The notes under the pieces were generated by a model. It was not told the DNA's origin. It saw nothing but the letters and a program-made list of their open reading frames with translations, and made no database searches. 64,000 nucleotides of DNA from Entomortierella parvispora E1425 (lineage: Eukaryota; Fungi; Mortierellomycota). A program made the position numbers and the translations under genes. Location: assembly GCA_020891255.1 (NCBI GenBank), contig BQFW01000008.1, positions 62,001-126,000 on the forward strand, in the 5' to 3' direction. Shown one piece after another: positions 1 to 64,000 of the stretch (its first letter is position 1; the number at the start of each line of letters is the position of its first letter).

Positions 1-479
1 GGATTGCCACGCCTCGGAGTCCTGGCCTTGCAGTTGATAGTTTACCTTTCCGGGTACCAACTCGACATCAGCCTCATTCTCCTTGATAGATGTCACAGTG
101 TCGACAGACTTTCCATAGTTGATCTAGAATGGAAGCAAGAAGATGAGTTTGACTGGCTCTGTCATCATCGCTGTCGTCTTTTTGTCGATCCTATATCACT
201 GCAGAGTTGTCTGTACCAAGTAGTGGATGGTAGTCTTTCCTGCAAAGGGTAATCCTGTGATGAGAACAGTGTTCTTTGAGCCCTTCTTTGGTCCCAGCAG
301 TGTTTTTGCTATTGAAGACAACGGAAAGAACATGTGAGCTTGGAATGAACAATGAAATGAACGATTGACGCATGAACAACAAGACAGGGGAGGGACTGAT
401 CCCGAACGACGGTGTTACCAGCCAAGCCAATGATGACCAAGACAAGGGCGATCAAGACCGCATAGATGGCAGTATGCAT
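1..479 (-). CDS. SRP102: Signal recognition particle receptor beta subunit (Arf-like GTPase with N-terminal TM anchor), 3' part outside window
   Basis: Hand-spliced: MHTAIYAVLIALVLVIIGLA (TM) | AKTLLGPKKGSKNTVLITGLPFAGKTTIHYL | INYGKSVDTVTSIKENEA... P-loop GxxxxGKT plus TVTSI switch typical of SRbeta; canonical GT-AG introns; ATG at 479. Confidence 0.8.
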
Positions 480-782
480 GGTGAAGGTGATGATAATGAA
501 GGGAGGGAGAGAAGGAAGGAAGGAAGGAAGGATGAGGATGAGAGAGAGAACCAGCAGGAAAGAACAAGAAAGAAAGTCTGTTTCTGTGCGACCCTCCAAG
601 GACGGACGGGACAGACACACAGACAGAACACACAGACACTTCCACGCCGCTGATTCGTCGCTGATGAAACGCGGTCACCGTTCGCTGGCTCTGCTCCTTC
701 GCCCTTGTTCTTTTCCTTCCTTTTGCCTGGTCTCTTTTGTCCATCCCCTCTCATCCAACAAACAACTCATCTCTCCAGACAA

Positions 783-3534
783 ATGGCACAACCGGAACGC
801 CGACGTCCCGCAGGACAAGAGGACAACGGGACTGCCGTCGCTGCAGACGGACAGGCTGCACCCGCCGCCCCTCGCCGCCAACAAGGACAACAGCAGCAAC
901 AACAATCGACCTTTGGACAGACTGTCATGCAGATGCTCACTCGAGCCATGATGGCCTATGCCATCATGACCTTCTTCAACGGAGGTACAATGTCGACATC
1001 AAGATTGTCTCGATTGGATGCAGGAGAGTAGATGCAACTTGTAACTCAACCTAACGGACTCATTGCTGGTATCTCCTTTTTGTTTTTTTGGTCGACTAGG
1101 CTTCAGTGGCAAGAACAACGCTCCTCCTCCCAACCCAGAGTCTATCATCACCACGCAAACTGGCCCTGATGGAGCTGTTCAGCAGATCGTCACCTCTGTC
1201 CCCGAACCCGCCAAGCTGTTCCCATTCTGGCAGCCCAGCACCAAAGCTGTAAGTCAGTATCATTTGTTCAGTTTGCGCTTTCTCTGATCTGCAGATCTGT
1301 GATGGTCTGGGCCTATTCTAACATCTCATTTTCTGCTTCAGGACCTCTTTGTCTATCTCTCTGAGGACTATGAATTCAAGGACTTTGAGGATAAAAAAAG
1401 CTTGGTCTGGCATGCCGACAACATCGAACTGGGCGATTGGAACGAGGATCGTGTTGTGGATCTGACTGTTGAGCCCTCCAAGGCAAGTTTTTGAGTTTTG
1501 TGATGTTGTACGATTGCAGCGAACGATACACCGATCGCCAACACGCAACGACTCGTTCTTTTGCTCACATTTGTCTTTCTCTTCTTTTCTTTCTTTTTTG
1601 ATGCATACGCGCGTACCGTCACTTCTGTTGGGGGATTCTTATTCGACCAAAACAGCACGTTCAACATAATGGAACTCTCTACGCCCATATCTACTTTGCC
1701 AGACACCCCGTGAACATCAATCCCGCCTCACCCAACTTCAGCGTCGACGATCGTGTGTACCAAAGAAAGAGTAAGCATCGGATGGTCTTCAGCAAGATCA
1801 AAACTGACATGCAGATGGGTCATGAGTTCATGATATTAACCCAAGTTTCTCATTCCCTGATAGTGCTGACGCGTTACTACCCCAAGAAGAGAGAAGTCAA
1901 GGTTAAGAAGCTTGTTGGTGGAAAGCACGATGAAGCTGAAGTTGAAAAGCCTGCAGAGGAGGAAGAGGTAACACATGGTCATTTTTTTTTCTTTGTGTGG
2001 TCGATTTAGCAGGATGTGATGCTCACCCTTTCATCTCTTCCAGGTCCAAGCCCCATCCACCTCTATTGTCTCTTACTGGCACCAAAACTTGACAATTACT
2101 GTGCTCTCGGATCGCACTGTGATTCCCTATGCAGCCGTTCCCCCAGAGATGAAGGGCAGTAAGTTACCACCCGACTTTTCCGTAGTTATATGTAACAAAA
2201 CATCATAGAAACTAATGGCTTGCTGACTCTTTTCGATTGATCCGATAGTGTACCAGCTGGAAAGCACTGGTTTGCGTGATGAGCATGGTGGTGGATTTGT
2301 CCTTCCCGCTGTCTATGTTAATGACTTTTGGCTGTTGAAGGACCAGATGACTCAGATCAACGACACCGTCAAGTAGGTTCATTATCTGTAGGCAATCTGC
2401 TGTATTTGGAGTCAAGAAGGAACATTGCTAACGCTGATATATTTTTGCTTTGTTTTGGTATCAGGGAGCTTCCACTGCGTATCAACTTCTATCCTATCAG
2501 CTACATGAAGCTCCAGATGTACTCCGCAGCTGATGTTGGCATGAAGAAGCAGACTGGCATGATGGGCAGCACAGGCAGCGAGTTGGACGAAGTGAAGCGC
2601 ATGTTGGTTGAGACCAACCCCTTTCTCTTGGTTTTGACAGTTGTTGTTACCTGTCTTCACAGTCTCTTTGAGATGCTTGCTTTCAAGAACGGTATGCATT
2701 GAGATTCAGTTGGAATGGCGAGAAAGCAGTTAATTTATCCTCCCGGAAGAGGTGGTCTAACTGTAGTCCCTTCTCCAACCATTAGATATTGCGTTCTGGA
2801 AGGACAAGAAGGGAACAGCAGGCCTCTCTGTTCGCTCCATTTTCTTGGACATTGCTCAACAAATCATTGTCTTTGCTTACTTGATGGACAACAACCAGGA
2901 GACGAGCTATATGATTCTTTTCGGTCAGGGTGTTGGATTGGCGATTGAGCTCTGGAAAGTTAAGAAGGCGCTCAAAGTCGACATTGTCCCTGCCACGACT
3001 GGAATGTGGCCATATCGTCTCCACTTCAACACCTCGGAGCCTCTCACGGATCTCGAATCCAAGACCAAGGAGTACGATGAAGAGGCCTTCAAGTACTTGT
3101 CCTGGGCTGCGTTCCCCTTGTTGGGATGCTATGCCATCTACTCTCTCCTGTACGAGGAGCACAAGTCATGGTACTCGTACGTTGTCGGCACTTTGGTTGG
3201 CTTTGTTTACACCTTTGGTTTCATCAAGATGACTCCTCAGCTGTTCATCAACTACAAGCTCAAGAGTGTCGCCCACATGCCTTTCCGCACCATGATGTAC
3301 AAGTCGTTGAACACTTTCATCGATGACTTGTTCTCATTCATCATCAAGATGCCCATGCTCCATCGTCTTGCCTGTCTTCGTGATGATATTGTCTTTTTCA
3401 TCTACCTGTATCAGCGCTGGATCTACCGCACCGATCACTCGCGTGCCAACGAGTTCGGTCAGGTCGGTGAGGACGAGGAAGAAACAAAGACCTTGCCAGA
3501 GGGCAGCACCGCCGAGTCCAAGAAGGACAAGTAG
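783..3534 (+). CDS. CLPTM1: CLPTM1-family multi-pass ER membrane protein
   Basis: Multi-exon. Motifs HVQHNGTLYAHIYF, SYWHQNLT, VYVNDFW, ETNPFLL...LHSLFEMLAFKND, FGFIKMTPQLFINYKLKSVAHMP, LNTFIDDLFSFIIKMP, YLYQRWIYR; C-terminal KKxx (SKKDK). One intron is GC-AG (1483-1655). Confidence 0.93.
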
Positions 3535-3758
3535 AATTTTTGACCATCTTTTTTGACATTAAAATATTTGAATACATGAATCACCCTGAATGTCTCCGAG
3601 AAGCGGTTTTCACGGCATGCCAGAGATGCTTTGCTGCCGAGAGTCGCCGATCTTTACCCACACATTACAAGCATCGTTGCTGAAGATCCAACCAATTCAT
3701 TTTCTTTTTTCTTTTTCTTTTATTTATTGCTGGAACAAATATGTGATATACCGTTTTT

Positions 3759-4984
3759 CTAGTATGCACCTCCTTTCCGGTAGACATGTTGCCATTTTTC
3801 TACAATAAAGTCGCCAAAGTTGATATCGCCGTTCAATAGTTTCGCGGCCACAGTGCGGGAGTCGCCCTTCTTTGGCTCGGCGTTCTCAAGATCTTCCTTG
3901 GCGCGCTGATCGCTCAAAAGACTGTAGCTTCCTGAAGCAGCCTGACCCTTGAACTCCTCCTTGACCAACAATGGGATCTTGGCCTTGTAGTCAGGGTAGT
4001 AGAAGCAGCACATAGAGTAACGCTCCTCCTGACCATTGCTGACGACGCGATGCAAAGGACTAATGAACTTTCCTCCAGTCAAGAGCGAGAGGTAATCGCC
4101 TCCATTGACCACCAGAGTGTTTTCGAGTGAAGGAACATCGTGCCAGGCCTTCTCATGGAACAGTTGAAGACCAACAGTCTTGGAAGGGGACAGGATCAAG
4201 GTCAAGAACCCCCAGTCTGTATGGGCGCTGTCAGGATCATGGCGAAAAAAGAAGTTGTAAACCTAAAGTGTCAGCCAACGAACAACCTCCAAAACCAACA
4301 ACCAGTTCTTGAGAAAACAAGCTGTTACCTTGAACCAATTTGGGCGGAATTCCCCTGGTCGACATAGGGCAAGTAATGGAAGAGACGCATGAACGAGATG
4401 GTCTCGCTGGTAGTGCAGTATTGCGCCAATTCATTCTCGGGCAGCGCCAGAGCCAAGGAGACGCCTGCCAACAAGCCCTTCGCGACCTGGCACACGTTTA
4501 AATAAAAGTCTTGCAGCGTCTGCTTGAAAGCATCCTTGTGGCCTTGATCCAGTCCTTCCAAAGTGTGATCCTCGGGCCAGGAGTTGGGTCCCTGGAGTCC
4601 ATTGAGATCCTTGTTTTCAATCTTGGACTTGAGGACCTCTGCATCCCATTCGTATCCATAAGAGAAGCCCTCTTTGACCTCTTTGGTGGTCGAGCCGGAT
4701 TCGCCTCCGATGGGGACGTAACCACGCGTGAATCCTCCAGGCTGGATCTTGGGGATGGCGGCCTTTTGAGCGGGATCCAGAGCAAAGAGGCGTTGCGTGG
4801 CATCGAGAACACGGTACGTCTCTGAGGAGGAGAACAAGGGGTGGGAGGGGGAGGTGATGTAAAAGACGCCGTAGGTGGTGAATGCGTCGAGTAATGTCAA
4901 GGCGACATGTTGCTTGTCCTGCAGAGAGGATACCGAGTCAAGCAAGGGCGTAATGTCGATCTTTGGAATGGCGAGTGGCGACAT
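3759..4984 (-). CDS. 2-oxoglutarate/Fe(II)-dependent dioxygenase (IPNS/DIOX_N type)
   Basis: MSPLAIPKIDITPLL..., GFTRGY...KEGF, N.WP, MRLFHY; after one intron GSSAHTDWGFLTLI (HxD), LHRVV (distal His), RYSMCCF (RxS). Confidence 0.92.
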
Positions 4985-5156
4985 GGTTGGTTGGTTGATT
5001 GGCTGAGGCGGGAAGGAAAGAGGAGAACGGGGAAAGAAGAGAGAGGAAGAGAGCGAAAAAAGAGAAATCTCCGAGAAAGGCGCATCCCCGAGGGAGAAAC
5101 AGAAACGAAAAAAGAGACTTGGGTCGGCGTGGGGAAGGCACATGACGCCACCAATT

Positions 5157-6036
5157 TTATTTCGCTGTCGCGTTGTTCTGGATGTTGCTGTGGATGCTGC
5201 CCTCGATGCTGCTGCTGGGAGAGCGGCAGGATCCACAGGTACTTTCCTCTTCTTCTGCAGGTACTTTCCGCATGGATCTATATGTGATGCTGACTCGTCT
5301 GGAGCGAACAATCTCCTCGGCTCCATGATATTCGACGAGATCCTTGGAGATGCTGTGTTTGAACTCGTATCGGCTAGGTCCGTTCATGATGACCAGAGAC
5401 CTTCGAGCTGAATACAGAGGCCATTGACGAATATGTCAGTCAAGGTGCATTGTTCATTGAACCAACAATGATCACATCTTCATCTCCATACACGGCCATC
5501 AGTATCTTACGTAGCAGGATCGGGTATACAATGCTGGGATCCTTGACATGCTGAAAAGTCATTATACAGGCCGACAACAAGGAGAGCGCTGTAATCGTTG
5601 GACCAAACAACTTGGGTGCATCCACATGGGGCATGATTCCTTGACCAGCATCATACTCGTTCACAATAATGGTCTCTGGACTGGAGGTGTAGATCCCACG
5701 TTCCAACAACCGTTCCGTCACAAAATCAAACAGGGCAGGAAGTGGTTCAGGTTCACCGACCCATTGACTGCATGCATGCAAAGAAAGAGATAGCGGTCAG
5801 AATTCCTGAATGTATCTCGACACATACATGGAATCATCGTCGTGCCATATGTCGTATATTTACCGCAGTCGATAGCTGAAGACACTGCCATAGTGCTGAT
5901 GCCTCCGTTTCATTTCGGGATTGGGCTCGACTCCTCGTCCGGCCCAATGTTGCTGATCCAGCGCTTGAATGAGTGCCTGCTCCTCGGCCTCCGAGACGAA
6001 ATCTTCAAGGACGGTCAGTCCAGTCGGTGCGTCCAT
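5157..6036 (-). CDS. Stand-alone AlkB-family (ALKBH8-like AlkB domain) 2OG-Fe(II) dioxygenase
   Basis: Three exons: GLTVLEDFVSEAEEQALI...RRHQHYG..FSYR | VNEYDAGQGIMPHVD (HxD)...SLLSACIMTF | LPRRSLVIMNGPSRYEFKHSI...RSRRVSITYR (His and RxxxxxR). No RRM or methyltransferase domain attached. Confidence 0.88.
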
Positions 6037-6331
6037 GTCGTCCACGAGTACATGACCCAGCCAAGCCCAAAAAGAAATTGTCGATTGCAAAGAATGAGAA
6101 GGAAAGGTTTTGGCTCCATGCAAATGACTTCGCCCGCGATGTCGAAGAGAGAGTTGGACATCTTGGTGGCTTGGCTCTTTTTTTCTTTTTTTTCTCTCTG
6201 CAAGACCTGATCGCTTTGGGCTGCAAATGCATTCTCCATTTCACCTTTGACGCGCACAGGACAGAAGAAACTCGGCCCCGTCTCAATTGCAGGACCAACA
6301 CACAGGCTCCGACTCTCTTCCAACTTACAGA

Positions 6332-8033
6332 ATGGACACGACCAATGCCCAGGATGCAATTCTGCCTAGCCAGGCCGATGCTCCGTCCACAACGATCGAG
6401 TCGCAAAGCACCGACACTACGGCCGTAGTCGCACCACCCGCAAAGGACCAAACACCATCCTCAGAGTCTACCAACCCCAAATCCGACAACCCACACTGGA
6501 AGCCACGGGCACCGCGTATGGTTGGACCTGATGGTCAGCTGTTGTCAAGGAACGCGACCAAGAAGCTGATCAAGCAGCAGGAATTCTTGGAGCGGAAACC
6601 TTTGATGAAGCAACAAGAGAAGCTGAAGCGCAAAAAGAAGCAACAGGAACGGAGAGAGGCTATTGAGAAAGGTAGGTGCCTTATCTACGCTTTGCTCTGT
6701 ATATAGATCATCGGGCTATATCATGGAACCGGCATGTTAATTCCCTTGATTCCCTCGCCAATTTTTTTTCTTTCGAAAATCGTAGGTTTGATTGAACCCA
6801 AGAGACGGAAACTGGATCCAACACAGTCAGGAATCACCATCGGTATCGACATGTCTTTCGATGACCATATGCTGGATAAGGTATAGGATGAGTCGCTCTT
6901 GCATTTTGGAGTCATCATGTTTAATGAAGCATGACTGAACTTTGCTTTTTTTTTTTTTTCTTTTTTTTTTTTTCGGGCGTGAATAGGAAGTCAAATCGAT
7001 GGTAGATCAAATCAAAAGGTGCTACTCTTTCAATAAGGGCTGTGATAAGATTGTTCATTTGGCTCTGACCTCCTTCACAGGCAAATCCAGGGTCGAATTT
7101 GCAAAGCGTGCACATGGATTTGAACTCTGGCGAAACTTTACCTACCACGATGAAAGTCTGGAAAAGGTATGGCCCTCGGCCGAAATTCCTGGCAAGGAAC
7201 GCATGGAAAGCATCAAGAAGCTACAGGCAATGGCGGCTGAGAAATCTGAAGCTGCAAAGGCAAAGGCTTTGGCGGCACAGGCAGCAGCAGCAGCAGCGGG
7301 AACGTCAGAAGGGAGCAGTCAAACGGAGCAACCGATAACTGTCGATTCACCTGCACACTCATTAACAGAGGCTGAAATCAAGGCTCTGGAGCAGGAACGA
7401 TTTGTGAGAGAGGAGAATTTGGCGACGATACCAGCAGTAAACAAGATTGTGTACCTGAGTGCAGACTCGCCCAATACGATCACGCAACTGGATCCAGGAA
7501 CTTGCTATGTCATGGGCGGTATTGTCGATAAGAACCGGTATCCATTCCTGTGCCAGAACAAGGCGGAGGCTCTGGGAATCGAGACGGCACAGTTGCCTAT
7601 TGGAGAATACATTCAGATGTCAAGTCGTCGCGTGTTGACTGTCAACCAAGGTAAATGGGTGTTCGCTTTGGTTTGGTGTTTCTGTATGACACTGAATGGT
7701 ATCGGTCTGTTTCACTGACCAAACTATTGTACTCTAGTGTTTGAGATTTTGCTCCACTTTATCGAGTGTAACGACTGGAAGGAGGCTTTCCTAAAGGTGA
7801 TTCCTCAGCGCAAACTGGAGGAGAAACAACGCATCCGCCGGGGCACTGCCGCATGGAGAGAAAAATATGGCTCTGAGGGCAAAAGTCGCCCCAGCAACTC
7901 CGGCGCTAACAGCGTTGCTAGTGGAGACGATAATGACGAGGATGACGAGGATGAGGATGAGAACAGCTATAACAGTGATGAAGAGGGCAACAAGGGTCAG
8001 AAAGACCAGGATGGTGCCGAGCAAGAGAACTAG
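6332..8033 (+). CDS. TRM10: tRNA (guanine-9-N1)-methyltransferase Trm10 (SPOUT)
   Basis: Four exons; IDMSFDDHM.DKEVKSMVDQIKRCYSFNK, VYLSADSPNTI, YVMGGIVDKNRY, AQLPIGEYI...RRVLTVNQVFEILL, W.EAFLKVIPQRK; acidic tail. Confidence 0.93.
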
Positions 8034-8938
8034 ATATAGGAAGCCGTTGTTTATAAATATATCTCCCGTGTTTCTCAAGACTGGGAACAGACCTCAGTGG
8101 ACTGGAAACGGACCTTAGTGCATGCATGCATGGGCGCGTTTTTTTTTCCTTTTTTCTGCCACTGTTGCACAACTTCCTGTATTTTTTTTTTTGAGAGCGT
8201 TCTCTTCAAGGCCACTTTCCCGGAAATAAACTCGCGCAAGATGGATGCTTAAAATGGAGGAAAGAGCATTCCTTTGCAGCGACGAACAACAACGAGAGGT
8301 CCGAGACTGTGAACACTGGACCCAAACCTGAATCTGAATCTGAATCTTTCACGCTGAAAAGAGACACAGAGTGAGAGAGGCTGCGAGAAAGAGAGCGATT
8401 GAGGAAGGAGAGAGAGAAAAAGAGAGAGCGATACTCGGCTGTGCGGAAAGGCCGAGGGAAGCCGAAGACCGGACAAAAGGGTGAACCACGAACAGCCCAA
8501 CAGAAGGGCCAAAGAAAACAAGAAACCATGAATTGAGCAAGCTAGCCAATGGTAGCCGAGTGGCGCCGCTCCGTCGAACCGGTGCCTTGCTACAACAAGG
8601 AGAGGGGGGTGGAAGATGGGACCAATGAGTAGAGAGGGAGACCAGCACAGTCAGGGACAGCAACTCCGAAGAACAAAAAAACCAGACGGTGTTTGTTGCT
8701 GTCTTGCAGGGCAGCAAGGGCGGCCAAAAAGTCAATCGAGGATAAGAATCAGAATCACCCGTTCATCGTGCGCGCTGCAGCAGAGCAGCAGGCCAGCGGA
8801 AGGACAAACAGACCAGAGCCAACCAGTTGTCGCGCCAAGGCGAAAGAGGGGAAGGCTGTATCTTTTGACCATTTAATTACAATATGATTCAAGTCAATCA
8901 ATTGACACCCACAGGAACCATCCCACTTTCTGTCGTGT

Positions 8939-8969
<31 letters not shown>

Positions 8970-9135
8970 CGTTCCCACTCCACCGGCGTGCTGTACCACT
9001 TTGACCTTTCGACATTGCCCACTTTGCCCTCTTCATCCTCTTCCTCTCTCTTTCTTTTTCTTCCTTCTCATCATCATCCTTCGTCATCTTTCTCTCTCTC
9101 GTTGTCCCCTTCCCCCCATTCGTTCATCTTTCATA

Positions 9136-10596
9136 ATGCCGCCAGAGTCAACATACGTCGAGCCGGTGGCCAAGAAGAACATCATCTCAAAGTCGCAACT
9201 CGAGGCAAGATGCAAGGCTGGCGAGATTCTCATCGTCATCAACCAAAAGGTTTACAAGCTCGACAAGTGGATCAAGCATCATCCCGGTGGCCAGCTTGCC
9301 ATCCGCCACTGCATCGGTCGTGATTGCACGGACGAGGTCAAGGCTCTTCACCCCGATTACGTTCTTGAAAAGAAGATCAAGTACTTTGAGATTGCCGACT
9401 ACCTTCCTCGCGAGTCCGACGCAGAATTTGCACCAATTGTCGCTCAAACCCACCGCTCCAAGGAGGACATCCTTGCTGCTCAGTCTGTCCAGGTCTCGGC
9501 CGCATACCGTCAGCTCGAGATCCGGCTTCGGGAACAGGGCCTCTTTGAGACCAATTACATCAACTATGCCTGGGAATTCTCTCGGTACCTGACTCTGTTC
9601 ACAATGGCCATTGTTCTGAACTTGTACGGCACCTGCACCATGCATTATATGGCCTCGGCCCTGTGCCTGGCCATGTTCTGGCACCAGGTCTCGTTCTTTG
9701 CCCACGACGCCGGCCACAACTCGATCTCGCACAACCTCGCTATTGACAATGGCATCGGTATCTTCTTGGCTGACTTTTTGGGGGGGCTGTCGATCGGCTG
9801 GTGGAAGAAATCGCACTATGTGCATCACATCGTGACCAATCACCCTATCCACGACCCTGATATCCAGCACCTGCCCTTTTTTGCTGTCACGACCCGTATC
9901 TTTCAGGGATTCTATTCGACCTACCATCAAAAGGAGATGGTCTTTGACCGGGTGGCCCAGTTCTTTGTGTCATACCAGCACTATCTTTACTACCCCGTCA
10001 TGATGTTTGGACGTTTCAACCTCTACGTCCAATCGATGCTCTTCCTCGCCAAGGAACCCGTTTACCCCTACAGGAAGCAGGAGATCTTTGGCTTGACAAT
10101 TTACTGGATCTGGTACCCCTACTTCCTCAAGCAGCTGCCCTCCTGGAACATGATTATTGCTTATGTTTTTATCTCGCACATGTTTACCTTCATGTTGCAC
10201 GTCCAGATCACGCTGTCGCACTTTGGAATGTCCTCAGAAGAGCTTGGCGACAACGAGTCCTTTGCGGCCAAGATGCTCCGCACCACCATGGATATCGACT
10301 GCCCTACCTGGTTGGATTGGTTCCACGGAGGACTTCAGTTCCAGGCCATCCACCATCTCTTCCCTCGCATGCCTCGCCACAACCTGAGAAATGCTCAGCC
10401 TTTTGTCAAGGAATTCTGTGACGAAGTTGGATTGACCTATCACATTTATGGTTTTGCAAAGGGAAACGCCGTCGTGTACACAGCCCTCAAGGACGTTGCA
10501 GACCAGGTCGGCTTTTTCCTTGAGGTTGCAAAACACGAGGCCAAGGAGTACGTCGACGCCCAAAAGATCGTCCTCCCCTCCAAGAAGGACGACTAG
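9136..10596 (+). CDS. SLD1: Cytochrome b5-fused membrane desaturase, sphingolipid delta-8 desaturase type
   Basis: Intronless, 486 aa from ATG 9136: b5 HPGG; His boxes HDAGH, HYVHH (WWKKSHYVHHIVTNHPIHDPDIQHLP) and QAIHH; QITLSHF and RTTMDIDCP.WLDWFHGGLQFQ match fungal sphingolipid desaturases; C-terminal KKxx. Confidence 0.9.
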   Translation: MPPESTYVEPVAKKNIISKSQLEARCKAGEILIVINQKVYKLDKWIKHHPGGQLAIRHCIGRDCTDEVKALHPDYVLEKKIKYFEIADYLPRESDAEFAPIVAQTHRSKEDILAAQSVQVSAAYRQLEIRLREQGLFETNYINYAWEFSRYLTLFTMAIVLNLYGTCTMHYMASALCLAMFWHQVSFFAHDAGHNSISHNLAIDNGIGIFLADFLGGLSIGWWKKSHYVHHIVTNHPIHDPDIQHLPFFAVTTRIFQGFYSTYHQKEMVFDRVAQFFVSYQHYLYYPVMMFGRFNLYVQSMLFLAKEPVYPYRKQEIFGLTIYWIWYPYFLKQLPSWNMIIAYVFISHMFTFMLHVQITLSHFGMSSEELGDNESFAAKMLRTTMDIDCPTWLDWFHGGLQFQAIHHLFPRMPRHNLRNAQPFVKEFCDEVGLTYHIYGFAKGNAVVYTALKDVADQVGFFLEVAKHEAKEYVDAQKIVLPSKKDD

Positions 10597-11445
10597 CGAA
10601 TTAGAAGACCCACCCCAACACCCAAAAAAAAAAAATCCCTCTCGCTCGCTCATCAACACCAACATCTTTATTACTACCTTTTTTTTTTCTTTTCTTTTTT
10701 CGGCAACCATTGGAACTTTCGGTTCTTTCTTCACTCTCTTTCTCATGGACACCCTTCTTTTTCGTCTATTTTTTTTTCACTATTCTCCTTTTTTCATTCT
10801 TTGCTTGTTTATTTTCCTTTTCCATTCGCACTTTTTTTTTCTATTTGATACCTGTCTGTGAGAAGAACAAATAAAAAAAGATCGAGTTTGGCGCCAAAAG
10901 AAAAGAAGGAAGCAATTGCTATTGCTGTCGGCCCCTGTTGTGTTTCCTGTGTTCCTAATATAGACGCTAGAAAGCCAAGAACCCAAGAAGAGGGAGATGA
11001 GAAAAAAAAAAGCCGAACTATTGAGAGGATTTTTTTTTCCGTGGGAGAGTTTTTTTGGTTCCGATGGCGAGGAAGCAAGTTATTTTGGACCGATCATCGG
11101 GATCAACAATAACCGGTATCTTGCGTCCTAATCTGTGAAGGCGGATACCTCCTTCAGTCGTATCCTCCTCGAAATTCTCCCTCGAACCCTCCTCGAATTC
11201 ACATCCCCTTTTTCCCTTGAGTAGTGTATCTACTAAAGAAACATGTATCAACCATTGGTGACACATTCCTTGCTGCCCGACCCTTTCATAACAAACAGCG
11301 CAACGCAAGGAGGAGTGGTCCATTTATTCTCTCTTTTTTTTTTTTTTTTGGAAAATAAATCTCTTACTTTTCTACCGCAACTTGTCAGCTCAGTCTATGT
11401 ATTGATCTTGGATCCCATCCCGTGTTTCCTTCAATCTGCCTTGCA

Positions 11446-14659
<3,214 letters not shown>

Positions 14660-15122
14660 GCAGATTCAGACCAGGAGATAGGGTTGAACGAGCAAAGGAA
14701 CAGGGGAAGAACAGGGGAAAAGAGGAAGGAAGGAACGAGAGGTCTAAGGTCTACGACGGTGAGAAGGGGGAGCAAAACGGCGAGAACAAAGAGATGCAAT
14801 GAGGATGGATGTCTGTCAGTCAGTCAGTCAAAGAACAGAAATGACCTCGCCAACATGGCATGCGGGGAGAGTCAGATGCCAGTGTGTCAGACAGGAATGA
14901 CAGCACGTGATGTCGGCGCGTTTCATTTTTTTTTTTTTTTTTCTTTCTTTCTTTCTTTTCATTCCTGTCCCCTTCTCTCTCGTTCTCTTTCTGTCTTCCT
15001 CCTCCACTCACGACGCTCTGCGTGGATATGACTTCTGAAAGTTAACATGTATTAACCTGATGTGTATAATAATGTGGTGCTAACTGAATTTCGATATCGC
15101 GTCAAAGGTGCTCTTTCTACTT

Positions 15123-16403
15123 TTAAGCACGAGACGCGGAGCCGCTTGCCGATGGGGTCGCAGAGGCAGTGTCCAGGGTGACCTGGCCATTCGAGTCGCT
15201 GTTGACGCTCAAGTTGCTGGCACCGACGGGTCCACCCCCCAATCCACCACTCATACCGATGCCACCAGCACCAGCACCGCCAAACTGAGGAGCCAAGTTG
15301 GTAGCCATGCCCGCAGCAGTACCCATCTGAGCACCAGCAAGATTTTGATTGGCGTAGGGGTTCAATGGGTTCGGGTTCATGCCCTGCTGGTACGCGTTGC
15401 CGCTCGTATGGCCGTCTGTCACGACCTCGATCTGATCCTTTTCGCGCAAAAGTGCACCTGAAGATCCAAAAGTAGTTGTGGACATTGAACGCTCCTGGTT
15501 GAGGTCGCCGTCGACCTTGCGACGGACGTCCTGGTCGAGCCACGAGGTACAGAAGGGGCAGCGAACAGCATCTCCAGACATGTCCTTACCGCAATATGGG
15601 CAAGGCTTGTCCTTCACAAAAGCCTTGCGTCGAAGGGTGTAATAAACTGGAGAGAAAACAACATATCAAAGATTAGGAAGGCACTCTCGCAGATGCCAAC
15701 TTCCAGGAGTATCAATCCTCGAAATGGATACTTACGCTTGACAAGGAGGAAGAGGAAGAGACCGACCAAAATAAGGTTGATGACAGTGTTGATGAATCTA
15801 CCCCAGTTCCAGGTCACTATATGCATTGAAGAGAATCGAGTGTGAACTATGGTTCAGGTCATGGGCATGATATCTTCACCCCCTGTATAGTATCAAGTAC
15901 CTGCGCCGTCTGCCTGAGCGAGAGCTATGGTTGGATAACTACAAGTTCTGCCGCAGCGGATGACGAGGAACATCTCATCAAGATTTCTGTTGTTGGCAAG
16001 ACCAAAAATGGGTGTAATGATATCGTCGACCCTGTATTCACAATTGAAAAAAGCGTGGCAAGGGGTATGAAGTCAGGAGCTGCACGTTCATTACTTGCTT
16101 AACATGCAGCACAGGTAGTGACCCTTACAATGATTTGACGACGGCAGAGAAAGCGGTCGCGATAACAAAGGCGACGGCAAGATCAAAGGCATTGCCCTTG
16201 TTCAAGAAGTCCTTGAACTCTTGACAAAAGCCCTTGCTCTTGTTGAGGACTCCATGTCCAAGATTAGCAGCACCTGTAAGGCAACGGAAAAGGTAGAGGT
16301 ACCATTCATGTCAAAAGAGTAGTTGCACCTATTACTCCATTGTAGTGGGGACCAGACGTTACGTACCATGCATGCCAGCATTCAAAGTCTCGCCGACTGG
16401 CAT
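15123..16403 (-). CDS. mscL: Large-conductance mechanosensitive channel MscL homolog with C-terminal CxxC-CxxC zinc ribbon and Gly/Ala/Ser-rich tail (305 aa)
   Basis: Exons 16403-16367, 16273-16129, 16031-15901, 15816-15736, 15646-15123 total 918 nt in frame with GT-AG introns. Product [42 protein letters not shown] (S1+TM1), WNWGRFINTVINLILVGLFLFLLVK (TM2), CPYC...CPFCTSWL. Confidence 0.9.
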
Positions 16404-16817
16404 TTTTGCAGTGAGCTTTAGTTTCTGTACAAGAGACGGTGGTCAGCAAGGTAGATTATTTGATAGAGAAGGCCGTCTGGGAGCGAGGTGGAGAGAGAAA
16501 GGTAGTAGGGTGGTGGGCGGGTAGAGAGAACGAAGAAAGAGAAGATGATGACGATGTTTAGGCAGGATCGTCGGCCTTTTATCTTCGTTGCGGCATCTAG
16601 TCGAGTTCATAATTGAGGATCGTCACAGGTTTGATATTGCAGTGGCATCTGGAATGTCCCGGTTACTTGGGCTTCTTTGCAACGTCTGTGACTCTATTAG
16701 ATATTGTGCAGGATCAAGGGGCTCCTGCCTGTCCGGATGTCGATCCATCAGCACCCTCCGTTTGCATGAGAGTATCATCTCTCTGCGACTAGGAGGAGGA
16801 GGGGGCAGAGGACCAAG

Positions 16818-16853
16818 ACGCGTCCAATTAAAACATTCGCGCGCGGCGCGCGT
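16818..16853. promoter_or_regulatory. CGCG-rich core of the divergent mscL/WD40 promoter, including ACGCGT (MCB-like)
   Basis: ACGCGT at 16818-16823 and CGCGCGCGGCGCGCGT at 16838-16853 in the 802-bp head-to-head gap. Function inferred only. Confidence 0.3.
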
Positions 16854-17205
16854 GTGACCCGATCCGTTCATTCCACCAGCAAGCCACATCCACCGTTGCT
16901 CTGCCCCAACGATTGACTGTTGACGCATGGTCGTGTGCCACGCCATCGAGTACACGAGCCAGTGGAAGCTGGTCCAAGCAGGGGATACTGAGGAGTGGTT
17001 ATTGCTACGACGGACAGGGTGCCCATTCCATCAGCGGAAGCAACGCCTCTCTGTCATTTCGCCTCAGATGGGAGAAGGGCAAAAGTACAAAAACAGAGTG
17101 ATCCGCTGGACCCAAATTTTTGTCTCTTTCCCCTCTTCTCTTCATCTCTCAATTCCCCCGACAGCCCCTGTTTGTAACTGCACTCATACCAGAGCTGAAC
17201 TCACC

Positions 17206-19753
17206 ATGGGCGAACATCTCCCCCATCAATATCAACGCCGACGGAGCAGCATCGTCCGTTCACTGCGCCATCTACAAACGGTCAAGGGTGTCCGACAGCC
17301 ACACCTAAGTCATCAACTCCTGGACGTAGAGAGCTTTGTCAAACGGATGGAGCAGCAGCTCCCGCCACTCAAGGGCCACCGTGGATGCGTCAACACGATC
17401 GTCTGGGATGAGTCTGGCGAATTCTTGCTCACCGGTTCTGGTATGCAAAGCACTGTCGACATGGACATTGTCGTGGGAACAAACGAGACGTCAAGATAGC
17501 CACCGCAACTAAACGCAATGACCGATCCCATGCTTCATAGATGATACACGATTGAACATCTATCGCCCCCTCGACCACTCGCCGCTTGTCCATAGTATAC
17601 CCAGTGGACACACGCAGAACATCTTTTCAGCAAGGTTCTTGACCAACAGCTCTGCCTCAAAGATTGTTTCTTGCTCCTTGGATGGCTTTACCAGACTGAC
17701 AGATGTGAACAAGTTCCAGGAAAAGTCCAAGACCGACAGCTGGCTCCCAGCTCCAGGCTTCAGTTGCCATACTGACATGCTCTACGAGGGTATGTGTTGA
17801 GTCAGGAAAGAGGAGCGCATTTGTGTCATTTGGACGATTACAATGGACTGATCCCTGTTTCTGCATTTCAACCACTGAATGTAGTGATGCCAGACATTGT
17901 CGATGGTCATGTCTTTTACGATTGGTAACTTCATTTCAAAAAAGTGCATTCCTTTCCTGCTGGGTGTCCGCTGGGATGTTTATTAACAACGATCATGACA
18001 CCGTACCTCATATAACATAGTGCCGACGACGGGAAGCTGAACAGATACGACCTTCGAATGGCGACCAGCTGCGACTGCCTCGAGGACGACGACTGCAACC
18101 GAAACGCCTTCATCAACATCAACTCGCACCGTACTCAGCCCAACTTTTCAGGAATGCCTACCATCGAACGCCTCTATTACTCTATTCGATTCCGACGTTT
18201 CCAACTGGGAATCTCAGCCATCACTCAACGGCCAGAAATGCCAGTCTATATTGCTGCGGCCTGCTCTGACGACACTGTTCGCATATATGACACTCGCAAG
18301 GTCAACTCTCGGGATCACCGTGGTCCTCAAGTGTACTCATTTTCGCCATATATACCGTCTGGATGGGTTCAAGGAGCAAACGGAGATTTGGAAAGGGGCT
18401 CTAATGCGGAGAGAGGTACCCACGACACAAAAATCACCTCGCTCAAATATGATCCATGTCGAACGGGACAGCTCCTGGCCAGCTATAGTCGAGGCAACTG
18501 CTTTTTGATCGATCCCTCAAGAATGTACTCAAAGTCAGAGGACCCACGTTTGCAGGAGAAAAAGCAGGATCATGATCATGATGACGAGAAAACAAAAGAA
18601 TCCCGTTCGTCCTCGATCAGAGCCGGGAAGAGAAGAAGAAGGGACTCGGACGATTCACCAAAATTGCCCACTCCCAGTGAAGCAAAGTCGGGCAAGAATA
18701 AGAAAGGAGATAAAGGGGATAAAGGCGATAAAGGCGATAAAGGCGATAAAGGAGAAGCCTCGTCATCAAGCGGACCTGCTCCAGAGCCATCAACAGCTGT
18801 TACAGACGACGACGTTGCGTATTGGAGACAGCGAAGTTTTGAGGCAGGAAAGTCGGATATCCTTCAGGTTTATTCTGGTCATCAAAATGAAAAGACCATG
18901 GTAAGGAGATCTTTTGCGTCACGGACAAGAAGACCTTGATTGGAAAGGCATTGACCCATCTGTGTCCTTGTAGATCAAAGAAGCCAATTTCTTTGGTCCA
19001 AATAGCGAATGCATCTTGTCGGGATCGGATGATGGGCGCATCTTTTTCTGGAATAAGAAGGATGGCAGAATCATCAACGTGATCAAGGGAGACAAAGTAA
19101 GCAGGCTGGCACGGCAGGTTCATGTTTGAGGAAACTTTACTAGAAACTGACATGTTCATTGGGATGCAAACTATTAGGAGGTCGTCAATTGTGTTCAACC
19201 ACACCCACACTCCCCTTTTCTGCTAAGTGCTTCAGGAATTGACACGACTACAAAGATTTTCCTTCCCACAGCGACCGAGAGGGCAAAGATGTCCAGTATC
19301 AAAGGCGTTGTGAAGCCAACTGCACGTCCATATGAACTGAGACCAAGCACCATCGAGGGCAATTCTGGAAGCGACGTTGAGCGCGTAGATCAGGCTGACG
19401 AAGATGAGCCAGACTCTGAGCTTGATTCAGATGATGATGACGATGATGATGACGATGACAGTGATGATGACGACGAAGGACACGCCGGGGCCCTCAGCGG
19501 AGATGCCCTACTCATTCGACGTCGCCGTCGCCGTCGCCGCCGTCTCGGTGAGATATTGCTGGACTATGCACAGTTTGAGAGCGACGACTCGGAAGAGGAA
19601 GAAATGACCGAGCGAGAATATCTAAGTGTAGGCCTGAATCATGAAGAGCTGGCGGAAATAATCCGACTGGTTCGTCGTCCCACAAGGCCAGATCATGACA
19701 ACGAGAATGAGCCTTCAAATGAGGAGAATGAAGAAGAGCAAGGAGAAGATTGA
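17206..19753 (+). CDS. WD40-repeat protein of the DCAF6/DCAF8/WDTC1 family (CUL4-DDB1 substrate receptor-like)
   Basis: [102 protein letters not shown]; acidic tail; GT-AG introns. Confidence 0.85.
18706..18756 (+). repeat. 9-bp repeat (GGNGATAAA)~5 encoding Gly-Asp-Lys triplets
   Basis: gga gat aaa ggg gat aaa (ggc gat aaa)3 gga gaa within a WD40 loop insertion. Confidence 0.85.
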
Positions 19754-19826
19754 CCCAGATTTTGAAGTAATAAAAAAAAAAGCAGAAAAAAAAAATAGCA
19801 CCGAAAGAACGTCATTGTTTTAATCA

Positions 19827-22220
19827 CTAAGGTGAGGTCCCCCCGAGTTGCAATTCCTCGCCTGCTTCTATGATGGCCTTGGCAACACTGCACCAGACCC
19901 CCTCTTCACGCAAATACTCACCCGTATATCCCCCCATAAGCTTCCTGAACCACCTAGCACCGACCAAGTCCCAGAGAGAGTGGAGCCCCCAGAACCAACC
20001 GCCCTTTCGATGTTTGTCTTGATCGTTACCCAAGGACATGATCTTTTCGAATGAGGACGAGTCCTGTACATCCAAATCCTTTCGGATGACTTTGGCAAAA
20101 CAATTGCTGCCCTCTTCTGTCGAAATAGAGCACAAATCTCCACGACCAAAGACGTCGCACTGGTAGTGAAAGTTGAACCAGCCTGTCGTGGAAGGAACCT
20201 GGCTTGGGTCGTCTGCAACGGAGGAGAACAAACTCTTCCAGGGCAAGGATGGTAATTTTGCGGATCTCAAGTTCATAACCCAGACAGAAAAGTTCCCGAG
20301 CGTGTAGAGCGTGCGGAAATAAAAGCGGCAATCTCCCTTTTCAACCATCAATGCCTCTTCCTTGCCCGCCATTCGCCCCTGCTGTCGCTGAAGTTGAGAC
20401 AGATAATGGGAAGCAACTATCCCTCCGGATGAAAGGCCAAGCATGATGACTGGGACCACTGGTACTGTGTTTGAGGGCGCTGACTGGTCCATGCTACCGT
20501 GGCCACGACGCAGCGCCTGCACCACAGTCGCGAGACTATCTATTGACGCGTCAATGGCCGCAAAAACCTTTTTTTCCACTTGTGAATAACATATTGGTCC
20601 AATAGTGATGGGCACTGTCTGGAAGATAAAATGGCGCAAGTACTCGATGAAGGCCGATTCTGAAAACGGCTCTCCCTGCAGGGCTGCATGCCCCTGTTCC
20701 AGTCCAGTACGAATGCCGTCAAGAACGCTCCGCTGACCTTGCTCCAGGATGGCGCCATATCCAATGCTCACACCGATGACCGAGACCCCTCCAGTAAGTC
20801 GCTGGGTGGGAGAGGAACATTGCCGCACAAGATCTGCGCTGTAGTTCAGTCCTCGTTGGAAAAGCTTTGCCTCTTGTTCATACCTCTCCGAATCACCAAG
20901 GCCCTGCAAATGAATGACCGCCACCATGGGTCGGGATGGGTCAAAAGAGGTGGGCAAGATCAATCGTGCAGGAACCGTGGAAGAGCCCCAAGGGTTAGAT
21001 ATAGACAGATCGTGTTCCTGATGTTGCTCTGATGCTCGGGCGCATTCTCCCAAATCAACTCCAGAGTCGCGCTTGACAATAACGGCTGTGCCCCGTTCCC
21101 CCGCCGCTGTTTTACCGTCCTCTATTGGTGTCAGGATTCCGGTGGTCCAGGGGCTTTTAGATGGGCTCAATTGGATAGAAACCTTTTCCAGCACTTGGGC
21201 CCACACAGCCCCGTCCAACAGAGTCACCGAATGCGAAAACAGGGACTTTGCCAATAATCTCTTCATTGTTTCCTCCCATGGATCATTCAAGACATTGGCT
21301 AGAGACCAAGCTGGGCTGATTAGCACGTTCTCGACTGACCCTTGACCCACCAAGGGTCCAGCCAGAGCATCCGTGGAATACAAAAGGTTGAACCAACGAA
21401 TCGATGATGGTAGAAGCGCCTCACATATCAACGGAGGATGAAAGAGATTGAGCGGACAGGCCAGTGTCATCACCAAGCGGATGCAGCTCAGCAACCGAAG
21501 ACCCTCCATCCCCAAAACAGAAAGTCGTGCCTGTGTAATTCTTCGCTCGCCTGGCTCGCAGGTCGAAGGCGAGCTCTGGAACCAAGGGAGGCTCACCATT
21601 GTCTGTCGTGGGTTCTCCCCCCCGTTCTCTCGGTACGCCTGTTGCGATTGCTGGAAAGCCTCTCCATGGTCGACAAACCAAGCTCTAGCCGCCGACAAGA
21701 ATTCGAGTAGGATCACGCTCCCCATACTGAAGGCTATCGGGATGAGTTCTAATGATGGGGGAGCTCCGCTGTGGTTTCCATGGTTGTCCTTTTCAAGCTC
21801 CAAGGCCATGTCCCGAATATCTCTACAGATCCAAGACCAGACGCGTTCACGAATGTCTGGATCGCCGGCGTAGCGTAGAGAGGTTACCAAGAGTCGTCTG
21901 GGTAAGAACGTGAACAAGCGCTCGATCATCCCCATCCCTTTGACCGAGAGCATTTGGTCGTCATGAACAAGTTTCGCATAGGCGATTCCACGAAAGGCGA
22001 CCGTTGGACCAGTATCAGGAGGTCGCTGCTGCTGCTGGTCTGTGGGCTCTTTTTTTGACAGTTGGCTGGTGAGGATCATTTCTGCATTGTCCACCATATC
22101 CTGTTGCATGTCTTGGGTGCCCAATCCAGGAAGAAAGAGGAACGCAACCTTTGATGGAGTGGCCTGAATTGAGGTGGAGGACAGTAAGGAATCCATTGTA
22201 GATAGGGGGGACGCTGACAT
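19827..22220 (-). CDS. Hypothetical 797-aa protein with two tandem alpha/beta-hydrolase-like domains
   Basis: Intronless ORF with parallel motifs in both halves: FLFLPGLG/VIHLQGLG, AFSMG/GLSSG, MTLACPL/YTLGNF, WFNLLYSTD/WFNFHYQCD, D.AVW/EEGVW. Confidence 0.72.
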   Translation of the reverse strand: MSASPLSTMDSLLSSTSIQATPSKVAFLFLPGLGTQDMQQDMVDNAEMILTSQLSKKEPTDQQQQRPPDTGPTVAFRGIAYAKLVHDDQMLSVKGMGMIERLFTFLPRRLLVTSLRYAGDPDIRERVWSWICRDIRDMALELEKDNHGNHSGAPPSLELIPIAFSMGSVILLEFLSAARAWFVDHGEAFQQSQQAYRENGGENPRQTMVSLPWFQSSPSTCEPGERRITQARLSVLGMEGLRLLSCIRLVMTLACPLNLFHPPLICEALLPSSIRWFNLLYSTDALAGPLVGQGSVENVLISPAWSLANVLNDPWEETMKRLLAKSLFSHSVTLLDGAVWAQVLEKVSIQLSPSKSPWTTGILTPIEDGKTAAGERGTAVIVKRDSGVDLGECARASEQHQEHDLSISNPWGSSTVPARLILPTSFDPSRPMVAVIHLQGLGDSERYEQEAKLFQRGLNYSADLVRQCSSPTQRLTGGVSVIGVSIGYGAILEQGQRSVLDGIRTGLEQGHAALQGEPFSESAFIEYLRHFIFQTVPITIGPICYSQVEKKVFAAIDASIDSLATVVQALRRGHGSMDQSAPSNTVPVVPVIMLGLSSGGIVASHYLSQLQRQQGRMAGKEEALMVEKGDCRFYFRTLYTLGNFSVWVMNLRSAKLPSLPWKSLFSSVADDPSQVPSTTGWFNFHYQCDVFGRGDLCSISTEEGSNCFAKVIRKDLDVQDSSSFEKIMSLGNDQDKHRKGGWFWGLHSLWDLVGARWFRKLMGGYTGEYLREEGVWCSVAKAIIEAGEELQLGGTSP

Positions 22221-22836
22221 GGATAGTGCTGGAAGAGAAGAAGAGGTGAAAGAGGAGAAAGAAGGCTTACGGAGTCACTGTGTCTCGCAAAGAGCGCCCT
22301 CAATGGCAGTTTTCATCGTGTGCCACATTGACGATCCCCTTTTCTGCATCACTTTATTCCAAAAGTCGCCGGCCGATCCAGATGCAAACCCTCCCTCCCC
22401 CTGCTGCTCTTTTTTTTTGTCGCATGTGGCTCTCAAAATGGAGCGCAGAACGTCGTCCTCCTGGTCTGTGCATCACGACTCTCTCGAGGAAACAAAGCTG
22501 GAATCGCGAACATGAAATGCTGACATTTTTTTTTATTTTGTGGAAAGAAAAAGAGAAAAATGCAAAATTATACAAGTTGTTTGAGGCAATGCTGGATAGA
22601 TATGGTCTAGGATTGACGAGCACAGAATATCAAAGGAAGAGAGAAAAAGAGATGAAGAGAATGAAGGCACGTTGAATGTTTTTTTGTAAGGAAGGAAGGG
22701 AGCGGAAAAGGGAATGTCCAAATCCCTACCTAATCCTTTATACTCCATGGCTGGAGGAACAAAGAGTGAGAGGTATCGGTGTCTTTTGTGTGTATGTTGT
22801 TTTCGCTTTGCCTGTGATCCCAATGGTGTTTTTTTT

Positions 22837-24548
22837 TTACATGTCCACATCCATGCCGGCGCCGGGAGCTGAAACGTCAACAGCGCCGATACCAGCCAAA
22901 GCCTTGCCACTCTTGATGACCTTTGCCGTAGGCTCAGCCATGAGCTTGGCAGTGTTCGAATCCTCAGGGACGCTGTAAGCAGAGTGGACATAGGGGAGGG
23001 GGAGGGAGGGAGTGATGCGGGTGGCTCCGTTGGCAGAGAGAAGAACAGTCATCTTGAACTGAGCGACCTTGTCCGAAGCACGGGTGTAGTAAACGGGGTA
23101 AGGGGTCAAGAGGTTGTGGGCAGCGACCTCAGTGACACCGAGACGATGGCGCTTGTCCAAAGAGCTATTAGAAAGAACAATGGGTTAGCTCAATTGATAG
23201 ATTCCCACAAAAGTATCTTTGCGAAAAGCCAAAGACGTGCACATTGATCTTACCGAATGGTGAAGGGGAAGACGCCAAACTGTGTGCTGATCTCGTTGAA
23301 GGCAGCGCGGGCAGCCTTCAACTTGAGGTTGTAGTTCTGGTGGACGTTACGGGCGAAAACAGTGGGCTTCAAGGCGCCCTCTCTGCACGATCCATCTCCA
23401 GAGCTGATCAAGATGTTGAGGGTGTAGGCCTCGTTGGCGACAAAGGTGAAATCCTGGACGGGGCGGTTCTCCTCATCGGGGACGTTCAAGATCATCTTTT
23501 CCGTGGCGACGACGTAACGCTTGATCTCGTTGGAGGCAGTTCCGGTGACGGGGCTGCAGTTGAACAAGGCGGCAGCGTCGGCAATAGCCTCCTGAACCTG
23601 AATGTTGCTGTTTCCAATCTTGATCAAACGCAAAGCAGCCTCGGCAGCGTAGTGAGCAGCGCAAATGACATCGGCAGCACGGCCCTCAATGGGCTGGGCG
23701 GGGTTAGGGTTGATGACAACGGTGTGGCCGTTGGTGGCAATGTATCCATCGATGTGAGCGCCCAATTCACTAGGATTCAAGGTAGAAATAAGTCAGCAAG
23801 GGGGATCCTTTAGTGGTCGAGGTCCTGATCTCCAGTTGTCCTTGTACGTTTACTTACATCTTGACAACATCACCAACACGCAAGACGTGCTCATCTCCAG
23901 CCTCGCCGGTAGGGGAGTAGTATTCAACGCAGTCGTTCACAGAGATCATGGTGGGGAAGGCGATACCCTTCTCGACATTGTTCTTGTTGTAGACCTTGGA
24001 AGTCTATTATAGGCATGAGGAGCAATATCAGCACATGGTTCTCTGACTCCACATGGTTCTCTGACTCCAGTTGAGCCGGTTGCCTTTGCTTGTTCTTGAA
24101 AGCGAAGGATGGGGTGAAAGGGACATGTCCTGAATGTGCAATACGTACATAAGAGAGAATGATCTCATCTCCGAAAGCGCAGAGCTCGCTGACACGGATA
24201 CCGTCAGCAATGCGGGCAACGACCTTGGTCAAGGCATCTAATTGAGGTAGAGGAGTGCTGATTAGAAAGGGTTCCTCAATGGCTCCAGGTCGAGTCAGAA
24301 TTGACCCTTTGAATTTGATCTAAAATGCACTGGTTCTGTGTATTTACCCTGGGCAATATCAGCAGCCAAACGGTACTTGGCAATAACGGTGGGGTCGCTG
24401 AGGTTGTTGTCGATATCCGACTTTTGGGCGTAGAGCTCCTAAGGGATCCCAAGGAACAGGAGGTTAGTGCTCTGGCTTGAAGTGACTTCAAGAAACAGCA
24501 GTTGCTCAGGCGAGTTGACATGGAACATACAATCTGATCCAAATCCAT
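22837..24548 (-). CDS. PA2G4: PA2G4/Ebp1/Cdb4-like protein (peptidase M24 pita-bread fold, non-catalytic)
   Basis: MDLDQI | ELYAQKSDIDNNLSDPTVIAKYRLAADIAQ, KGIAFPTMISVNDCVEYYSP, GDVVK.ELGAHIDGYIA..HT.V, YNLKLKAAR...I...FGVFPFTIR, LGVTEVAAHNLLTPYPV..., VAQFKMTVLL. Confidence 0.88.
24032..24069. repeat. Perfect 18-bp tandem duplication inside a PA2G4 intron
   Basis: (CACATGGTTCTCTGACTC)2 at 24032-24067. Confidence 0.9.
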
Positions 24549-24993
24549 TGCGAGTATAGTAAAAGGGGAAGGATGGGAGGTAGGGGGAGGGGATGAAAAG
24601 GGAGCGGATGGAGGGATGGAGGGATGGGATGGGTGAATGGATGAATGCAGTCGATGACCCTTTGCTCGGTTTTTTTTTGCTTCACTTTCTTTTTTTTTTT
24701 TTTTCTTTTTTTTGAGCGAGGCTTGATTTGCATGGAGATTGTGCGTGGTGGCTTGTTGTTGTTTATGGCAGCGTACGCGAGTGACTGCGGCCCTTTCGTT
24801 CTTTGGGAAGGCACAAAATATCCTCTTGGCCCCTTAATTGTGCCTATGTTTGCGCGTCAATTGGAGGGACGGACGGAGTGCGTGTTGCGTTGCTGTGCTG
24901 CGTTGCGTTGCGTCGTTGTCTGTGGTGTGTGTATGTGCGTATGTGCGTATGTGCGCATGTGCGTGGGGGGGGGGGGGTGATACAGCCCTGTGT

Positions 24994-25021
24994 GGATGGA
25001 TGGATGGATGGATGGATGGAT
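24994..25021. repeat. (GGAT)7 microsatellite, preceded by a G13 run
   Basis: Seen directly, in the PA2G4/UBP12 divergent intergenic region. Confidence 0.9.
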
Positions 25022-25239
25022 GGACGAGGATGCATGTGGACACTCTGGAGCTGGCATGGTTGGTGTGTGATGGCAAGGGGGTGTGTGCTCAATAGAGTGA
25101 GTCGAGCAAGGGGGGGCTGGTTAGCTGCCATTGGGTCGCTTCACCGGGATGGAGAGGGAAGGGGGCACATGGATGGATATATGGATGGATGTCCATGGGG
25201 TGATGAGTGGTCCCCTTTCCTTCTCTTCTCTTGTCCACG

Positions 25240-25278
25240 CACACACACACACACACACATCCATCCATCCATCCATCC
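25240..25278. repeat. (CA)n followed by (ATCC)5 microsatellite
   Basis: Seen directly; the (ATCC)5 tract is the reverse complement of the upstream (GGAT)7. Confidence 0.9.
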
Positions 25279-25422
25279 ATCGGTCCATTTGTCCACTGTA
25301 ATTTCCTCCCACTTTTGTTTCTATCTCCTCACTTTTTTCGCTTTGCCCTTTTTCGCTTTCTCCTCTTCTTTTCTCTTCTTTTCCATCTCCTTCCCATCTC
25401 TCCATCTCCTTCCATCCTGCAA

Positions 25423-30122
<4,700 letters not shown>

Positions 30123-30223
30123 TGTAAAAGCGTATGCTTAGAATGCAATCCCATTAAAAAGATCCCCGAATTATTATATTATATGATGATTATTGTACTT
30201 TATGTAGGAAAGATGAAAGATAT

Positions 30224-30916
30224 TCAGTCTGCCTGGGCCATGCCAGAGGCCGATCCAAGGACGGCACTGATGGCGTCCGAGACGGGGGTCAAGTCCAATT
30301 TTGGACTGCTTGACAATGCATGTGTGCCTGCTGTATGAATGACCTTGGCCAAAGGTTCGCCACCGCCCAAGAAAGTCAAGAGACGTTCCAACCAGTTTTC
30401 GATCACTGCGACAAAGGCGGGGACCTGCAAGCCAAAAGTCGAGATGGCGGATCCGTCTGGGTTCCGGATGGGGTCAAAGAAGTTGAAGTTGTTAAAGTCG
30501 ATCCAGCACCGGTCCGCGCCCCAGTAGCATGTGGTGGAAAACAAGAGGATCACTGTGCAAACGCAGTACACGCTGTTGTTCGTGGATTTGTAAGGAGGAT
30601 GTGGTGGTCAGTTGAGCTTCTTTTTTTTTCTTTGTGTTCCTGAAAGAAGGCAATTCACCAAAGAGTTGCCCATTGGTATTCTAGTCTCATGTTGACAATC
30701 TCGAGAGTCTTACCATGGGCGGTGATGAAAGTAAAGAGAAATGTAATAGAGGATCACAAAGTAAGGCGCCGTGCTGGGAAATGGCATCAGCAGCAGCGGA
30801 AGGAATGCCTAGGAAAACAACCAAAATGACAGAAAAGTTCGACATTAAATGATGCTGCCCTCAGGAAAACACTTGGGAAATGGTCTGAAATGCTCACGTA
30901 CCCTCACGCAAAACAT
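30224..30916 (-). CDS. BLCAP: Bc10/BLCAP-family small membrane protein (152 aa)
   Basis: Exons 30916-30902, 30808-30714, 30572-30224 (459 nt): MFCVRAFLPLLLMPFP...YFHHRPCVYCVCTVILLFSTTCYW, matching the family pattern M.C...LP.L..P...RPC..C. Confidence 0.8.
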
Positions 30917-31154
30917 TGTGGGTATATATGAAGTGTCGAGGTGATTGAGGGAAAGCGAAAAATGAAGGGGATGCGAATGGGGCAAGAGTGAGGAACAGAG
31001 AAGATTGATGGCGACATTTGAAGTTCAAAGAGGTGCCACCAATAAATGGTCCGCACAGTCACGGGGCGTTTTCCTGGAACCCCGTTTTCTACCTTTTCGC
31101 GTGTGGAGGATGTTCATGACAAACTTCAAGGATTACTGTATTTATTGGTATGTT

Positions 31155-33032
31155 TTATGGTTGGAAGTCATCATCTTCGCTCTCAGACTCATTGAGTACA
31201 CTCCGTCTTGTCTTCTTTTTCCGGGGCAATATATCTTCGTCGTCGTCATCGTCCTCATCCGAGATAGCTCGCCTCGATTTCTTCCTTGGTGAAATATCCT
31301 CATCGTCCTCCTCTTCGTCGTCTTCGTCATCCTCGTCCAACGAGATAACCTTCTTGCTAGACGAATGGTCGTCCTCCTCATCCGAAAGCACTATGGCTCG
31401 CCTTGAACGATCGCGACGACTTGCTTTCCGGCGTGAGCGACGGGCTACAATTTCGTCATCATCATCGTCGCTGTCATTGTCGTCCTCGTCATCGCTATCG
31501 TTCTCGCTCTGGCTGTTGCCGTCATCGTTGTCGCTCTCATCTTCACTGCTAAGAACAATAGTCGCTGCGCTACGGCGAGAGGATTTTGCCTTTGCCTTTG
31601 ATTTCGTCCTCGTGCGTCTGGTTTTCGAGTCGCTGTCGCTTCCAGAGGATTTTCCAGAAAAGTCCAAGTCGTCAGAGTCTCGATCACTGCCGTCTTCTGC
31701 CTCCTCATCACTATTTTCGTCGTCGATAAAGGAGTCGTGAGAGTCGTACTCATCTGGTCCCTCGTCCGACTCTTGATCAGAGAGCTCCTGGCTAGCATCC
31801 GAGTCCTCGCCCTCGGCATCACTGAACAGAGTCCTGCAATTGACGCAAGATCCACCTCGGACCTCCCATCCACAGGACACACATCGCCTAATAAACCAGC
31901 CATGGTTTCGAGTTAGCGCTCTTCTTTTAAAATACAAAAACATAAACAATGGTGCCAGTTTTCTTACCTGACGCCATCTTCTCTGTCCACAATGGTGCCG
32001 ATGCCGAATCCATCCAGAGAAAGTGGCTTGAAGAGTCCTGCCCAGAGATCGCCCTCCCTCTGTTTCAATTTCAGACTCTTTTCGTCCGCAGCCAGTTTTT
32101 CGAGCGCCACCTTCTTTTCTGGCTCTGGCAGGCGCTCCAAGCAGGCGTGGACTTGTTCGCGGATATTAAAGGACAAGGTCGGTCTCCGCAGCAGCTTTGT
32201 CCTGCAGGTCGGACAGGACTTGTGAATTTCCAACCAGGAATGGAGACAAGTATAACAAAAAGTATGTCCGCACTCGGCTGTAAAAGGGGAAGCAAAATAG
32301 TCCACGCAGATGGTGCACTGCAAACCGGACTGTCGCAACTGTTGGCCCCGATCTGCAATGGACGGTACCAAGGCGTTGCTAGAGGCGTCGGCATCCAGCT
32401 CTTCAATCTTGTTCGATCCCTTTCCAGCAATGAGGGAGGTGATCTTGTCCTGGAGTCTGGCAATGATGGCGTCCTTGTGCTCAAGTTCCTTGTTCAGTCG
32501 CGCCACCAAGCCGTTGAGTCGATCGACCTCTGATTCAGTTTCTTTAGCTACAAATAGATCAAGAGCCGCAAAATCGTCAAGTGAGGCCGACGCTGGCGTG
32601 ACTACCGAGGGCGTTGGTCTTGAAGGCGCAGTCGTCTGAGGTTTGAGTTGCGTTGCTTCACTGGATGGAACTGAGGCAGAGACGAGAGGCTTTGACACGG
32701 CAGGAGGTGAAGCGGTGGAAGACGATCCAGCCTTTAATGATGACGGCGATGATGATGAAGCAGCGGTGGATAAAGATGGTACAGCTGCTGCAGTGTCCTG
32801 CTTCTTTTCCTTGCCTTTGTCCTTGTTCTTTTTGTTCTTCTTCTTCTTCTTGTGCTCGCTCTTGACACCAGGAGCAGGGTTCTCGGCCAGTGCCGCCGCG
32901 GCCTCTTTCTTCTCGGCCTTGTCCTTCTATGGAGCGCCAAGCAGCACGGTGAGTTTGATAGATCCAGATATGCCTTCAGAGAGAATTAAACAGGGTTCAG
33001 GGGCAGATATGTACCTTTGACTTCTTTCCCAT
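31155..33032 (-). CDS. RING-finger E3 ubiquitin ligase, Psh1-like architecture
   Basis: MGKKSK | K-rich region, coiled coil, RING CTICVDYFASPFTAECGHTFCYTCLHSWLEIHKSCPTCR, then DREDGVRRCVSCGWEV.GGSCVNC zinc finger and long acidic/basic tail, as in Psh1-type ligases. Confidence 0.85.
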
Positions 33033-33304
33033 TGGCGCTGTGTTTGGGGGTGATGGTGAAATGAAGGAAAGAATGAATGAATGGGAATGGAGGCAAACAG
33101 AACGCGACCTTCGACAAAAATATAAAAAAAAAAGAAAAGGTGTGACTGTGAGCAACAAACACACATGGACACCAACAGGGTCCATGAAACAGACTTCCAC
33201 GCCACCAAACACCATCCGCGCTCTGTCCCCCCATGTCCCCCGCCCTTGAACCAACGCTCACAACAGATGATGCAAAAAGCGCGACCATTCATCAGCCTGG
33301 GTGA

Positions 33305-34429
33305 TTGTCTTCTCCTCAACTCGCAATGTCTCAAGCCCTCATTCGCTCCGCACCTGCCAAGGTCGCCCTGGCCACGGTCTCTGCCCTGACTGCACTCGCC
33401 ATCTTTCAGCATATCCTCCTGAGCACCCCACCCTATGTGGATCCAATTTCCGAACGGTGTCTCTTCCCGCCGTCCCTTGCCGACGAGGACAAGTTCATGC
33501 CTGTTTCATTGCCAGTGTTTGACAGGCTGGTGTGTGTCTTGGTCCCTTACTTTGTCGACTGCTCAAGGACCGTCTTTGGCAGACTCTCTGTCCAACTTTT
33601 AATGGCCTTTGTCGCGCCTATCAGCTGGCTCCAGGTGGTCGAGGCCAGCAGAGCTGGCAATCGCTGGTCCATGTTGGCGTGCATGCCCTTCTCTGCACTT
33701 TTTGCCTATTCGACCGGTATCGGCATTTACTTGCCCCTCTTGTTTGTGCCTCTCATGATCAACTCGAAGCCCACAATGGACTCTACCGCCTCTGCCAGCG
33801 CGGTACCGCTGGCTCGAGTGTATGCACTGTTGGTCGTGCAGGCTCTCAATATTGCATCGATCGCAGCCGTAGTTTCACCCGGTCCCGACAGCGTTGGTCC
33901 TGAGAGAACTTGGATTCCTCTTGCCACCGCCATCAATGTCCCAATGGAGTTTGCTCTGTGGTTCATTTACACGCCTTTGACCTTTATCGTTGGAAGCATC
34001 CTCGCACCCACTCCTGCGTCCGAAATCGAAAAGGCCCGCCAGGATAAGCGAGCAAGACAACTGGTCATAAACAGCTCTCGTGTGTTTGCATTCCTGAGCG
34101 CCATCGTCCATATTGCCACCTTGGCCGCGTATTTGACAGGAACCGCCACGCCGCTGTCCGATTTCGTGAACTCGTTCCAATTGTCTTTTCGTCTGGAGCA
34201 CCTTTTGTACGCGCCTGCTTACTTTTTGCTCTGGGATTTCTTTGGTGCAGTCCTGGGTAGTCTCTTCTGGGTCCTTTCCGATGCTGAGGGTCTCAAAGAG
34301 CCAGTCCACTTCCTGGTCACGGCCATTGTTTTGTCCCCTGGAACTGCATTGATGCTTCATATGGTGCAACGCGAGAAACGTCTTTTGGAACTCGCTCACC
34401 CCAGTGAGAAGCAAAAGAAGCTACAATAA
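33305..34429 (+). CDS. Uncharacterised multi-pass membrane protein, AtmA/PaxA(IdtA)-like signature
   Basis: Intronless 374 aa with ~7-8 hydrophobic segments; D..VCVLVPYF, VEASRAGN, GIGIYLPL, FLLWD, SPGT.......QRE; C-terminal KKxx. The CDS is confident; the family call comes from remembered motifs only. Confidence 0.75.
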   Translation: MSSPQLAMSQALIRSAPAKVALATVSALTALAIFQHILLSTPPYVDPISERCLFPPSLADEDKFMPVSLPVFDRLVCVLVPYFVDCSRTVFGRLSVQLLMAFVAPISWLQVVEASRAGNRWSMLACMPFSALFAYSTGIGIYLPLLFVPLMINSKPTMDSTASASAVPLARVYALLVVQALNIASIAAVVSPGPDSVGPERTWIPLATAINVPMEFALWFIYTPLTFIVGSILAPTPASEIEKARQDKRARQLVINSSRVFAFLSAIVHIATLAAYLTGTATPLSDFVNSFQLSFRLEHLLYAPAYFLLWDFFGAVLGSLFWVLSDAEGLKEPVHFLVTAIVLSPGTALMLHMVQREKRLLELAHPSEKQKKLQ

Positions 34430-34483
34430 ATGTCAAAAGCCAATTGCTGCCTAATTTTTTCTCTTTTATTCAATCGAGATATA

Positions 34484-35505
34484 TCAATCGCTATCACTTT
34501 GGACCTCGACCACCTGTGGGTCGTGGGCCGTGCCACTGATATCCAGATCGGAATAGTCGATGCAGACCAAGCTGGATTCGTCCGAGAAGTAGTCGCTCTC
34601 CATCTCCAAGTCCGAGTGTGCAGAGGACAAGGCTCTTGAGGCTGCTGCTCCTGCTACAGGTGGTTGATCCTCCTCACCCGATTCTGACGTGTTTTCTGAG
34701 AGTGGGTCGTCCAGATCCATCTTGTTGTCTGCATCTGTAGCGGACTCCTTGACACGCTTCCAAAAATTGTCTTCTGTTTTGTCCTTTTCAAGTGGAGCAC
34801 GGGATGTGGCGGTGTCGGGGATGATATGATCTGCAGGAGACTTTGGAAGGCTTGTTGCGGGTGCAGATGTTGGTGGCAAAGACTCTTGTGTTCGCGAGAC
34901 CTTCTCACTGTCCTGAGTCGTCTTTGTGCTTCCTCTCCTAGCGATCACAGCATCCGGCTGTTTGATATCGAACGTGACTGGAAACTTGTTCTACAGTAAA
35001 AAAAAAAAAAAAAAGGCGTGTCAATTGGATGTGGACAACTGAGAGGAGATAAGGCGGCATTGCTTTCATCCTATTTCAACAATCGCGTGCTGACCTCCAA
35101 GAGCGTGATTGTATCACCATCGTATAAAACGGTCGGCATGTCCTTGGCCAGTGCCTTATTGTTGAGGAGCGAGATGTTGCCGCCCCGACGGATGGCCGTT
35201 ACTTCAAAGATAGGAGACGCAGTGGTGACAATTTCGACTGGGCAGAGAAAGAGGAGAATGAATGGGAGTCAGACAATGGAGTCGCGGTTAGAATGTAGGG
35301 CATGAGGATTCGCCTTTTTTTATGTTTTTTTATGTGAGACTGAGGACTTGCCTTGTTTGCGACTGACATGAGGTGAGACGATGCCATTGGCGGTGCTTCG
35401 ACCGAGCACGATGGTGGCGCCAGGGAGGAGAGCCAGGGTTTGGCCCGTGCCCTTGTAGCACATCGTGGCAACGGTAGCCGGAATGGGATGGGTCGAAGTG
35501 GACAT
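34484..35505 (-). CDS. Protein with PNKP/aprataxin/APLF-type FHA domain and acidic Ser/Thr-rich tail
   Basis: Three exons: IVLGRSTANGIVSPHVSRKQ|VEIV...GNISLLNNKAL.....LYDGDTITLLE|NKFPVTF; GR...SR.Q and GD.I.LL are FHA hallmarks. First intron is GC-AG. Confidence 0.7.
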
Positions 35506-35859
35506 GAGAGGCAACTGTTGCTGGGAGAGAAGAATGAAGAGAGCGTAGGATGAAGCAAAGAAAGAACAGCAATCAGCGATCACTTGGCATGCATTCGTGA
35601 TCCACAGCGCGATGAGGCGCAACTCGACTGGACTTGGCTCCTTCTCCTTTGCGGTGCAGTGATGGTCCTACACAGCAGCAAGGCAGGAAACGAACGAAAG
35701 ACCTGTGCCTGTGTGCCTGTGCCTGTGCCTGTGATCCCCCACCGAGCCCCGCAACGACCAGTCTGCGTCACGTCCGTCTGACCGGCAGAATGCCGTCCCG
35801 GAGGAACTGAACGGCGCCTTTTCCTTTCCCTGGTCAGCGCCCGACTGTGCAAATCTTCT

Positions 35860-35905
35860 TTCTTCATTCTTCATTCTTCATTCTTCATTCTTCATTCTTC
35901 ATTCT
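35860..35905. repeat. (TTCTTCA)6.5 heptamer repeat upstream of the CRAL-TRIO gene
   Basis: Seen directly. Confidence 0.9.
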
Positions 35906-36062
35906 CTCCTCCTCTCTCCCCACTCACTCCTCCCCCACCTCCCCACTCTTCTGTCCTTTTCTGTCTTTCATTGCCATCCTCTGTTCATCTCATCGCAGCC
36001 ATTTATTCTTCATTCCCTTACATTCTCCCTTCTCCACTCATTCTCAGTTCACACCCACAACA

Positions 36063-37392
36063 ATGCCTAGCCGCACCCCTTCAGTCCAGTCAGCAACCGG
36101 CGTTCCGAGGTTCGCTCCCTCCAAGGAGTGCCAGCCAGCCGCGCCTCCTGCGCCCCTGACCGACTCCCAGACCTCGACCCTCGAAGCCCTTCGCTCTTAC
36201 ATTCATGAGAATGTGGCAAAGACCACTTCTGAGAAGAACTGGGCTGACGACGCATGCCTGGTGCGCTATCTCCGTGGAAGAAAGTGGAATCTGCAAGAGG
36301 CCAAACAGGCCGTTCAGGACTCGATCGTTTGGCGTGCCCAGTACCTTCCCAATGACCCTCAGCGCAACGACATCTGGATCGAGGTAAAAAAAAAAAGAAA
36401 AAAAAGGGAACGATGCACATATCCCCAACGTTGCATCACAATTGATGGGGGCAAAGGGCAAGGAGGTGCAGATCAAAGACAAATGAAGACATCGCTCTTT
36501 GTAATGTCGTACAAACAGGATTCGTGCAGTTATTTTGGCCGTTGGATCTCGACACTGGCCGTTGGGACTGACATCAAACAACTTTTGGCCATTGCTCTGA
36601 CACTTTTTTTCGCTCTTTTTTTTCCCATGACATAGACCGCCCCTGGAAAGCTATATGTGTCTGGATTCGACATGGAGTCTCGCCCTCTCTTGTACATGAA
36701 GCCTCGTCTCGAAAACACTGCTGCCTCCCCCGCACAGATTCGTCATGTTGTTTTTCATCTCGAAGTCGCTATCGCTTTGATGCCCAAGGATGTTCACAAC
36801 TTGTGCATCATTATCGATTTCGCGGGCTCTTCTATGACAAAGAACCCTGGCGTAGCCATTGCGCGCGAAATTATCAACGTCCTCGGAAGCCACTACCCAG
36901 AACGTCTTGGCAAGGGCTACATCATCCATGGTACATGCTCTTCTCCTCTTTGATTCTCTTTGGTGTATGTTGTATGTCTCGCAGAGCAGCAATTGACAAT
37001 TACCGATTTTTTTTCTAGCTCCATGGTTCTTCTTCCCCTTCTATAAGCTCATTTCGCCCTTCATCGACCCTGTCACAAAGGCAAAGATTAATTTCGTGGA
37101 CATGAAGAAGCAAAAGCCCAGATCGATCGTCTCTACTCCATCCTCCGCAGCAGCCTCCGAAGTCGACCTTCCCAGCGCCTCAGAATCCAGTCAAAAGAAG
37201 AACTCGACCTCTTCATCATCACAGCAAAACTCAGAGATTGTGAATCTGTTGGACTTGATCCCAGATGACATGTTGGAGCGTGAATTCGGAGGCACGTCTG
37301 ACTATGTGTATGATCAGGAGGCTTACTGGACGGCAGCCTCCAAGGTGCTCAAGGATTCTCGTGAGGCGTTGGAGCGTGGACAGGATGCATAG
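36063..37392 (+). CDS. PDR16: CRAL-TRIO (Sec14-like) phosphatidylinositol transfer protein, Pdr16/Sfh3 family
   Basis: DDACLVRYLRGRKWN...A......WR, TAPGKLYVSGFDMESRPLLYMKPRLEN, QIRHVVFHLE, IINVLGSHYPERLGK...HAPWFF..FYKLISPFIDPVTKAKI; two introns. Confidence 0.9.
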
Positions 37393-37717
37393 ACTCTTTG
37401 ATACTTTTTTAGATGCATACATACAATCTTGCTTCCTATTTTTGGAGCAAAGACCAATGGAAAAAAAAAATGTCGACCTTTCAACCACAACACAGCATTG
37501 CATAGACAGGACCCAGGGAGTCATTCAAGAGGTGCCATCTGGTCAATATCATTAAAAACAACTCGACACTCTACAAGAGATGACTTTTGAAGATATGATG
37601 ATAATGATGCGATCGAGGTAGTTATTATTATTATTAAGGATATTGTTGATATAGTCTATATGCAAATGAAAAGGGATGGGTGGGTGAATATACACGGTCT
37701 GAAAGGAGAAGCTACGC

Positions 37718-39709
37718 TCATTTGACTTCAGTGGCGTGGGCCTTTTCTTCGTCAAAGACCTGAACAGACTTCTCCTCGATGGTCTCGGACTCGATGGTCT
37801 CCTCGATCAGATCCTTGTCATCCTTGTAAAGATCCACGCGCTTGATACCAATAGTCGACAAACAGCAGAAGACGGCGAGACAGCAGGCAATAATTGACAT
37901 AAGTCTCTGAGAATCACTGTAGGCGGTGACAACCTGGGCTTTGGTCACAGGATCAAGGCTGGGGATGTAGACAAGAGGACTGTTCATGGCAAGGTACTCA
38001 TCATAGGGACCAGTGACACGCTTGGCCAAACGGACTGGCAGATACTGGGTCCAGATACCTCCGGCCAAAGCATCTCCGAGAGCAGAACCGAAGGAACCGA
38101 GAATCTGAGTGGTACCAATGACGGTAGCGATATCTTTCTTGTCGACGACACCGGTGACCAGGACAGAACTGGCAATGTTGGCCATACCACCGGCAGCGCC
38201 GACAATGGTCTGGGAGATGACTACAAAGGCGGACGAAGCTGTGGGGGCTCTGGCGCGGATCATGAGACCGATACCGCCAGTGTGAACAATGATACCGGCC
38301 CAGATGAAGGGTCGGAGGGTGTTGAAGCGCTTCATCAACAAGGCAGTGATCAATTGGAAGACGAGGTAGCCGACGTTGTAACCACGCTCAAGCATGAGAG
38401 CGTCACCAAACGAGAGGTCGCGGGACACAACCAGGTACTGGGTGTAGTACTGCCAGTTCATGGAGGCCTGAACTGTCATGAAGAACATGACGATCAAGGC
38501 ACCAAAGCACGAGGGGTTTGACCAGATCTTCATGGACATGATAGGGCGGTCCGTGTACTTGATCTCCCAGAAGACAAGAAGTCCCAAAAAGACAATACCG
38601 CAGCAGAACATGGTCAAAATCTTGTAGTTCTTCCAATTGCCCTCAAAGGTCTTGGCAAGGATCATGGGCAAAAGAGTAAGCGATAAGCCTGGGAACATGG
38701 ACAAGAAATACAAGCAAAAAAAAAAAAAAAAAAAAAAAAAAAGGAAAGTAGGATGAGTCTCTCTTCAAGACACTTTTGTGTGGTTTGACTCCTCCAAAAC
38801 AAAATTGCCGAGTTTCTTACCGAGAGTAATGAGAATGGCACCCACGGCATCGAACTCGTGCAAAAGCCATTTAACGGAGCGACGCTCAACCTTGACCTTC
38901 TTTTGACCCTTCTTCTGAAGATACCAGAGGGGACTGAGGATAGCCACGGCACCCACCGCAGCCAGGATACCGACAATAATGTAGACGTTGCGCCAGTTGG
39001 CGTTGGGATGGCTTTTAACGTCGGTCAAAGGATCAGCCAGCCTGGTGGTGACAAAGACGCTGACGATCGAAGGCAAATCATAGAGGGCAAAGACGATACC
39101 ACGGTTGGCCAAAGAGGTAGTGTCGGCAATCAGGACCTGGGTCAATGTTTGCATTCCTGTGCTGCCGATACCATAGAAGATTTGACCGAGCGCAAACTGG
39201 AGAAAGACCTTGGAGGTTCCCTGGATGGTGTATCCGATCAGATAAAAGATCATGGCCACCGTCAAGGCCTGAGCTCTTCCGACGACGTCACTGATCTTTG
39301 TGTAGAAGGGGACGAGGGCAGCCGAGAGAATCTGAAGAATGGTGGGCAGGATACTGGCCAAGGATGTCACCTCAAAGATGGCGGTGATAGCTCCAACGCA
39401 AGCATACATCAGGTTGACCTCGAACGAGTAGATGACAGCCTGGGTCAACACACTATGCGAATGGCAAGAGTATGTGAAATGCAAATGTACGGTTGAGGGA
39501 GAATGAAGGGCAAAGGAGGATGCAAGGGGAGGTGAACAGGGCTGTGTTAGTTTTGAAAAAAAGAAAAAAAAAAAAAAGATCTGATAAGACTGGACAGCGG
39601 TGTGCTGTTGTCCTTACCCTGCAAGCATCCAGGTGTACTCCCTGCGGGACCAGAGTCTTCTGTCCAGAATCCTGGAGCTGGGCGAAGTTGATGGCTGAGT
39701 GTCTGCCAT
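37718..39709 (-). CDS. MFS siderophore-iron transporter (SIT; MirB/Str/Arn family)
   Basis: Three exons, ~14 TM: PFYTKISDVVGRAQA, QIFYGIGSTGMQTLTQVLIADTTSLANRG, EFDAVGAIL, QYYTQYL.V, IVGAAGG...SSVLV, GSALGDALAGGIWTQYLP..L, TAYSDSQRLM (SIT C-terminal signature). Confidence 0.9.
39579..39587 (+). promoter_or_regulatory. ATCTGATAA box (SreA-type iron GATA element) in intron 1 of the siderophore transporter
   Basis: Exact match to ATCWGATAA, the consensus described for Aspergillus SreA. Confidence 0.6.
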
Positions 39710-39969
39710 GAAGGAGAGAGTTGAAAGGGAGGAGGGGTGAGGCAAGGTGCTGAATGAAAAGGAAAGGGATCGATCCCCTTCTTATAGTAACCGCAGAGAG
39801 CTATTAGACCAGAAGACGACTAGCCGAGGGGGCCCTGTGGGAGGAGGACCGGCGGGGAAGTAGCAGGCACTAAAGAGGATGAGTAATTGACATGGCGGAC
39901 TCTGAGCAGCCTATTCTCTTTATTGTTCTTGACGCCATGGTCACTCCGTCAGGAGAGTTTTTTTTTTGG

Positions 39970-39999
39970 ATCAGATAAAGCGGCGTGCACTTATCAGAT
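39970..39999. promoter_or_regulatory. Inverted pair of ATCWGATAA boxes ~260-290 bp upstream of the transporter ATG
   Basis: ATCAGATAA (39970-39978), 12-nt spacer, TTATCAGAT (39991-39999). Confidence 0.75.
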
Positions 40000-40459
40000 G
40001 GAAGATTTTTTTTTTTTTTTTTTTTTGGCAGGTGAAGAGAGGGGTGGGTGAAGACGGAAGGAGAAAGAGATGGAAACTTGAAGTCTCCGCCTGGTAAAAG
40101 CTGTCTGACTAGCTGTCGTGCGAGTGGCCATGAGTTGGATGGAGTGGATGGAGAGTGAATCCTCCGCTTCTCCCCTTTGGCCTCCACGCCTGTTGAGCAG
40201 GTCCTTGTTCCCAGAGTTCATGGAGGTTGAACTTTTTTTTGATTGAATAGAACCCCGTCCTTCACTAGGGTAGCTCCATCTATCCCATTCATCTCGATTC
40301 AGCTTTTTGGGGCCCCTTCCTCGGTAAGACTAGGCCAGCTTGGGCGTGGGCTCGAATGGAGTCGATCTGTGTCTGAATTTGGGCAGTGGGAGGGAATCTC
40401 TGATTTGGAGCGACCAACGATGAGTTTTTTTTTTTGTGTGTGTGTGTGTGTAATGTAGC

Positions 40460-40578
40460 GCCCTCGCTCCACGGTTTGTCTAGAAGCAATTCACTTAGAG
40501 ACGAATCGAGCGAAGGCTGGTGCGCCCACCTGGCGCAACTCCCCGATCTTTCGATCGAGCCCGAAAGGAGTACCTTAC
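40460..40578 (-). ncRNA. Candidate structured RNA element (multi-hairpin), family unrecognised
   Basis: Hand-folded stems 40460-69/40508-17, 40478-81/40499-502, 40484-87/40493-96, 40521-26/40532-37, 40538-42/40567-71, 40543-48/40553-58 with GAAA loop. Three G-U pairs and the GNRA loop exist only on the minus strand. Confidence 0.3.
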
Positions 40579-40598
40579 CCACCTTGTCGTTCTTTTCT

Positions 40599-40607
40599 TT
40601 ATCAGAT
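40599..40607 (-). promoter_or_regulatory. ATCTGATAA box
   Basis: TTATCAGAT on + strand. Confidence 0.6.
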
Positions 40608-40861
40608 TGATTTTTTTTTTTCAATTGATAGTTGAACCCTTGCAGTTGGATCCAATGAGTAGCACGATCTAGCTGGGTTCTAGTCCCATCTGTCTGTTCT
40701 GCGGTCCCGTGGTTCATTTCTTTCCATCTCTTTCTCTCACACACTTTATTGCCGTCAGAAAAGGGGGTCGGATGTCGAATGTACCCACAAGACACTTGGA
40801 CCCTGTTGTTCCCGCCATGCGAGGAACATTATTCTCGACACTACTCGCAGGGCCCAAGGGT

Positions 40862-40886
40862 TGATAAAATTATCTCTATCTGATAA
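40862..40886. promoter_or_regulatory. Triple GATA cluster ending in ATCTGATAA
   Basis: TGATAA (40862-67), TTATCT (40870-75), ATCTGATAA (40878-86). Confidence 0.65.
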
Positions 40887-42063
40887 ATGTACTTGCCGAA
40901 TGAAGGTATTATTTTGAAGGCTCGCCTAGATAAAGAATTGGTTTTATGTATAGCATCATTCCCCGGCGTGGAGACGGCACGAGGCGGTGTTTCGATGGTG
41001 CAATCCGCCCCCGTTCTACAGTTGAAATAGAGATGCTTCTCCTATGGTGTTCCGACAGGGGACATGAGAGCTATCGATTGCAATCGCCGTCCCAGAACTT
41101 TCATTAACGGCGGTCCAGGCCCGCGACATTGAAATGTACCCGATGTTTGGCCAACGCTGTGCTAATGTTGCCACCAAGCAATATATGACGGTGAGAACTA
41201 ACGATTTCATGCAACGGCCAGCTCACAAGTCCAGACAGTCAATGCGATGCTGCTCCGCTTGAAGATCTGAAAGTTGTGCACAGGCATGGACCAAGCGCTG
41301 ACACAGTCTGTTTCTTGTTGTAAATGGGACAAAAAGTTACACCAGATTCTTGGTACACGCTCCAGCCCCTCTGCCCTCTGAACGTTGGAACCAGCTCAAA
41401 CACCATCGCGTTAATCCACACAAAAGGTCCGCTGTGAGCGCCTGGGAAACCTCTGGTGCCTTCACCACCGGTCATCGTCAGGGACTCAATCTTGAGAAAC
41501 TTGTATACTAGGCTTATACAGATATACAGATGAGGTAGGGATGGTATAGTTTGCAGTGCGAATACTGTGGCCGTTGATCATTGTCTAGGGGACTATCCCA
41601 TGAGTCCTCTTCTTCAAGAACATCATGTCAGGGCATGTTTCTCGACTCTCCCGTCAAAGGTGGGGCTCTAGCGGTGAACAAAATTCGAGAGAAGGGTGGA
41701 GCAAGGTGGGCCAAGTTTGAACATGACTCTTCATTCATAAGACATTCTAGTTGAACCCACCAAATAACGAATTAAAAAAAGCGCCCTGCAAGAAGACTGG
41801 CGACATGGTCTTGCTGGCCAAGATCCCACGCCTCTGGCTGATAGTCCAGCGACGTGATGCCCACCTTTCCGAAATGAGGGCAAAAAAAAAAAAAAAAGAC
41901 CGTGTAGGCCTTGACGCTTGACGCGTTTTGTGAGGCTTTGTTAATCATCGAGCCCCTTCTTTTCGCCCTTGGCACGAGCACTCCCTTTCAAAAGGAGAGA
42001 GTATGTTGTTACCAGATTTTCCTTTTTATTATCGTACCTACAAGGTGTCGCAAAGACCTAGAA

Positions 42064-42498
42064 TTAGAAGCAAGTGGTCGTCAAGTGGTAATCGTTTCTG
42101 GACGTGCACTCCATTCGGAAGGTGTTGAGAGTTGGATTCGTACATTCCATTCCACCAAAGTCAAGGTATTTATCGCCAAGAGGATAGCCGTTGATGCTGA
42201 GGCGGACTCCCTTTCTAGAGTTGCACTCTTCAATCTTGAAGTCGAAACCGTCCGAGTGGTGAGCGGTTTGAGACGAGCAGGATTCTTTGACGCCACCCAC
42301 AATTTGACTGCCAGTGTTGCTGCACCCAACAGACACTTTCTTGCCATTGCAGCCTTCCACGATAGCCCAACATCTCCAAACGTCCATGATACTGCCAGCG
42401 CTAGTAAGGCTGGTGGTAAGCGTGATGGTTTTCATCTGCGCAGAGGCGCCCATGACGAGCGAGAGAGCAAGTGCAAGAGGGAAGCCCAGTTTAACCAT
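42064..42498 (-). CDS. Small secreted cysteine-rich protein (144 aa, 8 Cys), unknown family
   Basis: Signal peptide MVKLGFPLALALSLVMGASA|Q; Cys at 43, 50, 59, 74, 92, 119, 131, 143; canonical 5'UTR intron 42623-42512 (GTAAGG..CTAAC..TACAG) 13 nt before ATG; TATAAATA at 42742-42735. Confidence 0.85.
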   Translation of the reverse strand: MVKLGFPLALALSLVMGASAQMKTITLTTSLTSAGSIMDVWRCWAIVEGCNGKKVSVGCSNTGSQIVGGVKESCSSQTAHHSDGFDFKIEECNSRKGVRLSINGYPLGDKYLDFGGMECTNPTLNTFRMECTSRNDYHLTTTCF

Positions 42499-42734
42499 AG
42501 TGAGGGATTTGCTGTAGTGTAATACATGTTGTTTGTGAGGCCGCGAAATAGAGCTGGTTAGGCTACAATGATCATCGGGACTCCTAAAGTGCAGCTACGA
42601 ACATCCAAAACATGTTGCCTTACGTGAGTTTGATCTGATGAAAATGTAGGGAGCTGGTCAAGTAGGAGAGGGCAGCGCTTTGTGAGGCAGTTTGTTGTGA
42701 GGTGGAAAAGATGACAAAGTGAGCGGGCGGGCGG

Positions 42735-42871
42735 TATTTATACCTTCTCATTGCTTATCAAACTACAGTTTCCACGGTCGGCTTTACCGGGCATACAACA
42801 ATCGGCAGGTCGGGGACTTCATACACTGAGCCGTTAAGCCGTCAACTCCTGGGGACAGAAGGATCTGATAA
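42735..42871 (-). promoter_or_regulatory. Promoter of the secreted-protein gene: TATA box, TGATAA and ATCTGATAA box
   Basis: TATAAATA (42742-42735, minus), TGATAA (~42755-60, minus), ATCTGATAA (42863-42871, plus). Confidence 0.65.
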
Positions 42872-45001
42872 CAATCACGCTTCGCGACAGGTCGTCGACA
42901 CGCGGTAGACACCTACAAACAGGAAGCATGTTCACATTTTGCAGCATGTGGGCTCTGTTGTGTGTGAACAAGGTTCGTGAAGTGGAACAGGGCAAGAGCA
43001 CGATTTCATACTAATCCTATGTGCAACTCCAAGAATGACAATGTTTCCCTTACACTCCAGCCCTGCATGTCTATCAACATTCTGTTCGTTGGGAGTAGTG
43101 CCAAAACACAGGTAGTCTAGACAATCCCGTTTTCACTGGATTCATATGTCTGATGAGGAGGGCGAATCCCATGCCGGACATGTCATTGAAAGCGAGACAG
43201 GCGTGAGAACATGGTGATGGTGGTGAAGTACTGGGGCCATCGGAGTAGTCAGAAATAGGAAAACTGAAAGAGTTGAGCCAATCCATCAATCCCAGCTGTA
43301 TTGGTCGTCCGATGTTCTAACCGTTTCTGACTTGTTTTTTGTCTTTCTCGAACCGCTATTATCAAGTTCATTAACGTCGAGAGGGTATCTGTTTGGGCCT
43401 ACTGTCCATGTTAGGGTTGCCATCGATGAATGTGCAAGTAGTCAGAGGTGTAGACGTGATTGTCAGTTACCTCTCAGCATTCCGAGGAAAAAAAAAAACA
43501 AGAATTCGTGTCGAGAGGATCAAAACTTTGAAAACATCATTTTTATCTTCGCTAGGGGGCATGTTCAGAAACAACATGTGAAGTCACCACAAAGGGCCAT
43601 GAAGTCGCGACAGCCTGTTGTCCTTATGAGCTCTGACAGTTTCTGTCTTTGATAGAAGTCTCCTATGGATATTCGAGGTACAATTGGTGGAGTGGGATGA
43701 AGTTTTCTTTTTTTTTTTTTTTTTTTTGGCTGACAGTTTTTGACATTTTTTGACATTTTTTGACAGCAGTTGTGGCGAACCCAGACGCTGTTCAACACGC
43801 GCCTCTGGAGTCCCCTTCTCTTTTCGATTCGGCAGTTACAGCACGTCTAGATGCATTCCCTCTGTCTCTCGTCATCATGATATTCGCCGTCATCTTGCGC
43901 ATCCACAGCGCCGCCCCTATATTCATACGCAGGCCCATCCTTCTTCTGTCATTGCATCCTCGTCACCCCCTACCAGGAGTCCTCCGTTTTCGATTACGAA
44001 AACCCCATTTATCCTCCCCCTGTCTAACCACACAGTCTGTGCTCCTCGGGGGAAAAGGGCCCAAGTACATGTGGACCATCTGCACAGTACCTGGTAAATA
44101 GACCTGCCAAAAGAAGTCGAAGTTCTCAAAAAGAACTATCTAGATAGAGGGCTGACTTTGGAAAAGTAACTATTCCCCGACCTGGAGCAAGAAGAAGTTG
44201 TTTTGGATGACGCCAACCCCATTCCCAACTCCAACTGCAATTGCTATATCTTTCCTCCCTGGACGCTCCAACAAAGCTGATAGCGACAATTTGGACATCG
44301 CCGTCCTCAGCAAAACCCCATCTATAGAATTGAGGAACTCCGCCAGGCACTCCTTTCGCAGGCTCCGGGTATAACTCTCCGCGTTTCATCTTTGCCGCGT
44401 CCAGAGATGTACAGTAGTCGATGGCCCAGATCTACGGAGTTGAGTTAGATCTTTGTTTTTTTTCCGCTCAAACACTACCACCAGGCGATCGAAGATGGGG
44501 CGAGGGGGCTGACGATCTCCCGAAGGTGGCCGCTCGTGAGCCTGAAAATATCGCACTTGCAGATCTAAAAGATGTAATGTACATGGACAAGTACAAAGAT
44601 GGTGGGGCGGGGCGGAACTTTGGGAGAGTCTGGACAGGATGGTGGTATTGTGTCTGAGGGTGATATCATTTTCCACATCTGCCCTCGCAGACAATGGCTG
44701 CGAGGAGATCAATTTGCAACTCGAAACGCTGCAGGGATCAAGTGAGGCGGGAATTACTTCGATTGCTCCACCATTGACAGATGGTGGTTTGGTCAATCCA
44801 CGGCAGACACCGGGCCACACCGTCGGCTCCGTCGACCACGCGACTACTCGAGCGAAAGATGATCTGGGCGATTCGAGCCTTCGGAGAATGGTGAAGGAGG
44901 GCGCACAGGAGGCTGTGGGATTTGCCCAGTGTCGGGACCTGAAGGAAGAAGCGGACTCTGGAGGGGGAGATGAGCGGGGTAGGGGTGAGAACCAGTCAGG
45001 G

Positions 45002-45058
45002 AGCCAGGGGAGATGAACCTACCAGCCAGGGAGATGAACCTACCAGCCAGGGCGATGC
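45002..45058. repeat. ~21-bp minisatellite, ~2.7 copies (ACCAGCCAGGGAGATGAACCT)
   Basis: Seen directly upstream of the PRL gene. Confidence 0.85.
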
Positions 45059-45403
45059 ACGTCCGTGTTTCCAAAGGGGGGGATGTCTGTCCGCGTGCCC
45101 GAGTTTTCCTTTTTCCGAAGAGAGAGCGATGATTCCAAAGGACATCCTTTCCGTCCCTTTTTTCCTTTCTTCCTTTTTTCCTTTCTCTCTTTCCACTTTA
45201 CCCTTCGCCTCAGCCCTCTTCGCTCCCCCAGCTCCTCTCCGCCTGTCTGCGTGCATGCCATCCGATCCTTCTTGCCCCAACCAACAGTTAATGTAAGGTC
45301 GCAACTCTTGTATTACAATGCATGTCCTCAAAAAACGGTTTGCTCATCGAACATTTCCATTACCTCCTTTCCATCATCCCTTTCCATCTCAGGCATCAAC
45401 ATC

Positions 45404-46498
45404 ATGACCACATCTAAATCCTCGGTTCAGCTCGGTGCTGGAAGCTCGCTCGCACGACCCAGCCCAGCAACCCGTCTCCTCAACCCCCCTACGGTTATTG
45501 AATACCAAAACATGCGCTTCTTGGTCACAGATGCGCCCTCGGACAGCAACATCGCACTCTACGTCGCTGTAAATAATAGGAACTAGTTTGTCCTGTCTCC
45601 TATGTTTATCCACCCACTCGAAACTCGTAGGACCGACCCTTACCTCTTCTTTCTCCTCTCTCTCTCTCCCTCTCTCCCTCTCTCCTTTTCTATCCCTAGG
45701 AATTCGAACGACAGCATGTCAAGGATGTCGTACGAGTGTGCGACCCAACCTATGGAACAACTCCCCTGACCGATCTGGGAATCGCTGTTCATGTAAGGGA
45801 CCATCCTTGAAATTCAGGACGGGAACACAAAGGATTGGTTCACGGAGGAAGAAAAAAACAAGCTGCAAAGAAACATGCGGAATGAAGTATCTCACTTTTG
45901 TTTGTTTGTTTTGCATGATTTTTTTTTTACTTTCCTAGGATTGGCCATTTGCTGATGGTGAAGGACCCCCTTCTAACATCATGAACGATTGGCTGGCATT
46001 GGTCAAGAAGCGATTTGGCACTGATAGTGGAAAGAAACCTGCAGAGGCCATTGTCGTTCATTGTGTGGCGGGCCTTGGAAGGTGAGCCAGTTGTTTTTTG
46101 TTTTATTTTTTTGCTTCGGGAGAGTTAAAAAGAGACCCCGCTCCCAAAACGGACAGCGGAACAAAGATACCAATCGCATCGCCTTGCTTTTTTTTTTTTG
46201 ATTTTGATTACAAAACCTATAGGGCCCCTCTCCTGGTTGCCCTGGCCCTCATGGACGTTGGACTCTCGGCCGAGGAGAGTATTGAATACGTCCGCAAGTA
46301 CAAGCGTCACGCCCTGAATGCGACGCAAGTCAGAGTAAGAATATGTCGCAAAGACAAACAAGAAAAAACTTGTTTTCACCCTGAAAATGAAAGTGTGCTG
46401 ACATGTTCTGACATACCTTTCTACTATTCTTGTTTTTGCAGTACATCTTATCCCTGAAGAAGAAGAATTCGCGCAAGGGAAAGTGCAATATTATGTAA
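45404..46498 (+). CDS. PTP4A: PRL/PTP4A-family prenylated protein tyrosine phosphatase
   Basis: Exons 45404-45568, 45700-45792, 45939-46081, 46223-46334, 46442-46498: IEYQNMRFLVTDAP, VVRVCDPTY, DWPFADG..PP..I..DW, HCVAGLGRAPLLVALAL, polybasic KKKNSRKGK plus CaaX CNIM. Confidence 0.93.
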
Positions 46499-46575
46499 TA
46501 TCGCAAGAATATTGTACAATATTTTCAGTTTTATTCCAAAATAAAGAAATAACATCCTTCACACCGCCGCCGACA

Positions 46576-49113
46576 TTAGAGCTCGGGTGGAAGGAATGAA
46601 ATGACATAGATCTTACTTCCCGAACTAACTACAGCACAGTGCTGATTGCACTCCATCGTGGTGTAGAAAGGATTACGTATGGCACCTTCTAGGACCCTAT
46701 CTACTGCAGGGCCATGAATCTGCCGGATCTGTTTTGTAGCCCTGGTATAGACGGCAATCTCACCTAACCGTGTGCAGTTGTTGGGTAGGAACACTCCATA
46801 AGAATCTCGGGCGGATGTCGTTCCATGGTCCAACGTACGACTTGTCCGAGGTAAGCAGCACAGACTGGCAAGTCGGGGGAAACGTGTGGGTATATAGAGT
46901 CGCTCATTATCGACTTTTCCAGTGCCAACTCGCTGTCGAATCTGTGACAAGAGGCTATTGGAGGGTTTCCAGACCCGCCCAGCTGGAGGTGTTGGCCTTG
47001 TAGAAGTGGCCAGACGAGAAGTTCGTGAGAGGCGTGGAGAGTTTTTGTTCTGTGAGGATGAACCGGAGGTGGTGAACGAGAACTGACTGTCAACCATCTT
47101 TGAGCTGCTCCCAGCAGCCGCAAAATCCTGCTCCAATTCATGTTGATGTCCTGCCTCGCGTGTCATTGGTGCCGCTTTCTGACCCGTATATGAGGATCCG
47201 GATGAAATATAGTCGAGCATGAGTTCATATTCGTAAACGGCATCTCGAGTCGAAAACATGACTTTGTCACCATGAATTGTCGGCGTGAACTGAATCGCCT
47301 GTGTTGCATGCGGTAGCAAAATTCTCTCCAGAATGCATCCCGACACCAGAGAATAGACAAGTGTTTCGCCGTTCGTGCTCGCGGAAATGACATGATTATG
47401 GTTCATAATACTGATGTGAATAACCTGTTACAGGAAGAAGGAAAGGCAGTGAGCTTGTAAATAGTTGAACTTTGGTAGGGTTGATGCTGAGCAAATAGAG
47501 CTTCAACTTACGTCGCCCTCATGTGCCTGGTATGATCCTACAATGTCGAGGTGCGTGCGAGAACTCCAGTCGAAAACCGTCACCATCCCGTCGCACTGTC
47601 CATAGCCAATATAAGTTTCATCCATGTAGAGAAAAGATGCGATGTGAGGCATTGCATCGTCATCCTGCATAATCAACTCTCCTGTATGAAGATCCCAGAT
47701 ACAGAGGCCACTGTTGGAATGAACCAAAGCAAGAAGTTAGACACATTTTTCGCCTTTGGTAATAAAGAAAAATAACAACAGCGATCACGTACCCAAACGA
47801 TGTCCTTGCGCAAGCTGCCCGCGCGGTCTCTGACTGGGCCACGCAAGTCAGTGATTGTTTGGAGTGCAAAACCTGAGTGCATTGCAGCGTCCTGAGGTCC
47901 CAGACTCGGATAGTTGAGTCAATGGATGCGGTGACCAAAGTCCACATGGACATTTCAAGACTTGATATCAGTCCAGTGTGGCCCTCCAGAACATGAACAG
48001 TCTGGGGTTGAGCGCGGGACCAGTTGTCTTTGACAGAGAGGCTCCTGTAGTGCAAATACTTGTAGAGGTTGAACCAGGGTCTGGACCACGATCTCTGTGG
48101 ACCATTCAGTCCCGATGCACTTTCCATGCGTCCTGAGAAGAGGGGATGTTCTCTGCTTTTGATCCGCCAGAGAGCCTCGTCGTGGAGGATGCGAAGACAT
48201 TGTCGACTGGCCTACAGATAGAGAGAAATGAGACATGGGAATGGGGGGACACGGTTGATGGGAACGGTCAGATGAGTGGACACGAGCGACGTTTGTGCGC
48301 ACAGGCGTGCGTCCCGAATATGTACCTGGGCAACACGAGACAGGTCCAGTGCGTCCAGATGTCTGCATGGGAGAGCAGCGGGAGCAGGGCGCCGGGAAGG
48401 AAGGAAAGGATGTTAGCTTCATGGGGAACCACCTTTACAGACACTGTGCCGGCAATGACCACCACGCAGACTGGCAGATAGACAAATAGACAGATAGACA
48501 GATAGACAGATAGACAGATAGACAGATAGACAGATAGACAGATAGACAGATAGACAGATAGACAGATAGACACATACCTCAGAATGTCAATGAGAAGCTC
48601 CAACGGCAGTCGAGCGAGAATGTCGGACCCCCTTGCGATCTCCGAGTGATGGGTGGTCGGTGGGACATGCGCCAAGTCTCCTGGCATCGCTGGCAGGGCA
48701 GGGACGGCGGGTTGCTGTTGTTCAGGCAGTGGGGGGAAGCTTTCTTCATCAGGGCTGGTCATCTCGACATCCTCCTGCGTGGTCAAGGCCACTGGCAAGA
48801 GTGGGTCAAGTACGGGCATGGATGGACTCTGAGCAGCCATCGCGGTCTCTTCCTCCTCGACTGCAACCAAGGATGTTGACTCCGAGACATGAGCTGCGGC
48901 GGAGGTCGGGGAGGTCAAGGGTCCAGCCAGTGAAGCGGCCTTTGCCGGTGCAGTCTTTGTCTTTTTAGCCCGCGGCTTTTTGAGACCAGTAATGGAGAGG
49001 AATGAGAGAGGAGAGTCATTGGATGGGGAGCAGGTGGGGGATGGGGAGGTGGATGATGATCCTCCGCCAATGCCCGCATGCACAAAATGATCCCGCTCGG
49101 CCTGGAGCTGCAT
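46576..49113 (-). CDS. F-box/WD40-repeat protein (Cdc4/Met30/Fbw7-like architecture)
   Basis: F-box DILARLPLELLIDILR|HLDALDLSRVAQ|ASRQ...DEALW; WD repeats LEGHTGLISSLEMSMWTLVTASIDSTIRVWDLR, GLCIWDL, GQCDGMVTVFDW...AHEGDV. Confidence 0.85.
48475..48571. repeat. (CAGATAGA)~12 octamer microsatellite at the 5' end of F-box gene intron 1
   Basis: Seen directly; begins a few nt after the GTATGT donor on the minus strand. Confidence 0.95.
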
Positions 49114-49420
49114 CGTGGCAGAATGAGTGTGTTTCTACGAGCAGGGCAGGTGGGGCAGGATGATTATAGGGAGACAAAGCTGAGGTGGGGTGGTGTAACA
49201 AGGACGGGAAGGGAAACAGCGATGGAGAGAGGGCAGAAGGAGGATGAATGGACTGGATGCAGAAGTGGAGAGAGTCAAGGATGAATGCAGAGAATGAGAA
49301 TGGGGAAAGGGCAAAGATGGACTTTTTTTTTTTCTTTTTTTTTTGCTCTTCCCTCTTCTCTTTGAATAATATATATTCCCATCAAATCATATTCTTTCTG
49401 GCCTGCACTCTTCGCACTCT

Positions 49421-50572
49421 TCAGGACCCCACGACATTCAGCCGTCGTGGATTCCGCTTTATTTGTCCTTCCACAGGCCCCATCCCGAGACGATCCACCA
49501 CCGCCGCCATCAGCTCGGAACTGGACGAGTCGCACCGCAGAGTCGCCAGGCTGTCTCCCCTGCACGGTCCAATGTTGACTATCGCCACTGGCACTCCGAC
49601 ATCGCGCGCCTGCTTGACAAGCCGGAACGCCGAGTACGTCGCGAGCGAGGTCCCACAGACCAAGAGCCCATTTGAACCCATGATGGCCTCTGCTGCGCGT
49701 TCCTTGGTTTCTGGGGGAATGTTTTCGCCAAAAAACACAACGTTGGGCTTGTACACCCCCGTACCACAGCAGGCACAGGGCGGATACTGGAATGTTCGAT
49801 AATCCAGGGAAGCTGCTGATACCGGAGCATGGCTCTTCCGATCCTGGTCTTGTTGCTCCGGAGACTTTAGCTCCACATCTCCGTCTGCGTTCATTCTCGA
49901 ATACAAGCTGGCGCTGGATTGGTTCTCGACCAGGGCATTCCACTCGGGGTTCAGCGCTGCCAGGGTATGCTGAAACTGTGTTCGATCCTCTTCGTGGCCA
50001 CAGCTCAGGCACTTGACTTTGTGGAGCGTTCCATGGAGTTCAATGACATCTTTGGATCCAGCCTTCTGATGAAGGCCATCGACATTTTGAGTGATCAGCG
50101 TTTTGACAAAGGGCTTTGTGTCGGATATCACAGATCCGGATCCCGGGACGGATCCGGATACTGCTTCGGGCAGTGGAGCACACGTTGCAGGCGAGGACGG
50201 CGACGATGGTGACGACTGTAGCGCAGAAATAGCATAGTGGGTTGGGTTGGGTTCAGCACGCATCGCGAGGGGAAAGCCCAGGAAAGATCGAGCCCAGTAA
50301 CGGTGACGGGCCTCGTCTGAGCTGACAAATGCCTGGTAGAAGACGGGCTTGTAGTCGGGATTCAATGTATAGGTGCCATGCTTGCCTCGATAGTCAGGAA
50401 TAGAACTATCGGTTGAGACACCAGCGCCCGTGAGCACAACGGTGCCTGGAAAGGCATCCTGGAGGAATGAAGTCAAGTCCTGGACAGGGCTCGAGCTCAC
50501 GACGCCATTAGAGTGATGGGTTGTGGTGGAAAGCGACTTAGCGACGGAGCGGAGGGAGATGCGAAGACGCAT
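49421..50572 (-). CDS. SIRT4: Class II (SIRT4-like) NAD-dependent deacylase, probably mitochondrial
   Basis: Intronless, 383 aa from ATG 50572: presequence-like MRLRISLRSVAKSLS, LTGAGVSTDSSIPDYRG, RYWARSFLGFP, PNPTH, ITQNVDGLHQKAGS..VIELHG, CxxC...CxxC, KPNVVFFGENIP, GTSL..YSAFR. Confidence 0.93.
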   Translation of the reverse strand: MRLRISLRSVAKSLSTTTHHSNGVVSSSPVQDLTSFLQDAFPGTVVLTGAGVSTDSSIPDYRGKHGTYTLNPDYKPVFYQAFVSSDEARHRYWARSFLGFPLAMRAEPNPTHYAISALQSSPSSPSSPATCAPLPEAVSGSVPGSGSVISDTKPFVKTLITQNVDGLHQKAGSKDVIELHGTLHKVKCLSCGHEEDRTQFQHTLAALNPEWNALVENQSSASLYSRMNADGDVELKSPEQQDQDRKSHAPVSAASLDYRTFQYPPCACCGTGVYKPNVVFFGENIPPETKERAAEAIMGSNGLLVCGTSLATYSAFRLVKQARDVGVPVAIVNIGPCRGDSLATLRCDSSSSELMAAVVDRLGMGPVEGQIKRNPRRLNVVGS

Positions 50573-51007
50573 CGGATGGGATGAAGGAAGGGTGATGGTG
50601 ATGATTAGGTGAAGGATGGCATGCGCATGAAAAGAGGGGAATAAAATAAAACAAAAAATAAAATAAAAAAAAAAAAAAAAAAAAAAAAAAGCGCGGGCAG
50701 ACCACCACGCGGGGGGATCATTCATTCATTCACACACACACACACACACTCACACAGAGAGAGATGAAAACAAAGGGACAAACCATCACAAATGCAAAAA
50801 AAAGCGCGATTTTTTCATTTTCTCCCCTTGGTGTTGTTGTTGTTGTCCCTCTTCTTCTTCTTCTTCTTCTTCCTCACCCTCCTTCACTGCTCATCCCTTC
50901 ATCCCTTCCTCTCTCCCGCTCTCCTTTCTTTTGTCATCCACCCTCCCCCCCCCGGTGCATGATCCGCTAGATTCCTCCTTTCCTTCTTCCTTCTCCCCCA
51001 CCGCACC

Positions 51008-53599
51008 ATGCTCGCCTCGTCTGCAACCCCGCATCTGAACTATCACGACCTCGACAATGTCCTCACCCCGCCAGAGACAGAACACAACTGGGCTGCAAAG
51101 GAGGCTGCTATAAAGACCCTTGGGGCGGCTTGCCAGTCCTCCATTGCTCAGAACTACGACTACATTCTCTTCATCAAGAACCATCGCAAGTCCTTCACAG
51201 AGTCGGTACGTCCTTGCTTTTATCCTGCCGTCCGTCGGCTGCTGTTGTTCACCTGCAGCCCAATGTTTGTTTATCACGTCCCTGCCGCCCGTTGTTCAAT
51301 GACTAATCCTCTCTTGCCGCCATTGCACGACCGACCCATGACAGTTGCTGACGGAGAGGACCCGATTGTCTGGAGTGGCATGTGAGCTCGTCGAGAAGCT
51401 GGCCACTTCCATGGGCCGAGACTTTGTGCTCCATTTTGCAGACTTTTTCACAGGAGCACTCCTCAAGGTATGCGCCAGGACAAACAAGGTCATGGTCTCG
51501 CGTGCAGTCAAGGCCCTAAACAGCATCATTGGCGCCGGCACCGTTGTCCTTTTGCCCAAGGCCTGTCAGGCCTTTTCGACGCCCAACAAGGCACTTAGGA
51601 TCGCCTGCATAGGCCTTGTAGCCTCCTGCATCACCCAGTTTTCAGCCCAAGAGCTCGACCCCTTTCTGTCTTCGTTTGAGCCCGTCTTGAAGGAAGGCGT
51701 TCAGGACGCAGCCCCGGAGGTTCGCGATACTAGCCGCAAGTCTTTCAAGATCTATGCGCAAAAGTTTCCAGAGCGCTCGTCTGCGTAAGTGTTGTGCAGG
51801 GAAGGAACGCTCGCGGTGGTGAATGACGGTTTTCATCACATTACTGACGAGGCCTTATTTTTTTTTTTTTTTTGTTTGGGTATCCTTCGTCATGTCGCTG
51901 CATTCGCACGTCCAGCATGACCTCAACACTGCCTCAAACCGTCCTCAAGTATTTGCTTCCAGATTCCCGACCGACCACGCCCGTGCGAGTCATGTCGACC
52001 CGACCAACACCTGCTGGACGGTTGGCGGATTCAGGAGATATACCTCGTCATCAATCAAGTCGCGAGTTGACACCAGGACAGTCGAGAGTTGGTCCAAGCA
52101 GGATTGGACCAGTGCGCGCAAGAACAATGGCTGCTCCAGAACAGAGTCCCTCAACTACGTTTAAACCATTGGGAACCAACCACCCACCATCAACTTCGTC
52201 ATCGCAGCCGTACGCGTACCATTCCACTCCAACTCATAACGGGATGTCTAACGCCTCGTCATCGCAGCGCCCCTTTCAGCAACATCACTCTCAGTATGCT
52301 AACCAGCATCATGAACAACCGCATTATGGTCAACAACAACAGCAGCAACCACAGGTAGTCAGACACCATGGACTCTCCAGGACAGGAACCTCTTCATCAG
52401 ACCATTCCGAGACTGGGCATGGAACAATGCGTCTGGCATCGCAAAGAGCAAGGGCTTTGAGCAGCAACAGCATGACAACAAGTTCTATGATCCAGCGATC
52501 ACCGTCCATTAATCTGGCTGTCAGTGGTGGCGCACAAAGAGTCGTCTCCTCAGGACCTTACAGCGCCGATGCTGCCAAACCCACTCGATCTAGCACGTTA
52601 TCTCATCGACTCTCGAAAGCAGAACCCGTTACTAAATCCAGCAGAGTGTCTTCAATCTCAACACAAGGTGGAAGTGTCATTGACCGAGAACCAACAACTG
52701 CCAGTGAAAGGGCTAAAGCCTACTCGGCCAGCTTGAAGAATGAGATGGCAAACCGTCGTGCTCAGGATCCAAACGTGCGGGCCAGCACTAGTATTAAACG
52801 GATCACGACAGACCACGGTGGATATTCTGGATACGGCTCAATGACTTCTGCAAGCTCAACTACCAGTGGAAGCTCCGTCTCAGCGGCCACTTCAACGACC
52901 TCTGTCTCCTCAGGTTCGTCGACTTCCACTTCGCCTACAGCTTTAAATTCCCCATTACACGATCAACTTTTCTCGACTTTCCGCACACCGGCAGGGCTCC
53001 CGGGCGCATCATCGTCCGTAGAATCTATCAACTCGCCAGAGCCTGTAGACCCTTCAAGCCCTCCTACTTCAAAACATGCAGAAAAACAGATTGCAGGACA
53101 TCCTGAATTGCAATCTTTGGCGTCCAAGGAGGCAGCCACGGATAACATGCATTCGTCAACCGAGGCACTTTCTTTGCAGTCGCGTGCCACATCTTCGCCC
53201 CCTTCTTCCGGCGGATCTGCATCCACGCCCCCACCCTCTAACGACGCTGTTCACGGACAATCTGATTGTATCCAACCCACTCTAGTAGACCGACATGACT
53301 TTATGGATGAAGCAGATGAGGACCACCATATGAGCATTCCCGACCACGAGAGCCTGTTTGGACGAACAGAAAACTATCTTCAGATCGAGCAAGAAATCCA
53401 AGAGCTCCAACGTGGAGTTCCTGATTTAGATTCCTATAGACCAGGTGCCGACAAGTTTGCCTACATGGATGAGGATTCCCACCCAGATGAGCAGGAGGAG
53501 CTTGCCGTCAAGGCCTATGCTGAACTCTACGAGACCACTCTCCAAACCCATTCGAGTCCACCCCATACCGCTGTTTCCCCAAAGAGTGCAGCTGAATAG
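51008..53599 (+). CDS. CLASP N-terminal (TOG-like/HEAT) domain protein with long disordered Ser-rich tail
   Basis: ETEHNWAAKE, LLTERTRLSG.ACEL, LLKVCARTNKV...RA, NKALRIAC, EGVQDAAPEVRDTSRKSF; two introns. Confidence 0.85.
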
Positions 53600-53757
53600 C
53601 CCTCACCCAAATATCCAATAAATTTAATTCAATAAAAATAATTTTTGAAAGTTCGACTAGCTTTACTTAAGGGTGTTTTGACCCCGATCAACACAAAATC
53701 GTTCGCGAATGCTGGCAATGCATCTTTAATCTCACGAACCCTTGTCCGCAACTCTAC

Positions 53758-56175
53758 ATGGACTCGACTGAACAAGTACAGGACGGCTCAAAGAAGAACG
53801 AGCGGGACGAAGTCTCGTTCTCTGATGACGATGAGGTGGTTCATTCAGTTCGATTCAAGCGGAAAAAACCCAACACCCATGGAGAAGGCGCCAATGCAGC
53901 GACTGGTGGCGTAACTGCTGCCCCTGCTACTGGACGAGGATCAGGACTCTATCTCGATACCATTCAGAGGTTCATGCTGGACTTTGATTTCGAGAAGGTC
54001 TGCTCCGTATCCCTCTCCAATTTGAACGTCTATGCCTGTCTTGTCTGTGGAAAGTACTTTCAAGGTAAGAAAAAAAGTGGCGACAGGAGGCAAAGTCGTA
54101 AAGGAAACGGTGCAACTGAGCAGGACTTGAGATCGTGGATCTAACCACTGCCACGTGTACTTTACCTCTCTTTAGGACGTGGACCTTCCTCTCATGCCTA
54201 CTTTCACAGTCTTCACGAGAACCACCACGTTTACATCAACCTGAATACACTCAAGGTAACAAAATCGGAACCCTGGACATCCATGATGATGAATGATCAC
54301 CTTTCTGACAGGCTTGCATTCATGATCTATAGGTTTACGTCTTGCCTGATTCATACGAGGTGACAGACTCTTCATTAGACGATATCAAGGTATGACGGAC
54401 GATAAATGAAGAACTTTCCAGCAATATTGAAATACCACCAAATTGCGACTGACCTTTTCGTTCTTTCTTTTTCGTTTTTTCTTCTCGATACCAGTATGTA
54501 CTTGATCCTAGGTTCACGCCAGCACAGGTAGCGCTCTTAGACAAGACGGATAGGCAGGGGTTTGATTTGAACCGCAAACCCTATATACCAGGTATTTTAC
54601 TATCTGGTTATCTTCAACTGCCGAGTGAGTTCAATGGGTGATATCTATTCTAACATTCGCATCCACAATGTAGGATTTATCGGATTGAATAACGTGAAGG
54701 CGAATGATTATGTGAACGTGGTGATCCAGGTTCTTGCCCACATCCCTCCCATCCGCGACTTTTTCATGCTCAAGCAGTTGGATGACAAGTCAGAGCTCGT
54801 AAAACGATTCAGTACCCTTGTTCGCAAAATCTGGAATCCCTCCGCATTCAAGGGCCAAGTCAGTCCTCACGAGCTTTTGCAGGTAAGGAGCTACTTTTTG
54901 TTCTCTTTCAGTTGCAGCTAACTGCAAGAGATACCCTCCATCATCAATTACTAATGGACCCGCACTGTTTTATCGCATTTTTCTTTCTTTCTTTTCAGGA
55001 AATCTCAAATTCTAGTAACCGCAAGTTCAAGCTGACGGAACAAAGCGACCCATTAGCTTTCTTGTCATGGTTCTTGAATGCTCTTCACAGGGACTTGGGC
55101 GGATCAAAAAAGAAGGACAGCAGTATCATCTACTCGACCTTTCAGGGAGAACTTTCCATTGAGAGTCAGGCGATTGAATCCAAGGCCGTCAAGGGCGGAG
55201 ATAACTCTTTCGACTCTAGCTCTGGTAGGGTTGGATTTTGAAGAACATTTCGCTTCGTATGTACTCTGAACGTTGCACTCACAGAGCTTTGTTCTGCACT
55301 CTTTTTCTACGACTTTCACCTTTCTAGCTATTACAAAGTCAAAGTCGCCTTTCCTCTTCCTGGCTTTGGAGTTGCCACCTCCCCCATTGTTCCACGACGA
55401 GCTTGAAAAGAACATTATCCCCCAGATCCCCTTGTCCACTATCCTCTCTAAATACGACGGATGGACAGTACAGGTATGTCGTTGAGCTTCTTTTTTTTTT
55501 TAATATCTACAAGAGAAACTTGACTGGCACATTGACTCATCTCTGGATTGCAATTGCGACTTTTTAGGAAAATGTAGCAGACTTGAAGCGATTCCAGATC
55601 ACCCGTCTGCCTAATTATATTATTTTGCACATCAAGCGGTTTTCAAAGAACAGCTTTGTTGAAGAGAAGAACCCCACCATTGTGACATTCCCTATCAGGA
55701 ACCTCAGCATGGCAGAATGTATGTTTTGAAAGATGTCTTCTTTTTTGAACTATGACTTTTAAGGATCAGTCCCCGCCCACTGTGTATAACCCCTCACTCC
55801 TCTCATTCTCCTTGTTAGTTGTCTCTGATCCGGAGAAGGAAAAAGCCATTGGACTTCACTACAACCTTTTGGCCAACATTACTCATGAAGGCGACCCAGC
55901 TACACCAAATTCGACCTCGTACAAAGTCCATATCCAGAATCAGGCAAAGGAGCAATGGTACCAGATCCAGGATTTGTTTGTTGAGGAGATCAACGCTCAA
56001 ATGATTTTCTTGTCAGAGTCGTACATCCAGGTAAGTTGGCAATCATCGCATTGCGTCTCTTTCTTTTCAGAGGACAGATAAAGCTCAAAGCAGGATGGAG
56101 TGACCTTGGCAAACTCATGTTTATAATTCTTTCTGTGGCTCGTGATAGGTATGGGAACGCAAAAAAGAAGCCTGA
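53758..56175 (+). CDS. SAD1: U4/U6.U5 tri-snRNP protein Sad1/USP39 (inactive USP with ZnF-UBP)
   Basis: LYLDTI.RFMLDFDFEKVCSVSLSNLNVYACLVCGKYFQGRG, VYVLPDSYEV..SSLDDIK, GFIGLNNVKANDY, PFLFLALELPPPPLF, YNLLANITHEG, WYQIQDL.VEEI.AQMIFLSESYIQVWER. Confidence 0.95.
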
Positions 56176-56411
56176 TTCCGCTTGAGAAAAAAAAAAAAAA
56201 AAAAAAAAGATATCATACGAACTACGCCTCTGAACAATAAAAACAACTCAAAACTGGAGTAGACGTGGGTAATTGCACATGTTGATGGGTATGCTGTCCG
56301 CCCTACTGATTGCTCGTCCGTTTTCTTGAACAGTGTCCTGTTGCGTCGTTGGCAAAAGGCCATGATAGTCTATTATGGATGTGTGTATTCTACAGTGTAC
56401 TCTAATTCTCT

Positions 56412-58398
56412 TTACAGCTCAGTTCTGCGATCCTCCGTGATGGTTATCCGGGACATGGATTCGTCCGACGCTGCGTCCAGCTTACACTGGCGCAAAGCCT
56501 CGTTGGACAACAAGCGAGGCTTTTGAGAATCCTCATCGGAGATCTGACCGAGAGAGGCGGTGACGGCCTCAGGGTCGTAAGCTGTGACCTTGGGGAAGAC
56601 ATAGTTGACGTTCTTAAGATCCTCGACCCATCTCTTGGCCAGATCCACATCCTTCTCTCCAATAAAGTCTCTTGCTGCCATGGCCTCCATCAAGTCGACA
56701 ATACGGACCTCGAGTCTAGAGGAGGTGGATTGCCAGTTGGAAAGAAAGTCGATGAACTTTGAAGTCTGCTCATAGATCTGGAGCTCATCCTTGTAATCAT
56801 CCAAGTAGTTGTGGGCGTTGCGGATCTGGTCGACCGTGGGCTTGGTGAAGCCGAGCGAGCCATTGATGTCCCAAAGAAGACGCTGCACCCAGTATCCGCG
56901 CCAGATGTCGCAGACTCGGAAAGAAACTGGAGGTGAAGAGAGAGCGATGGTTAATAACAAGACACGATCAACAGACAACGGAGACAAGCAAAGAATTCCG
57001 ACGATTGCGGGGAAAAAGACGAGAGATCCTGTACCTGTGATTGGAAGGACAAGACCCCAGAGGGCATCGTAGCTGAAGAGGGTGTTCTGTTTGAAAGTAG
57101 AAAGAAAAGAAAGGTTGGTATCAAAAAACCTTATAGTGGAGCCGGATCTGATTGGACTGAATCGGCAAGGTGCTCAATTCTTTTCATCTTTTTGATTGCT
57201 TTTTTGCTGCTGTTACCTGCGAGTTGAACGGGCAGAAGGTGCCAGGGGCAAGGCGGATCGAGGGTGACTTTTTGCAGAACTTTGCCTTCTTCAACTCCTG
57301 GACCTGGGTCAATCGGAAGATGGCATCCACATCGGGATCCAAGTCTGCAAGACCTTGCTGGATCATCATGGGAGGTGCCAACAATTCCTTGGCCTTTACA
57401 GGGAGCGACTCGGACTCTGGGATGTAGGTAACGGGACGACGGACGTCAATCTCCTCGAGAGGGAATCCACGGGGCCAGATGTCAGGTCTGCCAAAGTGAG
57501 AGTAGATGTTCACGCTCTTTCCGGTGGTCTCATCCGATCGGTAACCCACAACGCCTCCTGTGGGCGATTCAAAGATGATGTCGTTGCCCGTTGGGAGATT
57601 GTCATCTAGTATATTTTTTTCAGGAGAGAGGGAAAAGATACAAACAACAGGGTCGGGTGGCATGGTTAGACTCTAGTACAGGAATCCGAAAATAGTCCTG
57701 AACCATGATGAACAGCATCAACAAAATAAAAAAAACAGCCCTCGTTATCACGTTCACAATACCATCAGTATCAAAGACTCGGGTTGCTCCCTGTTGAATG
57801 GCCCAGAGGTATCCAATGTTCTTGCGAGTGTAGGCCCTGTAAGGAATGACATCCACGATCCCGTAACTGAGGCACTTTTGGTCCTCAACAGACAGGTAGA
57901 CACACGATCCGCAAGTCCATTCCTTGGGGGACTTGGTGTCAGCCACGACGACCACCTAAAGCAAGCGAAGACGGCGTTTTAGTTAAAAGAGGTCTGCATT
58001 GCGCTTCCCCTGCTATCATCATCGTTCAGATATTCAGGGGAAAGGGGTGGCATCCTTTGTTTTGATCCCGAGCAATCAAGACGACGACTCACGTTCCAGT
58101 CCTTGAGGTTGCACAAAAGATCCATAGCATCCGTTGGATCGTTGATGGTGGTCACGACGATCCAGCTCTTGCCCTTGATCAGTCTCTTGTTGTCGAGTTC
58201 ATTGGCGAGAGCAGGGCAATGGGTAGTATCAGTCTCAATCTTGCTCTCGGATGGGGACTGAGAAGGGTATCTGGCGTGGAAGAGTGAGAGGAAGAGAAAA
58301 AAGCCGATGGCACAGGCGATGATCATAAGCTTCTTGTGGCGAGGAGAGCGGTGGAGAGCGCTGTAGCTGGGTTCGCTGAAACTGAACTGGGCGACCAT
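56412..58398 (-). CDS. STELLO-like (DUF288) putative type-II membrane glycosyltransferase
   Basis: TM anchor, WIVVTTINDPT, VVVADTKSP.EW, IPYRAYTRKNIGYLWAIQQGATRVFDTDDDN, WPRGFPLE, IQQGLADLDPDVDAIFRLT, CPFNSQNTLF...A.W.L.LP.TVSFRVCDIWRGYW.QRLLW. Confidence 0.88.
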
Positions 58399-59011
58399 GG
58401 TGCCGTCTTCTTGGTCGTTTGCTTGTCGGTGGAGTCGGGAGAGAAGGAGAGGGCAAAGGGACAAAAGAGCAGACGAAAGAGAGAGAAGAAAGAAGAGAAG
58501 AGGGAAAAAGAAAGACCTCTCAAGTTCATATGCACCCACACGTTGGAAAAGTACATGTATTTTTCATGTAACGAGAGAGAAAAAAAAAAAGTCAAAAACG
58601 ACAAGGTCAGAACCCCGACAATTTGACCTCCAGGAGGATCAGACCCACAAGAGCGCAATATCCGCCCCTCGCCCTCGGTACATTTCAGCCGCCGCTGCTT
58701 CAAAAGAAAGAGAGCGTTTCCTGCGGGAAGGGACAGATAGAAAACCCCTCCACTCAGCAACCCTCCCCCGCCAATTGGAACTAATGGGGCTCCAGCCTGG
58801 AGGCTTGTCCCCTGTTGGTGGCAATTCGTTATTTCCTACCCGTATGGGAAATAGCGGCAGACGCACGGTCCACCCTGGACAAGCTGTTCATTCTCAAACA
58901 TGCAGCTGCAGCTCCTTTGCAACATGGGTGAGGAACAAGGTCCGGCTCTGGCCATTCATTCAAACAACGGTCATGCCTCAAATGCTTTTATTCACCATGG
59001 TTATAGCTTCC

Positions 59012-61198
59012 TCACACCTGACTTCCCATGAGCATCGATGCAGCCGTCTTTAAAGCCACAAACAACCCAACTTTTTGCCTAACCTGCTCTGAATACTCCT
59101 CTGGCAGTGACCCTGCCGCAGCTGCAAATAGATCCTTCCCAGAAGACTGCATACCCACCTCTTCATTGTCATCTATACTTTCGTCTTCAGAGGTGGTGAA
59201 GCAGGAAGATGACGATGTAGATAGACTCTCCGGTCCTTCATCATCAGACACCCTATCATTTCTATCCTGTTGGAAAACATATTCCTCCTCTTCTTCAGCA
59301 ATAATAGAGTACCTCCTTCTCTTATCGGTAGTTTGATCCCATGGGCTTTCTTTGATGGATTGTGGGTGATTGGAACGGTCGGGTGGTCGCAAGACGAGCG
59401 CACCTTGTGTGGATGGGTTTGAGGGAGGATGAGGAGGTCCCGTCAGAGCCTTCAGCGACATGTATCCAGGTGTCTCTTTGTAAGCAATGCCCGCTTTGAC
59501 CAGTCCTGTCACAGTGGCGAAAAACGTCTCTGCCACCACTTCATGAATGGCGTACTGTTCATCCAACTCGATCGCCTTCTCGATTGAATTCTTGGACAAT
59601 TGCCATGCTCGTTCTTGCAAATTAAACCTCTGGTCGACGTGGGACAGAATGGCCCGTGAGGTCCGTAGACAGGTCTTGATCACGTCCGGAATGGGTGACT
59701 GCTTCAACCGTATTGCAGATTGAACAGCCGTTGTGATGATGGTGTCACCAATGGACGATCCCGTTTGAATCCGTCCGTTGCTTCGACCTCCTTTTCTTCT
59801 TCGACGACCTCCTCGACTGCCTCGGCTCGAGCGCGCCGATTGTGTAACAGGGGGAGGAGAGGTGGACCCACCATCGTCTGTCAGGACGAGGGCATGCTGG
59901 TCGATGAGATGGGTTGCTTGCTCGTGGTGTCGGCGGTGTCGATGGCGACGACGACGTCTGCGCTGCTTTTCATTGATGTCTTCATCTGCAGAATCAAACT
60001 CATGATCTTGCAAGAACCCTCGCAACTGGGCCTCAAATGCCTCTCGGCGCAAGGGGTCGCAAGTCTCGACTGGATCCGGCACCGGGATTCAAAAAGGGGC
60101 AAAAGAAGAAAGAGAGGAATGAGAATCTATAGACTTTCAGGGCAGAATACCGGGAAAAAAGCGTTACTTGGGTACTTGGGACTTACTGGGTATAGCGTGC
60201 ATCAGCGTCGATATAGCTGCCAAATATAACTCAAAGGCGTCATCGCCCTCCTCATCATCCAGGGTCTTTGACAACTCTTCCTTTTCTATAGCCAGGGAAG
60301 CTAAAGTGATGGCCTGATCGACCAGCTTTTTGTTTAGTTTTCGATAATGAATATCCTCTGGTGAGATTGGCTTGCTCTCCTTGCGATGGGTGGTCTTGGA
60401 TGCGATGTAATTCAAGGTCGAATCCATCACTGGGTGTTTGATGATACGACCCGCCACCGGGATGGATCCCAATTGCTCCTTGGACGGTAGCAATCCTGAC
60501 CCCACGGCGGTGACGGACGTGACAACCTTGCGCGCAGCCCTGAAGGGGGTCATGGGCGAAGGTCTCGGGATCGAAGGAAGACGACCCTGCCAAGTCGTCA
60601 AGAACGAAAGCGAGGGTGAAGAGGGCGGAGTCGTAGAAGGACTGGGGCTGGCCGAGATATTAGCCGTCGCAGCGGCTCTCAAACTTGGGGAGGCGGGCGG
60701 TGTCCCTGCAGGAGTGGACGCAGCAGAACCCGCACCCGTTCTTCCAAAGAACATTGAGGAGGACGACGGCGGCGGTGGGTTGCCCGGATACGACTGAGGC
60801 GCGCCTGAGGATCGAATGTCCAGAGGCTCGACCTCATCCTCGACCACCACGGCCGGAATGGAAGCGAGTGATGTCAAAGACGGCGTCCCGGGGAGGGAAA
60901 TGGACTGCGGGCCCAGAGGTGGGGACGGCAGATTTGATGGCGACGATGAAGATTTTTTGTGCCAGGACCTCGGTTTCGGAGGGGACGAAGACACGATGGT
61001 GTCTGCGGCGGAGGGCCGAAAGAACTTTGCTCGGTCAAAGCTATCCATGGAGGCCCTTCCAGGAACCCTGTTACTGTTGCTGGATTTGGGGGGAGCAACA
61101 TCATTGACGGAGCTCAGGGTGTGGACAGCAGAGAGGGAATTGTTACGTCGGATGCCGTTCCTCAGCGACGCACTGGATCCATGAGAACCAGAGGCCAT
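59012..61198 (-). CDS. Hypothetical protein with Ser/Pro-rich N-terminus and a MIT-like helical segment
   Basis: Two exons joined in frame by a GT-AG intron (AIP|IETCDPLRR); LVDQAITLASLAIEKE...DAFELYLAAISTLMHAIP resembles MIT helices; globular C-terminal block IGDTIITTAVQSAIRLKQSP...LDEQYAIHE. Confidence 0.7.
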
Positions 61199-63531
61199 GG
61201 AGAGTCAACGAAGGGAGGATGAAGGCAGAAAGAATTTCTTTGCAGGGCAATAAAGAGTTCACAAGCGAGTATGAGAAGATAAAGTGAAAAAAGATAGGTG
61301 GCAAGGAGAAGAGAGATGGAGAGAGAGAGAGAGAGAAGAGAGGTGGGTATCAAACAGGCGATTGATGTCGTTATGTTGAAGCAAGCTGTGCTATTTTTTT
61401 TTTTTTTTCGTTGTTTGGTCTTTTTCTTCCTTTTTTTTTTTTTCTTGGCTGGCTCCTTTTTGGTCGTATCAAAGGGCCGATTCGGGTGGAGGGTATTTTC
61501 TGTTTGTTTGTTCGTTACAGATATGAAAAAGAAATGGTTCTCGCTTGCTGAGAATGTGAGCACAGACGCGACGCAACTCTTTCTTTATGGAGAAAAATGT
61601 TTTGGTGTGTACAACCCACAGACTGAAGTGAACTGATTGGAGATGGAGGTTGGAATGAAGATGAGTTTAATGAGGAGGAATGGAAAGAGAGATGAGAGAG
61701 AGGGGAGGAGGGGCGAAGTCGAAGGCACCGTCGTCGTCGTCGCGGATCAGCGGGGAGACAAAGACCCAAGGTCCTTTTATGATGAAGACGAATCGAGGCG
61801 GGAGTCCCAATTTGCACTCTCACATGAAAGCACGAAAAGCACCGAAAAAAAGAGGTGAGAGAGACGATCGGACAAAATGACACTATCATTGTCGTGATTG
61901 TGATAGTGCAAACGAGATCCCGAAGAGGGCCCGGGGCCAATCGCCCAGAGCAGGGCAGCGCAGGGCACAGAGAGTGAACGACTGCAGCAATGGTGCGCCC
62001 GTCTTGGATATGCACGCACACATCCTTGCATCGCCGTGCGTCAAAGATCTTTTTTTGTGCTCAATTGCTCGAGACAGAGACAGAGACGTAGAGACAAACA
62101 GCAAAGACACATGCAAGATGGATCTGAATTGATTTGTCCCTGCACTCTGCGCTGAAGCCATCTGCAAATTCTGAAGTTCTGTTGTTTGCTCTTGTCATTG
62201 CTCGAGCCATGGTTCCTTCCTCTCTTTCGCCTTCTACCCCTCATCTCTGTCCCCAATGCTCTCTGGATGCTCTCTCTGCCCACGGAGCACTCCAAAAGAA
62301 GCATGGCCTTTCTCCCCCAACATCCGATCCAACAATGAATTATTACCCTGTCGTCCCCCCCTCCCCCCAAATTGATCCAGGGGGATAGATGCTTCACTGT
62401 GATAGCCGGTTCATTCGTAGCATAGGATAAAAGAGACCTTCTATCCAATCACCCCCATAACCACATTCATAGCGTGCGTGTCCCTTCCCAACCAAAAAAG
62501 CTTCATTCACGCCCCTCGGACGCACTCTTGTGTGCCCTTTCAAAAGTCATATTGCTCCCCCACATGTTTCTTTTCTTGTCAACGCCCCTTTTACCAAAAA
62601 CAAAGACGGGTTGGGAAGCCCGCGTAACAAAGCATGGGGTGTCACAGGGTACACACCCTGTTTGAAGAAAAAAAAGAACGAGAGGAAAGAAAGAAAAAAA
62701 AGAGATGCACACCAGAGACAACAGAGTCGAGAGAAAGAAAGAGAGATGCTGATAAGCCGAGAGATGATGGATGGTACACAAACACGTCTCTACGAGTTTT
62801 TTTTTTTTTTTTTTTGTGGCAACATGGGAAAAAAAAGACCTCAGAGGCGCACCGTTGGCGTGATTGTTGTCCTACTCCAGATACCGGTCCATGAACATGG
62901 TACAGGACCGTTTTGCATGTCGTCCAAAAATGTTATAGATTGACACAGCTCTGTGTTGTCATCCATCTTCCTCGAGCCATGCACAAAAAAATAAGGTGTA
63001 CGTACATTATCTGCAACAAACAACAACAGGGACAGATACCCGTGTCAAAACGTGTTCCGTCCTGTGGTGCCATGCGGCGGCGGCAAGATGCGGTGATTAT
63101 TTTTTTCATTAATAGACCAAGACGGTGGTGGCCACGAGAGAAAAAAAAGAGAGCCTCAGGAATCATGCAACGTCAAGGAAAAAGAAAAGACGATCATGAC
63201 GTTGTCCAGGAAAAAGTAAAAGATAAGACCCTCCCGCCAGTTAACCAGGGAGGCTGAACGTGCAGTGCCTCTTCTTCGTCCGGGTTGGGCTGTTCCTGCC
63301 CGATCTTTCTTTTTCGTCTCTTGCCTTGGCGGGAAAGAAAGGGAACATTCATCCTGCGTCGGAGAATGGATCGGGGACCTTTGCCTCATGAGGTTGCCGC
63401 CAAAAAAAAAAAAAAAAATCCTAATTTACTTTTTTCCTTCATTGGGATACTCGACTTGCCGACGCGTTTATTTTCAGAGAACCTCTTCAAGATCTGATGA
63501 AGGGAAGGCAAGCGATGAAAGGAGAGTCGCT

Positions 63532-64000
63532 CTACATGGCGCACTCGCTCATCATGTCCGCGGGAACATAGCTCTCGATGAACGACAAGAAGGTGTCCAA
63601 GGGGCAGGCGTCCAAGGTGCAGTTCAAATTGGGATTCGCAGGCACAACTCTGCCCTCAAAGAGCGCACGCACGACTTGATCGCCAGCCTTTGCTCCAGTA
63701 GTACTGTTCGCCTCCAACTCCCAGGTCTCCAGGATCAGGGTCGAGGCGTAGCCGGGCCAGGGGGTGTCGGGATCTGCAATCACAGCCAGGTTCTGATCAA
63801 TGGTCGCATCGTGAGCCGAGTAAAACTCAAAGGGCTTGACGCCAGAAGTACCGTTCACGGTTCCACGGATACCATTCGCAAGAGTCTTCAAGAACGGTCC
63901 AGATGTCAATCGCTTGGCCTCCTCAGCGCCGGCTTCGTAACGCAATGGGCCATGAGCGTAGAACATGGTGCCCGCAATGGCTTGAGCAGCTTCGTCGCCC
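63532..64000 (-). CDS. Histidine acid phosphatase (branch 2), 5' part outside window
   Basis: Open frame to window edge with FYSAHDATI (catalytic HD), P.YAS.LILE.W, VR.L..G, C....CPLDTF.......P.D...EC. Confidence 0.8.
   Translation of the reverse strand, partial: GDEAAQAIAGTMFYAHGPLRYEAGAEEAKRLTSGPFLKTLANGIRGTVNGTSGVKPFEFYSAHDATIDQNLAVIADPDTPWPGYASTLILETWELEANSTTGAKAGDQVVRALFEGRVVPANPNLNCTLDACPLDTFLSFIESYVPADMMSECAM

Follow-up and report, generated by a model that had tools for sequence, protein, structure and literature searches.

Conserved ATCWGATAA sites mark a siderophore-transporter-like gene and an orphan secreted-protein gene in Entomortierella parvispora, and point to a probable iron-sensing GATA switch

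The SreA regulon of Aspergillus fumigatus is the source of the extended motif ATCWGATAA, which also fits the in vivo sites at sid1 of Ustilago maydis and at str1 and fio1-fip1 of Schizosaccharomyces pombe (PMC2610380). In a tree that takes in Mortierella species, the GATA group that regulates siderophores has been described as well conserved among fungi (PMC5311114). In Mucoromycota, iron regulation is little studied, and in one review of iron assimilation in Mucorales the GATA repressor appears in the reference list only. An SreA element has been described in silico in the promoter of the rhizoferrin synthetase gene rfs of Mucor lusitanicus (PMC9226013), and Rhizopus microsporus has two SreA homologues for which DNA binding was recorded in DAP-seq, its SreA-like GATA factors being Znf4/Znf8 (PMC12638772).

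We counted the exact matches to ATCWGATAA on both strands of a 64-kb stretch of DNA from Entomortierella parvispora (Mortierellaceae), hereafter the window. Seven matches were found (Table 1), all of them inside 39237-42871, and the remaining 60 kb contained 0. This recount gave the same coordinates as the first-pass annotation, which had also placed boxes in the CDS, in an intron and in an inverted pair, and had claimed that none lies elsewhere in the window. About 0.9-1.0 matches are expected in 64 kb; a first-order Markov model gives 0.86, with a Poisson P(>=7) of 3e-5, and the probability of seven randomly placed sites sharing 3.6 kb out of 64 kb is ~2e-7. The same stretch holds 7 of the 7 window occurrences of the 8-mer TCWGATAA and 8 of the 9 of ATCWGATA. 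The cluster surrounds two genes, the siderophore-transporter-like EMPS_05691 and the orphan secreted-protein gene EMPS_05692, and six of its sites are non-coding, five at the former and one at the latter. The GATA-containing 9-mer is short, and one site is coding, where conserved amino acids can spell the motif; both points favour a cluster that arose by chance, by base composition or as copies of a dispersed repeat, and that has no regulatory role. Against this, 100 dinucleotide shuffles of the window gave a mean of 0.97 matches and a maximum of 4, so that 7 was reached in none (0/100). Additionally, the sequences flanking the seven sites are unrelated to one another, and the sites are therefore not repeat copies.

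Table 1. Features of the E. parvispora locus, in positions of the 64-kb window
Feature	Position	Strand	Remarks
SIT-like MFS transporter gene EMPS_05691	37718..39709	-	564 aa; three exons
EMPS_05691 exons	39709-39618, 39452-38821, 38688-37718 (stop included)	-	exon translations
ATCAGATAA in exon 2 of EMPS_05691	39237..39245	+	coding-strand codons read F-Y-L-I
ATCTGATAA in intron 1 of EMPS_05691	39579..39587	+	+122 from ATG
TATAAG, possible TATA element of EMPS_05691	39781..39786	-	~75 bp upstream of ATG; proposed from sequence alone
Perfect inverted pair ATCAGATAA-N12-TTATCAGAT	39970..39999	.	arms at 39970 (+) and 39991 (-), separated by 12 bp; 269-290 bp upstream of EMPS_05691 ATG
Distal ATCTGATAA	40599..40607	-	898 bp upstream of EMPS_05691 ATG
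Distal ATCTGATAA	40878..40886	+	1177 bp upstream of EMPS_05691 ATG
EMPS_05692 CDS, re-modelled	42064..42498	-	144-aa secreted protein, 8 invariant cysteines; translation and alignments
Intron in 5' UTR of EMPS_05692	42512..42623	-	112 nt; donor GTAAGGCAACATG conserved; promoter alignment with two homologues
TATAAATA box (TATA box) of EMPS_05692	42735..42742	-	conserved in both SRR5822173 homologues
ATCTGATAA at EMPS_05692	42863..42871	+	365 bp upstream of ATG, ~120 bp upstream of TATA box

The splice sites of EMPS_05691 were based on the sequence and on database protein P0001 (564 aa), which is 100% identical to the gene product; the gene is also called by NCBI. Searched singly, both large exons scored above the curated cut-off of PF07690 (MFS_1), i.e. 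the MFS fold, and a crude count of hydropathy peaks gave 14 hydrophobic segments. A 76%-identical fragment carries the JGI name 'SIT family siderophore-iron:H+ symporter-like', and the language-model feature similarity to Ascomycota clusters of the Atlas named siderophore or siderochrome iron transporter is 0.99. Word-based protein searches with the transporter matched Mucoromycota proteins only, and no sequence relative was found in the PDB. Membership of the SIT family (TC 2.A.1.16), for which the source annotation of the 76%-identical fragment, the language-model similarity and the hydropathy speak, is putative. A putative siderophore transporter of Lichtheimia has been listed among the candidates for a role in adapting to iron limitation (PMC4133162).

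The five non-coding sites at EMPS_05691 lie upstream of the gene or within intron 1. Intron-1 sites were also found in relatives (two in Gryganskiella, one in Actinomortierella wolfii), distal sites at -1 to -2 kb recur in the Linnemannia and Lobosporangium SIT loci, and convergent pairs resembling 39970..39999 are present in loci L002, L004, L005 and L011. With their positions near -0.9 and -1.2 kb, the two distal sites of EMPS_05691 may be comparable to those far upstream of U. maydis sid1. The box in exon 2 is of another kind: its amino acids are conserved in seven homologues, while the motif is absent from 7/7 of them. Because the synonymous codons differ across all seven, we rejected it as a functional site, and it is probably fortuitous. 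The intergenic gaps of 2.3 kb and 2.6 kb contained no conserved ORFs when checked for hidden genes, and their comparison with the syntenic loci by blastn and tblastx gave no conservation except poly-A/T runs. Long T/A tracts directly flank the proximal inverted pair, as might be expected if the motif were kept for something other than sequence-specific GATA repression, for example chromatin opening together with the adjacent poly(dA:dT) tracts, or an adenine-methylation target context in early-diverging fungi; an interplay of 6mA with transcription factors has been reported in Rhizopus (PMC12638772). We consider such an explanation very unlikely, since the motif is restricted to the promoters of iron-uptake genes, which is unexpected for a general chromatin signal, and the 9-mer has no link to methylation in these data.

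Conservation in related genomes had been named in the first-pass annotation as a check on its proposal that the same code operates in this early-diverging fungus. We used eight SIT loci, ~124 kb in total, from Gryganskiella, two Entomortierella species, Linnemannia, Actinomortierella, Mortierella, Lobosporangium and the mucoralean Benjaminiella. All of their exact ATCWGATAA matches (29/29) fell within -1945..+182 of the SIT ATG, the two Benjaminiella sites being at -636 and -201. Seven of the related loci held 23 matches compared to 2.5 expected (P = 7e-15), and the probability that all of them land by chance in this range, which makes up 14.5% of the sequence, is 5e-20. When k-mers were counted without bias, ATCTGATAA ranked first among 9-mers and was found in 7/7 upstream regions, with 14 occurrences in 10.5 kb of upstream DNA compared to 1 in 94 kb of background. 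The base preceding the motif was G in 18 cases, C in 9, A in 5 and T in 1 (n=33), i.e. G is preferred and T avoided. The site of Histoplasma Sre1 is (G/A)ATC(T/A)GATAA. Single site positions turn over between orthologous SIT promoters and the cluster itself is kept; the expected conservation of the boxes holds for the cluster at the SIT start codon and fails for the exon-2 box. These data support the view that the motif is under selection beside the SIT genes of early-diverging fungi, and the SIT-locus matches together with the top-ranked 9-mer lend comparative support to a shared code. The recurrence of this placement at eight further SIT loci and ahead of the EMPS_05692 relatives effectively refutes an origin by chance or from repeats, to which we now give next to no weight.

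The non-coding sites are therefore best considered with the factor that may read them. We propose, with a probability of roughly 0.8, that they are binding sites of a Mortierellaceae iron-sensing two-finger GATA repressor of the SreA/Fep1/Urbs1/Sfu1 class, which would shut both genes in the presence of iron. We observed the sites themselves, as exact matches, together with their enrichment and their conserved link to the two gene families, and infer from them which factor binds, in which direction it regulates and that iron is the signal. At high iron, both genes would be off, with the iron-loaded repressor sitting on the single site upstream of EMPS_05692 and, at EMPS_05691, on the proximal inverted pair, on both distal sites and on the site in intron 1. 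Its departure when iron runs short would allow expression of the siderophore-type transporter and of the secreted 8-cysteine protein. The motif is partly palindromic, ATC being the complement of GAT, so that one finger could read GATAA and the second the flanking inverted GAT. GATA factors of other classes likewise read GATAA cores.

SreA relatives such as Cryptococcus Cir1 also activate genes, and repression is for this reason not certain. The sites may then be real and conserved, with genes that answer to a different signal or with reversed sign, through an activating or dual SreA relative or through a GATA factor other than the iron sensor, for example of the nitrogen AreA type or from the expanded Mucoromycota set. 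An expansion of the GATA zinc-finger families has been reported for Mucoromycota and Mortierellomycota, and in DAP-seq the regions bound by the GATA factors of Rhizopus were similar for all of them (PMC12638772). The conserved element is nevertheless the full 9-mer with its ATC extension and not merely HGATAR, and the genes that it marks, a SIT-like transporter and a ferric reductase, are classic members of iron regulons (PMC2610380), which makes a reader of this other kind unlikely. The association with iron-acquisition genes comprises a SIT-like transporter in nine loci and the ferric reductase in Podila humilis. In further early-diverging fungi the motif also marks genes related to these two, and the cluster is for this reason very probably a genuine iron switch of the known kind.

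For EMPS_05692, the NCBI model of 191 aa was rejected. Its N-terminal extension is not conserved, and its ATG sits upstream of the conserved TATA box, which indicates that the model is over-extended at the N-terminus. The re-modelled protein has a signal-peptide-like N-terminus whose first residues are MVKLG, where the conservation in the alignment of homologues also begins, and the 5' UTR intron has the same length as the intron implied by the NCBI model. The earlier description as an unknown secreted protein was correct, the over-extended NCBI model notwithstanding. The product matched no Pfam family, and searches also found no informative Atlas cluster and no metagenome relatives. Its AlphaFold model is of low confidence (mean pLDDT 56) and has an all-beta predicted secondary structure. 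Foldseek against the PDB gave no match at E <= 0.001 (TM <= 0.21), and the best shape match in the Atlas was a bacterial hypothetical protein, with a TM of 0.52; the protein was given no fold assignment.

The 8-cysteine, iron-repressed CFEM haem-binding proteins of Candida are similar in that they are also small and secreted, with eight conserved cysteines, and the iron-repressor motif sites of the EMPS_05692 gene recall the iron-repressed CFEM genes. The CFEM profile of Pfam, however, did not match the product even at E = 5, and, in contrast to the helical CFEM fold, its low-confidence model is all-beta and its cysteines are spread over ~100 residues. For these three reasons a CFEM identity was rejected.

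Only four relatives of the EMPS_05692 product were detectable among 1.8 billion representative proteins. Three of the four genes carry exact motifs upstream, at -375/-622, -525 and -631, where ~0.015 would be expected for each within 700 bp, and the fourth has an 8/9 match. The motif is thus carried by almost every copy of the family. One pair of copies, in Podila humilis, adjoins a ferric reductase gene, ~600 bp upstream of which lies a further inverted pair of sites. Because its few relatives elsewhere carry the upstream motif too, EMPS_05692 is supported as a putative independent member of the motif set. Relatives lack the gene in the syntenic interval, and its adjacency to EMPS_05691 is therefore specific to E. 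parvispora. The 'multi-gene iron-regulated locus' proposed earlier holds in the sense of a pair of neighbouring genes that each have sites of their own, and does not extend to their neighbourhood in other species. At the cell surface, the product might bind iron, haem or a siderophore. It is a speculative and rather doubtful extension that EMPS_05692 is the founding member of a very small family, restricted to Mortierellaceae, of extracellular proteins that acquire or compete for iron, recognisable only by the iron-repressor motif.

Conservation alone shows that siderophore-transporter promoters throughout Mortierellaceae, and in a single mucoralean as well, are marked by what appears to be the Dikarya code ATCWGATAA; this implies that the code predates the split between Dikarya and Mucoromycota. 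ATCWGATAA may then be used to predict iron regulons in the genomes of Mortierellaceae and Mucoromycota. Its first return is the orphan secreted EMPS_05692 family, flagged as an iron-linked candidate, which provides a concrete gene for assay.

The best reading of the locus is a known kind of system, the sites of an SreA/Fep1-type iron GATA repressor, that would hereby be extended to Mortierellomycotina. As in the Aspergillus SreA regulon (A. fumigatus / A. nidulans; mirB, sit1), whose extended 9-bp consensus is identical to the E. parvispora sites, there are several copies per promoter, and a siderophore-type MFS transporter is a target, joined in a relative by a ferric reductase (PMC2610380). 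The enrichment, 7 sites in 3.6 kb and 0 in the other 60 kb, is much stronger than the 5.4-fold reported for Aspergillus. Unlike the Aspergillus case, E. parvispora belongs to Mortierellomycotina and not to Dikarya, and sites are also found in intron 1. Fep1 (S. pombe str1, fio1-fip1) and Urbs1 (U. maydis sid1) share with it a siderophore transporter target and paired sites, whereas binding and iron dependence were shown there and are predictions in E. parvispora. The Mucor rfs element and the Rhizopus factors Znf4/Znf8 were prior hints of the same code in Mucoromycota (PMC9226013, PMC12638772). Both are on Mucorales, the former dealing with one promoter and the latter being a general DAP-seq catalogue; the conservation across orthologous promoters, the Mortierellaceae and the 8-cysteine family are what the present locus adds to them.

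The window holds exactly seven exact matches to ATCWGATAA, the extended site of SreA-type iron GATA repressors, which confirms the number and positions claimed by the first-pass annotation. Dinucleotide shuffles of the window gave a mean of 0.97 matches (maximum 4), the first-order Markov expectation is 0.86 (Poisson P = 3e-5), and the chance of seven random sites being confined to 3.6 kb is about 2e-7. The shorter form TCWGATAA is confined to this same stretch of the window, as are 8 of the 9 occurrences of ATCWGATA. A dispersed-repeat origin of the cluster was ruled out, since the sequences flanking the sites are unrelated to each other.

Features of the window and of loci fetched from relatives (window positions, or positions in the named locus)
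Feature	Location	Details
EMPS_05691 (SIT-like transporter), three exons	39709-39618, 39452-38821, 38688-37718	minus strand; exon translations and database protein
Inverted motif pair	39970/39991	-269/-290 from transporter ATG at 39709
Distal motif sites	40599, 40878	-898, -1177 from transporter ATG
Motif site, transporter intron 1	39579	+122 from ATG
Motif site, transporter exon 2	39237	
Seventh motif	42863	365 bp upstream of EMPS_05692 ATG; ~120 bp upstream of TATA box
TATAAATA (TATA) box, EMPS_05692	42735-42742	conserved in two homologues
112-nt intron of NCBI model, EMPS_05692	42623-42512	donor conserved
Long poly(dT)/poly(dA) tracts	39957-39969, 40006-40027, 38713-38745, 41883-41898	up to ~30 nt
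TTGACATTTT tandem repeat	43737-43765	intergenic; three copies, behind T tract
(GT)n microsatellite, intergenic	40437-40452	
Convergent motif pairs	window 39970-39999; L002 7575/7605; L004 7170/7229, 7690/7726; L005 6903/6956; L011 4969/4983	
L002, SIT locus	Gryganskiella cystojenkinii	4 exact matches
L003, SIT locus	E. chlamydospora	4 exact matches
L004, SIT locus	E. beljakovae	6 exact matches
L005, SIT locus	Linnemannia elongata	4 exact matches
L006, SIT locus	Actinomortierella wolfii	2 exact matches
L007, SIT locus	Benjaminiella poitrasii (Mucorales)	2 exact matches
L008, SIT locus	Mortierella sp. AD032	1 exact match
L012, SIT locus	Lobosporangium transversale	6 exact matches
L009, L010, two 8-Cys relatives	Logan assembly of SRR5822173	
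L011, 8-Cys relative KAG0332338.1	Podila humilis, 1664-2101	annotated copy
Second 8-Cys paralogue (145 aa)	L011 2634-3071	minus; unannotated; opposite strand, convergent with annotated copy

The exons of EMPS_05691 were translated and searched singly, and the full-length protein corresponds to the database entry P0001 (564 aa, 100% identity), whose length and sequence agree with the three-exon model. Both large exons match MFS_1, a JGI fragment 76% identical to the protein is named 'SIT family siderophore-iron:H+ symporter-like', and P0001 scores 0.99 in Atlas to Ascomycota clusters named siderophore/siderochrome iron transporter. By a crude hydropathy count the protein has 14 hydrophobic segments. 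It is likely a member of the SIT family; no PDB relative of it was found. Mortierellaceae genomes show a strong expansion of SIT-like transporters, each having several paralogues, and word-based searches with the transporter returned Mucoromycota proteins only.

Motif conservation in related genomes, named as a check in the first-pass annotation, was found at 8/8 SIT loci, where no exact match falls outside -1945 to +182 relative to the SIT start codon. Loci L002-L008, the first seven, hold 23 matches versus 2.5 expected (P = 7e-15), all of them inside that 14.5% of the sequence (chance 5e-20). When all 9-mers were counted in the 1.5 kb upstream of these seven SIT genes, ATCTGATAA was the top 9-mer of this unbiased count, carried by 7/7 regions, with 14 copies in 10.5 kb of upstream DNA versus 1 in 94 kb of background. 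The gene order DSPc phosphatase – gap – SIT – CRAL_TRIO is retained, wholly or partly, in L002-L005 and L012. Individual site positions are unalignable across genera, so that single sites come and go but the cluster is kept. Gryganskiella (two) and Actinomortierella (one) also have sites in intron 1, and the base ahead of the motif is G at 18 of the 33 sites, T at only 1. Considering that the F-Y-L-I residues encoded at 39237 are conserved and their synonymous codons differ in 7/7 homologues, the in-CDS motif is unique to E. parvispora, and on this codon comparison it was treated as fortuitous.

The poly(dT)/poly(dA) tracts border the proximal motif pair and occupy transporter intron 2; similar tracts are all that the intergenic DNA here has in common with that of relatives. 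In Mortierella sp. AD032 the SIT paralogue has a CotH-domain gene and three genes for FAD_binding_3 monooxygenases around it (L008 768-17272), possibly a small metabolic cluster, with the motif at the SIT gene only.

Where two neighbouring motifs lie on opposite strands no more than 60 bp apart, they are convergent (ATCWGATAA ... TTATCWGAT) in 6/6 cases and divergent in none, about P = 0.016 under random orientation, and the Lobosporangium locus carries a fully palindromic TTATCWGATAA at 7000-7010. This arrangement may be a favoured geometry for two bound repressors.

The adjacent minus-strand gene EMPS_05692 encodes a conserved protein of 144 aa that begins MVKLG (ATG at 42498), with eight invariant cysteines and a signal-peptide-like N-terminus. 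The 191-aa NCBI model seems too long: it begins at 42751, upstream of the conserved TATAAATA box, and its N-terminal 47-aa extension (42499-42751) is not conserved in homologues. The position of this box, together with the conserved donor and MVKLG start, supports a 5'-UTR intron of 112 nt followed by the 144-aa ORF as the best model. No Pfam family matched the 8-Cys protein, and it is not a CFEM protein. Its AlphaFold model is all-beta with low confidence (pLDDT 56), and no credible fold match to it was found.

Only three relatives were found by a word search of 5.8 billion clusters and an exhaustive profile search of 1.84 billion representatives, and a metagenome scan gave none further. Exact motifs lie upstream of these genes at -622 and -375 in L009, -525 in L010 and -631 in the annotated L011 copy, for a chance expectation of about 0.015 per 700 bp; an 8/9 match (3648) precedes the second L011 copy by about 577 bp. 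Podila humilis also has a ferric reductase gene (5584 onward), about 3.5 kb downstream in L011; some 600 bp upstream of its start lie two exact ATCTGATAA sites in inverted orientation, only 5 bp apart (4969-4991). The comparison supports the multi-gene iron-regulated locus proposed by the first-pass annotation, with a caveat: it amounts to two neighbouring genes, each with the motif, and the SIT relatives lack the 8-Cys gene in their syntenic interval, so only in E. parvispora is it next to the transporter.

We infer an iron response and factor binding at the motif sites. Most likely, a Mortierellaceae orthologue of the two-finger iron-sensing, SreA-type GATA repressor would occupy them under iron sufficiency, and this occupancy would repress both EMPS_05691 and EMPS_05692. 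One study, whose tree takes in Mortierella species, describes the GATA group that regulates siderophores as well conserved throughout the fungi (PMC5311114), and two SreA homologues with DAP-seq data exist in Rhizopus microsporus (PMC12638772). In Lichtheimia, a putative siderophore transporter is among the candidates for iron-limitation adaptation (PMC4133162).

The consensus ATCWGATAA derives from the SreA regulon of A. fumigatus; in vivo sites at sid1 (Urbs1) and at str1 and fio1-fip1 (Fep1) match it, and the same work compared it with vertebrate palindromic GATA-1 sites (PMC2610380). Since an in silico record of the motif in the rfs promoter of Mucor lusitanicus already existed (PMC9226013), the sites of the window are a well-supported case of a known type of regulatory system, to which are added cross-genus motif conservation reaching a mucoralean and the flagging of an orphan 8-Cys family.
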